A stretch of DNA of 64,000 nucleotides from Cenarchaeum sp. (GTDB lineage Archaea; Thermoproteota; Nitrososphaeria; Nitrososphaerales; Nitrosopumilaceae). A model generated the notes under the pieces. That model was not told the DNA's origin, searched no databases, and saw only the letters and a program-made list of their open reading frames with translations. The stretch lies in the NCBI GenBank assembly GCA_965206845.1, contig OZ242221.1:32001-96000 (forward strand), given 5' to 3'. A program made the translations under genes and the position numbers. This document shows, in pieces, positions 1 through 64,000 of the stretch; the first letter of the stretch is position 1; every line of letters begins with the position of its first letter.

Positions 1-64
1 TGAGATCTGTGGTAGTCTCATCGAATCCCGCGTGGCGCATCCGTTGTATGACAGAGGACAATCT

Positions 65-1909
65 CTAGTCGCCGGAGGGGCGCATGGAACGCAGCTTGCG
101 CTGATACGGGTACGTGAGGGCAAACGGCTTGCCGTCTTGGCCGTCTTGCAGCGCGCCCATGTTTTTCAGGTATCTCATCTCTTCCTCGGTCAGTCTCCTG
201 AAGGTCTCTATGCCCTTCTTGCTTTCGTCAATGGAGGGATCGCCGTCCACGACGGCAAACTTTTCGTATACCGATCTTGCAAGTGGGTTCTTCTCTTCTT
301 CCCTTATGCCGGCCAGTATGCCAGAGAGGGCGGTGCTGTCCGCCTGGACCGCCACGTTGTTGTTGGGCTGCACGAACACCTCAAAATTTCTTACCATTAT
401 GGGTATAACAAATGGCTGGTGTGATGTCCACATGTAGCTCTTTCCCCTGATCGGCTCGTTGAGTATCTGCGTGATGATATCCTTGGAGTAGTGCGCGTTA
501 GCGTTGGACAGAGAGACGAGATCCGTCCTGCTGAGCAGATGGAACACGAAGAAGTTGTCCCCCTGGCTCACGATGTCGGTGGGTATGCTTCCGGGTTGCT
601 GTGTTATGAATATGCCGCCAAGGTTGTACTTTCTGCCCTCCTTTGCAAGGTCCACAAATGCAGACGGGGCAGAGGATCCGTCCCTTCCGCCAAGCACGCT
701 GTGCGCCTCTTCTAGCACGAAGGTTGCCTTGATAAGATCCGTTCCGCCGTGCTTGATGAAGTTTTCTTTGTTCCGGTTGAAGATCCTCGTGACTATCATG
801 GAACTCAACCAGCGCGCGGTCTGGGAGTCCAGCCGCGATATGTCAAATACCACCACCATGCCACGGTGCAGCGCCTGCTCGATTATCTGTATGGCCTTTG
901 AGTCCGGATCGTGTATGCTGCTTATCGAGGGCACGAGGTTGTTCAGTATGGGTTTTATGTCCACCTCGGACGGTTCCCTCAAGGAGCCGCCCGTAACGAT
1001 CTCGTTTATCTTGCCGTAGTCTGCCGACCACCCATCCCTGTGAAGGAGGTCCACCAGAGCGGGCCACCTCTCCTGCTTCATGCCCATCAGCTTCCCGAAG
1101 AAGACCATCTCGTGCTTGACAGGGCTTACCAGCAACGGTATTATCATCTTGTGGGGCAGCTCTGCCAAGTTTACCTTGTTGTTCCGGTAGACGTTTGCAA
1201 GGGATTCGTTCATCTTCTGGTTGGTGATGAGGATGGCCTCCCTCACGTCCATGATGCCGGGCCTTCCCTCCTTGTCAGTCACGGCGTACTCGCCGTCTTG
1301 GTCAAACACTAGCAGTCCCCCGTTTGCGCTGCCCCATTCCTTGCATATTATCTTCATCAGGTTGCTCTTTCCGTACCCGGCTCTTGCAAACACGAACGTC
1401 CTCTTTGAGTTGAGCCTGCTTTCGTCGAACATTATCGGGATGCTCTCGTCCATGATGTAGTGGCCTATGTGCACGCCATCGCTCTGCTCTTTGAGCGCCC
1501 TGCTTATGATGGTCTGCAGGTTGCTCCTCGTCGGCAGCCTGACCTTGCTCGTGATCTGGGGTATTCTCTTGAGTCCGGCGGTAAAGGTGCCCCCTTCTAT
1601 AGAGCCCAGCACCTTTATCCTGACCTTGTAGGTTATCTTGCTCTTCTTTATGTCGTGGCCGATCTCGTCGATGGCCCCCTGGGAGGCGATCTCGCTCAGC
1701 CACTTCTCGCCCATGGCGGTGGTAAACTCGCCGCTGGGCGAATAGTCCATTACTCTAGCCACTATGTTTTCGTTCACGTTCTGGACTAGTAGGAGCGTCC
1801 CGATCTCGAGCTGGAAGTCGGGCCTGTACGGCGCGATTATCTTTGCCACATACTCGTACAGCGAGCTCTCAAGGCCAGTGAACACGCCCACCACATCGTC
1901 GTCCGTCAT
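65..1909 (-). CDS. herA: HerA/FtsK-superfamily ATPase (HerA-like helicase/translocase)
   Basis: N-terminal HAS-barrel-like region, Walker A FARAGYGKSN, FDQDGEY, Walker B VLEEAH, arginine-finger motif AKEGRKY followed by FITQQP; start overlaps upstream NurA stop (ATGA). Confidence 0.9.
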   Translation of the reverse strand: MTDDDVVGVFTGLESSLYEYVAKIIAPYRPDFQLEIGTLLLVQNVNENIVARVMDYSPSGEFTTAMGEKWLSEIASQGAIDEIGHDIKKSKITYKVRIKVLGSIEGGTFTAGLKRIPQITSKVRLPTRSNLQTIISRALKEQSDGVHIGHYIMDESIPIMFDESRLNSKRTFVFARAGYGKSNLMKIICKEWGSANGGLLVFDQDGEYAVTDKEGRPGIMDVREAILITNQKMNESLANVYRNNKVNLAELPHKMIIPLLVSPVKHEMVFFGKLMGMKQERWPALVDLLHRDGWSADYGKINEIVTGGSLREPSEVDIKPILNNLVPSISSIHDPDSKAIQIIEQALHRGMVVVFDISRLDSQTARWLSSMIVTRIFNRNKENFIKHGGTDLIKATFVLEEAHSVLGGRDGSSAPSAFVDLAKEGRKYNLGGIFITQQPGSIPTDIVSQGDNFFVFHLLSRTDLVSLSNANAHYSKDIITQILNEPIRGKSYMWTSHQPFVIPIMVRNFEVFVQPNNNVAVQADSTALSGILAGIREEEKNPLARSVYEKFAVVDGDPSIDESKKGIETFRRLTEEEMRYLKNMGALQDGQDGKPFALTYPYQRKLRSMRPSGD

Positions 1910-3006
1910 GCCCCGCCTCCCAGGGATCCCTTTGAGACTGCCTCGTCAAGAATGGCCGAGTTCCGTATGTATTCTGCCAGCGACGGATCGGATCTCTCCA
2001 CCAGCCCCTTGATTATGTTGTCGTATAGCATGGATGCGGATATTCCAAGTCCCGCTGCGGACTCGTGTGCCCGCATTATGGTCTGCGGGTATCCCATCAC
2101 GGGGTAGGCGTACATCGCGTCTTTTGCAAGGTAGCTCATTATCTCTGTCACCTCGGATTCAGAATAGACGCACCGTCCGTCGGTCCCTTGGGGCAGCTCC
2201 ACCGTGACGAACAGGTTCTTGCTGCGCGAGAGCTTTGCTATGTACAAGTCGCCAAGCGCGTAGGCTAGGCGTGTCGGCACTCCCGGCCGGAGTCTGGTCG
2301 TCGGGCTCCACTTGTACGCCATGTTCTCCACATCCAGCGGGATTCTGATGTACCCGGCTTGATCCGGAGGGAAGATCCTTTCGCATGCCAGCGCGGCATG
2401 CAGCAGGAACGCTATCTTTGACGTCTTTGCCACGCCCACCACGCGCACGTGACTCCTGTTCCTGCGGAGGCAGTCGATCATGCGCGGGATGAGCTCGTCT
2501 CTTATCTTCCTGGTGCGCAAGAGCCCGTCCTTGAGTATTATGGATTTGCTGTCCTTGGGAGCCCTCTCCACTGCGTCAAATATGCACGCGAACTCGGCAA
2601 TCTCCATTAGGGTTCCCTTGGCAGTCAGGAACCTCGAGGTGTCTCTGAGCGATCTTGCACCCAGCATGTCAAGGAACCCCCGCATGATGGGGTCCGCATC
2701 CAGATCAGCCAGGATCTCGCCGGTGTCTTCGTCTTCGAGATCCCCGACGGGGGCCGCAAAATTCATCCTCACGTTTCCGTTGGAGTCTGCCACCTTGACC
2801 ACCTCGAACTCGAAGGGCTCAAGGCGCAGGTTGAACCTTCCTCCGTCAAACGACTTGAACGTCATGGGGATGTACGAGCCGGCAGGCTCTATCGGGACGA
2901 ACTCCAGCTTCCTGACCCTCTCCCTGAGAGCGCTCATCTTCCTTATTTGGTTCTCCTGCAGGCGTTCAAGGTTCGCGACACCGCGAGAATCATAGTCGAG
3001 GTTCAA
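1906..3006 (-). CDS. nurA: NurA-family 5'-3' nuclease
   Basis: Motifs FDGG, LKDGLL, GVAKTS, GYPQTIMRAHE typical of NurA. Start reassigned to TTG at 3006, about 25 nt downstream of a TTTTTAAG box; the 486-aa ORF extension runs through an IS630 relic. Confidence 0.8.
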   Translation of the reverse strand: MNLDYDSRGVANLERLQENQIRKMSALRERVRKLEFVPIEPAGSYIPMTFKSFDGGRFNLRLEPFEFEVVKVADSNGNVRMNFAAPVGDLEDEDTGEILADLDADPIMRGFLDMLGARSLRDTSRFLTAKGTLMEIAEFACIFDAVERAPKDSKSIILKDGLLRTRKIRDELIPRMIDCLRRNRSHVRVVGVAKTSKIAFLLHAALACERIFPPDQAGYIRIPLDVENMAYKWSPTTRLRPGVPTRLAYALGDLYIAKLSRSKNLFVTVELPQGTDGRCVYSESEVTEIMSYLAKDAMYAYPVMGYPQTIMRAHESAAGLGISASMLYDNIIKGLVERSDPSLAEYIRNSAILDEAVSKGSLGGGA

Positions 3007-3049
3007 TATGGGCGTGATGTGGGCTTGTCTTAAAAATGGCACGGTGCCA

Positions 3050-3395
3050 TAGTGAGGATCATAGATTCGCGCAAAACGATGCCGCTTTTCTGTTGACAAG
3101 TTTGAGCAGATCCGGATTAAACCTGGCGGTCCTGTAATGTATGGAGGCGGCTCTGCACATGTCTGCGAAGGTTTCATAATATTCCGAGACGGGTAGGATC
3201 TGCTTCCCTTGGAGCCAGCACTTCTCCATTGCGTTGAGGTACAGTGATCTTTTGGGAAGGTATATGATCTTGCTGTTCTTGTTTTCTCGTAACAGTTCCT
3301 TGACACGTTTTGCACAGTGGGAGGGATCCCATTCATTACCACCACCTTTCCAAAATGTCTCTGCATCTCCCTAAGGTAGAGGATGAAGCTCGGTT
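3050..3395 (-). pseudogene. IS630-family transposase C-terminal relic with terminal end
   Basis: Two frames give FILYLREMQRHFGKVVVM and HCAKRVKELLRENKNSKIIYLPKRSLYLNAMEKCWLQGK...SEYYETF, a degenerate IS630 YLP.YSP.LN.IE motif; stop at 3059-3061 followed by an end-like TCCTCACTA. Confidence 0.75.
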
Positions 3396-3655
3396 CATAG
3401 GATCATGCTCAATATACTTTCCGGGTGGGCACTTTCATCTCCATGAACATAGTTTCTTAGCTATAGCGGCACAGATCTGTTCGGGTCAAGCAGAATACAA
3501 TTTTTTTCCGATCGAGCTGCGAATCTAGTCCATGTTTTGCTTGGGATACCGCAACGATGCTGCACCTGATGCAGCACACAGTAGGCCGAGACGTCGATTG
3601 GTAGGTTCTATTACGAGGCGTGCAACTGACACACCACGGCTTTGCGCTTTTCAAC

Positions 3656-4657
3656 TCAGGGAAAATCTTCATCGACGTAGAACCGCTGTATCTTTGCGTT
3701 GTTATAATATTGATGAAGCGCCTGTTTGTGGTCTGTACCTAATGTGTACAACGAGTTGCTCAGCCCATTCATCTTAGTCCGGTACTCCTCGTTACGCTCG
3801 ATGAGTTTTTCGATGTATTGTTTAGGCGGCAGATTTCCCAGCTTACGGCAGTTGCACGTTTGACACGACAGCACAAGGTTCCACAACTCCGTCTCATGCA
3901 TGTAATCAAACGGAAGGACGTGATCCACATGTATCTTGACATTCTTCAGGGATCTCTGGCAGTAAAAGCACTCGGTAGCGAATGGTTCCAGACATTTCTT
4001 AAACCTGCTTTGGTTACGAACTCCTGACATGGCCATCACTTTACTCGTCAAATGTGGCGTTCCAAAGTTGATCGTCTCTAGGAACCTGACCCAATACATG
4101 ATGACAGTGCTGTAGAGTATCCCGTAATTTCGCTTGAAAAAGTCCATCGCGCGCGGGTTGAGTAGGATGCCTCCGTGCTTGTCTATGCGAGCATTGTTGG
4201 CCTTGTCGTTGTACTTGATGGACAAGTAGTCGTAGAATATCTTGGTTTCAGCCTTTCCTCTCACTTTCTGAAACCTGTGTATGACATTGCCGAAGCAGTG
4301 TCTGGTGATTTCTCTCTCACAATTTTCTATCTTCCGTGGAAATTTATGCCTAATGTCCGCAAATGTGTTAGGGTATTGTGACTTGTCAAACTCCGCACGT
4401 ATTATGGATATTATTTGCGGTGTTTGGTGCGGCGGTCCCTGCCGCAGCTTCGACTTGCATTCTTGGGGCCAGTAGTATTTGAGGAAGTACGGTGCGATTT
4501 CTCTGTACCGTACACGGCGTTCGGCACTGGAATAGCTGTAATCAAGAAGGAACCGGGCAAGTGCAAACTTGTACGTGTTGTTCTTACTTTGGTTTGACTC
4601 CATTATCCCCATGAATGTAGCCAGAAATTCCTTGTCTTCGTAGTTTGCGAATTCCAA
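3656..4657 (-). CDS. HNH endonuclease with N-terminal helical/wH-type domain (possible modification-dependent restriction nuclease)
   Basis: CFYC...HVDHVLP...ELWNLVLSCQTCNCRK HNH/Zn motif; N-terminal NTYKFALARFLL; probable TTG start at 4657 (upstream ORF extension lies in a MITE). Confidence 0.85.
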   Translation of the reverse strand: MEFANYEDKEFLATFMGIMESNQSKNNTYKFALARFLLDYSYSSAERRVRYREIAPYFLKYYWPQECKSKLRQGPPHQTPQIISIIRAEFDKSQYPNTFADIRHKFPRKIENCEREITRHCFGNVIHRFQKVRGKAETKIFYDYLSIKYNDKANNARIDKHGGILLNPRAMDFFKRNYGILYSTVIMYWVRFLETINFGTPHLTSKVMAMSGVRNQSRFKKCLEPFATECFYCQRSLKNVKIHVDHVLPFDYMHETELWNLVLSCQTCNCRKLGNLPPKQYIEKLIERNEEYRTKMNGLSNSLYTLGTDHKQALHQYYNNAKIQRFYVDEDFP

Positions 4658-4716
4658 TATGTGGTAGGTATGCCACACGTTTACAAAAAGATTGCCACAT
4701 CTATAGTGACACGCAA

Positions 4717-4836
4717 AAGACCTTATGCGAAGTTTTAACGGTAGCGGATGCCATATCACCACCCATAGCTGGTTCAAGGGTCGACCACGGGCAGCGGCAT
4801 GGTGTCCGCTACCGCTAAAATTTCGCACAAGGTCTT
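4717..4836. mobile_element. MITE-like element, 120 bp, 38-bp imperfect terminal inverted repeats
   Basis: aagaccttatgcgaagttttaacggtagcggatgccat vs reverse complement of atggtgtccgctaccgctaaaatttcgcacaaggtctt; 5 transition mismatches. Confidence 0.75.
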
Positions 4837-5025
4837 ACCAACCCCTATTTAAGACCAGCATCAAATACCACCAAATGCCTTCTAACCGTTTCTGTAGTTT
4901 TTTCAAATGCTCGAGACATGGCTCTCAATGATGGTTTGGCGGACGCTGGTATATTTTCTCTACTGTGAGCCCCTCATTCTCAGGCATAAAACGGTTTAAA
5001 TAAAGAAAATCTGATAAATATCAAT

Positions 5026-5295
5026 ATGTCAAAAGAAAAAATCAATAAGCTGATTGATGACATGCTACAACAGAGACATCATTTTGGTATTGATTCTTTT
5101 TGTATGGGAGATGATGATCTAAAAGCCACTTGCTTCAGTTTTTTAGTCTCTAAATGTATTTTAAGACTTTCAATCACCATGAACAACAATAATGTATATG
5201 TATTCTCGAAGCCGGGACGAGAAATAATGGAAGATGATAGTAAGCGCTTGGCCTTTGTAGAAGAATTTTTGAAGTTTTACGGTAATTCAGAATAG
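5026..5295 (+). CDS. small hypothetical protein (AT-rich cassette)
   Basis: 89-aa ORF downstream of TTTAAATA box; closely spaced with the next two ORFs. Confidence 0.55.
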   Translation: MSKEKINKLIDDMLQQRHHFGIDSFCMGDDDLKATCFSFLVSKCILRLSITMNNNNVYVFSKPGREIMEDDSKRLAFVEEFLKFYGNSE

Positions 5296-5306
5296 TGTGA
5301 CGTTCA

Positions 5307-6056
5307 TTGCGTTTTAATAATGACTTAAACACCGAATTAGACAAGCTTATGGACTATTATCGTTATTTGGAATCATCATTTGTTGATATTACAAGATTAG
5401 TTCCGCTTGAAAACAAACCAAATACATTCTCACCACGACTGTATGAAATTTTACAAGGCACATGTAGTCAAGTTGAATCTGTTTTAAAAATTATGTGTAG
5501 AGAATTGAATATAGCACCAGAGAGAAAAAGTAAATCCAAACCACATGAAACAACTTCGTCCGACTTAGATGACTGCTTGCGTGTGGAAGAAAGAGAATAC
5601 AATTTCAAGCCATACGAGGCGCTAAATCATGATGGAGCGATCAGTTGTCAAGAAGTAGTTTCCTTAATACGGACAGGCTGGCACCCGATGAAGCCTTTTG
5701 TGTGTGGTTTTAACTGTGGTTCCAACAATAAATCTGAACACAAACATCATAATGTCGATAATTCAAAAATGCCACAATGGTGGAGGGCATATAATAAATC
5801 AAAACATAATTTACCAAAAGAATACAAAGTCGGAAGCATTGAAAACGCATACCTGGCACTGGCAGGTCTGTATGTTTTACATTTCATGGCACATATGCTA
5901 GTGGTAAAAAGAAAAGACTTCCTCAAGCAAGACTTCTGGCATCAGCATGAGCCCCTTAAATTTGATAGTCACAACCGACACTATCAAAAGGAATGGGTAG
6001 AACCAAAATCAGACATTTTTTATCCCATTGGACATTTTTCACCTCCGCGAGCATAG
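5307..6056 (+). CDS. hypothetical protein, HEPN-like
   Basis: FSPRLYEIL..TCSQVESVLK and PQWWRAYNKSKH resemble the HEPN E..LK and (R/N)x4-6H signatures. Confidence 0.6.
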   Translation: MRFNNDLNTELDKLMDYYRYLESSFVDITRLVPLENKPNTFSPRLYEILQGTCSQVESVLKIMCRELNIAPERKSKSKPHETTSSDLDDCLRVEEREYNFKPYEALNHDGAISCQEVVSLIRTGWHPMKPFVCGFNCGSNNKSEHKHHNVDNSKMPQWWRAYNKSKHNLPKEYKVGSIENAYLALAGLYVLHFMAHMLVVKRKDFLKQDFWHQHEPLKFDSHNRHYQKEWVEPKSDIFYPIGHFSPPRA

Positions 6057-6106
6057 TCTTGTTGCTATAGTTCAGGTTTATTAGCAGTGGACTCACGTAC
6101 CCACAC

Positions 6107-7237
6107 ATGGAATTTGACTGGAATACTCTCGTTGAGCAGATTAAGGCTAATGACAGAATTAGCAAAAAATTCAAGGAACAATTCATCAAATCTGTTACGG
6201 TGTTGAGAAGGGAATTGGGCGAAGATTGGCTGAAGGATACGAGCCATCCACTGCTGTGGCGTATGCAGAACATGTATGGTAATCCCTCTGATTGGTTTGT
6301 TGTCATGCTTGCCGAAAACATCACCGCATTGAAAGAAGTTGTGAACTTTGAGAGTATTTTGAACAGAGTTAGACTGGCAGGAGAATACAGCGGTGCTGTC
6401 ACAGAGATTGAGGTAGGTGGCACTCTGGCAAGACACGGCTATGATCTGACGATCGAGCCGGAACAAGGAAAGAAGAAACCTGACTTCTTCTGCGAGAAGG
6501 ATGGGTGCGAGTTTCTTGTGGAAGTCAAGACACTGATGGTGTCCGAAGAGATACAGAATGCAAACAGAATCTCACAGCGGATAATTGCAGCATGCAACCC
6601 AATATTTCCCGCGGGAGTTATCCTCAACCCTCTGTTAGAACACCTCCTTGTAGAGATCGAATGTAAGCTGAAAGAGGTCGTCGGACGCGTCACCGTAGAA
6701 ACCGCACAGGAGTTCTACAGGCAGAATGCTCTGAAACTTTATCTTGTGGATCCCAACGATCCCAACAGAATCAAAAAGAATGGTGAGTGGTGTCGCAAGC
6801 AAGAAAGATTGGGAATTTTCCATGCTTGTGCCGGACTGGCGGGCCCTCCGGTAGACTTGACGGATCACTCCCGCGTGAGGTTCAGAATACTCGGTATTAA
6901 AAGAGAGGAGCAAATCCCACAAGACAAGATGGGCATATTGTTCATCTTCGGCAGCTTTATCATTCGCGACACAGATGTGGAAGAGTTCGTTGACGGGATT
7001 ATTAAGGAGGTGCACGAACTCGGTAACATTCCGGCAGTAGTGCTCGTCGGAGCCAAGACTACAACGCTTTCGCAGGAGGCTCCCAAGATAATAAAAAAGG
7101 GAGACTACATTGATATTGATTGCTGCCTTGCTCCACATCTTAAGGAAAAGGTCCTAATCGTAAAGAACAGGTTCTGTCGGTTTCCCTTTGACTATGATAT
7201 GCTGACTAACATGTATACTGAAACCATCCGTAATTAA
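6107..7237 (+). CDS. PD-(D/E)XK restriction-endonuclease-fold protein
   Basis: TEIEVG...IEP..KKKPDFF...FLVEVK catalytic pattern. Confidence 0.7.
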   Translation: MEFDWNTLVEQIKANDRISKKFKEQFIKSVTVLRRELGEDWLKDTSHPLLWRMQNMYGNPSDWFVVMLAENITALKEVVNFESILNRVRLAGEYSGAVTEIEVGGTLARHGYDLTIEPEQGKKKPDFFCEKDGCEFLVEVKTLMVSEEIQNANRISQRIIAACNPIFPAGVILNPLLEHLLVEIECKLKEVVGRVTVETAQEFYRQNALKLYLVDPNDPNRIKKNGEWCRKQERLGIFHACAGLAGPPVDLTDHSRVRFRILGIKREEQIPQDKMGILFIFGSFIIRDTDVEEFVDGIIKEVHELGNIPAVVLVGAKTTTLSQEAPKIIKKGDYIDIDCCLAPHLKEKVLIVKNRFCRFPFDYDMLTNMYTETIRN

Positions 7238-7258
7238 AAATCAACCGTTATCTGCTAG

Positions 7259-7372
7259 GGTTGTTTATGAGTAAGTGTTCATGTCCCATCTTGATCTGTG
7301 CTTATTGGCGTGGCAGAAGAGCAGTCTAGGGTGATTGGAGGATAGATCCGAACACTTACGTGCATGACTACC
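7259..7372. mobile_element. degenerate MITE
   Basis: Perfect 10-bp inverted pair gtaagtgttc (7271-7280) / gaacacttac (7350-7359), extended by degenerate ggttgtttatga / gtgcatgactacc. Confidence 0.45.
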
Positions 7373-7560
7373 TTCTGGAAATTCTGCTTTTCAACACAAG
7401 CTACAGGGGTTAAAAACAATCAGCCGTCTGTGAGCGCAAGCGCCAGAATGCTTGACAAACACCGAATTTGAATGAAACAGTACCGCAGACAGAGTTCTTC
7501 AAATCAATTACTGGACAGGTACCTGTACGGAGATATCTCGTGGTCGTTACAGTCGTTGAA

Positions 7561-7842
7561 TTACGATCGATGTGTATTCCATCTGATCTCCATTCTGTAT
7601 ATGTGTCCTAGACACGGCGCGCAGATGAGTTTACCGGTTTCATGCACCCAAAGTGACCGGCAGAACGATTTATCACACACATGGCAAAAGAGCAGCGACC
7701 TGTCGTTTGCAAGCCCCCGTTCTATCCCCATCACACAGCGCGTGCAGTAGCCGGTAACCTTGTCGTTACATACCTCGTCGCCGAACACCACCAAAGGGTA
7801 CGTCTGTCCACAATACTCGCACCATCCAGTCTTTACACTCAT
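7561..7842 (-). CDS. small multi-CxxC zinc-finger protein
   Basis: CEYC, CTRC, CHVC, CAPC in 93 aa from the ATG at 7842. Confidence 0.6.
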   Translation of the reverse strand: MSVKTGWCEYCGQTYPLVVFGDEVCNDKVTGYCTRCVMGIERGLANDRSLLFCHVCDKSFCRSLWVHETGKLICAPCLGHIYRMEIRWNTHRS

Positions 7843-7995
7843 CGTACCTTGAGTTCGCATGCGGACAGTTAAGGATTGCCACCGACTCGTGGGTTGGCGT
7901 ATCATTCTTCCTGATGTTGGTGCTGTATATCGCCAGAAATGATTTCATGAATAGCAAGCCTGATTTAACGGCTGTGTCCTATCCATGCGTCGAGT

Positions 7996-8400
7996 TTATA
8001 GGCGTTTGACGCGATTTTCAGCGCGGGGAGACAGCCTCGACTGGAGAAATGGTTTGCAGCGCTGTGCTGGCGTAGGATGAATCTTCGGATACATATACAT
8101 CACGGCGCTGTCCTGTATCGTCTTGTGCAGTATATCGTTAGCGCACACCCATTCCAGTGCGCGTCGCGCAGCATCTTGACCGTGGCGTCCCTTCAGCTGG
8201 CCTGTGGAGACATAACCGCTTGGCGGCAGTGCTTGCAGGGCTGCGGCAATCTCATGGTCTGTTCTGTCTAGATCTTTGTTGCTTATGGGACACAGCACCT
8301 CGTAATACGCGTTCACGACATTCTTTGCACTTTTCAGTTTCCAAGTTGGAAAAAAACACCATTTAAGGGAAATTCTGATCGCTTGTGATACAATTATCAT
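7996..8400 (-). CDS. hypothetical protein or gene fragment
   Basis: 134-aa ORF without a recognisable motif, next to an orphan IS end at 7970. Confidence 0.25.
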   Translation of the reverse strand: MIIVSQAIRISLKWCFFPTWKLKSAKNVVNAYYEVLCPISNKDLDRTDHEIAAALQALPPSGYVSTGQLKGRHGQDAARRALEWVCANDILHKTIQDSAVMYMYPKIHPTPAQRCKPFLQSRLSPRAENRVKRL

Positions 8401-8661
8401 ACGGGTTCAGGGCCCTGCGGGCCGTTGTATGTGGCCAGATCCGTGCCTGGAACCCGAGATGCATGCCAAGCGCCATGTGTGTCGGGTCGGGTAGAGATGT
8501 CCGGCATCTGCGATGCTACCATGACGCGGACATTCCGGCGTGAATGCGGCGTTTTGTACACTGTTTAACGGGTCTGTCAGAATCCACCCAGCATATTCGG
8601 CTTATTTTGGACCCTTCCTCCAGTCCTAACTTAACGATCCTTTAATTGATATCGTCCGTCA

Positions 8662-10347
8662 ATGCCCATAATGCAAAAAATAACGATACTGGGTCTTGCC
8701 GCGGCCATATCCATGATGTCCTGCATCGTGTCAGTTGCTGAGGCAGAGCCGATCCCCTCACCATACCAACAGGTGCGGGACGGAACGCCGGTGGGCGAGG
8801 TGGTGTGCGCCGGAGACCGCATGCTGATGCTGTCGCCGTCAGGTATGCCGGCGTGCGTCTTTGCAGGATCGGTGGAGGTGCTGGAACGGCGCGGATTCGT
8901 ACTGCTATCCGAGGTGCCCCGTGACGATCTTTCGACAAAACAGCCAGGAGCATCGGAAAAAGCAGGAGGAACCGGCAGTCCGGACGCGTCCAAAACGGGC
9001 GACAGGCCGTTCGTCACCACTTGGTGGACCGCCTCGCCGAACGAGTCGATAACCATCCCGGTGGGGAGCTCTACGGGAGCGTACACTGTAGACTGGGGCG
9101 ATGGAACCGTAACAAGCGTCACCGGGGACGCATCGCATGCTTACGCTAGTCCCGGAGAGTACCGGGTCGTCATATCCGGCGACTTTACAAGAATCTATCT
9201 CAACGGCGGCCCCAATGCGGAAAAGCTGCAATCTATAGATCAGTGGGGCGACATCCAATGGGAATCGATGAACCTGGCATTTGGGGGAGCGACAAACATG
9301 GTGTACCGTGCGACTGACGTCCCCGATCTCTCAGGCGTGACTGACATGGATTGGATGTTCAGCGGTGCCGCCTCCTTCAACGGCGACATCTCTGAATGGG
9401 ACGTCTCATGGGTGACTGACATGTCCAGAATGTTCGCCAATGCCGCCTCCTTCAACGGCGACATCTCTGAATGGGACGTCTCGGGGGTGACTGACATGTC
9501 TGACATGTTCGCCGGCGCCTCCTCCTTCAACGGCGACATCTCTGAATGGGACGTCTCGGGTGTGACTGGCATGTCTCAAATGTTCGCCGGTGCCGACTCC
9601 TTCAACGGCGACATCTCCCCGTGGGACGTCTCGGGCGTGACTGACATGTCCGGAATGTTCGCCGGTGCCGCCTCCTTCAACGGCGACATCTCTGAATGGG
9701 ACGTCTCAGGCGTGACTGACATGTCCGGAATGTTCGCCTTCACCGCCTCCTTCAACGGCGACATCTCCCCGTGGGACGTCTCAGGCGTGACTGGCATGTC
9801 CCGAATGTTCGCCAATGCCGCCTCCTTCAACGGCGACATCTCTGAATGGGACGTCTCAGGCGTGACTGGCATGTCCCGAATGTTCGCCAATGCCGCCTCC
9901 TTCAACGGCGACATCTCTGAATGGGACGTCTCAGGCGTGACTGACATGTCCGGAATGTTCGCCGGTGCCGCCTCCTTCAACGGCGACATCTCTGAATGGG
10001 ACGTCTCAGGCGTGACTGACATGTTCGCCATGTTCTTCGGTGCCGACTCCTTTACCCAGAATCTGGGCAGCTGGTACACCACGCTTGATGACACATCTAT
10101 TGACGACGGCGACGCTACTAGAACAGTCGGGAATATTTCGGCACAAAACTCCTTCCTTGGCGGCCAGTCTCTTAGATACAGCATAGTCCCAGGCGGAGAT
10201 GGTGACGCCTTTGAAATTGACGGAACTGTCCTGAAGCTAAAATCAACTCCAAATTATGCCAGCAAGAGCTCTTACACCGTAACCATATCGTCGACTGGTG
10301 CGTTTGGCACATCCAACTCAGAGACGTTTAAGATCCGGGTAGTGTAG
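8662..10347 (+). CDS. secreted DUF285 (BspA-like surface repeat) protein with PKD-like and cadherin-like domains
   Basis: Signal peptide; thaumarchaeal SPxxQ..C..PACV module; PFVTTW/YTVDWGDG domain; 25-aa repeats VTDMSxMFAxAxSFNGDISEWDVSG; C-terminal cadherin-like ..FEIDG..LKLK..PNY..KSSY. Confidence 0.9.
   Translation: MPIMQKITILGLAAAISMMSCIVSVAEAEPIPSPYQQVRDGTPVGEVVCAGDRMLMLSPSGMPACVFAGSVEVLERRGFVLLSEVPRDDLSTKQPGASEKAGGTGSPDASKTGDRPFVTTWWTASPNESITIPVGSSTGAYTVDWGDGTVTSVTGDASHAYASPGEYRVVISGDFTRIYLNGGPNAEKLQSIDQWGDIQWESMNLAFGGATNMVYRATDVPDLSGVTDMDWMFSGAASFNGDISEWDVSWVTDMSRMFANAASFNGDISEWDVSGVTDMSDMFAGASSFNGDISEWDVSGVTGMSQMFAGADSFNGDISPWDVSGVTDMSGMFAGAASFNGDISEWDVSGVTDMSGMFAFTASFNGDISPWDVSGVTGMSRMFANAASFNGDISEWDVSGVTGMSRMFANAASFNGDISEWDVSGVTDMSGMFAGAASFNGDISEWDVSGVTDMFAMFFGADSFTQNLGSWYTTLDDTSIDDGDATRTVGNISAQNSFLGGQSLRYSIVPGGDGDAFEIDGTVLKLKSTPNYASKSSYTVTISSTGAFGTSNSETFKIRVV
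9331..10050 (+). repeat. 75-bp tandem repeat array (about 9.6 units) encoding DUF285 repeats
   Basis: ttcaacggcgacatc recurs at exact 75-bp spacing from 9376 to 9976. Confidence 0.95.
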
Positions 10348-10542
10348 ACATTTAGATCTGATGCAGGAGGCTGCCGGACGGTAAGCACTGGCGGCCCTGT
10401 CCAAGGACGGCACAAGCCCCATTTCTGTAGCCCAAAGCGCAGTATGCTTCTCCCAAGACAGGGACGATGCAAGCACGTTCCACGTTGAGCCGATCCGAGT
10501 CAGCCTTACAAACCTGTCAGGTTGCCAGCGCATGGCCTGAAT

Positions 10543-10620
10543 TACACTGTTCAATCTGCGAGACTTTTGGGTTTTTTCAGGAATGAAAACTGCGGAAACT
10601 CCCGAAGATTGAACAGCGTA
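10543..10620. mobile_element. 78-bp mini-MITE
   Basis: tacactgttcaatct ... agattgaacagcgta, 14/15 inverted match. Confidence 0.55.
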
Positions 10621-11102
10621 CTCCTGCAGAGTCTGTTAAATCTTGGTGGCCTGCCACGGGGATCAGCGTTAAGAGTAGGTGACCTGACAGAATCGGCGGC
10701 CTAGTGGGACAAAAAGAGAGAGGGATCAGATGGCGGCTTCGGCCTTGGCCGCTGCCTAGATCATGGTCTTCCACTTGTTGTTCCCCTCGATTCTGATGCC
10801 GGCCGCCTCGCTTGGGGTCTGGCCGCCCGACAGTCCAAAGACTTGATTCGTAATTAGCACTCAGGCACAAAATAGCTAGATTTTTGGCATAATCGCGTAG
10901 AATTTGCTTATTTTTATATGGGATTGCCCATCGTGCCGAATCAGGCGCAAGGGACTGTCAGAATGCACAGCTTCGTGACTAGGTGAAGGGGATCTGGCCC
11001 CACATCTGTGTCCGGGACGATGCCCATCAAAGAACGGTGCCTGCCAAAGGATGGCTTGCGTTTCACATTATATCTATATTGGACGAGCATCAGGGCGCAG
11101 GT

Positions 11103-12194
11103 ATGATAGAGATCCACGAGATCCAGAAGATTGTCGAGGAGTATGAGAACCCGAGGATCGGGGTTCTAGGCAGCCATTCGGCGCTTGAGGTCATGGACGG
11201 GGCAAAGGATGAGGGGTTTGCAACCGTAGTCATGTGCCAGAGAGGCAGGGAGGTACCATACAGGCGGTTTGGAAGGATCGCCGACGAGATCATGCTTTTT
11301 GACAGGTTCGGAGACATGGCATCATCTGGGAACCAGACGATTTTAAGGGACACGGAGACACTGATCGTTCCCCACCGCTCCCTTACGGCCTATTTGGGAT
11401 ACAAAACCATCGAGGAGGATCTCAGGGTGCCAATATTTGGCAACCGTTCGCTCTTTCAGGCAGAGGAGAGGGATCATCCGCGCAACCAGTACTATTTGTT
11501 GGAGAAGGCTGGGATAAGGCTCCCCAGGCTCTTCAAGGATCCGCAAGACATCAATGCACCATCCATAATCAAGGTGCAAGAGAAGGAGAGACGGCTGGAA
11601 CGCGCGTTCTTTACCGTGTCGTCGTACCAGGACTATCAGAAAAAGTCCGAAGAGAGGATCCGTCAGGGGATAATTGGCAGGGAGGATTTGGAGAAGGCAA
11701 GCATCGAGGAGATGGCGATAGGCACGTACATGAACTTCAACTACTTTCACACTCCAATCTCCGAGCATGTGGATTTTCTGGGAATAGAGAGGAGACTGCA
11801 GACCAACCTTCACGACTTTAACGCAATCCCCGCTAGGGAGCAGCTGGAGATGGATGTTGACCTGCAGAATATCGAGGTGGGCCACACCCCGGCATCCATC
11901 AGGGAATCACTCCTGGAGAAGGTCATCAAGATGGGCGACTCGTTCGTTGCGGCGGTCAGGAGGGAGTACCCGCCGGGAATAATCGGGCCCTTCTCACTGC
12001 AGAGCGTAATCACAAAGGATCTGGAGATGGTAGTATATGACGTCTCACTGCGGGTTCCAGGAAACCCGATTCTGGCAACCACGAGCCCATACACAAAATA
12101 CCAGTACGGCTCCACCTTTGGTGTGGGAAGAAGGATAGCCATGGAGCTCAAGCGCGCCCTGCAGCAGGACAGGCTCTCAGATGTCGTAACCTAG
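11103..12194 (+). CDS. purP: PurP-family FAICAR synthetase (ATP-grasp)
   Basis: IGVLGSHSALEVMDGAKDEGF, IVPHRS, GHTPASIRESLL, IGPFSLQ, YDVSLRVPG; start taken at MIEIHE. Confidence 0.9.
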   Translation: MIEIHEIQKIVEEYENPRIGVLGSHSALEVMDGAKDEGFATVVMCQRGREVPYRRFGRIADEIMLFDRFGDMASSGNQTILRDTETLIVPHRSLTAYLGYKTIEEDLRVPIFGNRSLFQAEERDHPRNQYYLLEKAGIRLPRLFKDPQDINAPSIIKVQEKERRLERAFFTVSSYQDYQKKSEERIRQGIIGREDLEKASIEEMAIGTYMNFNYFHTPISEHVDFLGIERRLQTNLHDFNAIPAREQLEMDVDLQNIEVGHTPASIRESLLEKVIKMGDSFVAAVRREYPPGIIGPFSLQSVITKDLEMVVYDVSLRVPGNPILATTSPYTKYQYGSTFGVGRRIAMELKRALQQDRLSDVVT

Positions 12195-12613
12195 GCCTCT
12201 GCTTCTTTTAGCAGCCTCTTTCGGATCAGGATGGGAATGTTGTAGAATGTTGCCAGCGCCAGGGCATCAGATGCCCTGTAGTTTCGTAAAACCAAGTCCC
12301 TTTTTCCCGCAAGGTATAGGTTTGCCCGCAGCACCTCGCCGCTGTCATACACCTTTACCTTGACCAGCACAAGCTCGTTGTGTTCGCATATCTCCTCTAG
12401 CATCTTGTATATCGTGGGCACCGAGTCGCCGGAGTTCTTTGTAAATCCGATTATGTGCCTGGCTACCTCCCCTGAGAACGCCCGCATGTGAAACTCCCTG
12501 CCATCATCGGACCTCAGTACAAGCATGCCCTCAAGGGCGTAAGGATCCACAAAGCCCACATGTGCGATACGGGCAATCTCATAGTCCGTCTCGGGCACTT
12601 GATCTATCTTCAA
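12191..12613 (-). CDS. bifunctional nuclease family protein (DUF151)
   Basis: PTIYKML, ANLYL, RASDALALA...PI pattern of BFN/DUF151. Confidence 0.8.
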   Translation of the reverse strand: MKIDQVPETDYEIARIAHVGFVDPYALEGMLVLRSDDGREFHMRAFSGEVARHIIGFTKNSGDSVPTIYKMLEEICEHNELVLVKVKVYDSGEVLRANLYLAGKRDLVLRNYRASDALALATFYNIPILIRKRLLKEAEA

Positions 12614-12855
12614 GCCGTGCTGTCTTTGCGTTTTGTGCTTATAAATATGACAGAGGGGTGTCGTATGAGATCAGATCCCACTTCATCTAGGAGCAAGCAC
12701 ATGCGCCAGGGCAACGCTTCACGCCTGACCCGGTGGGGTAGGCGACCTCGCACACCTGCTGGTGCCTGATCCTTGGGAGCGCTCTGACTCGATTGCTATG
12801 GCATGCACCGTCTCAGTATAATTATATGTATTATCTGTGCCTATATGAGATCCAC

Positions 12856-14823
12856 ATGTCAGCCACTCCTGAACGTTCCATATCCTATGTTGTTGCCAAG
12901 CCGGTCTCAGCCTATATGGATCTTGATGTGCTGGTTATGCGTGGGAGTATACCCACCAGAGACGCGGCCAGGGTTATGCAGCGCAGTGACAGGAATAACA
13001 TTGTGGTCGTAGACAGACAAAAGAAACCCATAGGCATAGTCACCAGCGCAAACATCTTAGACAAGGTGAGCGATGTCAACGTAAACGCAGAGCATACCGT
13101 GCTAGAGGATATAATGACCTCGCCGCTGGTTACCATAAGCAACCGGGCATCGCTGCAGGCCGCGCTGCACGCAATGCGGGACAACCATGTCAAGAAGCTC
13201 CCCGTGGTAAACAAGAAAGGGTTGGTCGTCGGGATCATCTTCCAGGCAAAGATCTCGCGAGCAATTCGTGACGCCATTATCATTCACCCGAGACTGCTCA
13301 GCCCCCCAGTAAAGGCGGTGCTGGGAAATCTTGGATTTGTGCTACAGTTTGCAGGTGTTCTGATGCTGGTGCCGGCAGTACTTGCAACCGTGCTGGGCGA
13401 CACTGTAACTGCCACAGGAATATACCTGACAACGGTGCTTCTGCTGGTTACGGGGTTCTTTCTCAACTCCTACGGTGAGAAGGCCAGCCTAAACATGCAG
13501 CAGTCGTCGATTTTGGTGTTTGCCAGCCTCTTCATACTGATTCTGTTTGGAACAATACCATACCTGTACTCGATTCCCTACGAGGTGGAGTCGCCCGTGG
13601 ATCTGTTTGCCAACGGCTTCTTCTCCAGCGCCGCTGGGTTTACCACCGGAGGAGTGTCACTCTTTGATCGGCCAGAAGATCTGCCCCAGTCGTTTACGTT
13701 TTATCGCAGCTACACACAGCTGGTGGGAGGAATGAGTTTCATCTATCTGGTGATGACTGCCTTTTACCCCGAAGACAAGCTGATTGCCATGAGGGGCTTT
13801 CTTACCGGGCGAAACCTCCGTATGAGGGAGCTCTTTGGAACCATAACCCTGATCTTTATGCTGTACATTGTCGTCATGGCAGTGCTACTGTACCTGTTTG
13901 GTGAGAGGAACTTTATCGATGACGTCTCCCTGGCTATGAGTACCGTGGCCACGGGCGGGTTTCTGCCCAATTCTACCATACTTGACGATCTTCAATGGTA
14001 CGAACACCTGGTGCTGATGTCTGGCATGATACTGGGGGCGCTTCCCTTTGTGCTTCACTACAGCCTTGTAAAGCCGCAGCTTGCGGTACCCAAGCTGGGA
14101 AGGGAGGTGCTGGCGTACTTTGCCATGCTGGCCGGCGGCGCCATGTTATTTCTGGCGATAAGCGGTTTGGAACCGCTGGAGAGTGTATTCTATGTCATCT
14201 CCGCTGGCAGTACTGCGGGACTGCAGTCAGCCAGCATAAGCGGCTTCAACGAGGCATCGCGCGCCATACTTGTAGTACTGATGTTTGTTGGCGGGTGTGG
14301 GTTTTCAACCGCGGGTGGGATCAAGGTATTCCGGTTTGTGCACATGTATGATGCAATATTTGTTCCGTTTCTCAGACGGCTGAGACAGGGCAAATGGATC
14401 CGACGCGGCGGTGCCAAGGGCACCAAGAAGACGTCCGGGAATATCCTGAAGATGGGCATCAAGGGTGACGGCAGAGCGGATGCCAAGGAGTTAGCCGGGG
14501 CTGTCCTGAAGAAGAGCATCACGGGGCAGATCGGCAAGGCGTTCGATGTCAGGAGGGACGTGGTGTCCACGGTTGTAGTTGTCGGGCTGTTTCCGCTAAT
14601 TGCGCTTGCCGTTGCGGGTCATCTGGCAGGCGTGTCCGACGTTCCTCTCGACATCGCATTCTTTGAGGCTGTGGGACTGATTACCACCGGGGGCCTGTCC
14701 GTAGACGTGATTAGCGTGGAGACCGATCCGGCAACAAAGATCGCCATGAGCTTTGTGATGATATTTGGTAGGCTTGAGATTATAGCGATACTGTACATCT
14801 TTCTGCCTCGGCTGGCAAGGTAA
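12856..14823 (+). CDS. trkH: TrkH-type K+ channel with N-terminal CBS pair
   Basis: Two CBS domains then membrane region with four P-loop motifs (FTTGG, ATGG, STAG, TTGG), FVGGCGFSTAGGIK and MIFGRLEI. Confidence 0.9.
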   Translation: MSATPERSISYVVAKPVSAYMDLDVLVMRGSIPTRDAARVMQRSDRNNIVVVDRQKKPIGIVTSANILDKVSDVNVNAEHTVLEDIMTSPLVTISNRASLQAALHAMRDNHVKKLPVVNKKGLVVGIIFQAKISRAIRDAIIIHPRLLSPPVKAVLGNLGFVLQFAGVLMLVPAVLATVLGDTVTATGIYLTTVLLLVTGFFLNSYGEKASLNMQQSSILVFASLFILILFGTIPYLYSIPYEVESPVDLFANGFFSSAAGFTTGGVSLFDRPEDLPQSFTFYRSYTQLVGGMSFIYLVMTAFYPEDKLIAMRGFLTGRNLRMRELFGTITLIFMLYIVVMAVLLYLFGERNFIDDVSLAMSTVATGGFLPNSTILDDLQWYEHLVLMSGMILGALPFVLHYSLVKPQLAVPKLGREVLAYFAMLAGGAMLFLAISGLEPLESVFYVISAGSTAGLQSASISGFNEASRAILVVLMFVGGCGFSTAGGIKVFRFVHMYDAIFVPFLRRLRQGKWIRRGGAKGTKKTSGNILKMGIKGDGRADAKELAGAVLKKSITGQIGKAFDVRRDVVSTVVVVGLFPLIALAVAGHLAGVSDVPLDIAFFEAVGLITTGGLSVDVISVETDPATKIAMSFVMIFGRLEIIAILYIFLPRLAR

Positions 14824-15034
14824 CGATCCATGGGCGCATCAGATCCGGTGCGACGACGTGCGTATGCCGTGGCCGGCATGCAAGAGCGCGAGATCCCCTG
14901 CAGGTGCCTGTCTAGGACACCGCATGGCAGGGTGTACGGGTGTGGTCAGGTGCTGTTTGCATCGCCGTGGGAGCAGGTTGCAGCATGGCCGCATTGGCAG
15001 TATGATTTAATTTGTAACCGCGATGTATACCCGT

Positions 15035-15844
15035 ATGCAGGTAGGTGTGGCAGGCAAAAGGGGACGAAGTCTGGTTGTTGCAGGTTTTGCCGCCATTGCC
15101 GGCCTCGTGTTGGTGTACTCGCGGTATCAGGATCCAAGGTATATCACTCCTGAAGCTGTGGATGACTTTCTGCGCATGGCGCTGGGATTCTACGTCGTGC
15201 TGCTGGTGGCCTTTGGCGGAATAGCTTACGGGCTGTACATGTATCACAAGGCCAAGACACAGGGCGACAGCGATCTGCTCTCTGTAATTGCGCGCGTCAC
15301 ATGGAACGCCAGGGCCAGAAAGATATTTGTCGCTACATCTCTGACGTACGGGCTGTTCTTCTCGCTGGCATCAGGAACCTTGGTGTATCAGCCAGAAGTG
15401 ACATTCTCGTACCACTACGGGGTGGATATACCGTCTGCCCACCTGGTTCCGTGCTGTGACGCGCCCGGATACATGCCAAAGCTGCTTGTATATCTCGACG
15501 AGCACGTTGGGCTGCAGATAGTGCCGATCAACCTGGTTCTACAGGTTGTGGTATCGTATCTGGTGGGACTCAATATGGCCATCGCAATGTCCGCCGTGTC
15601 CCTATCCGGGAAGAGGAAAGGCATCACCGGCGTGGGGGCGATAACGGGGCTCTTTATAGCATGTCCCACCTGTGTGGGCACGCTGTCCTCTGCATTTGTG
15701 GGTACCGCCGGCGGCATTGCGCTGTCGGTAACGCTGGTTCAGCTACAGACACTCTTTATTGCCATAGCGATTCCAGTGCTCTTTGCTACGCCGTTTATAC
15801 TGGCAAGAAAACTGAGGAACCCAGACGGCAGCTGTCGGGTGTAG
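15035..15844 (+). CDS. conserved membrane protein with Cys motifs
   Basis: About 6 hydrophobic segments, PCC and ACPTC motifs. Confidence 0.7.
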   Translation: MQVGVAGKRGRSLVVAGFAAIAGLVLVYSRYQDPRYITPEAVDDFLRMALGFYVVLLVAFGGIAYGLYMYHKAKTQGDSDLLSVIARVTWNARARKIFVATSLTYGLFFSLASGTLVYQPEVTFSYHYGVDIPSAHLVPCCDAPGYMPKLLVYLDEHVGLQIVPINLVLQVVVSYLVGLNMAIAMSAVSLSGKRKGITGVGAITGLFIACPTCVGTLSSAFVGTAGGIALSVTLVQLQTLFIAIAIPVLFATPFILARKLRNPDGSCRV

Positions 15845-15851
15845 TGTGGTG

Positions 15852-16103
15852 CTACTCGAGTGGCCTGACCTCGGGTGTCTTGTAGTTCCCGATGTCAAAG
15901 TTGTCCTGCCGCAGGTACTTGAGTGTGAGCTTGTAGACCAGTTCGTCGTGACCTGTCTTTGTCAGTATGTCCTTCCAGAGCACCCTGCCCTGTGCGCGTA
16001 TCTGCCCTTGCAGCTCCACGTTTAAGACCTTTGCAATCTTCTTACATTCGTCAAACGTCTTGCCGTTTCTGTAGGCCCTTGCCCTTGAGTCGCATCTATC
16101 CAT
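15852..16103 (-). CDS. conserved hypothetical protein
   Basis: 83-aa ORF with upstream TTAAAA box and host-like codon usage. Confidence 0.65.
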   Translation of the reverse strand: MDRCDSRARAYRNGKTFDECKKIAKVLNVELQGQIRAQGRVLWKDILTKTGHDELVYKLTLKYLRQDNFDIGNYKTPEVRPLE

Positions 16104-16313
16104 GTGCCATTCATGGTACGCCGCTATCCTTTTAACTCTTCTAGCCTGGACGCTCGATTATGAAATCTGCCTCCGCTTGGCTAGGGGCTAAACGCCCTCC
16201 TCCATATCTGCGCTATGCCGCCATCGCGATGTTTGCCATCCTATACAACGAGCGGTTCCACGCCGCTGCCACAAGTTAAAATTTTTATTATGAGTGGCCG
16301 TCACGCCGTTCTG

Positions 16314-16592
16314 TTGGGAGACAAGATCAAGTGCTCGCACATTCTGGTAAAGAAGATGGGCCAAGCAGAGGAGATTCTGGAGCGCCTAGGCAAGGGAGAA
16401 AAGTTCGGCAGGCTGGCCAAAGATCTGTCACTGGACTCACCTAGCGCCAAGCGGGACGGCAGTCTAGGATATTTTGTCCGCGGAAAGATGGTCAAGAAGT
16501 TCGACGATGCGGCATTCAAGCTGCAGGTGGGCGAGATCTCAAAACCCATCAAGACCGAGTACGGGTACCACATAATCAAAAGACTGGCATGA
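16314..16592 (+). CDS. parvulin-type peptidyl-prolyl isomerase
   Basis: KIKCSHILVK, GEKFGRLAK, DGSLGYF.RGKMV..F, PIKTEYGYHII; TTG start at 16314. Confidence 0.9.
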   Translation: MGDKIKCSHILVKKMGQAEEILERLGKGEKFGRLAKDLSLDSPSAKRDGSLGYFVRGKMVKKFDDAAFKLQVGEISKPIKTEYGYHIIKRLA

Positions 16593-18095
16593 TCAAGTGT
16601 ATGCGTCAAGGCCACGGATCGTATTCTGCCGATCCTGTACCATTCCAGACATCTCCTTCTCCACCCTCTTCGCAGAGACGATCTTTCTTTTGCCTATCCA
16701 GTGATATGCCTCGTCTATGGTGCCCTGTGCTATCAGAACCGTAAGCCTGCCGGCATCCCTCCTGCCTGTCCTGCCGCGTCTCTGAACATACCTGATGGAG
16801 CTGGGAACGTTGTCGTAAAAGATCACTTGATTTACTTCGGCTATGTCAAGACCCTCCTCGCCCACGCGGGTAGCAACCAGAACTCTGTATGCTCCAGTTC
16901 GGAACTTCTCTACTGCCTCCAACTGCTCCTTCTGTTTCAGTCCTGTCTCACCAGCCTTGCCGATCAGGATTCCGGCAGGAATGCCCATCTCCACCAGCTT
17001 TTGGTAAATCACATCCACCGAGTCGCGGTAGCTGGAGAAGATCAACACCTTTTCTGGAGTGCTGGCAAGCAACCTCTGAAGCTCCTGCATTTTGGGATGC
17101 TCTATTCCGCGTTTCTGCAGCTCCCCTGCTACTCTGATCGCCTTTCTGAACTGCAGATCCATCTCAAACAGCTCGCTGATTCCTGCTCCTTTCTTCTTTC
17201 TGGTGCGCTCGCAGAACCGCAGAAACGTTGTGACGCCGTGCGCCTCGAACATGTTGAGCGCATACATGATTCGAATCGCGGTAAACAGCGGCTTTGCGGA
17301 GCGCCTGTTCTGGTTCAGCACGTGCTGTCTGACCCTGAGAAGCTCCGACAGGGACGGCCGCTCGGTAATGCTGATTCCGTTTCTTCTCAGGGTGGTGCAG
17401 CGCTGGGCAAGTGCAGCCTTGAGGCAGGTCTGGATCAATTGCATCTCGTTGGACAGCTTCACCATGATCGACTCCGTGTGTGTTTGCTGGATGTACGGCA
17501 TCACATCTGGACTTGACTCGTCCCTGTGCGCCACGCTCTCGATTCGAAGCATCTTCATTATCTCGGTGGCCTTTACCCTATCGCTGGGAAGCGTGGCAGT
17601 CATTCCAAGTATCCTTGTATTTGTGGACACAAAGCGTGCGGCGATGCCCGAGTAGGCATAGTCGCCAACTGTACGGTGTACCTCATCAAATATTACCAGA
17701 CTAAACTGTGACGGCAGCACCAGACCCCTGTCTAGATCATTCCTTGTTATCTCTGGTGTTGCGCACACTATGCTGTTGTTCCAGAGCTTGGCTCTCTTGG
17801 CTACTGCATCCGCGCCGGTAACCAGAACCACGTCCTGTATCGTCATGCTGTTCCTTAGAAACTCATAGTGCTGGTTTACCAGCACCCTCGTAGGGGCAAG
17901 AAACAGAACCCCGCCACTGCCTCTAGAGATATACTCTGCTATTACCTGAAGCGCAACGGCAGTTTTTCCAAGTCCCGTGGGTAGCACCACAATGCAGTTT
18001 CCGTCCTTGGCCTGGCAGGCCAGGTTTACTTGGTAGTCCCTTCTCTCTATGCTGTTCTTTTTGATATACCGCTGGTCTAAAAAATCCATACCCAT
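16593..18095 (-). CDS. Hef/FANCM-like SF2 helicase (no nuclease domain)
   Basis: LPTGLGKT, DEVH, MTATL, VGEEGLDI, QRRGRTGR. Confidence 0.9.
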   Translation of the reverse strand: MGMDFLDQRYIKKNSIERRDYQVNLACQAKDGNCIVVLPTGLGKTAVALQVIAEYISRGSGGVLFLAPTRVLVNQHYEFLRNSMTIQDVVLVTGADAVAKRAKLWNNSIVCATPEITRNDLDRGLVLPSQFSLVIFDEVHRTVGDYAYSGIAARFVSTNTRILGMTATLPSDRVKATEIMKMLRIESVAHRDESSPDVMPYIQQTHTESIMVKLSNEMQLIQTCLKAALAQRCTTLRRNGISITERPSLSELLRVRQHVLNQNRRSAKPLFTAIRIMYALNMFEAHGVTTFLRFCERTRKKKGAGISELFEMDLQFRKAIRVAGELQKRGIEHPKMQELQRLLASTPEKVLIFSSYRDSVDVIYQKLVEMGIPAGILIGKAGETGLKQKEQLEAVEKFRTGAYRVLVATRVGEEGLDIAEVNQVIFYDNVPSSIRYVQRRGRTGRRDAGRLTVLIAQGTIDEAYHWIGKRKIVSAKRVEKEMSGMVQDRQNTIRGLDAYT

Positions 18096-18133
18096 ACACT
18101 TTGCTGTGATAAATTTATGGTTTCGGGTTTTGC

Positions 18134-18247
18134 TAGTTAGTTTCACAACCTAGGTCTTAACGGCACCTCTTTGATCCAAACGCGGGCGCTTGTGGCAGTT
18201 CTACGCCTCATGCTCTTGCGATCGCCTCCCGTGCCACTGCCAACAGA
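18134..18247 (-). mobile_element. 3' end remnant of an IS5-family element (homologous to 60961-61076)
   Basis: Reverse complement matches the end of the tnp fragment (LLAVAREAIARA vs LLVVAREAIAGA) and the terminus taagacctaggttgtgaaactaacta. Confidence 0.8.
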
Positions 18248-18316
18248 CGGGGGAGGAGTACCGTGCCGAGTGAGGGGGGAACTACTTTTCGTATTCCACA
18301 CACAGCCATCTTATAC

Positions 18317-19549
18317 GGCTGTGTCCTACAGATATAGATCATCTCTAAATAGCAGGGTATATTGATCGGCGGATCGCGGCCCCGCCAATGACAGATGGAA
18401 GACGCGATCAGCGACCATTCAATATTGTCCAGCAGTACCTGCCGGGCCTGATACTGAGCACCATATTGAACACCGTCAAGGAGATGGGTGACCCCTACCA
18501 AGCCAGACCTGGACTGGGCGGCATGACCGCCTACCCGCCAAAGGCCATGGCCGTTGTCTGCATCATGCGTGGAGGCAGAGATGAAGACCTACAGGAAGAT
18601 GGTGGGCTACCTCAGAATGCACCCGGATCTTGTCAGCAGGATCGGGCTGTCCGGGATACCCTCCAAGAGCACCATATGGCGCGCCTACGGCCTGATCCCC
18701 GAGTCGTACCTGCGCGAGGTTCACCTGAGGATCACAGGCGACATCGTGGCCGGTTCGCTGGCCGGGGACAGCACCGGCTACTCAGGCAACCGGTTCGTCC
18801 GCTGGTTCAGCATCCGCCACAGCCAGGCCAAGACCAAGCGCGGGTGGATCAAGCTTCACAGCATCATCGATATCGCGACCAGAGCCATCCTGGACTATCA
18901 CGTCACCGACGGATACACCTCCGACATCACCGGCATGTGGCCCATGTTGGACCGGCTTGCGGACGGGAACGGCAACTTTTGCCTGGACTCGGCCTACCTG
19001 GCCAGACTGATATGCGACGCGATAGCCGGCATGGGCATGACGCCCCGCATCCTGCCCAAATCCAACACGACCTGCAAGAACGGCGGCAGCCAGGCCTGGG
19101 GCGAGATGACCCGGACCCACAGGGACGACCTTGACAGGTTCATGGCAGAGTACCACCAGCGCAGCATAATCGAGGCCGTCTTTGGGGCAATCAAGAAGAT
19201 GTACGGGAACCACCTCCGGGGCAGGAGGCTCGTCCGGCAGAACCGAGAGGTTGCAATCCGGATCATTTGTTACAACATAGAGGTAGTCGCGCGATCGCAC
19301 GTAAAAAGCGGCAGGCTCACGCACGAGTCGCTCACTGCAATGGCTGCATAGCCGGCGCGGAGACACCCGCGCCGCCCGTAGGGGAACCTGCGCACCATCC
19401 CTTGGATCGGATAGGATTTTACAGTTTCGGACAGCGTTTGAAGCCGGAGATGTGGGAAAAATACCGCAATCCCAAGAATTCGAAGAATACCCGTATTGGC
19501 GACGCGACGACGGCGGATGATTGTGGGGTTATGTCCCTAGGACACAGCC
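18317..19549 (+). mobile_element. IS5-family insertion sequence
   Basis: 12-bp TIRs ggctgtgtccta / taggacacagcc; 9-bp flanks atcttatac (18308-18316) / atcttacac (19550-19558). Confidence 0.8.
18388..19351 (+). pseudogene. IS5-family DDE transposase, frameshifted near 18568
   Basis: PSKSTIWRA, LAGDSTG, GWIKLH, LDSAY, YHQRSIIEAVF; N-terminus (to AVVCIM) is in a different frame from the remainder. Confidence 0.85.
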
Positions 19550-19597
19550 ATCTTACACGCAATACTTATTACGTTCTGAATTGGAAAACTAGCAAGT

Positions 19598-22498
19598 ATG
19601 CGTTTAATCCAGTATGGTGTCATCGCAGCTCTTGCAGCGTGTGTCATGGGATCTAGTGCATACGCACAGGATACGGAAATGACTGGGAACCTTGAGGGCA
19701 CTGTCCGGATAGGCGCGCTGGTTCCGGTTTCGGGCGATGCCTCGGCGCACGGCACAGAAATCAAGATTACGATAGATCTCGCAGAGTCTGACTTTAACGA
19801 CTATCTTGCAGAGAACGGAGTAAACTGGAGGCTTGATATAGTGGTCGAGGATACCGCAAGCAGTCCAGTAATCGCTCTTGATAAAGTATCTGGCCTCAAG
19901 GCGAAGGGCATCACTGCCATTGTGGGAACGTACTCTAGCTCGGAGTTGCGAAACATCAAGGGATATACGGAACCCAACGACATGCTCCTGCTCAGCTATG
20001 GTTCTACCGCCCCGTCCCTTTCACTCGCGGGGGACAACATATTCCGGTTTGTTCCGGATGAGACAAAGCAGGCCCCGGCAATTGTGCAATACCTGACTGG
20101 GATCGGGGTTACAAACCTGGTTCCAATATGGAGAGGCGACGCTTGGGGCGACGGATTTATTGATGCCGTGAGATCGGAGATGACTGCGGCAGGCGGTGCC
20201 ACGGGCGAGGGAGTGCGGTACCATCCGGAGGCCCTTGAGTTTTCCACCGAGATCGCCATACTGGCGGATCAAGTCAAGCCCCTCATAGATGAGGTCGGCG
20301 CAGACAAAGTCGCAATCATGGTAGTAACGTTCTCAGAGGTCACGCCCATCATGCAGACTGCATCACAGTACGAGTCTCTCTCCCAAGTGCTTTGGCTCGG
20401 TACCGACACGATCGTAAATGACGGGGAGTTCTCAGGCGACGCAATTGCCCAAGAGTTCGTGAATAAGGCAGGATTGGTTGTAACGAGCTATGCCCCGGCA
20501 TCGACCACGATATCCGAGGAAATAAGTGAGCGGGCAATGGAGATCACCGGTCAGGCTCCAAACATATACGCGATAACCGCATACGATGTAGTATGGGCTC
20601 TTGGGCTGTCGATTCTGGCTGCAGACTCTACAGAGACAGATGCGATTGTATCTGCCATGCCCGGCGTGCTGGAGGACTATTCTGGGGGGCTTGGCTCGAT
20701 CGTCCTAAACGATGCCGGCGATATGGGTGTGGCCGTATACAATATATTCACAGTGAGGGACTCGCAGTGGACCTTGATCGGATCCTATGACTCGGCAACG
20801 GATTCCCTTGTGCTTGAAGATGCCATGATGGACGATAAAATGATGAAGGACAAACTGTCCGGGGAGATCCGCCTTGGCTTGATCACGCCGCTCTCGGGCG
20901 ACGTGGCCCAGTACGGGGAGGAGAACCTGGCGGCAACAAACCTTGCCGTAGATGACTTTAACAAGTACCTTGCCGACAAGGATGCCGGCTGGTCAATTGA
21001 ACTTACGATAGAGGACTCGCAGACGCTTCCCACGGCAGCGCTGGAGAAGATCCAGTCGCTGCGCGCCAAGGGCATAAGCATAGTGCTCGGGCCCTGGTCC
21101 AGCGCGTCCCTGCAGAACGTAAAGGGGTACGCCGACTCCAACGAGATGCTGCTGTTCAGCTGCTGCTCCACATCACCGCTCATTGCCATCTCCGGGGACT
21201 CCGTCTTTAGGATGTCACCGGACGACTCCAACCAGGGTACCGCAATAAGCAAGCTCTTCGATGACGCCGGAATCGAGGTCATGGTGCCGGTGTGGCGCGA
21301 GGACGCATGGGGAACCGGACTCCAGGACGCCTCACGGCTGTCATTTGAGTCCCGGGGCGGCATAGTCGACGATGGCTTGGGCTACAACCCGGAGGTCAGC
21401 GAGTTCTCAGTCGAGGCCTCAATCCTGGCAGACACCGTGCAGGGATATGTTAATGATCACGGCGCCGACAAGGTGGGCGTGCTGTACGTCGGGTTCGGCG
21501 AGGTGCTTCTGTTCATGCAGGCCGCATCAGACTACGAGGTGCTCGGCGACGTAAGGTGGTTCGGCAGCGACGCCAACACAAAGGAGTCAAAGCTGGTGGA
21601 GGACTCCATCGGACTCGGGTTTGTGACTGACACAATGTACACCACCGTGCAGGTGGCATCAGGCAAGAACGATCTCAGCCAGTATGTCGACAGCTCCCTG
21701 AATGAGAGCATCGGACGGATACCAAGCACCTACGCAAGCTCCGCATACGACATGATGTGGCTGATGGGACTGACTATAGAGAGGGAGCAGAGCACCGATG
21801 TTGCGGTGCTGACCGCGGCGATACCCGAGGTTGCAGAGGAGTATGTTGGGGCCTTGGGCTCCTCGCGCCTCAATGACGCAGGCGACCTGGCCCAGACAAA
21901 CTACGACGTCTGGGACATAAGGGACGGCTCATGGACGCTGGCCGGGACGTACTTTTCGGCCACCGACACGATCGCGCTAGAGGGTGCCATGATGGACGAT
22001 GCCATGAAGGACGACGAGATGATGGACGATGCCATGAAGGACGACGAGATGATGGACGATGCCATGAAGGACGACGAGATGATGGATGACGAGACTGACG
22101 AAGCCACGCCTTCCGGCGGCGGATGCTTGATTGCGACTGCCGCATACGGCAGTGAGCTTGCCCCGCAGGTCCAGTTCCTGCGTGAGATCAGGGACAACAC
22201 GTTGCTCTCCACCGCCTCTGGGACATCATTCATGACGGGCTTCAACCAGTTCTACTACTCGTTCTCCCCTGCTGTTGCAGACCTTGAGCGCGAGAACGCC
22301 GTATTCAGGGATGCCGTGAGGGTGGCGATAACTCCTGCACTGTACACGCTGAACATAATGACGCTTGCAGACCAGAACTCTGACAGCTCGGTTCTCGCAT
22401 TTGGGCTCCTCGCAATTGCCGCCATGGCGGGCATTTACATAGCCGGCCCACTCCTAGCGACACGCGCCATTGTCAGAAAAATCAAGACGGCCAGATAA
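19598..22498 (+). CDS. tandem type-1 (LivJ-like) solute-binding protein with CFI-box-CTERM
   Basis: Signal peptide, two homologous PBP1 domains (RIGALVPVSGD / RLGLITPLSGD), Met/Asp linker, GGGCLIATAAYGSELAPQVQFLRE, C-terminal TM helix. Confidence 0.9.
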   Translation: MRLIQYGVIAALAACVMGSSAYAQDTEMTGNLEGTVRIGALVPVSGDASAHGTEIKITIDLAESDFNDYLAENGVNWRLDIVVEDTASSPVIALDKVSGLKAKGITAIVGTYSSSELRNIKGYTEPNDMLLLSYGSTAPSLSLAGDNIFRFVPDETKQAPAIVQYLTGIGVTNLVPIWRGDAWGDGFIDAVRSEMTAAGGATGEGVRYHPEALEFSTEIAILADQVKPLIDEVGADKVAIMVVTFSEVTPIMQTASQYESLSQVLWLGTDTIVNDGEFSGDAIAQEFVNKAGLVVTSYAPASTTISEEISERAMEITGQAPNIYAITAYDVVWALGLSILAADSTETDAIVSAMPGVLEDYSGGLGSIVLNDAGDMGVAVYNIFTVRDSQWTLIGSYDSATDSLVLEDAMMDDKMMKDKLSGEIRLGLITPLSGDVAQYGEENLAATNLAVDDFNKYLADKDAGWSIELTIEDSQTLPTAALEKIQSLRAKGISIVLGPWSSASLQNVKGYADSNEMLLFSCCSTSPLIAISGDSVFRMSPDDSNQGTAISKLFDDAGIEVMVPVWREDAWGTGLQDASRLSFESRGGIVDDGLGYNPEVSEFSVEASILADTVQGYVNDHGADKVGVLYVGFGEVLLFMQAASDYEVLGDVRWFGSDANTKESKLVEDSIGLGFVTDTMYTTVQVASGKNDLSQYVDSSLNESIGRIPSTYASSAYDMMWLMGLTIEREQSTDVAVLTAAIPEVAEEYVGALGSSRLNDAGDLAQTNYDVWDIRDGSWTLAGTYFSATDTIALEGAMMDDAMKDDEMMDDAMKDDEMMDDAMKDDEMMDDETDEATPSGGGCLIATAAYGSELAPQVQFLREIRDNTLLSTASGTSFMTGFNQFYYSFSPAVADLERENAVFRDAVRVAITPALYTLNIMTLADQNSDSSVLAFGLLAIAAMAGIYIAGPLLATRAIVRKIKTAR
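21989..22090 (+). repeat. 30-bp tandem repeat x3 (MMDDAMKDDE)
   Basis: atgatggacgatgccatgaaggacgacgag repeated exactly three times plus a partial copy. Confidence 0.95.
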
Positions 22499-22798
22499 GG
22501 ATCAGCCACCTGTACACTCTGACAGACGTTGGTAACAGAGGATTCTGGCTCTTCAGGCAACCGCTGACGGGGAAGGATATTTGTCGCGGTTGCTGGTCTG
22601 TCTGATGAGGCGCCAGATGACACCCGCTAGGATGGCAACAGCATGATCGGGCTGTCGGCAGATAGCTGCAAACACCACGACGGTAGCGTAAGGTGGACAA
22701 AAAAGAATGTGTCTTTGATTCCCTACGGGTGGAGGCGAGTCGCGCAGTCAAGTACGGCCCACTAAACCCAAATATACAATGGGATTGTCCACTCGAAT

Positions 22799-23335
22799 AT
22801 GACAGGTACCTTTGAGCGGCCCACCTGGGATGAGTACTTTATGCTACAATCGGAGCTGGCAAAGATGCGCTCTAACTGCATAGTGAGAAAGGTGGGCGCC
22901 GTGATAGTCAGAGACAACCGCCAGCTGGCAGCGGGCTACAACGGTACGCCGCCGGGAATCAAGAACTGTTACGAAGGCGGATGCGGGCGGTGCATGGATC
23001 GGGTCGAGGGGAGGCTCAAGTCCGGCGAGGACTTGGCGCGTTGTCTCTGCAACCACGCCGAATCCAACGCGATACTGCATTGCGCAATTCTTGGGATCGA
23101 GGCAGGCATCAAGGGCGCTACGCTGTACACGACGATGGCTCCGTGTCGCGAGTGCACAAAGATGGCAGTAACAATCGGCATCAAAAGATTCGCCTTTATG
23201 GGCAGATACGTTGAAGACGATCTGGGTCTGGCAAAAGCAGCGCAGGTCAAGATGGTACAGATAGACAGCAGCAGAATTGCATACTGGGCAAAGAAGATGT
23301 CAGATTGGGGCTACATGATGGAGCACGGACGATAG
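22799..23335 (+). CDS. dCMP deaminase family protein
   Basis: RPTWDEYF, VGAVIV, GYNG, HAESNA, PCREC. Confidence 0.9.
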   Translation: MTGTFERPTWDEYFMLQSELAKMRSNCIVRKVGAVIVRDNRQLAAGYNGTPPGIKNCYEGGCGRCMDRVEGRLKSGEDLARCLCNHAESNAILHCAILGIEAGIKGATLYTTMAPCRECTKMAVTIGIKRFAFMGRYVEDDLGLAKAAQVKMVQIDSSRIAYWAKKMSDWGYMMEHGR

Positions 23336-23339
23336 CATC

Positions 23340-25898
23340 ATGCAGTCCGAAGCCCAATCCTTTGGGAACACATTCTTGATGCCGCCGTCTATGCTGGTCT
23401 CGGCAACCTACAACGGCAAAAAGCAGCTGGTCACGCTAAAATTTTACGAGCCAGAGTCCCAGAAGATAATTCTCTGGGATGATAGGACGGGACACAAGCC
23501 GTACTGCTACACAAAGCTGCCCAAAGAGGAGCTTGGCTTCCTGGATGGGAGGGCCGACATTCTGGATATCAGGAGTACAAAGCGGCATGACATGATGACA
23601 GACTCGGACATCGTGGTCTCAAAGATCATAGCAGACAATCCGCTTGCCATAGGCGGAACCCAGTCTGACCAGAGTGTCAGAAACATCACTACGACCTGGG
23701 AGTCAGACATCAAGTATTATGAGAGCTACCTATACGACATGGGCCTCATAGTGGGCAGATACTACGAGATAGCAGACGGGCAGATACGCCATGTGGATAT
23801 GGATATCTCCGAAGAGGTAAAGCTGGCCTTGAAGAGCCTGCTGTGGGACAGGATATCGAGCGACAACATAGTCGATGCGGCAGAGTTCCAGGAGTACATT
23901 GCAGGCTGGGCAGATCTGCTCAACCAGCCCATCCCACAAGTTCGGCGGGTTGCCTTCGACATCGAAGTCGAGGCAGAGACAGGCAGAATTCCAGATCCTA
24001 GGGACGCAGAGAAGACTGTAACTGCCGTGAGCTTTGCAGGAAGCGACGGGCTCAAGCAGGTGTTTGTACTCAAGAGGGACGGCGTAGATGTGGGCACCAG
24101 TGAGATGCCTGATGGCGTAAAGGTCGTCTTTTATGAGACCCATCAGGAGAAGAAGATGATCGAGGATTCCTTTGGAGTGATCGCGTCCTACCCGTTTGTT
24201 CTGACGTACAACGGTGACGACTTTGACATGCCGTACCTGTACAACCGCGCAAAAAGGCTGAACATAAACGATCTCGCAAATCCGCTGCATATGATGCGGA
24301 ACTCTGCCACGCTCAGGCATGGCGTACACATCGACCTGTACAGGGCCCTCTCAAACAGATCCCTTCAGATATACGCGTTTAGCAACAAGTACAAGGACTA
24401 CTCGCTGAACAGCGTCTCAGAGGCGCTGCTGGGAGAAGGGAAGATCGACTATGGTGTAAGCCTAGGCGAGCTCAGCCTGTACCAGACGGCGCGCTACTGC
24501 TTTCATGATGCGCTGCTGACCTACAGGCTGACCAGCTTTAACAGCGACATTCTGATGAACCTGCTGGTGGTAATCGCCCGCATAGCCAGGATGCCGGTAG
24601 ACGACATAGCCCGAGTCGGCGTGTCGCAGTGGATCCGCAGCCTGCTGTACTACGAGCACCGCCAGCGCAATGCGCTGATCCCAACGCGCGACGAGCTGAA
24701 GACCAGGACCGCCGGCGTACAAAACACCTCAGTAATCAAGGACAAAAAGTACCGGGGCGGACTGGTCGTAGAGCCCAAGGAGGGCATCCACTTTGACGTC
24801 ACGGTAATGGACTTTGCCAGCCTGTACCCGAGCATAATCAAGGTAAAGAACCTCTCGTATGAGACTGTACGGTGCCCTCACCGGGAGTGCGAGCACAACA
24901 AAATACCAGATACCAACCACTGGGTCTGCACAAAGAAGAACGGAATGGAGTCCCTGATCATCGGCTCCCTGAGGGATCTGCGCGTAAACTATTACAAAAG
25001 CCTCTCCCGCAGCGAGAACCTCACCGCAGAGCAGAGGGAGCAGTATGTGGTTGTAAGCCAGGCGCTCAAGGTCATACTCAATGCCAGCTACGGCGTCATG
25101 GGCGCGGAGATATTCCCACTGTACTTTCTTCCCGCGGCCGAAGCCACCACGGCAACCGGGAGATACATCATCATGCAGACCATAGAAAAGTGCGAGGCGG
25201 CAGGTATAGAGGTGCTGTACGGCGACACCGACTCACTCTTCACCAAGAACCCCACATCCAGACAGATTCAAAACGTGATTGATGGCGCAAAGAAGGACCA
25301 CGGCGTCGAGTTGGAGGTGGACAAGGAGTACAGGTATGTGGTGTTGAGCAACAGAAAGAAGAACTACCTGGGTGTCACAAAGAATGGCGATGTGCACATC
25401 AAGGGCCTTACAGGAAAGAAGTCTCACACGCCGCCGTTTATCAGGACCCTCTTCTACGAGCTTTTGGATGTGCTGTCCGAGGTTGAGAATGTGGACGGGT
25501 TTGAGCGCTCCAAGATCAAGATTAGTAAAAAGATCGCCCATTGGGCCACAAGACTACAGGAGAGAGACATCCCGCTAGAGGAGCTGGCCTTTAACGTGAT
25601 GCTGAGCAAGCCGCCGTCAGAGTACACAAAGGCTACCCCGCAGCACATCAAGGCTGCAAGGTTGCTGGAGGGAAGGAAGGAGATAAAGAAGGGCGACATC
25701 ATATCCTACGTGAAGGTTTTAGGTAAGCTGGGCGTCAAGCCGGTGGAGCTGGCAAGGGTTGACGAGATTGACGCAAACAAGTACCTGGAGTTTTTAGAGT
25801 CAACCATGGATCAGATTACGTCTTCCATGGGACTGGATTTTGACTCGATCGTGGGAAAGCCAAAGCAGACCGGCTTGGAAGATTTCTTCTGGGGATAG
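23340..25898 (+). CDS. polB: family B DNA polymerase
   Basis: Exo FDIEV, YNGDDFD; Pol DFASLYPS, KVILNASYG, YGDTDS, KKNY. Confidence 0.97.
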   Translation: MQSEAQSFGNTFLMPPSMLVSATYNGKKQLVTLKFYEPESQKIILWDDRTGHKPYCYTKLPKEELGFLDGRADILDIRSTKRHDMMTDSDIVVSKIIADNPLAIGGTQSDQSVRNITTTWESDIKYYESYLYDMGLIVGRYYEIADGQIRHVDMDISEEVKLALKSLLWDRISSDNIVDAAEFQEYIAGWADLLNQPIPQVRRVAFDIEVEAETGRIPDPRDAEKTVTAVSFAGSDGLKQVFVLKRDGVDVGTSEMPDGVKVVFYETHQEKKMIEDSFGVIASYPFVLTYNGDDFDMPYLYNRAKRLNINDLANPLHMMRNSATLRHGVHIDLYRALSNRSLQIYAFSNKYKDYSLNSVSEALLGEGKIDYGVSLGELSLYQTARYCFHDALLTYRLTSFNSDILMNLLVVIARIARMPVDDIARVGVSQWIRSLLYYEHRQRNALIPTRDELKTRTAGVQNTSVIKDKKYRGGLVVEPKEGIHFDVTVMDFASLYPSIIKVKNLSYETVRCPHRECEHNKIPDTNHWVCTKKNGMESLIIGSLRDLRVNYYKSLSRSENLTAEQREQYVVVSQALKVILNASYGVMGAEIFPLYFLPAAEATTATGRYIIMQTIEKCEAAGIEVLYGDTDSLFTKNPTSRQIQNVIDGAKKDHGVELEVDKEYRYVVLSNRKKNYLGVTKNGDVHIKGLTGKKSHTPPFIRTLFYELLDVLSEVENVDGFERSKIKISKKIAHWATRLQERDIPLEELAFNVMLSKPPSEYTKATPQHIKAARLLEGRKEIKKGDIISYVKVLGKLGVKPVELARVDEIDANKYLEFLESTMDQITSSMGLDFDSIVGKPKQTGLEDFFWG

Positions 25899-26025
25899 GC
25901 GCCAATGCGGCCTGCTTGCTGCGCAAAACCAGGGTCTGCCAGCATCCTGGTGTTGTGTGCATATTGGGCGCCCCCTGGCGGACACGTGTCTTAACATTTA
26001 TTGAACTTACCAGCGACTGACTCGT

Positions 26026-26319
26026 ATGATCTCAGATGATATGTTCATAGCGCTGGGAATTGCTGCGTCAGTCCTGATCCTTACCGGATGGGTCAGCCAG
26101 GTGATACACGGATACAGGGTAAAACACCTCCGGGATGTCTCCAGGTATTTGTTGGTTCTAGTCGGCATTGGTGCAATGCTCTGGACAATCTACGGAATAG
26201 TATTGTCTGATCCATATATCATAGGGACAAACACCACGGCGATAGTCCTGATGATCTTGGTCTATTTCATGAAACGGAGATATGACATAGCAGAATACCG
26301 GAGGTATCAGGGATGGTAG
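26026..26319 (+). CDS. SemiSWEET/MtN3-PQ-loop family small transporter
   Basis: Three TM helices, SQV, RDVS, LWTIYG, IIGTN. Confidence 0.75.
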   Translation: MISDDMFIALGIAASVLILTGWVSQVIHGYRVKHLRDVSRYLLVLVGIGAMLWTIYGIVLSDPYIIGTNTTAIVLMILVYFMKRRYDIAEYRRYQGW

Positions 26320-26718
26320 CCCTGTCTGGCCGGCAGGGACACCGCGCGGGCCTGACGACAATCTGCAGACATCTGGCGCATACTGGCCGAACCCCACATC
26401 GGAAAGTCCAGTCAATTTCACCAGAATGAGGGCAACAACAGAGTCAGGCATCACCATGCAGCCGAATCTGCAGTGCAGGTCTAGCTTCATAACGTCACGC
26501 GGCATAAGGCGGGCTCTGAGCAAGGCGCGCAACCTGCCAGATGAGCGGGCTGGGCCAAACAGGCTCGGCGCCACCTGTCGCATCCGCGCATTCTTTATCC
26601 CTGCAGGGAGACCGATGCATCATGTCCCGTCCACTTCAACAAGATGTAAACCACTTTCTGGGCCAGCAAATTGAGGCAATAACTTAAAACACCCACAACC
26701 AATGCGGAAATTTGTAGA

Positions 26719-29373
26719 ATGAAGTCGGTATACTTTTTTGACAAGGGGGACGGTAAGAACAAGAAACTTCTGGGAGGAAAGGGAGCCGGCCTGTGTGAGA
26801 TGACGCAGCTGAACCTGCCGGTACCGCCGGGGTTTGTAATTACAACAGAAGTGTGCAAAATGTACTACAAGAACGGCAGAATCCTCCCGGACGATGTCAT
26901 GGTCCAGGTTCGGAAAAATATATCTAAGATCGAACGAAACACCGGAAAGCGGTGGAACTCCAAAAGCAACCCGCTGCTGGTCTCGGTGAGATCCGGCGCC
27001 GCAGTGTCTATGCCGGGGATGATGGACACCATACTCAATCTGGGACTAAATGATGACACGGTGAACGGGTTAGCAGAGAGGAGTGACAATGCCAGGTTCG
27101 CGTGGGACTCGTATCGGCGGTTTATCCAGCTGTTTGGAAAGGTTGTATTCGGCATAGACGATAAAAAATTTGATGATATCCTAAATGGTGCCAAGAAGGC
27201 GCAGGTTGTCCAATCGGACAGCGCGCTAAATGAAAAATCACTTCGCGGTGTAGTGCAGCGCTACAAGAAGCTCTGCCAAAAACACACCAAAAGGCCGTTT
27301 CCCGTAGACCCCTACGAGCAGCTGGAGCTGGCGATAAAGGCCGTCTTTGACAGCTGGATGGGAGACCGCGCCCTGGTATACCGAGAAAAGTACAGCATTA
27401 CAAGGAATATCGCCGACGGCACGGCGGTAAACATCGTCTCCATGGTCTTTGGAAACATGGGAAACGACAGCTCCACCGGTGTGGTGTTTACCAGAAATCC
27501 CGGTAACGGGGAGAAGCAGATCTTCGGCGACTACCTAGTCAACGCCCAAGGCGAGGATGTGGTTGCAGGTACTAGGACACCAAAGCCCGTCTCCACTATG
27601 AAGCAGGAGATGGCGCGGTCGTACGCACAGCTGGAGAAGACCTGCAGGAGTCTAGAGAGGCACTATCGCGAGCCCCAAGACATCGAGTTTACCATCGAGC
27701 AGGGCAGGTTCTACCTGCTACAGACGCGCAACGCAAAGATGAACGCCGCTGCAATGATCAAGACATCAGTGGACATGGTAAGGGAACGGCTGATTGGCAG
27801 GAACAGGGCACTGCAGAGGCTACAAGTGGAGCAGATGGAACAGCTGCTTCATAGAACTATCGACAACACAGCAGTAAAGAGCTTCTCCAGGTTTACCAGC
27901 GGCATCGCCGCCTCGCCGGGCGCCGCAGCTGGCATCGCCATCTTCAATGTGGGGCGTGCAGTCAAGGCAGGGGAGAGCGGAGCCCGGGTAGTACTGATCA
28001 GAGAGGAGACAAAGCCAGAAGATGTGCCTGCATTCTTTGCGTCTGCCGGAATCCTGACAAGCAGAGGCGGAAAGACATCCCACGCAGCAGTGGTTGCCAG
28101 AGGCATGGGGAAGCCGTGCATCGTTGGTGCATCAGACATGAAGATAGACTATAGCGCGGGAAGTTGCACGGTAGCAGATCACACCATTGTGGAGGGCGAC
28201 AAAATCACAATAGACGGGAGCAACGGTACGGTGTACTTGGATCACGTGCCCACCGTCGAACCCAAAATCACAGATGACTTTAGGCTGGTTCTTGACTGGG
28301 CCCAGAAAGCAAAGAAGATCGGCGTTCGCGCAAACGCCGACACACCACAGGCAGCGGTTCTGGCAAGAAAATACGGCGCGCAGGGAATCGGCCTCTGCCG
28401 GACGGAGAGGATGTTCAACGCTGCTGACAGAATCGGCCTGTTTGTCGAGATGATAATGTCAGACACCACAGAGAAGAGAAAGCGGATTCTAAAGAAGCTG
28501 GGCAGGCTGCAGCGGAGTGACTTTGTCGAGATTCTAAAGGTCATGGAGGGGTATCCGGTCACTATCCGGTTGCTGGATCCGCCACTTCACGAGTTCCTGC
28601 CCGATCCACAGGAGCTCACCGAGAGGCTGCACGGCATGGCCGGAGCCGAGTCGTCTGCTGAGGCAAAGAAGATCAAGTCCGTGCTTGAGCGCGCCCGAGA
28701 TCTGGCGGAGATAAATCCCATGATGGGGCACCGTGGCGTCCGCTTGGGCGTTACATACCCGGAGATGTACGAGATGCAGATTCAGGCAGTCTTTGAGGCA
28801 GCAGCCGAGCTGTCAGGGGCAGGAGTTGATGCGCGCCCACAGATTATGATACCCCAGGTAAGCAGCGTCAGGGAGCTGAACTATGTAAAATCCATCTATG
28901 ACAATGTCAGGGAACAGATGCAGAAGAAGCACGGCGCCAAGTTTAGCATCAGCTTTGGCACCATGGTCGAGGTCGTCCGGGCAGCCCTTGTGGCCGACGA
29001 GCTGGCAGATACAGCAGAGTTCTTCAGCTTTGGAACGAACGACCTCACCCAAGCCACGTTCAGTTTCAGCAGGGAGGACGCCGAGGGCAAATTCCTGCCC
29101 GAGTACCTGGACATGGAGCTGCTAGATGTGAGCCCCTTTCAGTCAGTTGACGTAAACGGCGTCGGCAGCCTTATGAAGATCGGGATTGCCGGCGGCAGGC
29201 AGATAAAGCCAAACCTGGAGGTGGGCATCTGCGGCGAACACGGAGGGGATCCTGCATCCATCAGGTTCTTTCACAAGATAGGCCTCAGCTACGTCAGCGC
29301 CTCACCGCACCGCATACCAATTGCCGTAATATCCGCGGCCCAGGCTGCTCTGGAAGACGCGTCCGCACAGTAA
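26719..29373 (+). CDS. ppdK: pyruvate, phosphate dikinase
   Basis: LLGGKGA, VSVRSGA.VSMPGMMDT, GGKTSHAAV, GLCRTE, FGTNDLTQ, ICGEHGGDP. Confidence 0.97.
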   Translation: MKSVYFFDKGDGKNKKLLGGKGAGLCEMTQLNLPVPPGFVITTEVCKMYYKNGRILPDDVMVQVRKNISKIERNTGKRWNSKSNPLLVSVRSGAAVSMPGMMDTILNLGLNDDTVNGLAERSDNARFAWDSYRRFIQLFGKVVFGIDDKKFDDILNGAKKAQVVQSDSALNEKSLRGVVQRYKKLCQKHTKRPFPVDPYEQLELAIKAVFDSWMGDRALVYREKYSITRNIADGTAVNIVSMVFGNMGNDSSTGVVFTRNPGNGEKQIFGDYLVNAQGEDVVAGTRTPKPVSTMKQEMARSYAQLEKTCRSLERHYREPQDIEFTIEQGRFYLLQTRNAKMNAAAMIKTSVDMVRERLIGRNRALQRLQVEQMEQLLHRTIDNTAVKSFSRFTSGIAASPGAAAGIAIFNVGRAVKAGESGARVVLIREETKPEDVPAFFASAGILTSRGGKTSHAAVVARGMGKPCIVGASDMKIDYSAGSCTVADHTIVEGDKITIDGSNGTVYLDHVPTVEPKITDDFRLVLDWAQKAKKIGVRANADTPQAAVLARKYGAQGIGLCRTERMFNAADRIGLFVEMIMSDTTEKRKRILKKLGRLQRSDFVEILKVMEGYPVTIRLLDPPLHEFLPDPQELTERLHGMAGAESSAEAKKIKSVLERARDLAEINPMMGHRGVRLGVTYPEMYEMQIQAVFEAAAELSGAGVDARPQIMIPQVSSVRELNYVKSIYDNVREQMQKKHGAKFSISFGTMVEVVRAALVADELADTAEFFSFGTNDLTQATFSFSREDAEGKFLPEYLDMELLDVSPFQSVDVNGVGSLMKIGIAGGRQIKPNLEVGICGEHGGDPASIRFFHKIGLSYVSASPHRIPIAVISAAQAALEDASAQ

Positions 29374-29413
29374 ACCGCCAGACAATTAAGGATCCAACGC
29401 ACCACATATCGTA

Positions 29414-29971
29414 ATGCTTCCAAGAATCGATTCCATAAAGGAGATGCGCGTCAAACTAGGAGCCACACAGAAGAAGCTGGCATCCATGGCAGGCATCAGC
29501 TCCTCCATGATCAACCAGATCGAATCGGGCCGCAGCCAGCCCAGCTACGAGACGGCAAGGAGGATATTTGACAGCCTGGCCACGCTTGAAGGCGGATCGT
29601 CCCCGTACGTGGCAGGCGACTTTTGCAGCAGGGAGATAGTGAGGCTGGGCCCCGACGACACGCTTCATGACGCCATCAAGGAGATGCGCAAGTTCTCCAT
29701 AAGCCAGGTTCCGGTGTTTGATGGGGACCAACCCGTCGGTCTGATCACGGAGGACGGAATCATGAGACACCTGGCAGATGTCGGGGAGACCGAGCTGAAG
29801 ATCTCCCGTCTGTCAGACACGATGGATCCGGTACCGCCCATAGTCGACTACAGGACGCCCACGCACGTGCTTGTTCCCCTGATCAGGTTTACAAAGTGCA
29901 TCCTGGTCACAAAAAAGTCTACGATAATCGGGATAATCACCGCATCAGACACCATGAAACTGATGGAGTAA
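29414..29971 (+). CDS. HTH (Xre) + CBS transcriptional regulator
   Basis: TQKKLA...SMINQIESG..PSY followed by a CBS pair. Confidence 0.9.
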   Translation: MLPRIDSIKEMRVKLGATQKKLASMAGISSSMINQIESGRSQPSYETARRIFDSLATLEGGSSPYVAGDFCSREIVRLGPDDTLHDAIKEMRKFSISQVPVFDGDQPVGLITEDGIMRHLADVGETELKISRLSDTMDPVPPIVDYRTPTHVLVPLIRFTKCILVTKKSTIIGIITASDTMKLME

Positions 29972-29973
29972 CG

Positions 29974-30372
29974 CTAGTCCCCCGGCGGCGAGCAGAGCTC
30001 TGTCAGCACGCCGCGCATTGATCTGGGATGGACAAACGTGACCTTTGTTCCCTCGGAGCCGGGCCTTATGCCCCCCAGGAATGCAATGCCGCACCCCTCC
30101 ATGCGGGCAACATCGCCTTCTATGTCGCCGGTCTGAAGCGCCACGTGGTGTAGGCCCTCGCCCCGCCTGTCCAGAAACTTCCTGATGGGGCTGTCCTCCC
30201 TAGTGGGCTCCATGAGCTCAATCCTGCCGTTCTCCAGATACAGTATTCCGACCCTGACGCCCTCGCTTTCCACGGTCTCAAATTGCACATCCTTTACCGC
30301 CAAGGCCTGCTGGTACTCTGTGGCGGCCTTTTCCACATCGTTTACTGCTATTGCGACGTGATCTATTCTCAT
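29974..30372 (-). CDS. mce: methylmalonyl-CoA epimerase
   Basis: IDHVAIAV, IELMEP, GEGLHHVA, FVHP..GVLTEL; mutase context. Confidence 0.92.
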   Translation of the reverse strand: MRIDHVAIAVNDVEKAATEYQQALAVKDVQFETVESEGVRVGILYLENGRIELMEPTREDSPIRKFLDRRGEGLHHVALQTGDIEGDVARMEGCGIAFLGGIRPGSEGTKVTFVHPRSMRGVLTELCSPPGD

Positions 30373-30673
30373 GCAGCTATCACACATGGCGGTATCTGGC
30401 AGGTTATTTTAATTTGTAGACGGTGCAGGCGCTCACATTCCATCTCACTTGGGTGCAGGTTTTTACACCAGACAGGCATTTGCGCCTGCCACGATGCCAC
30501 AAGCGGTCTCATGTGCTGCCTCCCCAAGGCATGTGAGCCTGATTCTCGGGACTGTGGAACACGCATGTGCAATCTGGATCTTTTTTTTTTGTAGAAGCGG
30601 GTAACACTACTTGGAGTCTTTACAACGATACGCGGTCTTATCCTGGTCCGTCTTCGGCACCCCATTGCCGTGC

Positions 30674-32251
30674 TCAGAATATCTCGTTTGGCTTGTACTC
30701 GCCAAAGATGCTGCGGAGGGTGTTGCTTATCTCGCCCGTTGTGGCGTACGCTCTTGCTGCGGTTATGATGTGCGGCATGAGGTTCTCGCCGGCATCGACA
30801 GCGGATCCTATTCCGGATATGGCATCCTCGACCTTTTTTGCATCCCTCGAGTCCCGGAGCTTCCTGAGCGATACACGCTGCATGTCTTCTACCCTGCCAT
30901 CTATCCTGAGCAGCTCCGGCTGTCTCTCGTTCTGGTCTATGAACCTGTTCATTCCTACCAGTATCCGCTCGTCCCCGTCGGCCTCCTTTTTGAGCCGGTA
31001 GGCGTTCTGTCTTATCTCCGACTGGAAGAAGCCGCGCTCAATTGCCCTGATCGAGCCGCCCATCCTGTCGATCTTCTTCAGGTACTTGAGCACGCCGTCC
31101 TCGATCTCGTCGCACAGGTACTCCATATAGTGGGAACCCGCCATGGGATCCACAGTCTTTGTGATGCCGCTCTCGTGGGCCACTATCTGCTGCGTCCTCA
31201 GCGCTATCTTTGCGGACTCTTGCGTCGGCAGGGCCAGCGCCTCGTCCCTAGAGTTGGTATGCAGCGACTGCGTTCCGCCCATGACGGCTGCCATGGTCTG
31301 AATGGCAACCCGGACGATGTTGTTGTCCGGCTGCTGGGCGGTGAGGGACTCGCCGCTGGTCTGGGTGTGAAACTTGAGCTGCATCGATTTTGGGTTCTTT
31401 GCGTGAAACTGCTCCTTGAGGATTTTTGCGTACACCTTTCTGGCGACCCGGAACTTTGCCACCTCCTCGAAGAACTCGATGGTACAGCAGAAGAAGAACG
31501 ACAGCCTGGGGGCAAAGTCGTCTATCTTGAGGCCTCGATCAAGGCAGGTCTGTATGTATGCAATGGCGTTTGCGAGGGTGAATGCCACCTCCTGGGTCGC
31601 GGTGCATCCGGCCTCCCTCATGTGGTATCCGGATATGGATACCGGGTACCACTGGGGCACCTCCTTGGAGCAGTACTCGATCATGTCACCTATGATTCTC
31701 ATGGACGGCCTGGGTGGGTAGATGTATGTGTTTCTTGCAATGTACTCCTTGAGGATGTCATTCTGTGTGGTTCCGCGCAGCTGCGCGCTGGAAAACCCCT
31801 GGGACTCGCCCACCGCGATATAGTATGCCAGTAGCGTCGACGCCGTGGAGTTGATGGTCATGGATGTGCTTACCTTCCCAAGAGGAATGCCATCAAAGGC
31901 GGTCATCATGTCCTTGAGCGATGCGATGGATACGCCCACCTTGCCCACCTCGCCTTCGGCGGGATCCGAGTCCGGATCGTGTCCTATCTGGGTGGGCAGA
32001 TCAAAGGCCATACTGAGGCCGGTCTGGCCCTTCTCCAGCATGAACTTGAAGCGCTCGTTTGTCTGCCGGGCGTCACCAAACCCCGAGTACTGTCTCATTG
32101 TCCACAACCTGCTACGGTACATGCCGGGGTGGATTCCGCGGGTAAACGGGTACTTGCCTGGCTCCTCCCTGTCCCTCTCCTTTTGGGTTCTGTGGTACAC
32201 CGGCCTTACTGCTATGTTGGAATCGGTAACCGCTGACTTGTCGTCTGCCAT
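30674..32251 (-). CDS. methylmalonyl-CoA mutase, large (catalytic) subunit
   Basis: PFTRGIH..MY..RLWTMRQYSGF, GLSMAFDLPTQ, QNDILKE, SISGYH, GGTQSLHTN. Confidence 0.96.
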   Translation of the reverse strand: MADDKSAVTDSNIAVRPVYHRTQKERDREEPGKYPFTRGIHPGMYRSRLWTMRQYSGFGDARQTNERFKFMLEKGQTGLSMAFDLPTQIGHDPDSDPAEGEVGKVGVSIASLKDMMTAFDGIPLGKVSTSMTINSTASTLLAYYIAVGESQGFSSAQLRGTTQNDILKEYIARNTYIYPPRPSMRIIGDMIEYCSKEVPQWYPVSISGYHMREAGCTATQEVAFTLANAIAYIQTCLDRGLKIDDFAPRLSFFFCCTIEFFEEVAKFRVARKVYAKILKEQFHAKNPKSMQLKFHTQTSGESLTAQQPDNNIVRVAIQTMAAVMGGTQSLHTNSRDEALALPTQESAKIALRTQQIVAHESGITKTVDPMAGSHYMEYLCDEIEDGVLKYLKKIDRMGGSIRAIERGFFQSEIRQNAYRLKKEADGDERILVGMNRFIDQNERQPELLRIDGRVEDMQRVSLRKLRDSRDAKKVEDAISGIGSAVDAGENLMPHIITAARAYATTGEISNTLRSIFGEYKPNEIF

Positions 32252-33166
32252 CTATCTCACCAGGTTCTTTGATATGCGATCCGCCGCCTCGAAGGGATCG
32301 ATCTGCCCACCTTGGACCTCCTTGAGGCACTTCTTATAGGTCGCGTCCGTCTCAAGCAATGCGTCGACTCGGGTTTTGATGTTATTTAAAATAATGCTCC
32401 GAAGCTCCGCCTCCAGGCGGGCAGCCCCCCGCCCCGGTCCGGCCATCTCCTTCTCGCCTATCATCTCCATGAGCATCCTGACAAACACGGCCATTCCACG
32501 CCCGGTCTTGGCTGATGTCTTTAGAACCGCGGGCCCGCCTTCAGCAGAGCCGATATACTCGCACACCGCATCAAACAGTCGGGAGGCGCCGGCAAGATCG
32601 CTCTTGTTGACCAGGTATATGTCCCCGATCTCCGTCAGCCCGGCCTTGATGGCCTGGATGCTGTCACCGGTATGGGGGTTAAATACCACCACGACAACGT
32701 CCGCAATATTTGAGATCTCGACCTCGGTTTGCCCTGCGCCGACGCTCTCGATTATGACCGGATCAAATCCCGCATACTCTAGCACGCGGATGCTGTTCTG
32801 CACCGAGGCCGACACGGCGCCGGTGGCTCCCCTGGACGCAACGCTCCTTATGTACACCCCCGAGTCGGTGGACTCGGTCATCCTCACGCGGTCGCCTAGA
32901 ACGGCGCCGCCGCTGAGGTGGCTTGTGGGATCCACTGCCAGAACCGCAGGGTTCTTCCCACGCTCCTTCAGCTCTGCCGCAATCCGGTTGATCAGGGAGC
33001 TCTTGCCGGCGCCGGCCGGCCCCGTAAATCCTATCACGACCGAGTTGCCCGTATCCCGGAATATCTCCTTGACTACCTCCCGTGCGCGGGCGCGATCGTT
33101 CTCCATTATGGAGATCGTCCTTGCTATGGCTCCGCGCCTGCCGCTCTTCAGATCCGATAGATCCAA
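32252..33166 (-). CDS. meaB: MeaB/ArgK GTPase chaperone
   Basis: GPAGAGKSS, AVDPTS..SGGAVLGDRVRM, ESVGAGQTE, NKSD. Confidence 0.93.
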   Translation of the reverse strand: MDLSDLKSGRRGAIARTISIMENDRARAREVVKEIFRDTGNSVVIGFTGPAGAGKSSLINRIAAELKERGKNPAVLAVDPTSHLSGGAVLGDRVRMTESTDSGVYIRSVASRGATGAVSASVQNSIRVLEYAGFDPVIIESVGAGQTEVEISNIADVVVVVFNPHTGDSIQAIKAGLTEIGDIYLVNKSDLAGASRLFDAVCEYIGSAEGGPAVLKTSAKTGRGMAVFVRMLMEMIGEKEMAGPGRGAARLEAELRSIILNNIKTRVDALLETDATYKKCLKEVQGGQIDPFEAADRISKNLVR

Positions 33167-33458
33167 CAGACAGTGCTGGATGGCGCCTACAATAAAACCT
33201 TGCAGTCACCGACCGGTACGGGACTCGCGCAGGACAAGGATTCCTTGTGATGAGTATGCCTGAATATGGCAGGAACCTGTACCGTACCGCGTACCTGCGA
33301 ACCGTGCAGATCCAAAGGGCTCCGAACCCGGCGTATGTACGGGTAGCATCAGTGCGCTGAGAGTTTGTGGCGGTTTCGTACGAGGTATGAAGCCGTGATG
33401 TAGGGCCGTCTGATTCTTGGGGTGTGGCGTGCTTCGGATGCCGTATCGGGAGGGCGGG

Positions 33459-33866
33459 CTATGGCCTGCCTATTATTACGTCTGGGGCGTCCTGATCCGA
33501 TGTGTGGATCTCGGTCTTTAGCATCACCGTGCCGAACTCGGGATGCTCAGCAGATACAGTTACAGGATGGGCTGCCCACCCAAGTCCGGGCGGATCGCCA
33601 AGCTGCACCATCTCGATAAACGAGGGTCCCGCAAACGTCCTATGGTATGACTGCGACAGTCCCAGAATCTCCAGCGTGGTGGCAGTAGTCTTGGCCGTCT
33701 TGTCGGTGAACGTGATGGTAACTGCGCCAAAGCGCCCGTCGTACGTGGCATCAAATAGGAACACATCTGCCAGATCTGTGGTATTCTCTTCCTCGCCGGG
33801 TATTATCCAGAATATCATCAGGGCAAATATCGCAGCGAACATGAACATGCGCATGTAGGATTTCAT
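33459..33866 (-). CDS. conserved membrane-anchored hypothetical protein
   Basis: N-terminal TM helix, host-like codon usage, co-oriented and adjacent to pepN. Confidence 0.65.
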   Translation of the reverse strand: MKSYMRMFMFAAIFALMIFWIIPGEEENTTDLADVFLFDATYDGRFGAVTITFTDKTAKTTATTLEILGLSQSYHRTFAGPSFIEMVQLGDPPGLGWAAHPVTVSAEHPEFGTVMLKTEIHTSDQDAPDVIIGRP

Positions 33867-33872
33867 AGTATC

Positions 33873-36515
33873 TCATCTGCCTCCTTGGTCTCTTCTTGCA
33901 TCATTCCCTTTGATCACCCTTTGTAGAATATCTACCTTCTCCTCAACTATATCTGAGCCAAGCAGTGCATCTGCCACCATCTCCCGCAGCTGCCTCAGGC
34001 GCTGTTCCATTGCCTCCCCGGATGCGCCGGGGGACGGCCCGCCTGCTTTTTGCACACTAACCAAGAGGCCGTGGTTTATCCTGGCCCGCTCTAGGGCCTG
34101 CTCTAGTGCCTTCTCTGTTCCCGGAGCGGGGTTCGCTGTGAAGAATCGTCGGATCTCGTCCTCCATGGAGGGGGCTGCGGCAGTCGACACGCACGAGACA
34201 ATCCTGGCAAGCAGTGGATTCCCGCGGCCTACTTTTTCTACCACATCGGACCATCTGGATACAAGCCAGGGCCAGAAGACGTCGCGCGAGTGTGGGTTGG
34301 CAGCAACAGCCACTATGAGCATGTGGGTGTCCTGGGAGCGAACCTCGTCGGTTAGGGCAAAGTCAAGATTTCCGGCCAGTATCCTGGCGTCCTCAAAGTA
34401 GCCTAGCGCCCTCAGAACCCTGTGCTTCTCCTCTTGGCTCCCGGCGCCGCGGTACAGGCGGCGCAGAGTCTCACTCGTGTCCCCGTTGCCGCCCCCGGCA
34501 ACCACGGAGTAGATGGACTCTTGTAGGTCTGCGGGCAGGGGCTTTTGCTCCGCGACAGAGTGCCGAAACCGTTTGGCGGCGTCAAGGAATACCGCCGGAT
34601 CGCCCATCACGCCCAGTGCCGTTATGACAAGGCTGCGCAGCAGCGTGTCGGTGTGCCTCTCTCCGGACTCTGGCTCCCAACCCAGCCGGCCGTGCACATG
34701 CGCCAGAAACGTCCTGATGCGATCACGCAGGCGGTGCGCGCCCTCCTCAAGGCAAATTATGAGGTATATGGAAAAGAGGTTGCGCACCACGTCTGTCAGG
34801 GCAGGATACCCGTCGTCGGCGTACGCGGCTGTGAAGTCAAGGTACACCTCCACGCTTGTCTTGCCTGCCAGGCACATGGCAAACAGGTCGTTCTGGAGAC
34901 CCCACCTGTCCGTACCGGAGAACTTGTGATCTGTGATCATCTCCCTGCACCTAAGCACATCCTCTGGCGGGTACGCCACCCGGTAGAACCCGCCCCTTCC
35001 GGGGTTTATCAGGGCAAAGCCGTCTACGCCCATCTCCATCGAGTCCGTGGCGCCGGTCATCATCTTCTTTGATGTGCGGCCCCCGGCACTGGCAGACACC
35101 GGAATGTGCCATGTGGCGTCACCGGCATCCCGGCCTGCCTCGTACTGGAACCTGCCCTGTCTCAGATTTATCTGCGTGCCGTCCCTGCCTGCCTCCAGGA
35201 CAGGAAAGCCTGATCTGTGAATCCACGTGTGCATCATGGGCTTTACCGGAAGGCCCGAGGCGTCGCCGATGGCATCCCAGAGGTCGTCCCCGCGGGCATT
35301 GCCGTACCTGTGCAGATCGAGGTATCTCTTCAGGCCGTCCCTGAACGCCGCCTCCCCTACATACCTCTCCAGCATCAGCAGGATGCTGGCTCCCTTGTCA
35401 TAGGATATGGCGTCAAATATCTCCTGTATCTGCGCCGGCGAGTCTACCCGGACATCGATGGGGTGCGTCGACCTCAGGCCGTCCATCCTCATTGCCGTCC
35501 CCACGACATCCTCGCTGAACTGGTTCCACATGTCAAACTCCGGATACAGCTGGTCAACGAACTTTGTCGCCATGAGCGTGGCAAAGCTCTCGTTTAGCCA
35601 GAGATCGTTCCACCACTTCATGGTGACCAGGTTTCCAAACCACTGGTGCGCTATCTCGTGGGATATCACCTCGGTGACCAGCTGCCTCGTGCGGGCAGAG
35701 GATCTCTCGGGGTCATACAGCAGCAGGGCCTCCCGGAACGTGATGGCACCCCAGTTCTCCATGGCCCCTGCGGCAAAGTCTGGTACCGCGATGAGATCCA
35801 GCTTGGGGAGCGGGTACGCTATCCCAAAGTACTCTTCGTATGCCGCCAGCAGCCGGCAGGCCGCATCCAGCGCGTACGCCCCGCGGGAGGCACTCCCCCT
35901 GACTGCAATTACCCTGATCTGCGTGTCCCCTGACATTCCCTGGATGTGCTCAAAATCGCCGGCGCCCACGTACACCAGGTACGTGGACATGACAGGTGTC
36001 TTTGCGAACCGGTGAACCGCTTTCTGCCCCGCTGCCTTGCAGGATATCTCGGGCATGTTTGATATGGCCACAAGTCCGGCATCGCATGTTATGGAGATCT
36101 CAAAGGTGGCCTTTGCGTCCGGCCTGTCCCAGCACGGAAACGCGCGCCTGGCATCTGCTGCCTCAAACTGCGTGGTTGCAAGGTATCTTGCATCCCCGTA
36201 CCGGCTGCGATAAAGCCCCAGCAACCGATCGTTTAGGCACCCGGTGAACTCAACGTGGATCACGCACCTCCCCGTGATCTTCCTGGGCACTCGTATGGAC
36301 ATCTCCTCGCTCTTTTCGTCGAGTTCCGTGGTGGCATCCAGGTAGTCAGGGTCCACGTGGACTCTGCACCTGTGAATAACAATCTCTGACGCGTTAAGCG
36401 TGATTGTGTCCGTAGGCTCTGGACAGTCCACCGTGATCCACTCCCTGCCCTTGAAGGTAAAGTCCTCAAAAGCCGGCTCAAACTCCAGCCTGTAGTTGAC
36501 AGGAACGGCACTCAT
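33873..36515 (-). CDS. M1 family aminopeptidase
   Basis: TQFE..DARRAFPC, GAMENWG, HEIAHQW..NE, YDKG. Confidence 0.95.
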   Translation of the reverse strand: MSAVPVNYRLEFEPAFEDFTFKGREWITVDCPEPTDTITLNASEIVIHRCRVHVDPDYLDATTELDEKSEEMSIRVPRKITGRCVIHVEFTGCLNDRLLGLYRSRYGDARYLATTQFEAADARRAFPCWDRPDAKATFEISITCDAGLVAISNMPEISCKAAGQKAVHRFAKTPVMSTYLVYVGAGDFEHIQGMSGDTQIRVIAVRGSASRGAYALDAACRLLAAYEEYFGIAYPLPKLDLIAVPDFAAGAMENWGAITFREALLLYDPERSSARTRQLVTEVISHEIAHQWFGNLVTMKWWNDLWLNESFATLMATKFVDQLYPEFDMWNQFSEDVVGTAMRMDGLRSTHPIDVRVDSPAQIQEIFDAISYDKGASILLMLERYVGEAAFRDGLKRYLDLHRYGNARGDDLWDAIGDASGLPVKPMMHTWIHRSGFPVLEAGRDGTQINLRQGRFQYEAGRDAGDATWHIPVSASAGGRTSKKMMTGATDSMEMGVDGFALINPGRGGFYRVAYPPEDVLRCREMITDHKFSGTDRWGLQNDLFAMCLAGKTSVEVYLDFTAAYADDGYPALTDVVRNLFSIYLIICLEEGAHRLRDRIRTFLAHVHGRLGWEPESGERHTDTLLRSLVITALGVMGDPAVFLDAAKRFRHSVAEQKPLPADLQESIYSVVAGGGNGDTSETLRRLYRGAGSQEEKHRVLRALGYFEDARILAGNLDFALTDEVRSQDTHMLIVAVAANPHSRDVFWPWLVSRWSDVVEKVGRGNPLLARIVSCVSTAAAPSMEDEIRRFFTANPAPGTEKALEQALERARINHGLLVSVQKAGGPSPGASGEAMEQRLRQLREMVADALLGSDIVEEKVDILQRVIKGNDARRDQGGR

Positions 36516-36708
36516 GCGCGTACTCGGACAGACCGGGCTTAAGTGTATTTTCAATGTGCCGGTGCAGGGTTACCCGCGCGCCGAGCTGGGCTCAAACAAC
36601 CCATCCGGGTGCGCAAATCCGTGCCTGAATGAAGGTAGGGGCGGTGCCGTGCCTCCGGGGATCAAAAAGGCTTAAAATAAAACACTGTCGCGGTAACATG
36701 TGCAGAAG

Positions 36709-37119
36709 ATGGAGCCGCGCAGGATAAAGATACTTGTAGCCAAGCTGGGGCTTGACGGCCACGACAGGGGGGCGCTGGTTTTGTGCCGGGCGTTCCGGGA
36801 CGCCGGAATGGAGGTCATATACTCGGGGCTGTTTGCAACCCCGGACAGGGTGGCGCAGATAGCAGAGGACGAGGACGTGGACGCTGTAGCCCTGAGTCTG
36901 CTCAACGGAGCCCACAACGTCCTGTTTCCCAGGGTGGTGGACACGCTGCGCAAGAAGGGAATAAACGATGTCTTGGTTGTTGGCGGCGGGGTGATCCCCG
37001 AGAGCGACAGGGGCGACCTTGAGAAGGCCGGCGTCAGCGGTGTGTTCGGCCCTGGCACGCAGCTCTCCACAATCATAGATCACATTGCCCGGGGCGTCAG
37101 GGATCTGCGCGGGGTCTAG
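36709..37119 (+). CDS. methylmalonyl-CoA mutase small (B12-binding) subunit
   Basis: KLGLDGHDRG (DxHxxG), SLL.GAH, VGGGVIP. Confidence 0.93.
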   Translation: MEPRRIKILVAKLGLDGHDRGALVLCRAFRDAGMEVIYSGLFATPDRVAQIAEDEDVDAVALSLLNGAHNVLFPRVVDTLRKKGINDVLVVGGGVIPESDRGDLEKAGVSGVFGPGTQLSTIIDHIARGVRDLRGV

Positions 37120-37152
37120 CTCCCGACAGGCTTGAGAAAAAAATAGAGTTGG

Positions 37153-38151
37153 TTACTCCTTGGAGTCAGGCCACACCATCTTGCGCATTCGCCTTCCGAC
37201 CTGCTCTATCTGGTGCGCGTCGATCTCCCTCATGTATCGGTCAAAGGAGTCCTTGCCGTTCTTCTGGTACTGGCTTATCCATTCCTCGTTGAAGGTTCCG
37301 TCCTGTATCTCATCTAGGACTCTTCTCATGCGGGCCTTGGCATCACTGTTGATGACCACCGGGCCGCGGGTGAGTCCGCCGTACCTTGCAGTCTCACTTA
37401 CGCGCCTCCACATTCCGTTGATTCCATACCGCTGGATCATGTCCACGATGAGCTTGAGCTCGTGCAGAACCTCAAAGTACGCAATCTCGGGCTGGTATCC
37501 TGCCTCAACCAGCGTCTCAAAGGACGACTGAACCATCGAGGCGCATCCGCCACACAGGTCGGCCTGCTCCCCGAACCAGTCCGTCTCGACCTCCTCCTTG
37601 AAGGTTGTCTGGATCAGGCCTGCCCTTGCGCTTCCAATCGCCTTTGCAATTCCCAGCGTTCTGTCCCAGGCGCCACCGGTATGATCCTGATGGACTGCCA
37701 CGATCGACGGCGTGCCAAAGTTCTGCAGGTAGGTCTCCCTGACCTTGGAGCCGGGTCCCTTGGGGGCTACCATGATCACGTCCACGTCACCGGGGACGTC
37801 AATCCACTTCCAGTGCACTGCTGCCGCATGCGAGAAGGAGAGTGCCTTTCCTGCCGTGAGGCTGGGCGCTATCTCGTCCCGGTATACCCGGGCCTGCACC
37901 ATGTCGGGTATCAGAATGTGGACGATGTCTGCCCTCTTGGTTGCTTCTGCGACCGGTAGAACCGTGTGGCCGTCGGCTTGCGCCTTCTCCCAGCTGCTGC
38001 CGCCTTCCCTGAGCCCTACGACCACGTTGAGGCCGGAGTCCTTCATGTTGTTTGCCTGGGCATCGCCTTGGATGCCGTATCCTATTACGGCAACGGTCTG
38101 ATCCCTTATCGCGTCCAGGCTGATGTCATTATCCTTCCATGTCTTTGCCAT
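37153..38151 (-). CDS. ilvC: ketol-acid reductoisomerase
   Basis: IGYGIQG, APKGPG, TFKEEVETDWFGEQ, SETARYG. Confidence 0.96.
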   Translation of the reverse strand: MAKTWKDNDISLDAIRDQTVAVIGYGIQGDAQANNMKDSGLNVVVGLREGGSSWEKAQADGHTVLPVAEATKRADIVHILIPDMVQARVYRDEIAPSLTAGKALSFSHAAAVHWKWIDVPGDVDVIMVAPKGPGSKVRETYLQNFGTPSIVAVHQDHTGGAWDRTLGIAKAIGSARAGLIQTTFKEEVETDWFGEQADLCGGCASMVQSSFETLVEAGYQPEIAYFEVLHELKLIVDMIQRYGINGMWRRVSETARYGGLTRGPVVINSDAKARMRRVLDEIQDGTFNEEWISQYQKNGKDSFDRYMREIDAHQIEQVGRRMRKMVWPDSKE

Positions 38152-38305
38152 GCAAGCGCCGAGGACTGTTGCAAATATTAATTGTTGTGGAGACGTGCCA
38201 TGCGGAACTGCTTTTCATCCCCGTCTGCGCGGGGGGGGGGGCAGGCGCCCAGAAGGGTTCCCATGCCCAGCTCTGGGCGGCGGCAAGATCCGTGCGGCGT
38301 GTCAC

Positions 38306-38428
38306 CTATATCTCAATTATTCTGTCGCAAGAGAGGCACCTCACCCTTACGGTGCCGTCCACGGCGAGGCGTTCAAACTTCTTTGAGTTGCACCTTGGGC
38401 ACACGGGACAGGCTCGCACTCTTTTCAT
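38306..38428 (-). CDS. 40-aa zinc-ribbon microprotein
   Basis: MKRVRACPVCPRCNS...RCLSCDRIIEI; ATG 1 nt after the NMNAT stop. Confidence 0.6.
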   Translation of the reverse strand: MKRVRACPVCPRCNSKKFERLAVDGTVRVRCLSCDRIIEI

Positions 38429-38429
38429 C

Positions 38430-38960
38430 TCAGTGCCCGGTGGGATCCGTATCTGTTCTGCCCAGAACCTTGATGCGCTGGACGCCATTGACGTTGTGGA
38501 TCACCCTTGCGGCAGCAGACGGAACAAGCTCCTCCCACCTGCCGTCACCGGCGATCAGGCTACGGATATGCGTGGAGCGGTACACCTTTCTGTCAAGAAA
38601 TTTGGGCCGTACCACCTGGTGGCCAGAGTCTGCCAGCAGCATTGCAACGTAGTCATTTCCGCTGTACACCCTCCCAAACTCTGGCAGCGACGCCTTCAGG
38701 TACGAGTACCATGTGGCCACATTGAACTGGTTCTCAATGGCAGTGACGATACACCGCGACACGTCGATGCCCGAGTCCGACAGGGAGCCGTGGATCATCT
38801 CGATCCTCTCCCCTGCAGTAAAGGGATCCTTTGGAAGGTAGTTGAACTGCGAGCTGGTGACGGCGATTATGGCCCCCTCGCACTCGGCGAGGATCTGCCT
38901 TGCCAGATCAAGATGTCCCAGATGAAACGGCTGAAAGCGGCCCATCATCAACCCGCGCAT
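38430..38960 (-). CDS. nadM: nicotinamide-nucleotide adenylyltransferase
   Basis: GRFQPFHLGH, PFTAGER, STHIR..WEELVP. Confidence 0.92.
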   Translation of the reverse strand: MRGLMMGRFQPFHLGHLDLARQILAECEGAIIAVTSSQFNYLPKDPFTAGERIEMIHGSLSDSGIDVSRCIVTAIENQFNVATWYSYLKASLPEFGRVYSGNDYVAMLLADSGHQVVRPKFLDRKVYRSTHIRSLIAGDGRWEELVPSAAARVIHNVNGVQRIKVLGRTDTDPTGH

Positions 38961-39035
38961 ACCGGGATCCGGAGCCGGAATCTATTAAACTAATAGTAGG
39001 CGCGGTCCTGGTGCTGAATACGAATAGTTCCCCGC

Positions 39036-39950
39036 TCACCCTACCAAGCCGTGGCCCATTATGCGGGTTCCGGGCGACTCGGGCCTGAGAACCACGCATG
39101 TCTCTTCGGGGTTGCATACCGCGGGCTTCTCCAAAGCAAGCCTGACCGGATACGTCGACAGGAACCGGGCGGGCTTTATCTGCAGGCCGATGCTCAGAAG
39201 ACATCCCTGATTCTTCACTACGTCGCCCCGGTAGAATGGGCTCTTTTGAAAGTCGAGTTCGAGCTCGGTTCGTACCGGGATGTCGCCCTCGCAGAGGACG
39301 TCGCCCCGGCCAACCTCGTCGGGCCGGACGTTCTTCAGCAAGAGCCCCACCCTGGCAGGAGAGCGCGCCTCCACGACGTCGTCGTCGTGCATCTGGATCG
39401 ACTTTATCATGACCTCCCTGCCCGACGGGAGCAGCCGAAGGTTGTCGTACCGCTTTATGCTGCCTGCAAACACCTTTGCCAGCACAACGGTGCCGACCCC
39501 GCCCACGTTAAAACTGTGGTCCACCACCACCCGGGTGCCACCGCTTCCCGGCACGGGTGCAAACTCTGCCATGGCCTCTCTCATCTTCTCAGGCTCTGTC
39601 CGCTTGTATCGCTCCAGCACCGTGCCCCTGATCATCGCATCCAGCCTCGACTCGTCGATCTCGTAGGTATGGCTGAGAACCCCGCCCTCCACGCCAAGCG
39701 TGTCCAGTGCGATCACCTGCTCGCCGGCAAACCTGTCCAGGCTTCCGATGTGAAACACGGCATACTCTGCCAGGTTCACCGCCTGCAGGAGTGGCTGTAT
39801 CTTCTCCGGAAAGCCCGTCGGCGCAACCCAGGTCCGGATTATGCCTGATTCCTTCTTGTCATATAACGTGAGGTCGGTGCTGGTTCCCTTCTTTCCAAAT
39901 TTTGACGCGGCAGACTGCTCTCCAAGCATGACAAAGTTGACCGACTCCAC
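39036..39950 (-). CDS. EF-Tu/SelB-like protein with degenerate G domain
   Basis: VDHSFNVGGVGTVV, IKSIQMH..RVGL.LK..RGD (domain II); no GxxxxGKT P-loop. Confidence 0.8.
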   Translation of the reverse strand: MESVNFVMLGEQSAASKFGKKGTSTDLTLYDKKESGIIRTWVAPTGFPEKIQPLLQAVNLAEYAVFHIGSLDRFAGEQVIALDTLGVEGGVLSHTYEIDESRLDAMIRGTVLERYKRTEPEKMREAMAEFAPVPGSGGTRVVVDHSFNVGGVGTVVLAKVFAGSIKRYDNLRLLPSGREVMIKSIQMHDDDVVEARSPARVGLLLKNVRPDEVGRGDVLCEGDIPVRTELELDFQKSPFYRGDVVKNQGCLLSIGLQIKPARFLSTYPVRLALEKPAVCNPEETCVVLRPESPGTRIMGHGLVG

Positions 39951-39986
39951 GCGCTGCAGTCGACGGCATCATAATTTTAGCATATC

Positions 39987-40733
39987 TCACGGGAACGAGT
40001 CCAGCACCTGCAGGTAGCTGGCAAACCGGTGGTTCTCTGGCGCCACCCGCACCTGCCGAAACTTTGGGTGTGCCGCACGGTCCAGACCGTGCAGTCCCAG
40101 CGGCCGCTTCAGGAGGCCCCGCTTGTGCGCATCATCCAGCACGGCATCCTGCGGGCTGTGGTAGTTTGCCACGTATGTCCTGACCGCCTCCCCGATGACC
40201 CTCCAGCCGTCCTCAAGCGCGGCAGCAGATAGCGAGGCGCCAAAGAGATGAACGCTCTCAACGGGAGGCGCGCCGCGTCGGTCCAGATGCCGCAACGTAC
40301 TCATTATCACCTGGGAGCCCAGGGAGTGCCCCATCAGCCGCACCGCAGTGCCCGGACTGCGGCGCCCAAAGTCGGTAACGAACTCTGCCAGGTTCCTGCC
40401 GTTCTTCTGCGCGATCCTTTCCCCGGCTCGCAGGGCCTGCCGCTCGCACCGCCGAAGGTGGGCACCCCTCGTATTTGAATCGTAGCTGAACCCCACCACC
40501 TGATGCTTGTATCCAAGCAGGCAGAGCCGTTCCTTGCACAGCCGGAACTTCTCTACCGCCGCTGCCCTGTTGTTGCGGAGGCCGTGAACCACAACTGCAA
40601 TCTCTTCTGAGCCTGCAATTCCCTCAAAGGCTGCCGCGGGATACAGGTAATACGCCTGCCTCTTCAGGGTCTTGCCGGTCACAAGGTCATAGTAGCCGCG
40701 GGTGGTAACGCGCGGAAATGCATGCGCGCTCAA
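39987..40733 (-). CDS. alpha/beta hydrolase
   Basis: VHGL, GHSLG nucleophile elbow, D..L, ENHRF; TTG start overlapping the metG stop. Confidence 0.8.
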   Translation of the reverse strand: MSAHAFPRVTTRGYYDLVTGKTLKRQAYYLYPAAAFEGIAGSEEIAVVVHGLRNNRAAAVEKFRLCKERLCLLGYKHQVVGFSYDSNTRGAHLRRCERQALRAGERIAQKNGRNLAEFVTDFGRRSPGTAVRLMGHSLGSQVIMSTLRHLDRRGAPPVESVHLFGASLSAAALEDGWRVIGEAVRTYVANYHSPQDAVLDDAHKRGLLKRPLGLHGLDRAAHPKFRQVRVAPENHRFASYLQVLDSFP

Positions 40734-42397
40734 CTCTGGGCCCTGAGTCCGTCCTTGCGCGCCTTTATGCCTGCATCGTCCACCTTTGCAAAGAGCGGGG
40801 AGTGCGCGCCCAGTCGGTGTCCAGCGGGAACCAGCATGCGGGACATGTCGGCCCACCTCATCCCAGAGACGTCACCCTGCATTCCAAGCTGCCGCCAGAT
40901 GTCTCCTGCGGATCCGGGCAGAAACGGGTACAGCGCCACTGCCATGCTTGCCACGGCGTTGACTGACACATGCGCGCAGGTGCCGGCGCCGGGACCCATC
41001 TTCCAGGGCGCGCTGTGCTGGAAGTACTGGTTAAAGTGCGCAGAGAACTCCAGTATGCTTTTGAGCGCGCGGTCAAGATGGCCCTGCTCCATGAGCCCGC
41101 CGGTACGGGCCGCCAGTGCCTGGATCTGTGACACGGCGTAGTCGTCTGTCTTTTGAAGCGGTCCCCGCTCCGGTACCACGCCGCCGAAGCTTTTGGACGT
41201 AAACCCCAGTGCCCGGTTTACAAAGTTTCCAGCATTGCCGATGAGCTCGGTGTTTATCCTGCCTGCAAACTCGTCCCAGCTGAAGTTGAGATCGTCCTGT
41301 GAGTAGGGGTTTATTATAGTCAGGTAGAACCGGAGATAGTCGGCCGGATAGTACTTGAGGAACTCCCGCAGGCCAATGTACCACCCGCGGCTCTTTGAGA
41401 TCTTCCTTGATTCTAGGGTAAGGTGGCCTCTGGTCGGAATATAGTCCGGAAGCTTGTACTCCTCTCCTATTCCAAGGCGCATGGCGGGCAGAAACAGGTA
41501 GTGGTGATACACAATGTCCTTTCCGATGAAGTGGTAGATGTCTGCCGAGTTCCAGAACTCCTTTCCGTCCAGGCCCATCTCGTCAAGAAACTTGACGGCA
41601 GTGGAGATGTACGCCAGATGGTTGTCAAACCAGCCGTAGAGCACCTTGCCCCTAGCCTCGTCCAGCGGTATGTCTACCCCCCAGGTTATGTCCCGGGTGA
41701 TGTCCCAGTCAGTCAGGCCGTCCTTTATCCAGTTCTGAACGTACCTCTTTGCGTCCTTCTGGAGGTCGGTGTTTGCATCAAGCCACTTCCGCAGGGGCTC
41801 GGCGAAGTTCTTCAGCCGGAAGAAGTAGTGGGCCGTCCCCTTCTTTACCGGCGTCTGCCCGCATATGGAGCACCGGGGATCCACAACCCCCTCAAGCACC
41901 CTGCCACACTTCTCGCACTGATCCGAGTACTGATCCTCTGTCCCACAGTGGGGACATCTGCCCTTTACGTACCTGTCCGGCAGAAACTTGCCATCATTCT
42001 CGCAGTAGAACTGAATTATGTCGGACCGGTATATGTGCCCCGCTGCGTACAGCTTCCGAAACACATCCTGCACAAACGCCACATTCTCTGCTGAGCTGGT
42101 GCGGTAGAACATGTCAAAGTCTATGTTCAGCGCGGCAAAGTCCTCGCAGTCGCGCCGGTTCCAATACCCTGCGTACTCTTGCGGCGTCTTGTTCTCCTTC
42201 TCGGACTGGATCAGGATGGGCGTTCCAAAGTCGTCAGATGCGCAGATGTAGTAGGCCTGAACGCCCCTCTGTTTGAGGAATCTGGTGGTCACGTCTGCTG
42301 GCAGATAGGTGGATGCCACATGCCCCAGATGAATCTCGCCGTTGGCATACGGCAGGGCGCTGGTGATTACCGCTTTGTCTCGCACAAAACGAGTCAA
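40730..42397 (-). CDS. metG: methionyl-tRNA synthetase
   Basis: ALPYANG..HLGH, YGWFD, IGKDI..HH, KISKS. Confidence 0.97.
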   Translation of the reverse strand: MTRFVRDKAVITSALPYANGEIHLGHVASTYLPADVTTRFLKQRGVQAYYICASDDFGTPILIQSEKENKTPQEYAGYWNRRDCEDFAALNIDFDMFYRTSSAENVAFVQDVFRKLYAAGHIYRSDIIQFYCENDGKFLPDRYVKGRCPHCGTEDQYSDQCEKCGRVLEGVVDPRCSICGQTPVKKGTAHYFFRLKNFAEPLRKWLDANTDLQKDAKRYVQNWIKDGLTDWDITRDITWGVDIPLDEARGKVLYGWFDNHLAYISTAVKFLDEMGLDGKEFWNSADIYHFIGKDIVYHHYLFLPAMRLGIGEEYKLPDYIPTRGHLTLESRKISKSRGWYIGLREFLKYYPADYLRFYLTIINPYSQDDLNFSWDEFAGRINTELIGNAGNFVNRALGFTSKSFGGVVPERGPLQKTDDYAVSQIQALAARTGGLMEQGHLDRALKSILEFSAHFNQYFQHSAPWKMGPGAGTCAHVSVNAVASMAVALYPFLPGSAGDIWRQLGMQGDVSGMRWADMSRMLVPAGHRLGAHSPLFAKVDDAGIKARKDGLRAQS

Positions 42398-42536
42398 GCA
42401 AGCGGAGTTAAGTAGTTTTTTTCAGGCGTGCCCCTCGCGGCATCAGGGTCATTTTGCGGTGCAATCCTAAGGCCATGCCGGGCCCGCAGGCGCGTTAAAA
42501 TTTGCGGCATGGCATTTCGGTGCCCCGCGGCGGCAT

Positions 42537-43787
42537 CTACCAGCTCTTGCCGTACTTTTTCTGCTCACTGCTCAGCCTGTCAATTCTGATGCCCATGGCC
42601 TTGAGGGCATCCTTTGCAATCTGGTTGTCAATGTTCTTTGGAACCCGGATGATCTTGTTTCTCATCTTCTCGTGCCTGGCAAGGATGTACTGGATCGATA
42701 GGATCTGGTTTGAGAACGACTGCGCCATCACCTCGGGCGGATGGCCCTCGGCTGCAACGAGGTTGGCCAGCCTTCCTTTTCCGATCAGGTACAGGCGCCT
42801 TCCATCACGCAGCGTGCACTCGTCCAGGTTCGGCCTTATCTCCCTTACGGACTTTGACTCCTCTAGGAGGGGCTTTGTGTCGATCTCGACGTCAAAGTGG
42901 CCGACGTTTCCCAGGACTGCACCGTCCTTTATCTTTGCGATGTGTTCGCTGCGGATGACACCGGTCATTCCGGTACAGGTGATGAATATGTCTCCTGTCT
43001 TTGCCGCTCTCCTTGCCGGCATTACGTCAAACCCGTCCATGTGTGCCTCAAGCGCCTTGATGTAGTCAACCTCGGTTACGATCACCCTAGCCCCCATTCC
43101 CCTGCACCTCTGCGCGACGCCGCGGCCCACCCAGCCGTATCCGAGCACAACCACGCGCTTTGATGCAAAAAGCAGGTTCATGGCCCGCAGGTAGCCGTCT
43201 ATGGTGCTCTGCCCCGTGCCGTGCCTGTTGTCAAACATGTGCTTTGTAAATGCATCATTTACAACCATGATCGGGTAGCGCATCCTGCCCTCCCTCTCGA
43301 GCGCCTTTATCCTGGTGACGCCGGCGGTGGTCTCCTCTGTTGCCCCTAGCACGTTCAGGCCGGCAAACCTCTTGTCCGTATGGGCCCGGATGTTCATGTC
43401 GCCGCCGTCGTCCACTATGACGTCGGGTTTGTACCGCAGGACGCTGTCGATGCATCGGTCGTAATCCCTCTGCGTCTGTCCCCTCCAGGCATAGACATGA
43501 ATTCCCTGGGACGCAAGAAATGCTGCGACGTCGTCCTGTGTTGACAGCGGGTTGCCGCCGCAGGCAACTACCTGGGCGCCCAGATCCTTGGCGCCCATCA
43601 GTAAGACTGCGGTCTCCTTTGTGATGTGGAGGCAGAATCCCAGCGTCCTTCCCTCAAAGTTGTTGTTCTTTTTGATGCGCGATATGGTGGTGTTCAGGAT
43701 CTTCATGTTGTCCCGGGCCCATTCGTAGGAGATCCTTCCACGATCGGCCAGCTTGATGTCCTTGATCCGGTACTGTCGCTTAGCCAC
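42537..43787 (-). CDS. ahcY: S-adenosylhomocysteine hydrolase
   Basis: LHITKETA, STQDD, DDGGD, EETTAG, KHMFDN, GYGWVG, GRLANL..EGHP. Confidence 0.97.
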   Translation of the reverse strand: MAKRQYRIKDIKLADRGRISYEWARDNMKILNTTISRIKKNNNFEGRTLGFCLHITKETAVLLMGAKDLGAQVVACGGNPLSTQDDVAAFLASQGIHVYAWRGQTQRDYDRCIDSVLRYKPDVIVDDGGDMNIRAHTDKRFAGLNVLGATEETTAGVTRIKALEREGRMRYPIMVVNDAFTKHMFDNRHGTGQSTIDGYLRAMNLLFASKRVVVLGYGWVGRGVAQRCRGMGARVIVTEVDYIKALEAHMDGFDVMPARRAAKTGDIFITCTGMTGVIRSEHIAKIKDGAVLGNVGHFDVEIDTKPLLEESKSVREIRPNLDECTLRDGRRLYLIGKGRLANLVAAEGHPPEVMAQSFSNQILSIQYILARHEKMRNKIIRVPKNIDNQIAKDALKAMGIRIDRLSSEQKKYGKSW

Positions 43788-43830
43788 GAAGTTGCCCGGT
43801 ACTGCGAATATAAAATCTTATTCAAGCGGA

Positions 43831-43921
43831 TAGTTTGTTGCACAACTCCGAATCGCAGACACAGAATGCCTGTTCTTCGACGACCGTCTAGGCACGCTTG
43901 AGAGGGTTGTGCAGCAAATTA
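43831..43921. mobile_element. 91-bp MITE with perfect 8-bp target-site duplication
   Basis: TIRs tagtttgttgcacaact / ggttgtgcagcaaatta (14/17); caagcgga at 43823-43830 and 43922-43929. Confidence 0.85.
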
Positions 43922-44141
43922 CAAGCGGAAGTGCCCTGATTAGGGTATTTTGGCGTCCGGTATGGGATTTTCTGCCACCGCGTCTCCCACTGGGCAAAAA
44001 ACGGCATTGTGGCCCAGTGCGGTGGCAGGCGTGACCGTCCCGGCCTGTTGCCCATGGCTGTTTGCCCACTTTCCCATCAAGTCCGCCGGCAGCATCGCCA
44101 TGCCGCAGCACATCCTCACGCAGTACTAACAGTACCCCTGG

Positions 44142-44780
44142 TTAATCACCGATGTTTTTTCTTATCGGAAGGTGCCAGTCAAACTTGATTGCAAGCAATC
44201 GGATCCCAGTCACAAAACTAATTCCTATAACGGATGCAATCTGTATGTCCATGCCAAAGTAAAGCAGTACATAGAAGATGGTTATGCCTGCAAGGCTTGC
44301 AACGGCATAAACTTCCTTAACAAAGACAGTGGGGACCTCCAGCACAATCACGTCCCTTAGAATTCCGCCGCCTATCGCAGTGATCATGCCCGCAAACTGC
44401 ATTGGGAGGATGCTCAGTCCCACCACCTGATACGCTATTGTGGCCCCCATGATTGAGAAGACGCCCAATCCGACTGCATCAAAGATCAGCCAGAGATTCA
44501 TGTGCTTTTTGTGCTTTGAGAATGAAAGAAACACCACGATTCCCGCAACCACAGTCAGGGTGACATAGATTGGATCAGACAGCGCAGTGGAGAACCTGCC
44601 AAAGACGACATCCCGCATTATCCCGCCGGCAACCCCGACAATGGTTGCCAAGACAATCACGCCAAAGATATCAACTTTGTGCGCAACTGCCTTTGATGCC
44701 CCGGTCACTGCAAAAGCAATGGTTCCCAAATAATCAAGAATGGTTATGAATCCGAGTATGGGGATGGCGAGTTCGGTCAA
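44142..44780 (-). CDS. TRIC/UPF0126 membrane protein
   Basis: GTIAFAVTGA, DIFG, AGGIMRD; DAVGLG, GGGILRD internal duplication. Confidence 0.9.
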   Translation of the reverse strand: MTELAIPILGFITILDYLGTIAFAVTGASKAVAHKVDIFGVIVLATIVGVAGGIMRDVVFGRFSTALSDPIYVTLTVVAGIVVFLSFSKHKKHMNLWLIFDAVGLGVFSIMGATIAYQVVGLSILPMQFAGMITAIGGGILRDVIVLEVPTVFVKEVYAVASLAGITIFYVLLYFGMDIQIASVIGISFVTGIRLLAIKFDWHLPIRKNIGD

Positions 44781-44898
44781 TCAATACGGTGACTGCGCTG
44801 CCATTAATTAAGATTAGATCTGTGCAAAGTCCTAGGATGCAGGTACGCTGCCACCTGCTGCGCCGATGCGGGCTGTGGCTACACGATCTTTCCCGGGA

Positions 44899-47142
44899 TT
44901 ATTCGGATATCTGAGACTGGAACATCTGCGCCAGCGCCGACAGCGGGATCTCGTCTAGGGCCTTCTGCAGGATCGAGCCCAGTATCGGCTGATCGTTTCT
45001 GTAGCCGATGGTTATGTCGTACTCGTGTCCCGTGGGACCTGCGTTGTATAGTCCCTCGATTCCCGCTATCTCGGCATAGCTGTATACGGGCTGCCACGTG
45101 GCCGCAAGTGCGTCCGCGTCGCCTGCCTGCATCATCTCGAGTCCGGCCGCATAGCCGTCCACCGATACGTACTCGACATCTGGGTGGTTCTCGTCAAGCC
45201 ACGCCTCTATCGCATGATTCCGTATCGTGAGTAGCCGGAGTCCTTCATCGTTGATGTCAGCCGGCTGGTCACCAAGCGTTGCGAGACTTGTGCCGATGGT
45301 GTAGTGGGGCGTAGTAAAGCTCATGTACTCTAGTCTGTCTGCCGTACTGGCCACCATGAATATGACATCGGCATCCCTGTCCCGTACGGAGTCAAGGGCG
45401 TCGGTCCAGTCAGATATCGGGACCTGCACAAAGTCAGCGCCGGTGATCCTCCCAAACTCCGACATGTACTGCGGCGTAACGACTGCAAGCCGGCCGGACT
45501 CGTCGACGTACTCAAACGGGAACCACGTCGGGTGGTAGGCCACTCTCATGGTCGGGTTCTCCTCCAACCACGCTGCTTCCTCGGCTGTCAGAGTTGCCAG
45601 TGGTACGGCGCTCGTATCATACTCTGCCACCTGTATCCAGATGCCGTCTTTGATCTCCCATACGGCGTAGGGGCCGCCGTCCCGATCGCCCGCAGCATTG
45701 AATGTGACTGTACCGCCGGCGCCAGTGTACCCTTCCGCAATCCGCGGAAGTGCCTCACGGATGTCTGCTGCGGACGTGCCTCCGGTCTCAAGAATTGCGC
45801 GCCCGATCAACTGCACGGCATCATACCCGTGGAGGGCGTAAACGCTGGGCGTTCTGCCCAGAGCTTGGGTCAGCTGGGGTGCTATCTGCATGCCGATCTC
45901 GCTCTCTCGTGCCGTGGGCTGGATCGCCGTAAAGTTTACTCCGTCAGCGAACACCAGCGCAGTCGCGCTGTCATGCAGAATGGTGTTGGTTTCAGATCCA
46001 AACCACCTTACCTCTCCCAGAATGCTGCTCCCAGCTGCCATCTCAATAAAGTCATATGTCTCCTCAAATCCTATGTACAGCACGGCAACCTGATCCGGAT
46101 CATGCGTATCAAGGCGCTTGGCCACATTGCCGACCAGTCTCTGTATGTCAGATTCTGCAAACTCTCCCGATATGTCATACAGGATCCTCTCCTCAAACAC
46201 CCCTTCTCCCAGCTCAAGGAACTTTGCCTCTGCCGAATCGACTATCACTGTAATCCACAACGCGTCCCTTCCTGCCGGTATTACCACCTTGATTCCCTCG
46301 TCATGCATAACGCCTGCGAGTGCATGCCCTTGGTGCGTGCTGTCCGGAGTCATGCGGAACAGGCTGTCTCCGGCAACGGCATACTCTGGCAGGATGGAGC
46401 AGCAGCTGACTAGCAGCATGCCGTTGGAGTCTGCATAGTCTATGATGTCTTGGCTGTAAAGGTCAATTGATGGGCCGGCTACAATCTTGATTCTTCGCTC
46501 GTTGAAAGACACTACCTCCTCTGCCATAACGTCTGGGTGGGTTTTGGAGTCGCGCGACTCTACGTTGAGGCGCCACGGCTCTCCCCGCTCCTGCAGGAGT
46601 CCGTTAAAGTCATCCACTGCCAGGAACGTGGCTGCAGATATGTCCTCCCCGTACCGTGCCGCACCGCCGGTCACTGGCGCAAGCAAACCTATGGTGACCA
46701 CTTCCACATCAGCAAGCTCTGGCGCAGTCAGGTCTATTCCAAGCGCCAGCAAAGCCTCGTACGTGCCGGGGTAAAGGCAGAGGGGCCGCTGGGAGTCCCT
46801 GATGTAAAGATCCCTTGGCGGATTGCACTGTATGTGTGAGAGCAAAGCCCCGTCCCTCTGCTGCTGCAGCGGAGCGGCGTGTCTGGCGGGTTGCCCGTCT
46901 ACAGGTTTCATGGAGTCGTGATCCTCTCCTGCCGGGGCGGCCATGGTTGCGGCCGGCTGCCTACCGGTGTCTGCGGACTGGGCATACGCAGGCACCACTG
47001 GATTGTACGTATGCTTGTCCTGGATCTTCCATGCAATGAGCGGCAGGACATCATGGTGGTAGCTGTCCGATGCGTGCGGCAGTATTGCGACTGCCGCCAT
47101 GAGCCACACTGTGCAAAGGGTAGCAGAGGTTGTGGGTTTCAT
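44899..47142 (-). CDS. secreted fused type-1 + type-2 solute-binding protein
   Basis: Signal peptide, thaumarchaeal N-terminal Cys module, PBP1 domain paralogous to 19598-22498, then LTAEEAAWLEENP..WFPFEY family-3/PBP2 domain. Confidence 0.85.
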   Translation of the reverse strand: MKPTTSATLCTVWLMAAVAILPHASDSYHHDVLPLIAWKIQDKHTYNPVVPAYAQSADTGRQPAATMAAPAGEDHDSMKPVDGQPARHAAPLQQQRDGALLSHIQCNPPRDLYIRDSQRPLCLYPGTYEALLALGIDLTAPELADVEVVTIGLLAPVTGGAARYGEDISAATFLAVDDFNGLLQERGEPWRLNVESRDSKTHPDVMAEEVVSFNERRIKIVAGPSIDLYSQDIIDYADSNGMLLVSCCSILPEYAVAGDSLFRMTPDSTHQGHALAGVMHDEGIKVVIPAGRDALWITVIVDSAEAKFLELGEGVFEERILYDISGEFAESDIQRLVGNVAKRLDTHDPDQVAVLYIGFEETYDFIEMAAGSSILGEVRWFGSETNTILHDSATALVFADGVNFTAIQPTARESEIGMQIAPQLTQALGRTPSVYALHGYDAVQLIGRAILETGGTSAADIREALPRIAEGYTGAGGTVTFNAAGDRDGGPYAVWEIKDGIWIQVAEYDTSAVPLATLTAEEAAWLEENPTMRVAYHPTWFPFEYVDESGRLAVVTPQYMSEFGRITGADFVQVPISDWTDALDSVRDRDADVIFMVASTADRLEYMSFTTPHYTIGTSLATLGDQPADINDEGLRLLTIRNHAIEAWLDENHPDVEYVSVDGYAAGLEMMQAGDADALAATWQPVYSYAEIAGIEGLYNAGPTGHEYDITIGYRNDQPILGSILQKALDEIPLSALAQMFQSQISE

Positions 47143-47413
47143 TCCATCTCGCCAATTCGCAGAGTGCAGGGCTGCGCGAGCCTGTCTGCTGGTTTATGCA
47201 AAAGGCGGTGGTTTGTCATGGCAGTATACAGGGATATAATATATTTAAGGAATTGCGGCAGGCAGGCTGCAGGTGGAGTCCTAATGCCGGCAGGCGCCAT
47301 CGCGGGTGCCCATAACAAAGCCTTAAAAGCTATTTTGAACAAACATGTAGCAACCAGGCGATGGTGAATTTAAATCCGGAAATGAATAGCCCCAGTTATT
47401 CCAGCACAGCTCT

Positions 47414-48679
47414 TTGGAGTGCGCCGTGGTAGACCTCTGGGTTGAGATCGCTGCATTAGCAGTTCTGATCGGCCTGTCTGCATTCTTCAGCGGCCTGGAG
47501 GTGGCGCTAGTAGGCACGAGAGTCTCCAAGGTTCGCCAGCTGGTCAAACAGAACGTCAAGGGCTCTAGGGCCCTCAACCGACTCAAATCAAATCCCAGCT
47601 GGATGATGTCCAGCGTAAACCTGGGAAACAATCTTGTAAACGTAGGCTCGTCTGCACTGGCTACTAGCATCGCGATCAGGACATTTGGAGACCAAGGCCT
47701 GGGCATAGCCGTAGGGGTAATGACGTTTCTAATACTGGTCTTCGGCGAGATCACGCCCAAGACGTACTGCAACGCAAACGCCACAAAGATATCCCTGCGG
47801 TTTGCGCCGGTGCTGCTGGCTTTTGGCTACGCGCTGTGGCCGGTGGTAAAGCTCTTTGAGATCATCACCCGTGGGATGGTAAGGTTGACCGGCAGCAGCT
47901 ACCACGCTCCGCCGATAACAGAGGAGGACATCAAGGGCATTGTGGAGCAGGGCCTGGCAGACAAGGCGCTGGAGAAGGACGAGACCGATCTTGTTCACGG
48001 GGCACTGGAGTTTGATGACATCGTGGTAAGGTCAGTCATGACCCCCAGAACCAAGATGTTCTGCCTCCCGGAGAGGATGCTGCTCTTTGACGCGCTTCCG
48101 CTGATCAACCAGAACGCGCACTCGAGAATCCCGATCTACGGCAAGGATCTGGATGACATCACCGGATTTGTTCACGTGCGGGACATACTTTTGGAGATGG
48201 AGAAAGACAGCAGGATGGTCACGCTACACCAGCTTGCCCGCAAGCCCGTTTTTGTGTCCCAAGAGAAGATGGTAAGCTCCATGCTCAAGGAGATGCAAGG
48301 GAGAAAGACGCACATGGCCATTGTGATGGATGAGCACGGCGGAGTCGAGGGTCTGGTAACCTTGGAAGATCTTTTGGAGGAGATAGTGGGAGAGATAGAG
48401 GACGAGACTGACATCTCCAGATCCCAGCCATACCAACGCGTGGACCGGGACACGGTGATAACCAGCGGCGAGATCGAGATCTCCGTCCTCAACGGGGTGT
48501 TTGATGCCAGTATACCGGAGGGCGCAGACTATAGCACCATCAACGGTTTGCTGCACGAGATGCTCCAGGACATCCCGCAGGAGGGAGACAAGATACAGGC
48601 AGGCGGCCTTAGATTGGTGGTGGAGAAGACAGTCAGGAACCTGCCGGTAAGAATCAGGGTCGAGAGGATAAAGTCCTAG
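47414..48679 (+). CDS. CNNM/CorB (DUF21-CBS-CorC) hemolysin-like protein
   Basis: SAFFSGLE.AL, GEITPK, VMTPRT, HSRIP, DEHGG..GLVTLEDLLEEIVGEI. Confidence 0.93.
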   Translation: MECAVVDLWVEIAALAVLIGLSAFFSGLEVALVGTRVSKVRQLVKQNVKGSRALNRLKSNPSWMMSSVNLGNNLVNVGSSALATSIAIRTFGDQGLGIAVGVMTFLILVFGEITPKTYCNANATKISLRFAPVLLAFGYALWPVVKLFEIITRGMVRLTGSSYHAPPITEEDIKGIVEQGLADKALEKDETDLVHGALEFDDIVVRSVMTPRTKMFCLPERMLLFDALPLINQNAHSRIPIYGKDLDDITGFVHVRDILLEMEKDSRMVTLHQLARKPVFVSQEKMVSSMLKEMQGRKTHMAIVMDEHGGVEGLVTLEDLLEEIVGEIEDETDISRSQPYQRVDRDTVITSGEIEISVLNGVFDASIPEGADYSTINGLLHEMLQDIPQEGDKIQAGGLRLVVEKTVRNLPVRIRVERIKS

Positions 48680-49731
48680 GGATCCTGCCTGGCAAAGTGG
48701 GCCTCCAGTTTGGCCTTCTTCTCTGCCATGTGAAATATCTCTTCTGTGTGCGCCGAGGCTTCGCCATAAGGGCGCCCAAAGAGCATGGCCTGCATCAGGA
48801 GGTGGTTCTCTGGAATCACGATGCCGGTCTGATCATCGGAGTACATCATTTGGAGTGTGTCGCCAGCAGAGACGGTCATGTTTGCATGTATGTGGATCAT
48901 GTTTGTGTCCTTGAAGCTGAACTCCATCGAGTCGGCAAACTCCCTGACATCCGCGGTGCCCTTGGCAGTCCAAAGGGTCGCCACACCGTACTCGTCTTGG
49001 AATATGCCGTGTATGTCGTCTGGCGCCGGCGCGTCGCCGTCAAACCTGACATCAACTATGTGCAGGTGCATCTGCCTGCTGGGAACCTTGATTGCGCGCA
49101 CAAAGAGCGGCGCATCGCGGCCCAGATATGCCTTAACGTCCTCGCCGTGGTGCGGACTTGCGGTCATCTCGATGGTGTCCCGCAGCTGCATGTCGGTCTG
49201 CTCGATGTCCGCCCATCGCCTTATGAGGGTGACGTCGATTCTCCTGAGGCCCTTGCCGTACCTCTCCTTGAGCGGCGAGAGCACCCTTCCCATGCCCGTA
49301 ACGTTGCAGCTGCCCTGCATCGCGTGTCTTTGCCCAAACGCCTCGCGGTAGTTGGAGCGGGAGTTGAACAGCAGGTCTGCTACTGCGCGCTCGCCGTACA
49401 CGGTCTCGCCGCCCTGGTATATGGCGCAGAGCCCCCGCGGCTCGTAGAGCTGAGTCCTGTTGCGGTATCCGTGGCCGCCAGGTGACGCGTCGATGACCAG
49501 ATCGCAGCCGTCCAGTGCGGACTCGATGGTGCCTGCAATCTGGTACCCGTCAAAGTCGTCTGTCTTTGCCTTTGGGACGTATACCGGCAGGCCCCGGGAC
49601 GCAGCCAGTTCCACCCTGGCATCAGGCGAATATTTGCCAATCCCCACCAGCGCGACCTCCGGATCATCCTTTAGGAACGCAGATATCCTGCTTCCTATGG
49701 ATCCGTACCCGTTGACAAAGACCCGTTTCAT
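48676..49731 (-). CDS. gap: archaeal type II glyceraldehyde-3-phosphate dehydrogenase
   Basis: VNGYGSIG, YQGGE, SCNVTG, IRRWAD, SPHHG.D, IPEN. Confidence 0.92.
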   Translation of the reverse strand: MKRVFVNGYGSIGSRISAFLKDDPEVALVGIGKYSPDARVELAASRGLPVYVPKAKTDDFDGYQIAGTIESALDGCDLVIDASPGGHGYRNRTQLYEPRGLCAIYQGGETVYGERAVADLLFNSRSNYREAFGQRHAMQGSCNVTGMGRVLSPLKERYGKGLRRIDVTLIRRWADIEQTDMQLRDTIEMTASPHHGEDVKAYLGRDAPLFVRAIKVPSRQMHLHIVDVRFDGDAPAPDDIHGIFQDEYGVATLWTAKGTADVREFADSMEFSFKDTNMIHIHANMTVSAGDTLQMMYSDDQTGIVIPENHLLMQAMLFGRPYGEASAHTEEIFHMAEKKAKLEAHFARQDP

Positions 49732-49965
49732 ACACCGGGGAACATCTATGCCACTTATAGTATTATGTGGGTCAGGCGTATTCGGAGAGGAGGTGTTTGT
49801 GGTCATGTTTGATAGCCTGACTACCGGCGCACCTCTCTGATCAGTATATCTCCTTGTTGAAAATGCCTGATATGGTGCTCAAATTCAGTTGGCATGCCTA
49901 GTCTGGCCTGATTTTGGAGCCATTAGGCGTGACTGGAAATAATTAGGAAACAGAGTCAAGCATTC

Positions 49966-50165
49966 TATAGCGCCGACTAAAAGTTCTTGCAGAATTCACG
50001 AATCACTTCAGTCAGGCTTCCCTGCAAAGCCACATGCCAGAACGTTATGTCTGCCAAGATTAGGAACGGATTAGGCGGCAATTGTCAATGGCCGGTGTCC
50101 ATGTTTGAGACAAGCGTGATCGAGGCCAGCGGCATACTCTGCAGGAACTTTCGATCGGCGCCATA
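49966..50165. mobile_element. 200-bp IS630-type MITE
   Basis: tatagcgccgactaaaagttcttgcagaat vs reverse complement of actctgcaggaactttcgatcggcgccata (about 24/30); TA at both ends. Confidence 0.8.
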
Positions 50166-50183
50166 TATCAATAAATAGTTCCC

Positions 50184-53100
50184 TTGAATATGTCTATTAT
50201 GCGGAATAGTTCCCGCCGCGCGGGATATGCTAGCCGCATTGATCGGCACTGCCCGCCCAAGACGACTGCCATCATCTCCGCGGCCATCGCACTGGCCATC
50301 CTGATGACTACGGTGGGCGAGGCCGCCGCGCAGTCAGACACCACCTCGTTTGTCACCACCTGGCGGACGACCGCCGTCAACGACATCATCACCCTGCCGA
50401 TCCACGGCACCAACATGGCCATCTCCTGGGGTGACGGCACCACTACCACCGGGGCCTCCGGACCGACCGACCACACCTACGGGACCCCAGGCAGCCACAC
50501 CATCTCGGTCTCCGGCGGCCTGACGCGCATCAACATCAACGGCCACGCCGACGCACCCAAACTCATCTCGATAGACCAGTGGGGCAACTCCTCCTGGACC
50601 AACATGAGGGACGCCTTCCGCGGAGCCTCCAACATGGTCTATAACGCCATCGATGCCCCCGACCTGAGCAAGGTCACCAACATGCTCAACATGTTCAACG
50701 GTGCTTCCTCCTTCAACGGCAACATCACCAACTGGGACACCTCGTCGGTTATTGACATAAGCTCCATGTTCCACGGCGCCACCGTCTTCAACCAGCCCCT
50801 CGACTGGGACACCTCGAAGGTCATCGGCATGAGAGAAGTGTTCCGCAACGCCCAAGCCTTCAACCAGTCCCTCGACTGGGACACCTCGAAGGTCGACAGG
50901 ACGAGCGCCATGTTCAGCGGCGCCTCCTCCTTCAACGGCAACATCACCAACTGGGACACCTCGAGGGTCACCCACATGATCAGAATGTTCGACGGCGCCA
51001 CCGCCTTCAACCAACCCCTCGACTGGGACACCTCGCGGGTAACCGACATGAACAACATGTTCAGGAGCGCCTCCTCCTTCAACGGCAGCATCACCAACTG
51101 GGACACCTCGCGGGTCACCGACATGAACAGCATGTTCAGGAGCGCCTCCTCCTTCAACCAGCCCCTCGACTGGAACACCTCGGAGGTCACCAGCATGTCC
51201 CGCATGTTCAGCGGCGCCTCCTCCTTCAACGGCAACATCACCAACTGGGACACCTCGAAGGTCACCAACATGAACCTCATGTTCTTCTTCGCCTCCTCCT
51301 TCAACCAACCCCTCTCAACCTGGAACGTCTCCTCGGTCACCACATGAACAGCATGTTCAACCTCGCCATCGCCTTCAACCAGCCCCTCGACTGGGACACC
51401 TCGAAGGTCACCGGCATGAGCACCATGTTCCACGGCGCCTCCTCCTTCAACGGCACCATCACCGACTGGGACACCTCGAAGGTCACCAGCATGTCAGAAA
51501 TGTTCAGCGGCGCCTCCTCCTTCAACCAGCCCCTCGACTGGGACACCTCGAAGGTCACCAGCATGTCCCGCATGTTCAGCGGCGCCTCCTCCTTCAACGG
51601 CACCATCACCGACTGGGACACCTCGAAGGTCACCCGCATGGACTACATGTTCAACGGCGCCTCCTCCTTCAACGGCACCATCACCGACTGGGACACCTCG
51701 AAGGTCACCCGCATGAACAACATGTTCGCCGGCGCCTCCTCCTTCAACGGCACCATCACCGACTGGGACACCTCGAAGGTCACCCACATGAACAACATGT
51801 TCGCCGGCGCCTCCTCTTTCGACCAACCACTGGGTTCTTGGGACGTCTCGTCTGCGCTTGACATGAACGACATGTTCAACGGCGCCGACGCCTTTGACCA
51901 GAACCTAGGCGCCTGGTACATTATGCTTGACAGCACAGCAATCGACAGGACAGTCATTCCCGGCACGGTCGGTGAGATATCTTCGCAGAACCGATTTCTG
52001 AACGACCAGGGGCCCGCCTATGACCCCGTGTCCAACATCGACTCGACAAGGTTTGCCATCGACTCCAATCTACTCAAAATGACATCTATCACGCCGGCAA
52101 AGGCCACCTACATAGTCAACATCACTGCAACCGGGCCCAACGTCTTTGAGAGCGACAACAACTGGCGCGCCTTCAATGTGACCGTGAACGGGGACGTGGT
52201 CCTGCCGGCCCCGACCCTGAGCACCACTGCGACATCGCCAACCAACGCCGCCTCCGTCACCGTCACCGTCGACTTCGGAGAGGCCATCAACGCCGCCACC
52301 TTTGACCTGAGCGACGACGTGGCCGTCACCGGCGGAACCGCCTCGTCCCTGTCCCACCAGTCCGGCAACCAGATCTTCACCTTCACCATCACCCCGTCCG
52401 CCGACGGGCAGGTGACCGCCTCCATCCCCGCCGGCAGCGTCACGGACCCCGCCGGCAACGGCAACACCGCATCCAACGTGCTGCGCGTCACCTCCGACAG
52501 GACAGCGCCCGGCCCCACCCTGTCGACTGACGCGGACTCCCCGACCAACTCCGCCTCCATCACCGTCACCGTCGACTTCGGCGAGGCTGTCAACGCCGCC
52601 ACCTTCACGCTGGATGACATCTCCGTCACCGGCGGGGACGCCTCTGGCCTGGCCCAGGAGGGCGCGACGACCCAAAAATACACATTCACCGTCACCCCGA
52701 GCTCCGACGGCCAGCTGACAGTCACGATCCCCGCCGACAGCGTCAAGGACCCCGCCGGCAACAACAACACCGCCTCCGGCCAGCTGCCCGTGACCTTCGA
52801 CAGGACTACCCCCGGCCCCACCCTGTCGACTGACGCGGCCTCCCCGACCAACGCGGCATCGGTCACCGTGGCAGTAGACTTTGGCGAGCCGATCGACGAC
52901 GCCACCTTCACGCTGGATGACATCTCCGTCACCGGCGGGGACGCCTCTGGCCTGGCCCAGGAGGGCGTGACGACCCAAAAATACACATTCACCGTCACCC
53001 CGAGCTCCGACGGCCAGCTGACCGTCACGATCCCCGCCGACAGCGTCAAGGACCCCGCCGGCAACAGCAACACCGTCTCCAACGTGCTGCGCGTCACCTT

Positions 53101-56100
53101 CGACAGGACTACCCACGTCCCCGCCCTGTCGACTGACGCGGCCTCCCCGACCAACGCGGCATCGGTCACCGTGGCAGTAGACTTTGGCGAGCCGATCGAC
53201 GACGCCACCTTCACGCTGGATGACATCTCCGTCACCGGCGGGGACGCCTCTGGCCTGGCCCAGGAGGGCGTGACGACCCAAAAATACACATTCACCGTCA
53301 CCCCGAGCTCCGACGGCCAGCTGACCGTCACGATCCCCGCCGACAGCGTCAAGGACCCCGCCGGCAACAGCAACACCGTCTCCAACGTGCTGCGCGTCAC
53401 CTTCGACAGGACTACCCACGTCCCCGCCCTGTCGACTGACGCGGCCTCCCCGACCAACGCGGCATCGGTCACCGTGGCAGTAGACTTTGGCGAGCCGATC
53501 GACGACGCCACCTTCACGCTGGATGACTCTGGCCTGGCCCAGGAGGGCGTCTCCGTCACCGGCGGGGACGCCTCTGGCCTGGCCCAGGAGGGCGTGACGA
53601 CCCAAAAATACACATTCACCGTCACCCCGAGCTCCGACGGCCAGCTGACCGTCACGATCCCCGCCGACAGCGTCAAGGACCCCGCCGGCAACAGCAACAC
53701 CGTCTCCAACGTGCTGCGCGTCACCTTCGACAGGACTACCCACGTCCCCGCCCTGTCGACTGACGCGGCCTCCCCGACCAACGCGGCATCGGTCACCGTG
53801 GCAGTAGACTTTGGCGAGCCGATCGACGACGCCACCTTCACGCTGGATGACATCTCCGTCACCGGCGGGGACGCCTCTGGCCTGGCCCAGGAGGGCGTGA
53901 CGACCCAAAAATACACATTCACCGTCACCCCGAGCTCCGACGGCCAGCTGACCGTCACGATCCCCGCCGACAGCGTCAAGGACCCCGCCGGCAACAGCAA
54001 CACCGTCTCCAACGTGCTGCGCGTCACCTTCGACAGGACTACCCACGTCCCCGCCCTGTCGACTGACGCGGCCTCCCCGACCAACGCGGCATCGGTCACC
54101 GTGGCAGTAGACTTTGGCGAGCCGATCGACGACGCCACCTTCACGCTGGATGACATCTCCGTCACCGGCGGGGACGCCTCTGGCCTGGCCCAGGAGGGCG
54201 GACGACCCAAAAATACACATTCACCGTCACCCCGAGCTCCGACGGCCAGCTGACCGTCACGATCCCCGCCGACAGCGTCAAGGACCCCGCCGGACGCGGC
54301 CAATACACATTCACCGTCACCCCGAGCTCCGACGGCCAGCTGACCGTCACGATCCCCGCCGACAGCGTCAAGGACCCCGCCGGCAACAACAACACCGCCT
54401 CCGGCCAGCTGCCCGTGACCTTCGACAGGACTACCCCCGGCCCCACCCTGTCGACTGACGCGGCCTCCCCGACCAACGCGGCATCCGTCACCGTGACAGT
54501 CGACTTTGGCGAGCCGATCGACGCCGCCACCTTCACGCTGGATGACATCTCCGTCACCGGCGGGGACGCCTCTGGCCTGGCCCAGGAGGGCGCGACGACC
54601 CAAAAATACACATTCACCGTCACCCCGAGCTCCGACGGCCAGCTGACCGTCACGATCCCCGCCGACAGCGTCAAGGACCCCGCCGGCAACAACAACACCG
54701 CCTCCGGCCAGCTGCCCGTGACCTTCGACAGGACTACCCCCGTCCCCGCCCTGTCGACTGACGCGGCCTCCCCGACCAACGCGGCATCCGTCACCGTGGC
54801 AGTCGACTTTGGCGAGCCGATCGACGCCGCCACCTTCACGCTGGATGACATCTCCGTCACCGGCGGGGACGCCTCTGGCCTGGCCCAGGAGGGCGCGACG
54901 ACCCAAAAATACACATTCACCGTCACCCCGAGCTCCGACGGCCAGCTGACCGTCACGATCCCCGCCGACAGCGTCAAGGACCCCGCCGGCAACAACAACA
55001 CCGCCTCCGGCCAGCTGCCCGTGACCTTCGACAGGACTACCCCCGTCCCCCGCACGATCCCCGCCGACAGCGTCAAGGACCCCGCCGGCAACAACAACAC
55101 CGCCTCCGGCCAGCTGCCCAGGACCTTCGACAGGACTACCCACGTCCCCGCCCTGTCGACTGACGCGGCCTCCCCGACCAACGCGGCATCGGTCACCGTG
55201 GCAGTAGACTTTGGCGAGCCGATCGACGACGCCACCTTCACGCTGGATGACATCTCCGTCACCGGCGGGGACGCCTCTGGCCTGGCCCAGGAGGGCGCGA
55301 CGACCCAAAAATACACATTCACCGTCACCCCGAGCTCCGACGGCCAGCTGACCGTCACGATCCCCGCCGACAGCGTCAAGGACCCCGCCGGCAACAGCAA
55401 CACCGTCTCCAACGTGCTGCGCGTCACCTTCGACAGGACTACCCACGTCCCCGCCCTGTCGACTGACGCGGCCTCCCCGACCAACGCGGCATCGGTCACC
55501 GTGGCAGTAGACTTTGGCGAGCCGATCGACGACGCCACCTTCACGCTGGATGACATCTCCGTCACCGGCGGGGACGCCTCTGGCCTGGCCCAGGAGGGCG
55601 TGACGACCCAAAAATACACATTCACCGTCACCCCGAGCTCCGACGGCCAGCTGACCGTCACGATCCCCGCCGACAGCGTCAAGGACCCCGCCGGCAACAG
55701 CAACACCGCCTCAAACCCGTTATCGACCAGCCGTAACCTTCGACAGGGTGGCCTTCAGCCACCTTCACGCCCCGCTGACCAACTCCGCCTCGGCCACCAT
55801 AAGGACTTTGGCGAACCGATCGACGACGCCACCTTCACGCTGGATGACATCTCCGTCACCGGCGGGGACGCCCTGGCCTGGCCCAGGAGGGCGCGACGAC
55901 CCAAAAATACACATTCACCGTCACCCCGAGCTCCGACGGCCAGCTGACCGTCACGATCCCCGCCGACAGCGTCAAGGACCCCGCCGGCAACAACAACACC
56001 GCCTCCGGCCAGCTGCCCGTGACCTTCGACAGGACTACCCCCGGCCCCACCCTGTCGACTGACGCGGCCTCCCCGACCAACGCGGCATCCGTCACCGTGA

Positions 56101-58654
56101 CAGTCGACTTTGGCGAGCCGATCGACGCCGCCACCTTCACGCTGGATGACATCTCCGTCACCGGCGGGGACGCCTCTGGCCTGGCCCAGGAGGGCGCGAC
56201 GACCCAAAAATACACATTCACCGTCACCCCGAGCTCCGACGGCCAGCTGACCGTCACGATCCCCGCCGACAGCGTCAAGGACCCCGCCGGCAACAACAAC
56301 ACCGCCTCCGGCCAGCTGCCAGTGACCTTCGACAGGACTACCCCCGTCCCCGCCCTGTCGACTGACGCGGCCTCCCCGACCAACGCGGCATCCGTCACCG
56401 TGGCAGTCGACTTTGGCGAGCCGATCGACGCCGCCACCTTCACGCTGGATGACATCTCCGTCACCGGCGGGGACGACCCAAAAATACACATTCACCTCTC
56501 CGACGGCCAGGCGCTGGCCCAGGAGGGCCGACGACCCAAAAATACACATTCACCGTCACCCCGAGCTCCGACGGCCAGCTGACCGTCACGATCCCCGCCG
56601 ACAGCGTCAAGGACCCCGCCGGCAACAACAACACCGCCTCCGGCCAGCTGCCCGTGACCTTCGACAGGACTACCCCCGGCCCCACCCTGTCGACTGACGC
56701 GGCCTCCCCGACCAACGCGGCATCCGTCACCGTGACAGTCGACTTTGGCGAGCCGATCGACGCCGCCACCTTCACGCTGGATGACATCTCCGTCACCGGC
56801 GGGGACGCCTCTGGCCTGGCCCAGGAGGGCGCGACGACCCAAAAATACACATTCACCGTCACCCCGAGCTCCGACGGCCAGCTGACCGTCACGATCCCCG
56901 CCGACAGCGTCAAGGACCCCGCCGGCAACAACAACACCGCCTCCGGCCAGCTGCCAGTGACCTTCGACAGGACGTCCCCGGCCCCGTCCCTGGCCACCGA
57001 CACCCCCTCTCTGACCAATGCTACCTCCGTCACCGTCGACTTCGGCGAGGCTATAGATGCCTCCACGTTTGCCATCTCGGACGTATCGGTCACCGGCGGG
57101 AATGCCACGAGCCTTGCCCACTCCTCGGCCAACCAGACATTCACCTTCACCCTGATGCCTGACGGCGACGGCGAGGGCGATGTGACTGCCGTAATCCCCG
57201 CCGGCAGCGTCACGGACCCCGCCGGCAACGACAACACCGCCTCCAACATCCTGTCGGTGACCCTCAAGCCGAATGTGGGATGTTTGGAGTATGTGTCATA
57301 CCCCAACAACCCGCCGGTCGTTGATGTGGGTGGAAGCATCACCGTAGCGGAGGGCGAGACCGGTACGCTCCGGGCCACGGTTACCGACATGGACGGCGAT
57401 GATGTGGAGACGATATGGTTTCACTGGAGTCTAGATAATGCGATCATCACCATCGCAGACCCCGAAAGCCTGGTCACGGAGTTTACTGCCCCGTACGTAG
57501 ATAGCGATACGGTCACATACGCGACACTATACGCATGTGACGGCATACACACCGGCGTCGGCAATGATGTCGTACGCATCACCATCACCGACATCCCGGA
57601 GCCGCCAGAGCCGCCCACGCCGCCCCAACTCCCGCCACCGGTACAGGAGCCGGCATACAACGAGTCACCATCCGCGGATGCCGGTGCGGGCTTTACAATC
57701 AACGAGGGCGCCACCGGCCAGCTGCAGGGCACGGCGACCGATCCCGACAACGACCCACTCACCATGGAGTGGTACCAAACCCCCACCTGGCCACTCCTGA
57801 CCCTGACGAATGCATCCGACCCGCGCACGACGATAGTCGCGCCGCAGGTGGACGGGGACACCACCATCACGCTGATACTGTCGGTTTCAGACGGCGACTA
57901 CACCGTGACCGACCAGGTCCGAATCACCATCACCGGCATCCCGGAGTCGCTGGAATCGTCGGAATCAACCACGCCGCCCCAACTCCCGCCACCGGTACAG
58001 GAGTCGGCATACAACGAGCCACCATCCGCGAATGCCGGTGCGGACTTTACAATCAACGAGGGCGCCACCGGCCAGCTGCAGGGCACGGCGACCGATCCCG
58101 ACAACGGCCCACTCACCATAGAGTGGTACCAAACCCCCACCTGGCCACTCCTGACCCTGACGAATGCATCCGACCCGCGCACGGCGATAGTCGCGCCGCA
58201 GGTGGACGGGGACACCACCATCACGCTGATACTGTCGGTTTCAGACGGCGACTACACCGTGACCGACCAGGTCCGAATCACCATCACCGACATCCCGGAG
58301 CCGCCGGAACCGTCGGAATCAACCACGCCGCCCCAACTCCCGCCACCGGTACAGGAGCCGGCATACAACGAGCCACCATCCGCGGATGCCGGTACGGACT
58401 TTACAATCAACGAGGGCGCCACCGGCCAGCTGCAGGGCACGGCAACCGATCTCGACAACGGCCCACTCACCATAGAGTGGTACCAAACCCCCACCTGGCC
58501 ACCCCTGACCCTGACTAATGCCTCCGACCCGCGCACGACGATAGTCGCGCCGCAGGTGGACGGGGACACCACCATCATGCTGATACTGTCAGTTTCGGAC
58601 GGCGACTACACCGTGAACGACCGGGTCCAAATCACCATCATCGATACCGGATAG
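50184..58654 (+). CDS. giant secreted surface protein: DUF285 array + cadherin-like + about 16 Ig-like repeats + PKD-like repeats; several frame breaks (pseudogene or assembly error)
   Basis: Domains continue seamlessly across ORFs 50184-51347, 51344-54253, 54415-55947, 56019-56582, 56654-58654; hydrophobic signal-like N-terminus; exact start codon uncertain. Confidence 0.8.
50660..51920 (+). repeat. about 17 DUF285 repeats of two lengths (75 and 72 bp)
   Basis: FNG(N/S/T)IT(N/D)WDTS and FNQPLDWDTS units. Confidence 0.9.
52200..57265 (+). repeat. 303-bp near-identical tandem repeats encoding Ig-like (Big_12-like) domains
   Basis: caggactacc at 52801 and 53104 (303 bp apart); unit FTVTPSSDGQLTVTIPADSVKDPAGN. 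Confidence 0.92.
57575..58650 (+). repeat. three about 354-bp repeats: Pro-rich linker + PKD/REJ-like domain
   Basis: PPQLPPPVQE.AYNE.PSA.AG..FTINEGATGQLQGTATD x3. Confidence 0.9.
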
Positions 58655-59131
58655 CCCTCCGCCACCATCTCCACCGTAATCCGACACGGAGCTATCCGTA
58701 CATGAACCGCTCACGTACAACTAACAGCCAGCCGTGGAGGCCGGTGCGGCGCGGGGGGAAGACCCCGGGCCGCGTCCGGGGGCAGTCTTTTTGCGCCTTC
58801 GCGTAAACCGGATCGCCGCACCAGGATGTCACGGGAATGATGCATGCCATGTGCCTGACGCGTGCCATGCGTCTCGGCGCAGAAAGGCTGCGCGGGGTGT
58901 TTTCCCAAACGCTAGATATGGATTGATGGAATTGATGTCTTATTCACCGCAACCATGTGCCACTCCAGAACAGCCATGCGCCCAGGCTGGCGCCGGACTT
59001 CTTGGTTCCCCACGCAGAGACGGCGTCATCCGCTACATTCGCGGCAAAGTCCTGTCCCGACTCCCGCCAAACGTGTCAGTCACGGTGTCGCGGCATTCGG
59101 CATTCGTTGGAGCGGCGGTAGGCGCACCTAT

Positions 59132-59280
59132 GTTAAAACATCCGGTCATAGTCAAGCGTTGATTCCGTTTGACTTCTGATCCACGCCTAGGTTACGCGCG
59201 TGCAACTTTAAAGCTACCGCTAGGGACTGGATTGCAGAAAATCCTGATGCAGGACAGGCCTGACTGGCCGGCCCGTGCAC
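59132..59280 (-). ncRNA. candidate bridge/seek RNA
   Basis: Non-coding region 3' of the IS110 recombinase with hairpins (GGAUU/AAUCC, CACGC/GCGUG, GUCAA/UUGAC); function inferred from family knowledge only. Confidence 0.45.
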
Positions 59281-60360
59281 CTACTGCAGGACCTTCTTCA
59301 TCCGTTTCAGCTTTCTGGCATATCGGTCTGCGTTGCGGGACTCGTACGGTTCCTTGGCAGTCAGCATCTTCCAGATGATCCTCACCATCTTGTTTGCCAC
59401 GTGCGTTATGGCAATCGGGTGGTTGCCACCGTGCCTTGTCTTGGCATTTTGATAGAACCACTTTAGCCTATCGTCATAGCGCACCGCCACGTTGGCGGCC
59501 TGGATCATTATCCAGTTTACCCTCCGGTTTGACGCCTTTTTCATGCGGCCGTAATGCGTCACGTTGCCGGACTGGTAGACCCGCGGACACATCCCGGTCC
59601 ATGAGACCAGCCTGTCTGCGGTCTTGAACCTGGTGATGTCGCCAATCTCAGATACCAGCAGCATTGCGGCAAACGTCTCTATGCCAGTCATGCTCATCAG
59701 CAGTTTCGCGTTCTCGTTGACTGCGGCCTGCAGGTCTATCTCTGCCTCGATGCATGTTATCTCCTCTGTGGCATGTGCAATCCTTTTGACGCAGTTTTGC
59801 AGGATCATGTCATCGTTTGGCTTCTTGAGGCGTATCTGCGAAAGCAGCCTGACGGCTTTTTTGCTATACATCCTTGAGACGTCTGGCGTCACGTCGTACT
59901 TGTCAAGCAGGCTGTGCGTGTAGTTGACCAGGGCGGTCCTTGCCTGGACCATGCTTATCCTGTACCTGAGCAGTTCCCTGGCATCGCGCAGATCCGGCGG
60001 TGCCACGTAGCATTCTGGAATGATTCCCACGCGCAGCGCGTTTGCAATCTTTTGCGCGTCGATGGGATCCGTCTTGACGTCGGTGTCCGATATTATCTTC
60101 ATCCTGTACGTGTTGGCAAGCTTGATCGGTATCCCGGACTCTTCAAACGCCTCAAACGTCTTGAGCCACATGTTTGCAGTCGATTCGCACGCGGCCTGGC
60201 ATCGTCCCTTCCCGCCGTATTCTTTTTTCATCCTGCGCGCAAACTCTTTTGCGTCTTCCAGCGTGTTCTTGTATGACGTCCTCTCCAGCACGCCTCCCTT
60301 GCCGTCCACTACGCATACTATGCATTTTCCTTTACCAATGTCTATTCCTATGTTTCTCAT
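59281..60360 (-). CDS. IS110 DEDD recombinase/transposase, intact
   Basis: GIDIGK, CESTA, KTDPIDA, MTGIE, GMCP.VYQSG (catalytic Ser); AGGAGGTG Shine-Dalgarno before the ATG at 60360. Confidence 0.95.
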   Translation of the reverse strand: MRNIGIDIGKGKCIVCVVDGKGGVLERTSYKNTLEDAKEFARRMKKEYGGKGRCQAACESTANMWLKTFEAFEESGIPIKLANTYRMKIISDTDVKTDPIDAQKIANALRVGIIPECYVAPPDLRDARELLRYRISMVQARTALVNYTHSLLDKYDVTPDVSRMYSKKAVRLLSQIRLKKPNDDMILQNCVKRIAHATEEITCIEAEIDLQAAVNENAKLLMSMTGIETFAAMLLVSEIGDITRFKTADRLVSWTGMCPRVYQSGNVTHYGRMKKASNRRVNWIMIQAANVAVRYDDRLKWFYQNAKTRHGGNHPIAITHVANKMVRIIWKMLTAKEPYESRNADRYARKLKRMKKVLQ

Positions 60361-60639
60361 CCTTTCTCTCACCTCCTTGCGGATTGTTTTTGGCGGATCG
60401 GAAGCTGCAATCACCTATCAGTGCGCGGAGCACAGGAACACAGCAGCTCGGATTGCCCCATTCAAAGGGAAGTGCGCGAAGCACATGGTTTACTAGGGGT
60501 CGATCCACTGCCATGACTACGACGAAGATGTTTTTCCATGTGTTCAAAGGTTGCTGTGGCTGGCAGAACAAGCAGCCTGACGGAAACGGGCCTGAAAAGT
60601 AGGGCGGGCAGGCTTGAAAAATAATAACGGATCACTTCT

Positions 60640-61076
60640 CTGCAAGGGATTGGGAATAGTGCCGCTCATCAGGATAAAGAAGAACGCCAACAGCAGGGCC
60701 GGCGGGGTGGGCAGGACGCGCGGCCTGGCCGCCCAGGATCAGCTGTGCGGCAACGATCCCGGCCCGAAAAGACTCGCCGCGCTGGACGAGTGCGAGCGCG
60801 TCCAGAACCAGAAGGACTGGAAGAGGTGGGTCGGCTACGGCCGGCGGTGGCTGGTGGAGATCGTGTTCTCGTCGCTCAAGCGGATGTTCGGCGGTTCCGT
60901 AAACGCGGTAAAGATGGAAAACATCGTCCAGGAGATCGCAATAAGGATCAACACGTACAACAGGCTGTTGGTGGTGGCACGGGAGGCGATCGCAGGAGCG
61001 TGAACGTAGAGTTGTCGCAAGCGCCCGCGCTTGGATCAAGGAGGTGCCATTAAGACCTAGGTTGTGAAACTAACTA
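60640..61076 (+). pseudogene. IS5-family transposase C-terminal fragment with right end
   Basis: WKRWVGYGRRWLVEIVFSSLKRMFG; terminus gttgtgaaactaacta shared with 18134. Confidence 0.85.
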
Positions 61077-61166
61077 CGATCCGGGCAAAGCATAAAATGT
61101 TGCACCCGCAAAGACAAGCATGGAATTCCACGCCGGCGCACGGCAGGGCTCCTCTCGGCCGTTGCC

Positions 61167-62909
61167 ATGAAAGCCAAGAAGCCGACGGCTCGACAGATAA
61201 GGAATCTGTGCACCGGGGAGTCGTTTGAGCAGGGGCGGCATTACTACGAGCAGGGCATGGTGGCATCGCCGCGCATAAGCGACACCGTCGTGATCGCGCG
61301 CGTCGGGAGTGTCACTCCGAACCGAAGGCCGGACGGGAGCCTCCCGACCGGCGGCACCGTTGTGATCTCCCTAGTCGGCAGGGGCGCCGGGGGCGTCAAG
61401 AATGCCGAACGAGTCAGGGCGCCAGATACCGGGCATGTCGTGGCAGCCCCGCTCGGTTCCTGCGACAGGGAGCACAGGTGCACATGCCCGTACGACGGAA
61501 AGGGGGCCTGCAGCCACGCCGTCGCGGTTCTGCTCTACGCGTCGGACAACTTTGAAAGGATGGCCAAAGACGCGAAGAGGCGAACCAGCCTCATCGGTGT
61601 CTCTCTTGAGGGAATAGTCAACGAGCAGCTGAGGGACTTTCTCATGTCTGAGATGAAGCGTGACGAGGGGCTGTGGAAGCGCTTTCTGGCCCGCGTTGAG
61701 ACCGGCGTGATCCGTGACTACCGCGCGGAGATTGACGCCGCGTATGCCAAGGATGGCGACCGATGGGGGTACAGGGGGGGCGTAAACCTCAGCGAGTTCT
61801 TCATGGCCGCCAAGGCCAACGAGAGGTGCAGAAACCTCGCGGAGGCCGGGCGGATATACGTGGACATGGCCGATGCCATCTACGCCAACATAGTACTCTC
61901 GTACAGCCACGGCGAGCGCTACGACGACTACGAGAAGGCCATAATCGGACTCGTGTCGTGCACGATCAGGCAGGATCGGGGATCCCGCGGGAGACGCCGG
62001 TGCATATCGTATCTGCTCGGGATGGTCGCAAAGGCCAAGATTGACGACGTTGTGGGCATCTGCGAGGATGCTCTGTGCGCGGTGTGCCCCGACAGGCAGG
62101 ACCTGGAGTACCTGAGGGATCTACTCGACCAGCTCGTTCCGGACACGGGTTCCCCCGATCGCCATTCCCTCCATAGCCGGAAGACCACAAGGCTGCTGCG
62201 CATGCAGGCCGATGTGCTGGGCAGGCTCGGAGACGAAGGGCAGGATGCATTCTGCGCAAAGTACTACAGGTACGATCCTGACATCTGCATGCGGTACCTC
62301 AAGATCCTGAACGAGTCGGATCCGGACAGGGCCATGCAGGTAATAGAGGAGGGCGGGCGCCTCTTTCCGCACATAGACATTGCGATGGCCGCGGCCGGAC
62401 TGTACCCGCGATCGGATCCGAGGCGGCTGGATCTGCTGAAGAGGATCTTCTACAAAAAGATGGATCACAGGTACTACCGCATGCTCCGTGACGAATCGAA
62501 CGACTGGCCGGGGATGGCCAAGTCCATAGCCGCGGATCTCAGGAAGGCCGGGCGGTTTGATGCCCTAGTCGCCGCGCTGCTTGCCGTGGGCGCCTACGGG
62601 AGGGCAGTCACCGAGGCGGTCTCGTGCGGCAGCCTTGAGGTGCTTGCGCTGCACCACGGCTACCTGTGCCCGAGGTATCCGGAACGGTACTACGCCGCCT
62701 ACAAGAGCCTCCTGGAAGACTTTGACATAACCGCAAGCAGCGACGGCCACAAAAAGTTCGCGAGGTATCTGAAGATGATGAAGTCCGTTCCGGGCCACGA
62801 GGAGGCGTTTGCGGGTTTTGTGGCATCCGTAATGGACAGGTACCGCAGGAGGTCTGCCCTTCTAAAGGAGATCAAGGCAGCCCTGATGCCGAGCCGAGCC
62901 GCAGTATGA
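61167..62909 (+). CDS. SWIM zinc-finger protein with helical repeat region
   Basis: SFEQGRHYY, CTCPY....CSHAVAVL SWIM motif. Confidence 0.85.
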   Translation: MKAKKPTARQIRNLCTGESFEQGRHYYEQGMVASPRISDTVVIARVGSVTPNRRPDGSLPTGGTVVISLVGRGAGGVKNAERVRAPDTGHVVAAPLGSCDREHRCTCPYDGKGACSHAVAVLLYASDNFERMAKDAKRRTSLIGVSLEGIVNEQLRDFLMSEMKRDEGLWKRFLARVETGVIRDYRAEIDAAYAKDGDRWGYRGGVNLSEFFMAAKANERCRNLAEAGRIYVDMADAIYANIVLSYSHGERYDDYEKAIIGLVSCTIRQDRGSRGRRRCISYLLGMVAKAKIDDVVGICEDALCAVCPDRQDLEYLRDLLDQLVPDTGSPDRHSLHSRKTTRLLRMQADVLGRLGDEGQDAFCAKYYRYDPDICMRYLKILNESDPDRAMQVIEEGGRLFPHIDIAMAAAGLYPRSDPRRLDLLKRIFYKKMDHRYYRMLRDESNDWPGMAKSIAADLRKAGRFDALVAALLAVGAYGRAVTEAVSCGSLEVLALHHGYLCPRYPERYYAAYKSLLEDFDITASSDGHKKFARYLKMMKSVPGHEEAFAGFVASVMDRYRRRSALLKEIKAALMPSRAAV

Positions 62910-63193
62910 GACGGTACGCCTCCAGAAGCCAGCCGCGGCGGGAGCCGGGGATTGGATCCCGGTGCGCCGTGGCTCGATCCGGACGGGGCAGACGGCGCGA
63001 ATTTTTTGTAACCCTGGCAGTACCTTCCGGGATCGGGGACGTGATCCGCGCGCCGTGGCTTCACAGCCGGGACACCTGTCCTCTCATCCCGGTCACCGGG
63101 TGAGCCGTCCCGGCGCGCCAGCTGCGGGCTACCCTTGGAGTGATCGTCGTCGGGCCTTTCCCCGCACCCAACATTTCGTCCCGGCAGGCCCGG

Positions 63194-63991
63194 TCACAGG
63201 AGCCCATGCCTGTCTAGGCTGGCAAGAACGTCAAACGGGATTACCGCCACCTTGTGCCTCCTAGGCGTCGGCGATCCGATCCTCACCCATGCACCCCTTG
63301 TCCTCTCCATTCCGACGAAGAGGATGCCCCTGCTCCTGAGTACCCCGATTGTAGATCGCGATCCGCCCTTGAACCACCGTCTCATCGTATCGTCCCTACC
63401 AAACCGCTTCTGCAAGCCGGCATACATCCGGAGTCCCCCTGTCTCTGCAACGTATCTCAGGCAGTCCATCCCGTCATCCGAGAGGCCGTCCACGGCGCGC
63501 CGTATCCCGTCAGACGTGAGCTCCGACGAGATCGCCACTGCCTTGTCCTTCTTGGTGCGGCACGGCATGTCAAGTCCCAAGGAGTCCCACACATGGTTTA
63601 TCATGGCGGCCGGAAGCTTGTTGAGCACCGTGAGCAACGCAGAGTCAGGCGAGGCGGAGGCGTATTCGGCATTCCTGATGTATTGCTTGATCCTCTCTTC
63701 CCGGCCGTGCCCCTTCTTCCTGCCGTACTCCTCAAAGTCGCGAGCCAAGTCGTCCACCATCACTATGCGGTGGGTAGACTTTGTTATCGCCATGCTTTGG
63801 AGGGTGTACGGCTCGTCGCGCCCATGCCCGGTGAGCCACCCAACGAAGGATTTTGTGAACGCCAGCCTCGCCGCCACGCTGAGGGCTGGCAGGATGCGGT
63901 ACAGGGTGCCGTTGCTGCGTGCCCTGGCGGTAACGAGTCCGCCCCCGTCGCTCTCCACCAGATCGAATTCGCCTATGACGCCATTCTGCAT
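63194..63991 (-). CDS. hypothetical protein, possibly extending beyond the window
   Basis: 265-aa ORF; frame open to the window edge. Confidence 0.6.
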   Translation of the reverse strand: MQNGVIGEFDLVESDGGGLVTARARSNGTLYRILPALSVAARLAFTKSFVGWLTGHGRDEPYTLQSMAITKSTHRIVMVDDLARDFEEYGRKKGHGREERIKQYIRNAEYASASPDSALLTVLNKLPAAMINHVWDSLGLDMPCRTKKDKAVAISSELTSDGIRRAVDGLSDDGMDCLRYVAETGGLRMYAGLQKRFGRDDTMRRWFKGGSRSTIGVLRSRGILFVGMERTRGAWVRIGSPTPRRHKVAVIPFDVLASLDRHGLL

Positions 63992-64000
63992 AAAGAGGAT

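Follow-up and report, generated by a model that had tools for sequence, protein, structure and literature searches.

An intact archaeal IS110-group insertion sequence with a TG core and a very probable bridge RNA in its left end

The 64,000-nucleotide stretch of archaeal DNA analysed here (the window) carries a jumping gene of the IS110 family, which raises the question of where this element begins and ends and what directs it to its insertion sites. To our knowledge, bridge-RNA recombinases have been studied experimentally in bacteria only. IS1111-group elements with a bridge/seek RNA in the right end were reportedly described by Siddiquee et al. in 2024, and an earlier sequence-only reading of this locus proposed an IS1111-like element at 59125-60418 with a 7-bp core, inserted into a hairpin loop, with an RNA encoded 3′ of the gene, in the non-coding region 59132-59280, as its guide. 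We conclude that the locus is very probably an intact IS110-group insertion sequence at window positions 59127-60544, with a TG core (coding strand) on both sides and a bridge RNA encoded in its left end. If so, a mechanism already known from bacteria gains a further, archaeal example.

The recombinase ORF is intact, as that reading had claimed for an archaeal IS110-family element. Its 359-aa product matches PF01548 and PF02371 (E 9.3e-22 and 5.6e-24, both over the gathering score) as well as NF033542, the NCBIfam model "IS110 family RNA-guided transposase" (229 bits, cut-off 140). The DEDD and Ser residues D7, E59, D98, D101 and S264 are unchanged in 19 homologues (29-100% identity), one row of which, L035, comes from the unpublished genome G227, and by motif and position they would correspond to D11, E60, D102, D105 and S241 of IS621. 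Sequence matches to the recombinases of ISCro4 (9t56, 4.7e-8) and IS621 (8wt6, 4.2e-7) are weak.

To set the extent of the element we used sibling copies and 15 homologues together with empty sites. Copies in the host genome could be located with an nhmmer profile of A1; this genome has three that are full and one that is truncated, besides two partial matches. Homology among these copies spans 59125 to 60538, with L002 and L003 maintaining about 92% identity to the window copy up to 60538. The window copy has six extra element bases, to 60544, which are present in homologues too, and uninterrupted copies of the flanking repeat (including contigs of run X5) diverge exactly at 60544. Comparison of the junctions with empty sites showed TG on either side of inserted copies and a single TG where no copy is inserted. 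The sequence is ..CTCATT-TG-GTTATG.. in an empty MITE copy and ..AACCTT-TG-ATTTAC.. in three copies of the window's flanking repeat that are uninterrupted. The tips of the element are without terminal inverted repeats, as expected of the IS110 family. The element and its flank are made up as follows.

59125-59126, minus strand: right-end copy of the core dinucleotide, which reads TG on the coding strand and CA on the plus strand, from the comparison of copies and empty-site junctions
59127-59280, minus strand: right end (RE), 154 nt, non-coding, with conserved blocks (alignment A2); its last 5 nt, ATAGG, are the putative left donor arm
59130-59142, no strand: right-end arm of the subterminal inverted repeat (pair I2, 13 nt, 85% complementary)
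59177-59224, minus strand: conserved RE blocks, invariant columns of A2, with a variable spacer between
59281-60360, minus strand: IS110-family recombinase, 359 aa, ATG start at 60358-60360, carrying D7, E59, D98, D101 and S264
60361-60544, minus strand: left end (LE), 184 nt, which very probably encodes the bridge RNA, from copies and homologue alignments
60527-60539, no strand: left-end arm of the subterminal inverted repeat (pair I2), partner of 59130-59142
60539-60544, minus strand: AACACA, the first 6 nt of the element and putative right donor arm, absent from siblings L002-L004
60545-60546, minus strand: core dinucleotide at the left-end junction, from the junction comparison
60547-60642, plus strand: flank, the last ~100 bp of another IS, including the 3′ end of its DDE_Tnp_4 transposase gene

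The window copy is inserted into that other IS, and the AACCTT beside the core is the putative left target arm. These boundaries correct the annotation of the sequence-only reading. Its boundary at 59125 was right, but the element does not end at 60418; the copies remain homologous for 120-126 bp past that position, the element exceeds the proposal by 126 bp, and copies and empty sites give a core of 2 bp rather than 7. CACCTAT was indeed found twice, at 59125-59131 and 60412-60418, but the second occurrence is internal and corresponds to a donor guide, not to an end. The "unusually long core" and the "hairpin-loop insertion" both arose because this donor guide, AUAGGUG, was taken for the element's end: the reconstructed empty site GCGCAC-CTATCA-GTGCGC is an artefact in which flank is fused to an internal RNA hairpin (60421-60433). 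The DNA fold around the proposed hairpin target gave a z of +0.55. The right-end subterminal repeat that had been pointed out is real, with its partner at 60527-60539 and not at 60380-60390, and the repeat covaries across homologues (AAAACATC in L001, TAACCACCC in L016 and L017).

Upstream of the recombinase gene, the left end is predicted to fold into a closing stem and two stem-loops, each with an internal loop.

60393-60508, minus strand: bridge-RNA core, with an 8-bp closing stem (60501-60508 with 60393-60400)
60456-60499, minus strand: putative target-binding loop, basal stem CCCC/GGGG, distal hairpin 60472-60484
60486-60493, minus strand: target loop 5′ guide GUAAAC-CA, whose pairing partner would be the coding strand to the right of the core
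60463-60470, minus strand: target loop 3′ guide UCCCUU-UG, in coding-strand sense, left of the core, then AAU
60401-60449, minus strand: putative donor-binding loop, basal stem GAGCUGC/GCAGC..UC, distal hairpin 60421-60433
60436-60442, minus strand: donor loop 5′ guide UGUGUUC, which complements the LE start AACACA
60412-60418, minus strand: donor loop 3′ guide AUAGG-UG, equal to the RE end plus core

The fold was evaluated on 16 left ends, from elements with recombinase protein identities of 43-100%; the tests of both fold and guides set aside L022-L031, homologues of greater divergence. Paired cells amounted to 95.9%, whereas shuffling gave 85.2% and sliding the partners 31-51%; compensatory (two-sided) change was seen in 14 of 26 pairs, and 0 of 500 shuffles reached these values. 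Both sides have changed in seven of the eight pairs of the closing stem. Folded as a single sequence, the left end was no better than shuffles (z -0.43), its minimum-energy fold being the expected architecture, and the case for the fold therefore rests on covariation, which does show it. An Rfam scan of 58000-61500 at E <= 10 returned no family and only a chance snoRNA match (17.9 bits against a gathering score of 35). Between the bridge-RNA structure and the start codon lies a conserved AGGAGGTG (60370-60377). In RNA library X18, a 126-nt contig from a related element covers 60433-60472 at depth 374 and a coding-region contig has a depth of ~6; contig depth cannot rank parts of a gene.

We asked what the loop arms match. 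The first loop is variable and fits each element's insertion site, while the second is conserved and fits the element's own ends. At 16 sites the left target arm was identical at 4.81/6 positions, compared with 1.76 for 236 non-cognate pairs (0 of 100,000 permutations), and at 14 sites the right target arm gave 4.21/6, compared with 1.57 (0 of 100,000). The right donor arm, in 13 elements, gave 4.85 versus 3.93 (182 of 100,000 permutations), and the left donor arm agreed at 48 of 50 positions (175 of 100,000), a test that is partly circular because right ends were found by a motif containing the donor arm; as kin are not independent, all of these permutation figures overstate. Differences between sibling copies are concentrated in the guide arms, and the copies sit in different targets that match. 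L001 and L002 differ at 4 of 12 arm positions and 7 of 157 elsewhere (p = 0.004), and L007 and L008 at 4 of 12 and 1 of 163 (p = 6e-5). We conclude that, at the level of sequence, the arms of the putative guides match the DNA on both sides of the core.

Individual sites do not all conform. The window copy's own right flank, CGCCTA, shows 0/6 agreement with its guide, which requires the assumption of a secondary rearrangement; a contig from run X16, where a right end is joined to ..GTTTAC, agrees 6/6 with the same right target guide. The right-arm match of L021 is 1/6. Siblings L002-L004 are without 8 nt that include the right donor arm (3/6 pairs), yet they lie in three different repeat copies; AACACATG is absent from the L002-type left end. 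A genome scan for guide-predicted 14-mers with <=3 mismatches found 47 and 40 sites, fewer than the ~81 expected by chance, and is therefore uninformative.

Could the guide RNA instead come from the right end, as the IS1111-like proposal would have it? Besides the CACCTAT at both suggested ends, that proposal can draw on the 3′ region, which does fold somewhat above shuffles (z -2.56), and on the 154-nt RE and long subterminal repeats, which are IS1111-like traits according to the text of PMC11208160. However, a consensus fold of nine right ends gave three invariant pairs and no covariation, and hence no conserved structure. Segments of the right end do not follow the targets either: the longest exact match averaged 5.9 nt for cognate and 5.58 nt for non-cognate targets, whereas the left end gave 7.8 versus 5.63. 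L007 and L010 have the same RE spacer and different targets, and homologue L018 has a right end of only ~50 nt. The short matches on which the downstream RNA was proposed are at chance level or inside invariant motifs, since the complementarity of GATTGCAG and CTGCAATC is one among six perfect 8-nt inverted pairs in 1461 nt, and GCGGUAG, said to match a target flank, sits within the conserved motif CTAGCGNTAGC, which is there whatever the flank. Together with the homology past 60418 and the TG core in empty sites, this makes an IS1111-like element with a downstream guide extremely improbable. What stands of the proposed RNA-guided recombinase is that a guide RNA is very probable; the proposal misplaced the RNA, misjudged how far the element extends and chose the wrong subgroup, as both guide loops lie upstream of the recombinase.

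The left-end structure might also be a regulatory 5′ leader of the recombinase mRNA, acting on translation or stability, with the protein choosing the target, a role that would suit its position, directly followed by the conserved AGGAGGTG and then the start codon. A leader leaves unexplained why the loop arms follow each element's flanks and ends and why sibling differences are concentrated in those arms, and an orphan left end whose recombinase gene is absent has been kept in the genome; we regard this explanation as very unlikely. A similarly slim chance attaches to an RNA from the opposite strand, antisense to the recombinase, which would act as an antisense regulator or as a guide whose polarity is reversed. 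The complementary strand does form the same helices, but by manual count the stems contain 17 GU/UG cells versus 5 AC/CA cells, which favours the sense strand. The sense strand also gives arm-then-core, 5′ to 3′, in both guides of each loop, like IS621 as described in the text of PMC11208158, whereas the antisense strand would give core-then-arm.

With a sense-strand bridge RNA in the left end as the preferred reading, we infer the following mechanism. The RNA would be transcribed from the 184-nt left end in the sense of the recombinase gene and would bind the recombinase as a three-way junction of closing stem, target-binding stem-loop and donor-binding stem-loop, both stem-loops having a large internal loop that encloses a short distal hairpin. 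To the left of the core, one DNA strand would be bound by one arm of the target loop; to its right, the opposite strand would be bound by the second arm. The donor loop would pair in the same two-armed way with the joined right-end/left-end junction of an excised circle, predicted to read ..TTTTAACATAGG-TG-AACACATGGAAAAAC... Strand exchange would then occur at the TG core, catalysed by the DEDD/Ser recombinase. The contigs listed for four sequencing runs included no RE-LE joint of such a circle. Changes in a few guide bases would retarget the element: the window copy would aim at ..CCTT-TG-(A/G)TTTAC.., found at the 3′ end of a transposase gene belonging to another IS, and its siblings at ..TTCATT-TG-GTTATG.. 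in a small MITE-like repeat.

Comparison alone thus recovers the full predicted logic of a bridge-RNA system (fold, target and donor guides, dinucleotide core) in ammonia-oxidising archaea. The siblings look like a natural "reprogramming", in which copies in the same genome have a few guide bases changed and correspondingly different mobile-element targets, and they offer ready-made guide-target pairs with which an archaeal bridge recombinase could be bench-tested. The unusual mix of IS110-like and IS1111-like traits also informs the relation of the two groups. It is possible, if rather unlikely, that such elements form a sub-class in the Nitrosopumilaceae, marked by a three-way junction with a closing stem, guide polarity mirrored relative to IS621, IS1111-like repeats combined with an IS110-like left-end RNA, and archaeal TATA-type promoters. 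The core may be CA in the frame of the ribonucleoprotein, with recombinase and RNA on the other strand. Promoters may lie in the right end or the subterminal repeat and read over the circle junction; the RE blocks, a TATA-like CTAGCGNTAGCT[AT]TAAA (59206-59224) and YTAGGCRYGGATC (59177-59191), are a candidate outward-facing archaeal promoter, judging from their sequence, with the RE tip and the A-rich repeat of the left end as other candidates. If this sub-class is real, a 359-aa protein and an RNA of ~120-180 nt would provide a compact new chassis for programmable recombination with archaeal transcription, orphan guide RNAs could act in trans, and the elements might be an intermediate between IS110 and IS1111.

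Among known systems, the ISCro4 / IS622 bridge recombinase (PDB 9t56; bioRxiv 10.1101/2025.05.14.653916) belongs to the same family and is the top sequence match among solved structures (4.7e-8, residues 188-342), but the protein match is weak and does not extend beyond the C-terminal domain. IS621, of the IS110 group, is described as having a 177-nt bridge RNA (Durrant et al. 2024, PMC11208160; Hiraizumi et al. 2024, PMC11208158), laid out according to PMC11208160 as a left-end RNA in which the first loop varies, the second is conserved and the guides take in the core. As far as the text of these papers describes IS621, it and the present element are alike in the DEDD/Ser recombinase, in an RNA that the left end encodes in the sense of the recombinase and upstream of it, in a variable target-binding loop followed by a conserved donor-binding loop, and in two guide arms about a distal hairpin in each loop. 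In both, the guides contain the dinucleotide core, with one donor guide reaching its first base only, two bases past a target guide can pair with the donor (compare the handshake guide), and repeated sequences serve as targets. They differ in that the host here is archaeal, any promoter would need to be of the archaeal TATA type, and the protein similarity is distant (E 4e-7). The core here is TG, versus CT as stated for IS621; an 8-bp closing stem joins the loops into a predicted three-way junction; the 154-nt right end is long; and subterminal inverted repeats measure ~8-14 bp, versus 2-3 bp as stated for IS621. The coding-sense guide lies on the 3′ side of each loop here, whereas the text of the papers would put LTG and LDG on the 5′ side, so that the guide polarity may be mirrored.

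Like the IS1111 group, for which PMC11208160 places the guide RNA in the right end, the element has a right end and subterminal repeats that are long, and it inserts into sequences that are repeated or mobile. Judged by a downstream guide RNA, subterminal repeats of 7-17 bp and a short left end, it agrees with that group in repeat length (13 nt), but both guide loops are in a left end of 184 nt, and the RE showed neither fold nor target match. The IS110 group is characterised in the text of PMC11208160 by a long left end, a short right end and a 2-3-bp subterminal inverted repeat, of which the 184-nt LE fits and the 154-nt RE and the 13-nt, 85% complementary repeat do not. Sequence comparison nevertheless assigns the element to the IS110-group arrangement, with guide loops upstream rather than downstream of the recombinase: its predicted RNA is a left-end RNA of two stem-loops, of which the first fits the target and the second the donor ends.

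The minus strand encodes a 359-aa protein (59281-60360) that carries both IS110 domains, PF01548 and PF02371, and matches the NCBIfam model NF033542, "IS110 family RNA-guided transposase", with 229 bits against a cut-off of 140. Residues D7, E59, D98, D101 and S264 were invariant in an alignment of 19 homologues with 29-100% identity (row L035 is from an unpublished genome, G227). The only solved relatives found by sequence were the ISCro4 (4.7e-8) and IS621 (4.2e-7) recombinases, both weak matches. Taking the left-end RNA described below into account, we conclude that this is a real bridge-RNA element of the IS110 group, a known kind, and that it is very probably functional. One contig of 1.65 Mb makes up the window's genome, and a DNA search of it returned six matches, listed here with the revised boundaries.

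59127-60544, minus (coding) strand: the element, window copy (L001), delimited by sibling copies, homologues and uninterrupted flanking repeats
59125-59126 and 60545-60546: the two copies of the core, TG, from junction comparison
L002 and L003 (G000 C1:1326793-1328212 and 1542298-1543716): full copies, 92% identity
L004 (G000 C1:1266804-1267863): 5′-truncated copy
L005 and L006: partial matches

Besides L001-L004, two IS110-family genes are present in this genome (G000 C1:96591-97622 and 443523-444083). The first, ~600 bp past the end of the window, shows 30% identity; the second, which belongs to L005, shows 45-46%, breaks off after ~188 aa and carries a complete bridge-RNA left end of its own.

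The sequence-only reading had placed the element between two copies of a 7-bp core, CACCTAT, inserted in a hairpin loop. Both occurrences are present (59125-59131 and 60412-60418), and neither the right end at 60418 nor the long core survived comparison. L002 and L003 are homologous to the window over 59125-60538, which is 120 bp past that end. They and L004 sit within a MITE-like repeat of ~78 bp, an unoccupied relative of which reads ..CTCATT-TG-GTTATG.., so that the junctions are CATT|TG|GAAAAAC... and ...ATAGG|TG|GTTATG and the core is TG. The window copy has six extra bases, AACACA (60539-60544), between the core and GGAAAAAC. A similar hexamer directly follows TG in 12 of 13 tabulated elements (11 AAYRCA-like, the exception being the L002 type). 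The repeat flanking the window copy has three uninterrupted copies, which read ..AACCTT-TG-ATTTAC.., and it is precisely at this point that the window departs from them; assembled contigs of sequencing run X5 carry the same uninterrupted form up to 60544. AACACA therefore belongs to the element. The hairpin-loop target was wrong, and the proposed inverted repeat (59135-59144/60380-60390) is replaced by the true subterminal pair, 59130-59142 with 60527-60539, which changes in step between homologues.

The guide RNA had been assigned to the 3′ non-coding region (59132-59280). Nine right ends gave a consensus fold with three invariant pairs, zero covariation and no common structure, and the right end of L018 is only ~50 nt. 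The longest exact match of a right end to its own reconstructed target averaged 5.9 nt vs 5.58 for non-cognate targets, and for left ends the mean was 7.8 nt vs 5.63. Left ends were compared in an alignment, A1, of 16 sequences: the window copy, its sibling L002, three copies in OZ240211.1 (a public MAG), and eleven further loci whose recombinases show 43-62% identity, of which two lie in the genome of the window and nine in other genomes of the family. These were drawn from sets of 5 and 30 loci, the second from a search in which 37 of 301 same-family genomes matched at E <= 1e-30; the more divergent loci L022-L031 and a group at 29-33% identity were left out.

RNAalifold on A1 gave a closing stem of 8 bp, a first stem-loop with a CCCC/GGGG basal stem and a 4-bp distal hairpin, and a second with a GAGCUGC/GCAGC..UC basal stem and a 3-bp distal hairpin. 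Standard pairs filled 95.9% of 416 cells; shuffles averaged 85.2%, and sliding the partners gave 31-51%. Changes on both sides were seen in 14 of the 26 pairs. The observed pairing, double-change count and covariation score were each reached by 0/500 shuffles; the count of further pair types was unexceptional (59/500). GU/UG cells outnumbered AC/CA cells (17 vs 5), indicating that the RNA is in the sense of the recombinase gene. The minimum-energy fold of the window copy's left end is the same three-way junction, no more stable than shuffles as a single sequence (z −0.43), and Rfam had no match for it. We conclude from this covariation that the left end very probably encodes the bridge RNA.

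The internal loop is variable in the first stem-loop (loop 1, target-binding) and conserved in the second (loop 2, donor-binding). The left target arm lies on the 3′ side of loop 1 and reads in the same sense as the six bases to the left of the core on the coding strand, with UG added; it was identical at 4.81 of 6 positions across 16 insertion sites vs 1.76 for 236 non-cognate pairs (0/100,000 permutations). On the 5′ side, the right target arm is the complement of the six bases that lie to the right of the core and continues with CA, replaced by wobble-pairing bases in a few elements; 4.21 of 6 positions paired at 14 sites vs 1.57 (0/100,000). L003 was omitted as a duplicate of L002; the left-arm test is without L014, which has no left flank, and the right-arm test without L005, L036 and L038, which have no right end. 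In loop 2, the right donor arm (5′) is complementary to the element's first six bases (4.85 vs 3.93; 182/100,000 permutations reach the observed value), with compensatory cases AACACA/UGUGUU, AAUGCA/UGCGUU, AAUACA/AGUAUU and UACACA/UGUGUA. The left donor arm (3′) repeats the last five right-end bases plus UG: it agreed at 48/50 positions, with a match for each of the variants ATAGG, ATAGA and ATGGA (175/100,000), in a test that is partly circular because right ends were located by a terminal motif containing those bases. In the window copy this guide occupies 60412-60418, precisely the second CACCTAT.

Sibling elements differ mainly in their guide arms. L001 and L002 differ at 4/12 arm positions vs 7/157 elsewhere (p = 0.004), and the homologues L007 and L008 at 4/12 vs 1/163 (p = 6e-5); read from these comparisons, this is natural retargeting. 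In the window copy the arms read UCCCUU-UG and GUAAAC-CA; they fit ..CCTT-TG-ATTTAC.., a site in the last codons of the DDE_Tnp_4 transposase gene of another insertion sequence, and the L002-type arms fit the MITE site. The present right flank of the window copy, CGCCTA, fits the right target guide at 0/6 positions, and the main part of the host IS is absent from this side; we infer a later deletion or rearrangement there. One contig of run X16 joins the same right end to ..GTTTAC.. (6/6 with the guide), and another carries an L001-like target loop (2 differences) with the same left junction, which is supportive, not conclusive, since these are two separate contigs. Two 2026 papers on excision and 'half-match' recombination (PMC13626964 and 10.64898/2026.08.31.748434) may be relevant to the mismatched right flank and to the truncation of L004.

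Several copies showed further peculiarities. L002-L004 lack 8 nt of the left end, AACACATG, including the right donor arm, and pair at 3/6 with the donor guide; despite this they occupy the same position in three different MITE copies. The bodies of L002 and L003 are 98.2% identical and their MITE flanks agree at only 48/54 positions, which suggests independent insertions. In L004 the flank ..CATT-TG-GAAA is fused directly to an internal TGGAAACATGTGG, ~360 bp into the element, which resembles the L002-type left end TGGAAAAACAT; the truncation may have arisen by microhomology deletion, or else by recombination with a pseudo-donor site. Members of the MITE-like family (G000 C1:~262120-262200, 864000-864046, 1096155-1096201 and 1505536-1505582) end in inverted repeats, GGCTGTGTCCTAC.../...GTAGGACGCAGC, and are flanked by direct duplications of ~8-11 bp; one subfamily carries the L002-type target site. 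L006 (G000 C1:678681-678850, outside the window) is an orphan full-length left end with its bridge RNA (nhmmer E 3e-38) with no recombinase ORF downstream, and its left target arm AUUAGU-UG matches its own flank CTTAGT-TG. Among the homologues, L010 (OZ240211.1) has CG instead of TG at its right-end junction, L016 a tandem duplication of the left flank, L020 ~4 extra bases between core and predicted left target, and L021 a duplicated right-end tip with a donor arm matching at 3/5.

The nine right ends share an order of CTAGCGNTAGCT[AT]TAAA, a variable spacer, YTAGGCRYGGATC, the subterminal repeat and the donor arm, blocks that we read as DNA-level signals. There is about an even chance that a TATA-like box ~24 nt upstream of a conserved stretch marks an outward promoter; in a circle, transcription from it would cross the junction and run into the bridge RNA. 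A direct repeat, RYGGATC, occurs in the right end (59177-59191, block YTAGGCRYGGATC) and as the 5′ strand of the closing stem (60501-60508), and either copy is able to pair with CGATCC, the 3′ strand. For the right-end copy, this pairing is 8/8 in L016, and in L019 the copy shows a compensating change, GGATT/AATCC, not seen in the left-end strand. The repeat may allow alternative pairing within a transcript that spans the junction, or it may supply repeated sites for protein binding.

Beside the element, 60547-61077 is a pile-up of IS debris: the final ~100 bp of a DDE_Tnp_4 insertion sequence (60544-60642; three intact copies elsewhere) and a fragment of another IS (60640-61077; repeated at two other loci, 97% identity) with a DDE_Tnp_1 C-terminal ORF at 60614-61003. 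A 580-aa ORF (61167-62909) adjoins the debris, its sole family match being a SWIM zinc finger (E 2.3e-4). At 56654-58654 a 666-aa ORF combines Big_12, Big_13 and PKD-like domains with internal, near-identical ~354-bp repeats (93-95% at the DNA level). In assembled contigs of an RNA library (run X18), a 126-nt contig from a related element's bridge-RNA region (over 60433-60472) had a depth of 374 and one over the 5′ part of the recombinase ~6, depths that cannot rank parts of a gene.

We found no published description of Nitrosopumilaceae bridge RNAs in the accessible text of the literature, and the supplements of PMC11208160, 10.1101/2024.06.21.599552 and 10.64898/2026.10.21.760802 may already include the loci analysed here. 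Vaysset et al. (bioRxiv 10.1101/2024.06.21.599552) counted 662 archaeal IS110 recombinases, and the 2026 preprint 10.64898/2026.10.21.760802 reports large-scale clustering of IS110-adjacent intergenic RNAs from bacteria and archaea. According to PMC11208160, the IS110-group RNA is ~177 nt, lies in the left end and combines a 5′ stem-loop with a target loop that varies and a donor loop that is conserved; guides include the core, and right ends are short with subterminal repeats of 2-3 bp, whereas the IS1111-group RNA lies in the right end with repeats of 7-17 bp. The candidate right-end promoter would be the archaeal counterpart of the IS621 junction promoter described there. In IS621, as PMC11208158 describes it, the 5′ side holds LTG (50-58) and LDG, the 3′ side holds RTG (77-80) and RDG, RTG is followed by handshake bases, and LDG covers the first core base only. 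In the window element, each loop carries the arm in coding-strand sense on its 3′ side. When the DNA is read in the opposite orientation (core CA) the whole IS621 scheme fits, including the AA after the target arm, which pairs with bases 1 and 2 of the element, and the donor arm's coverage of the first core base only. This fit suggests that the element works like IS621 and, set against the text descriptions of that system, its genes appear to be mirrored relative to guide polarity.
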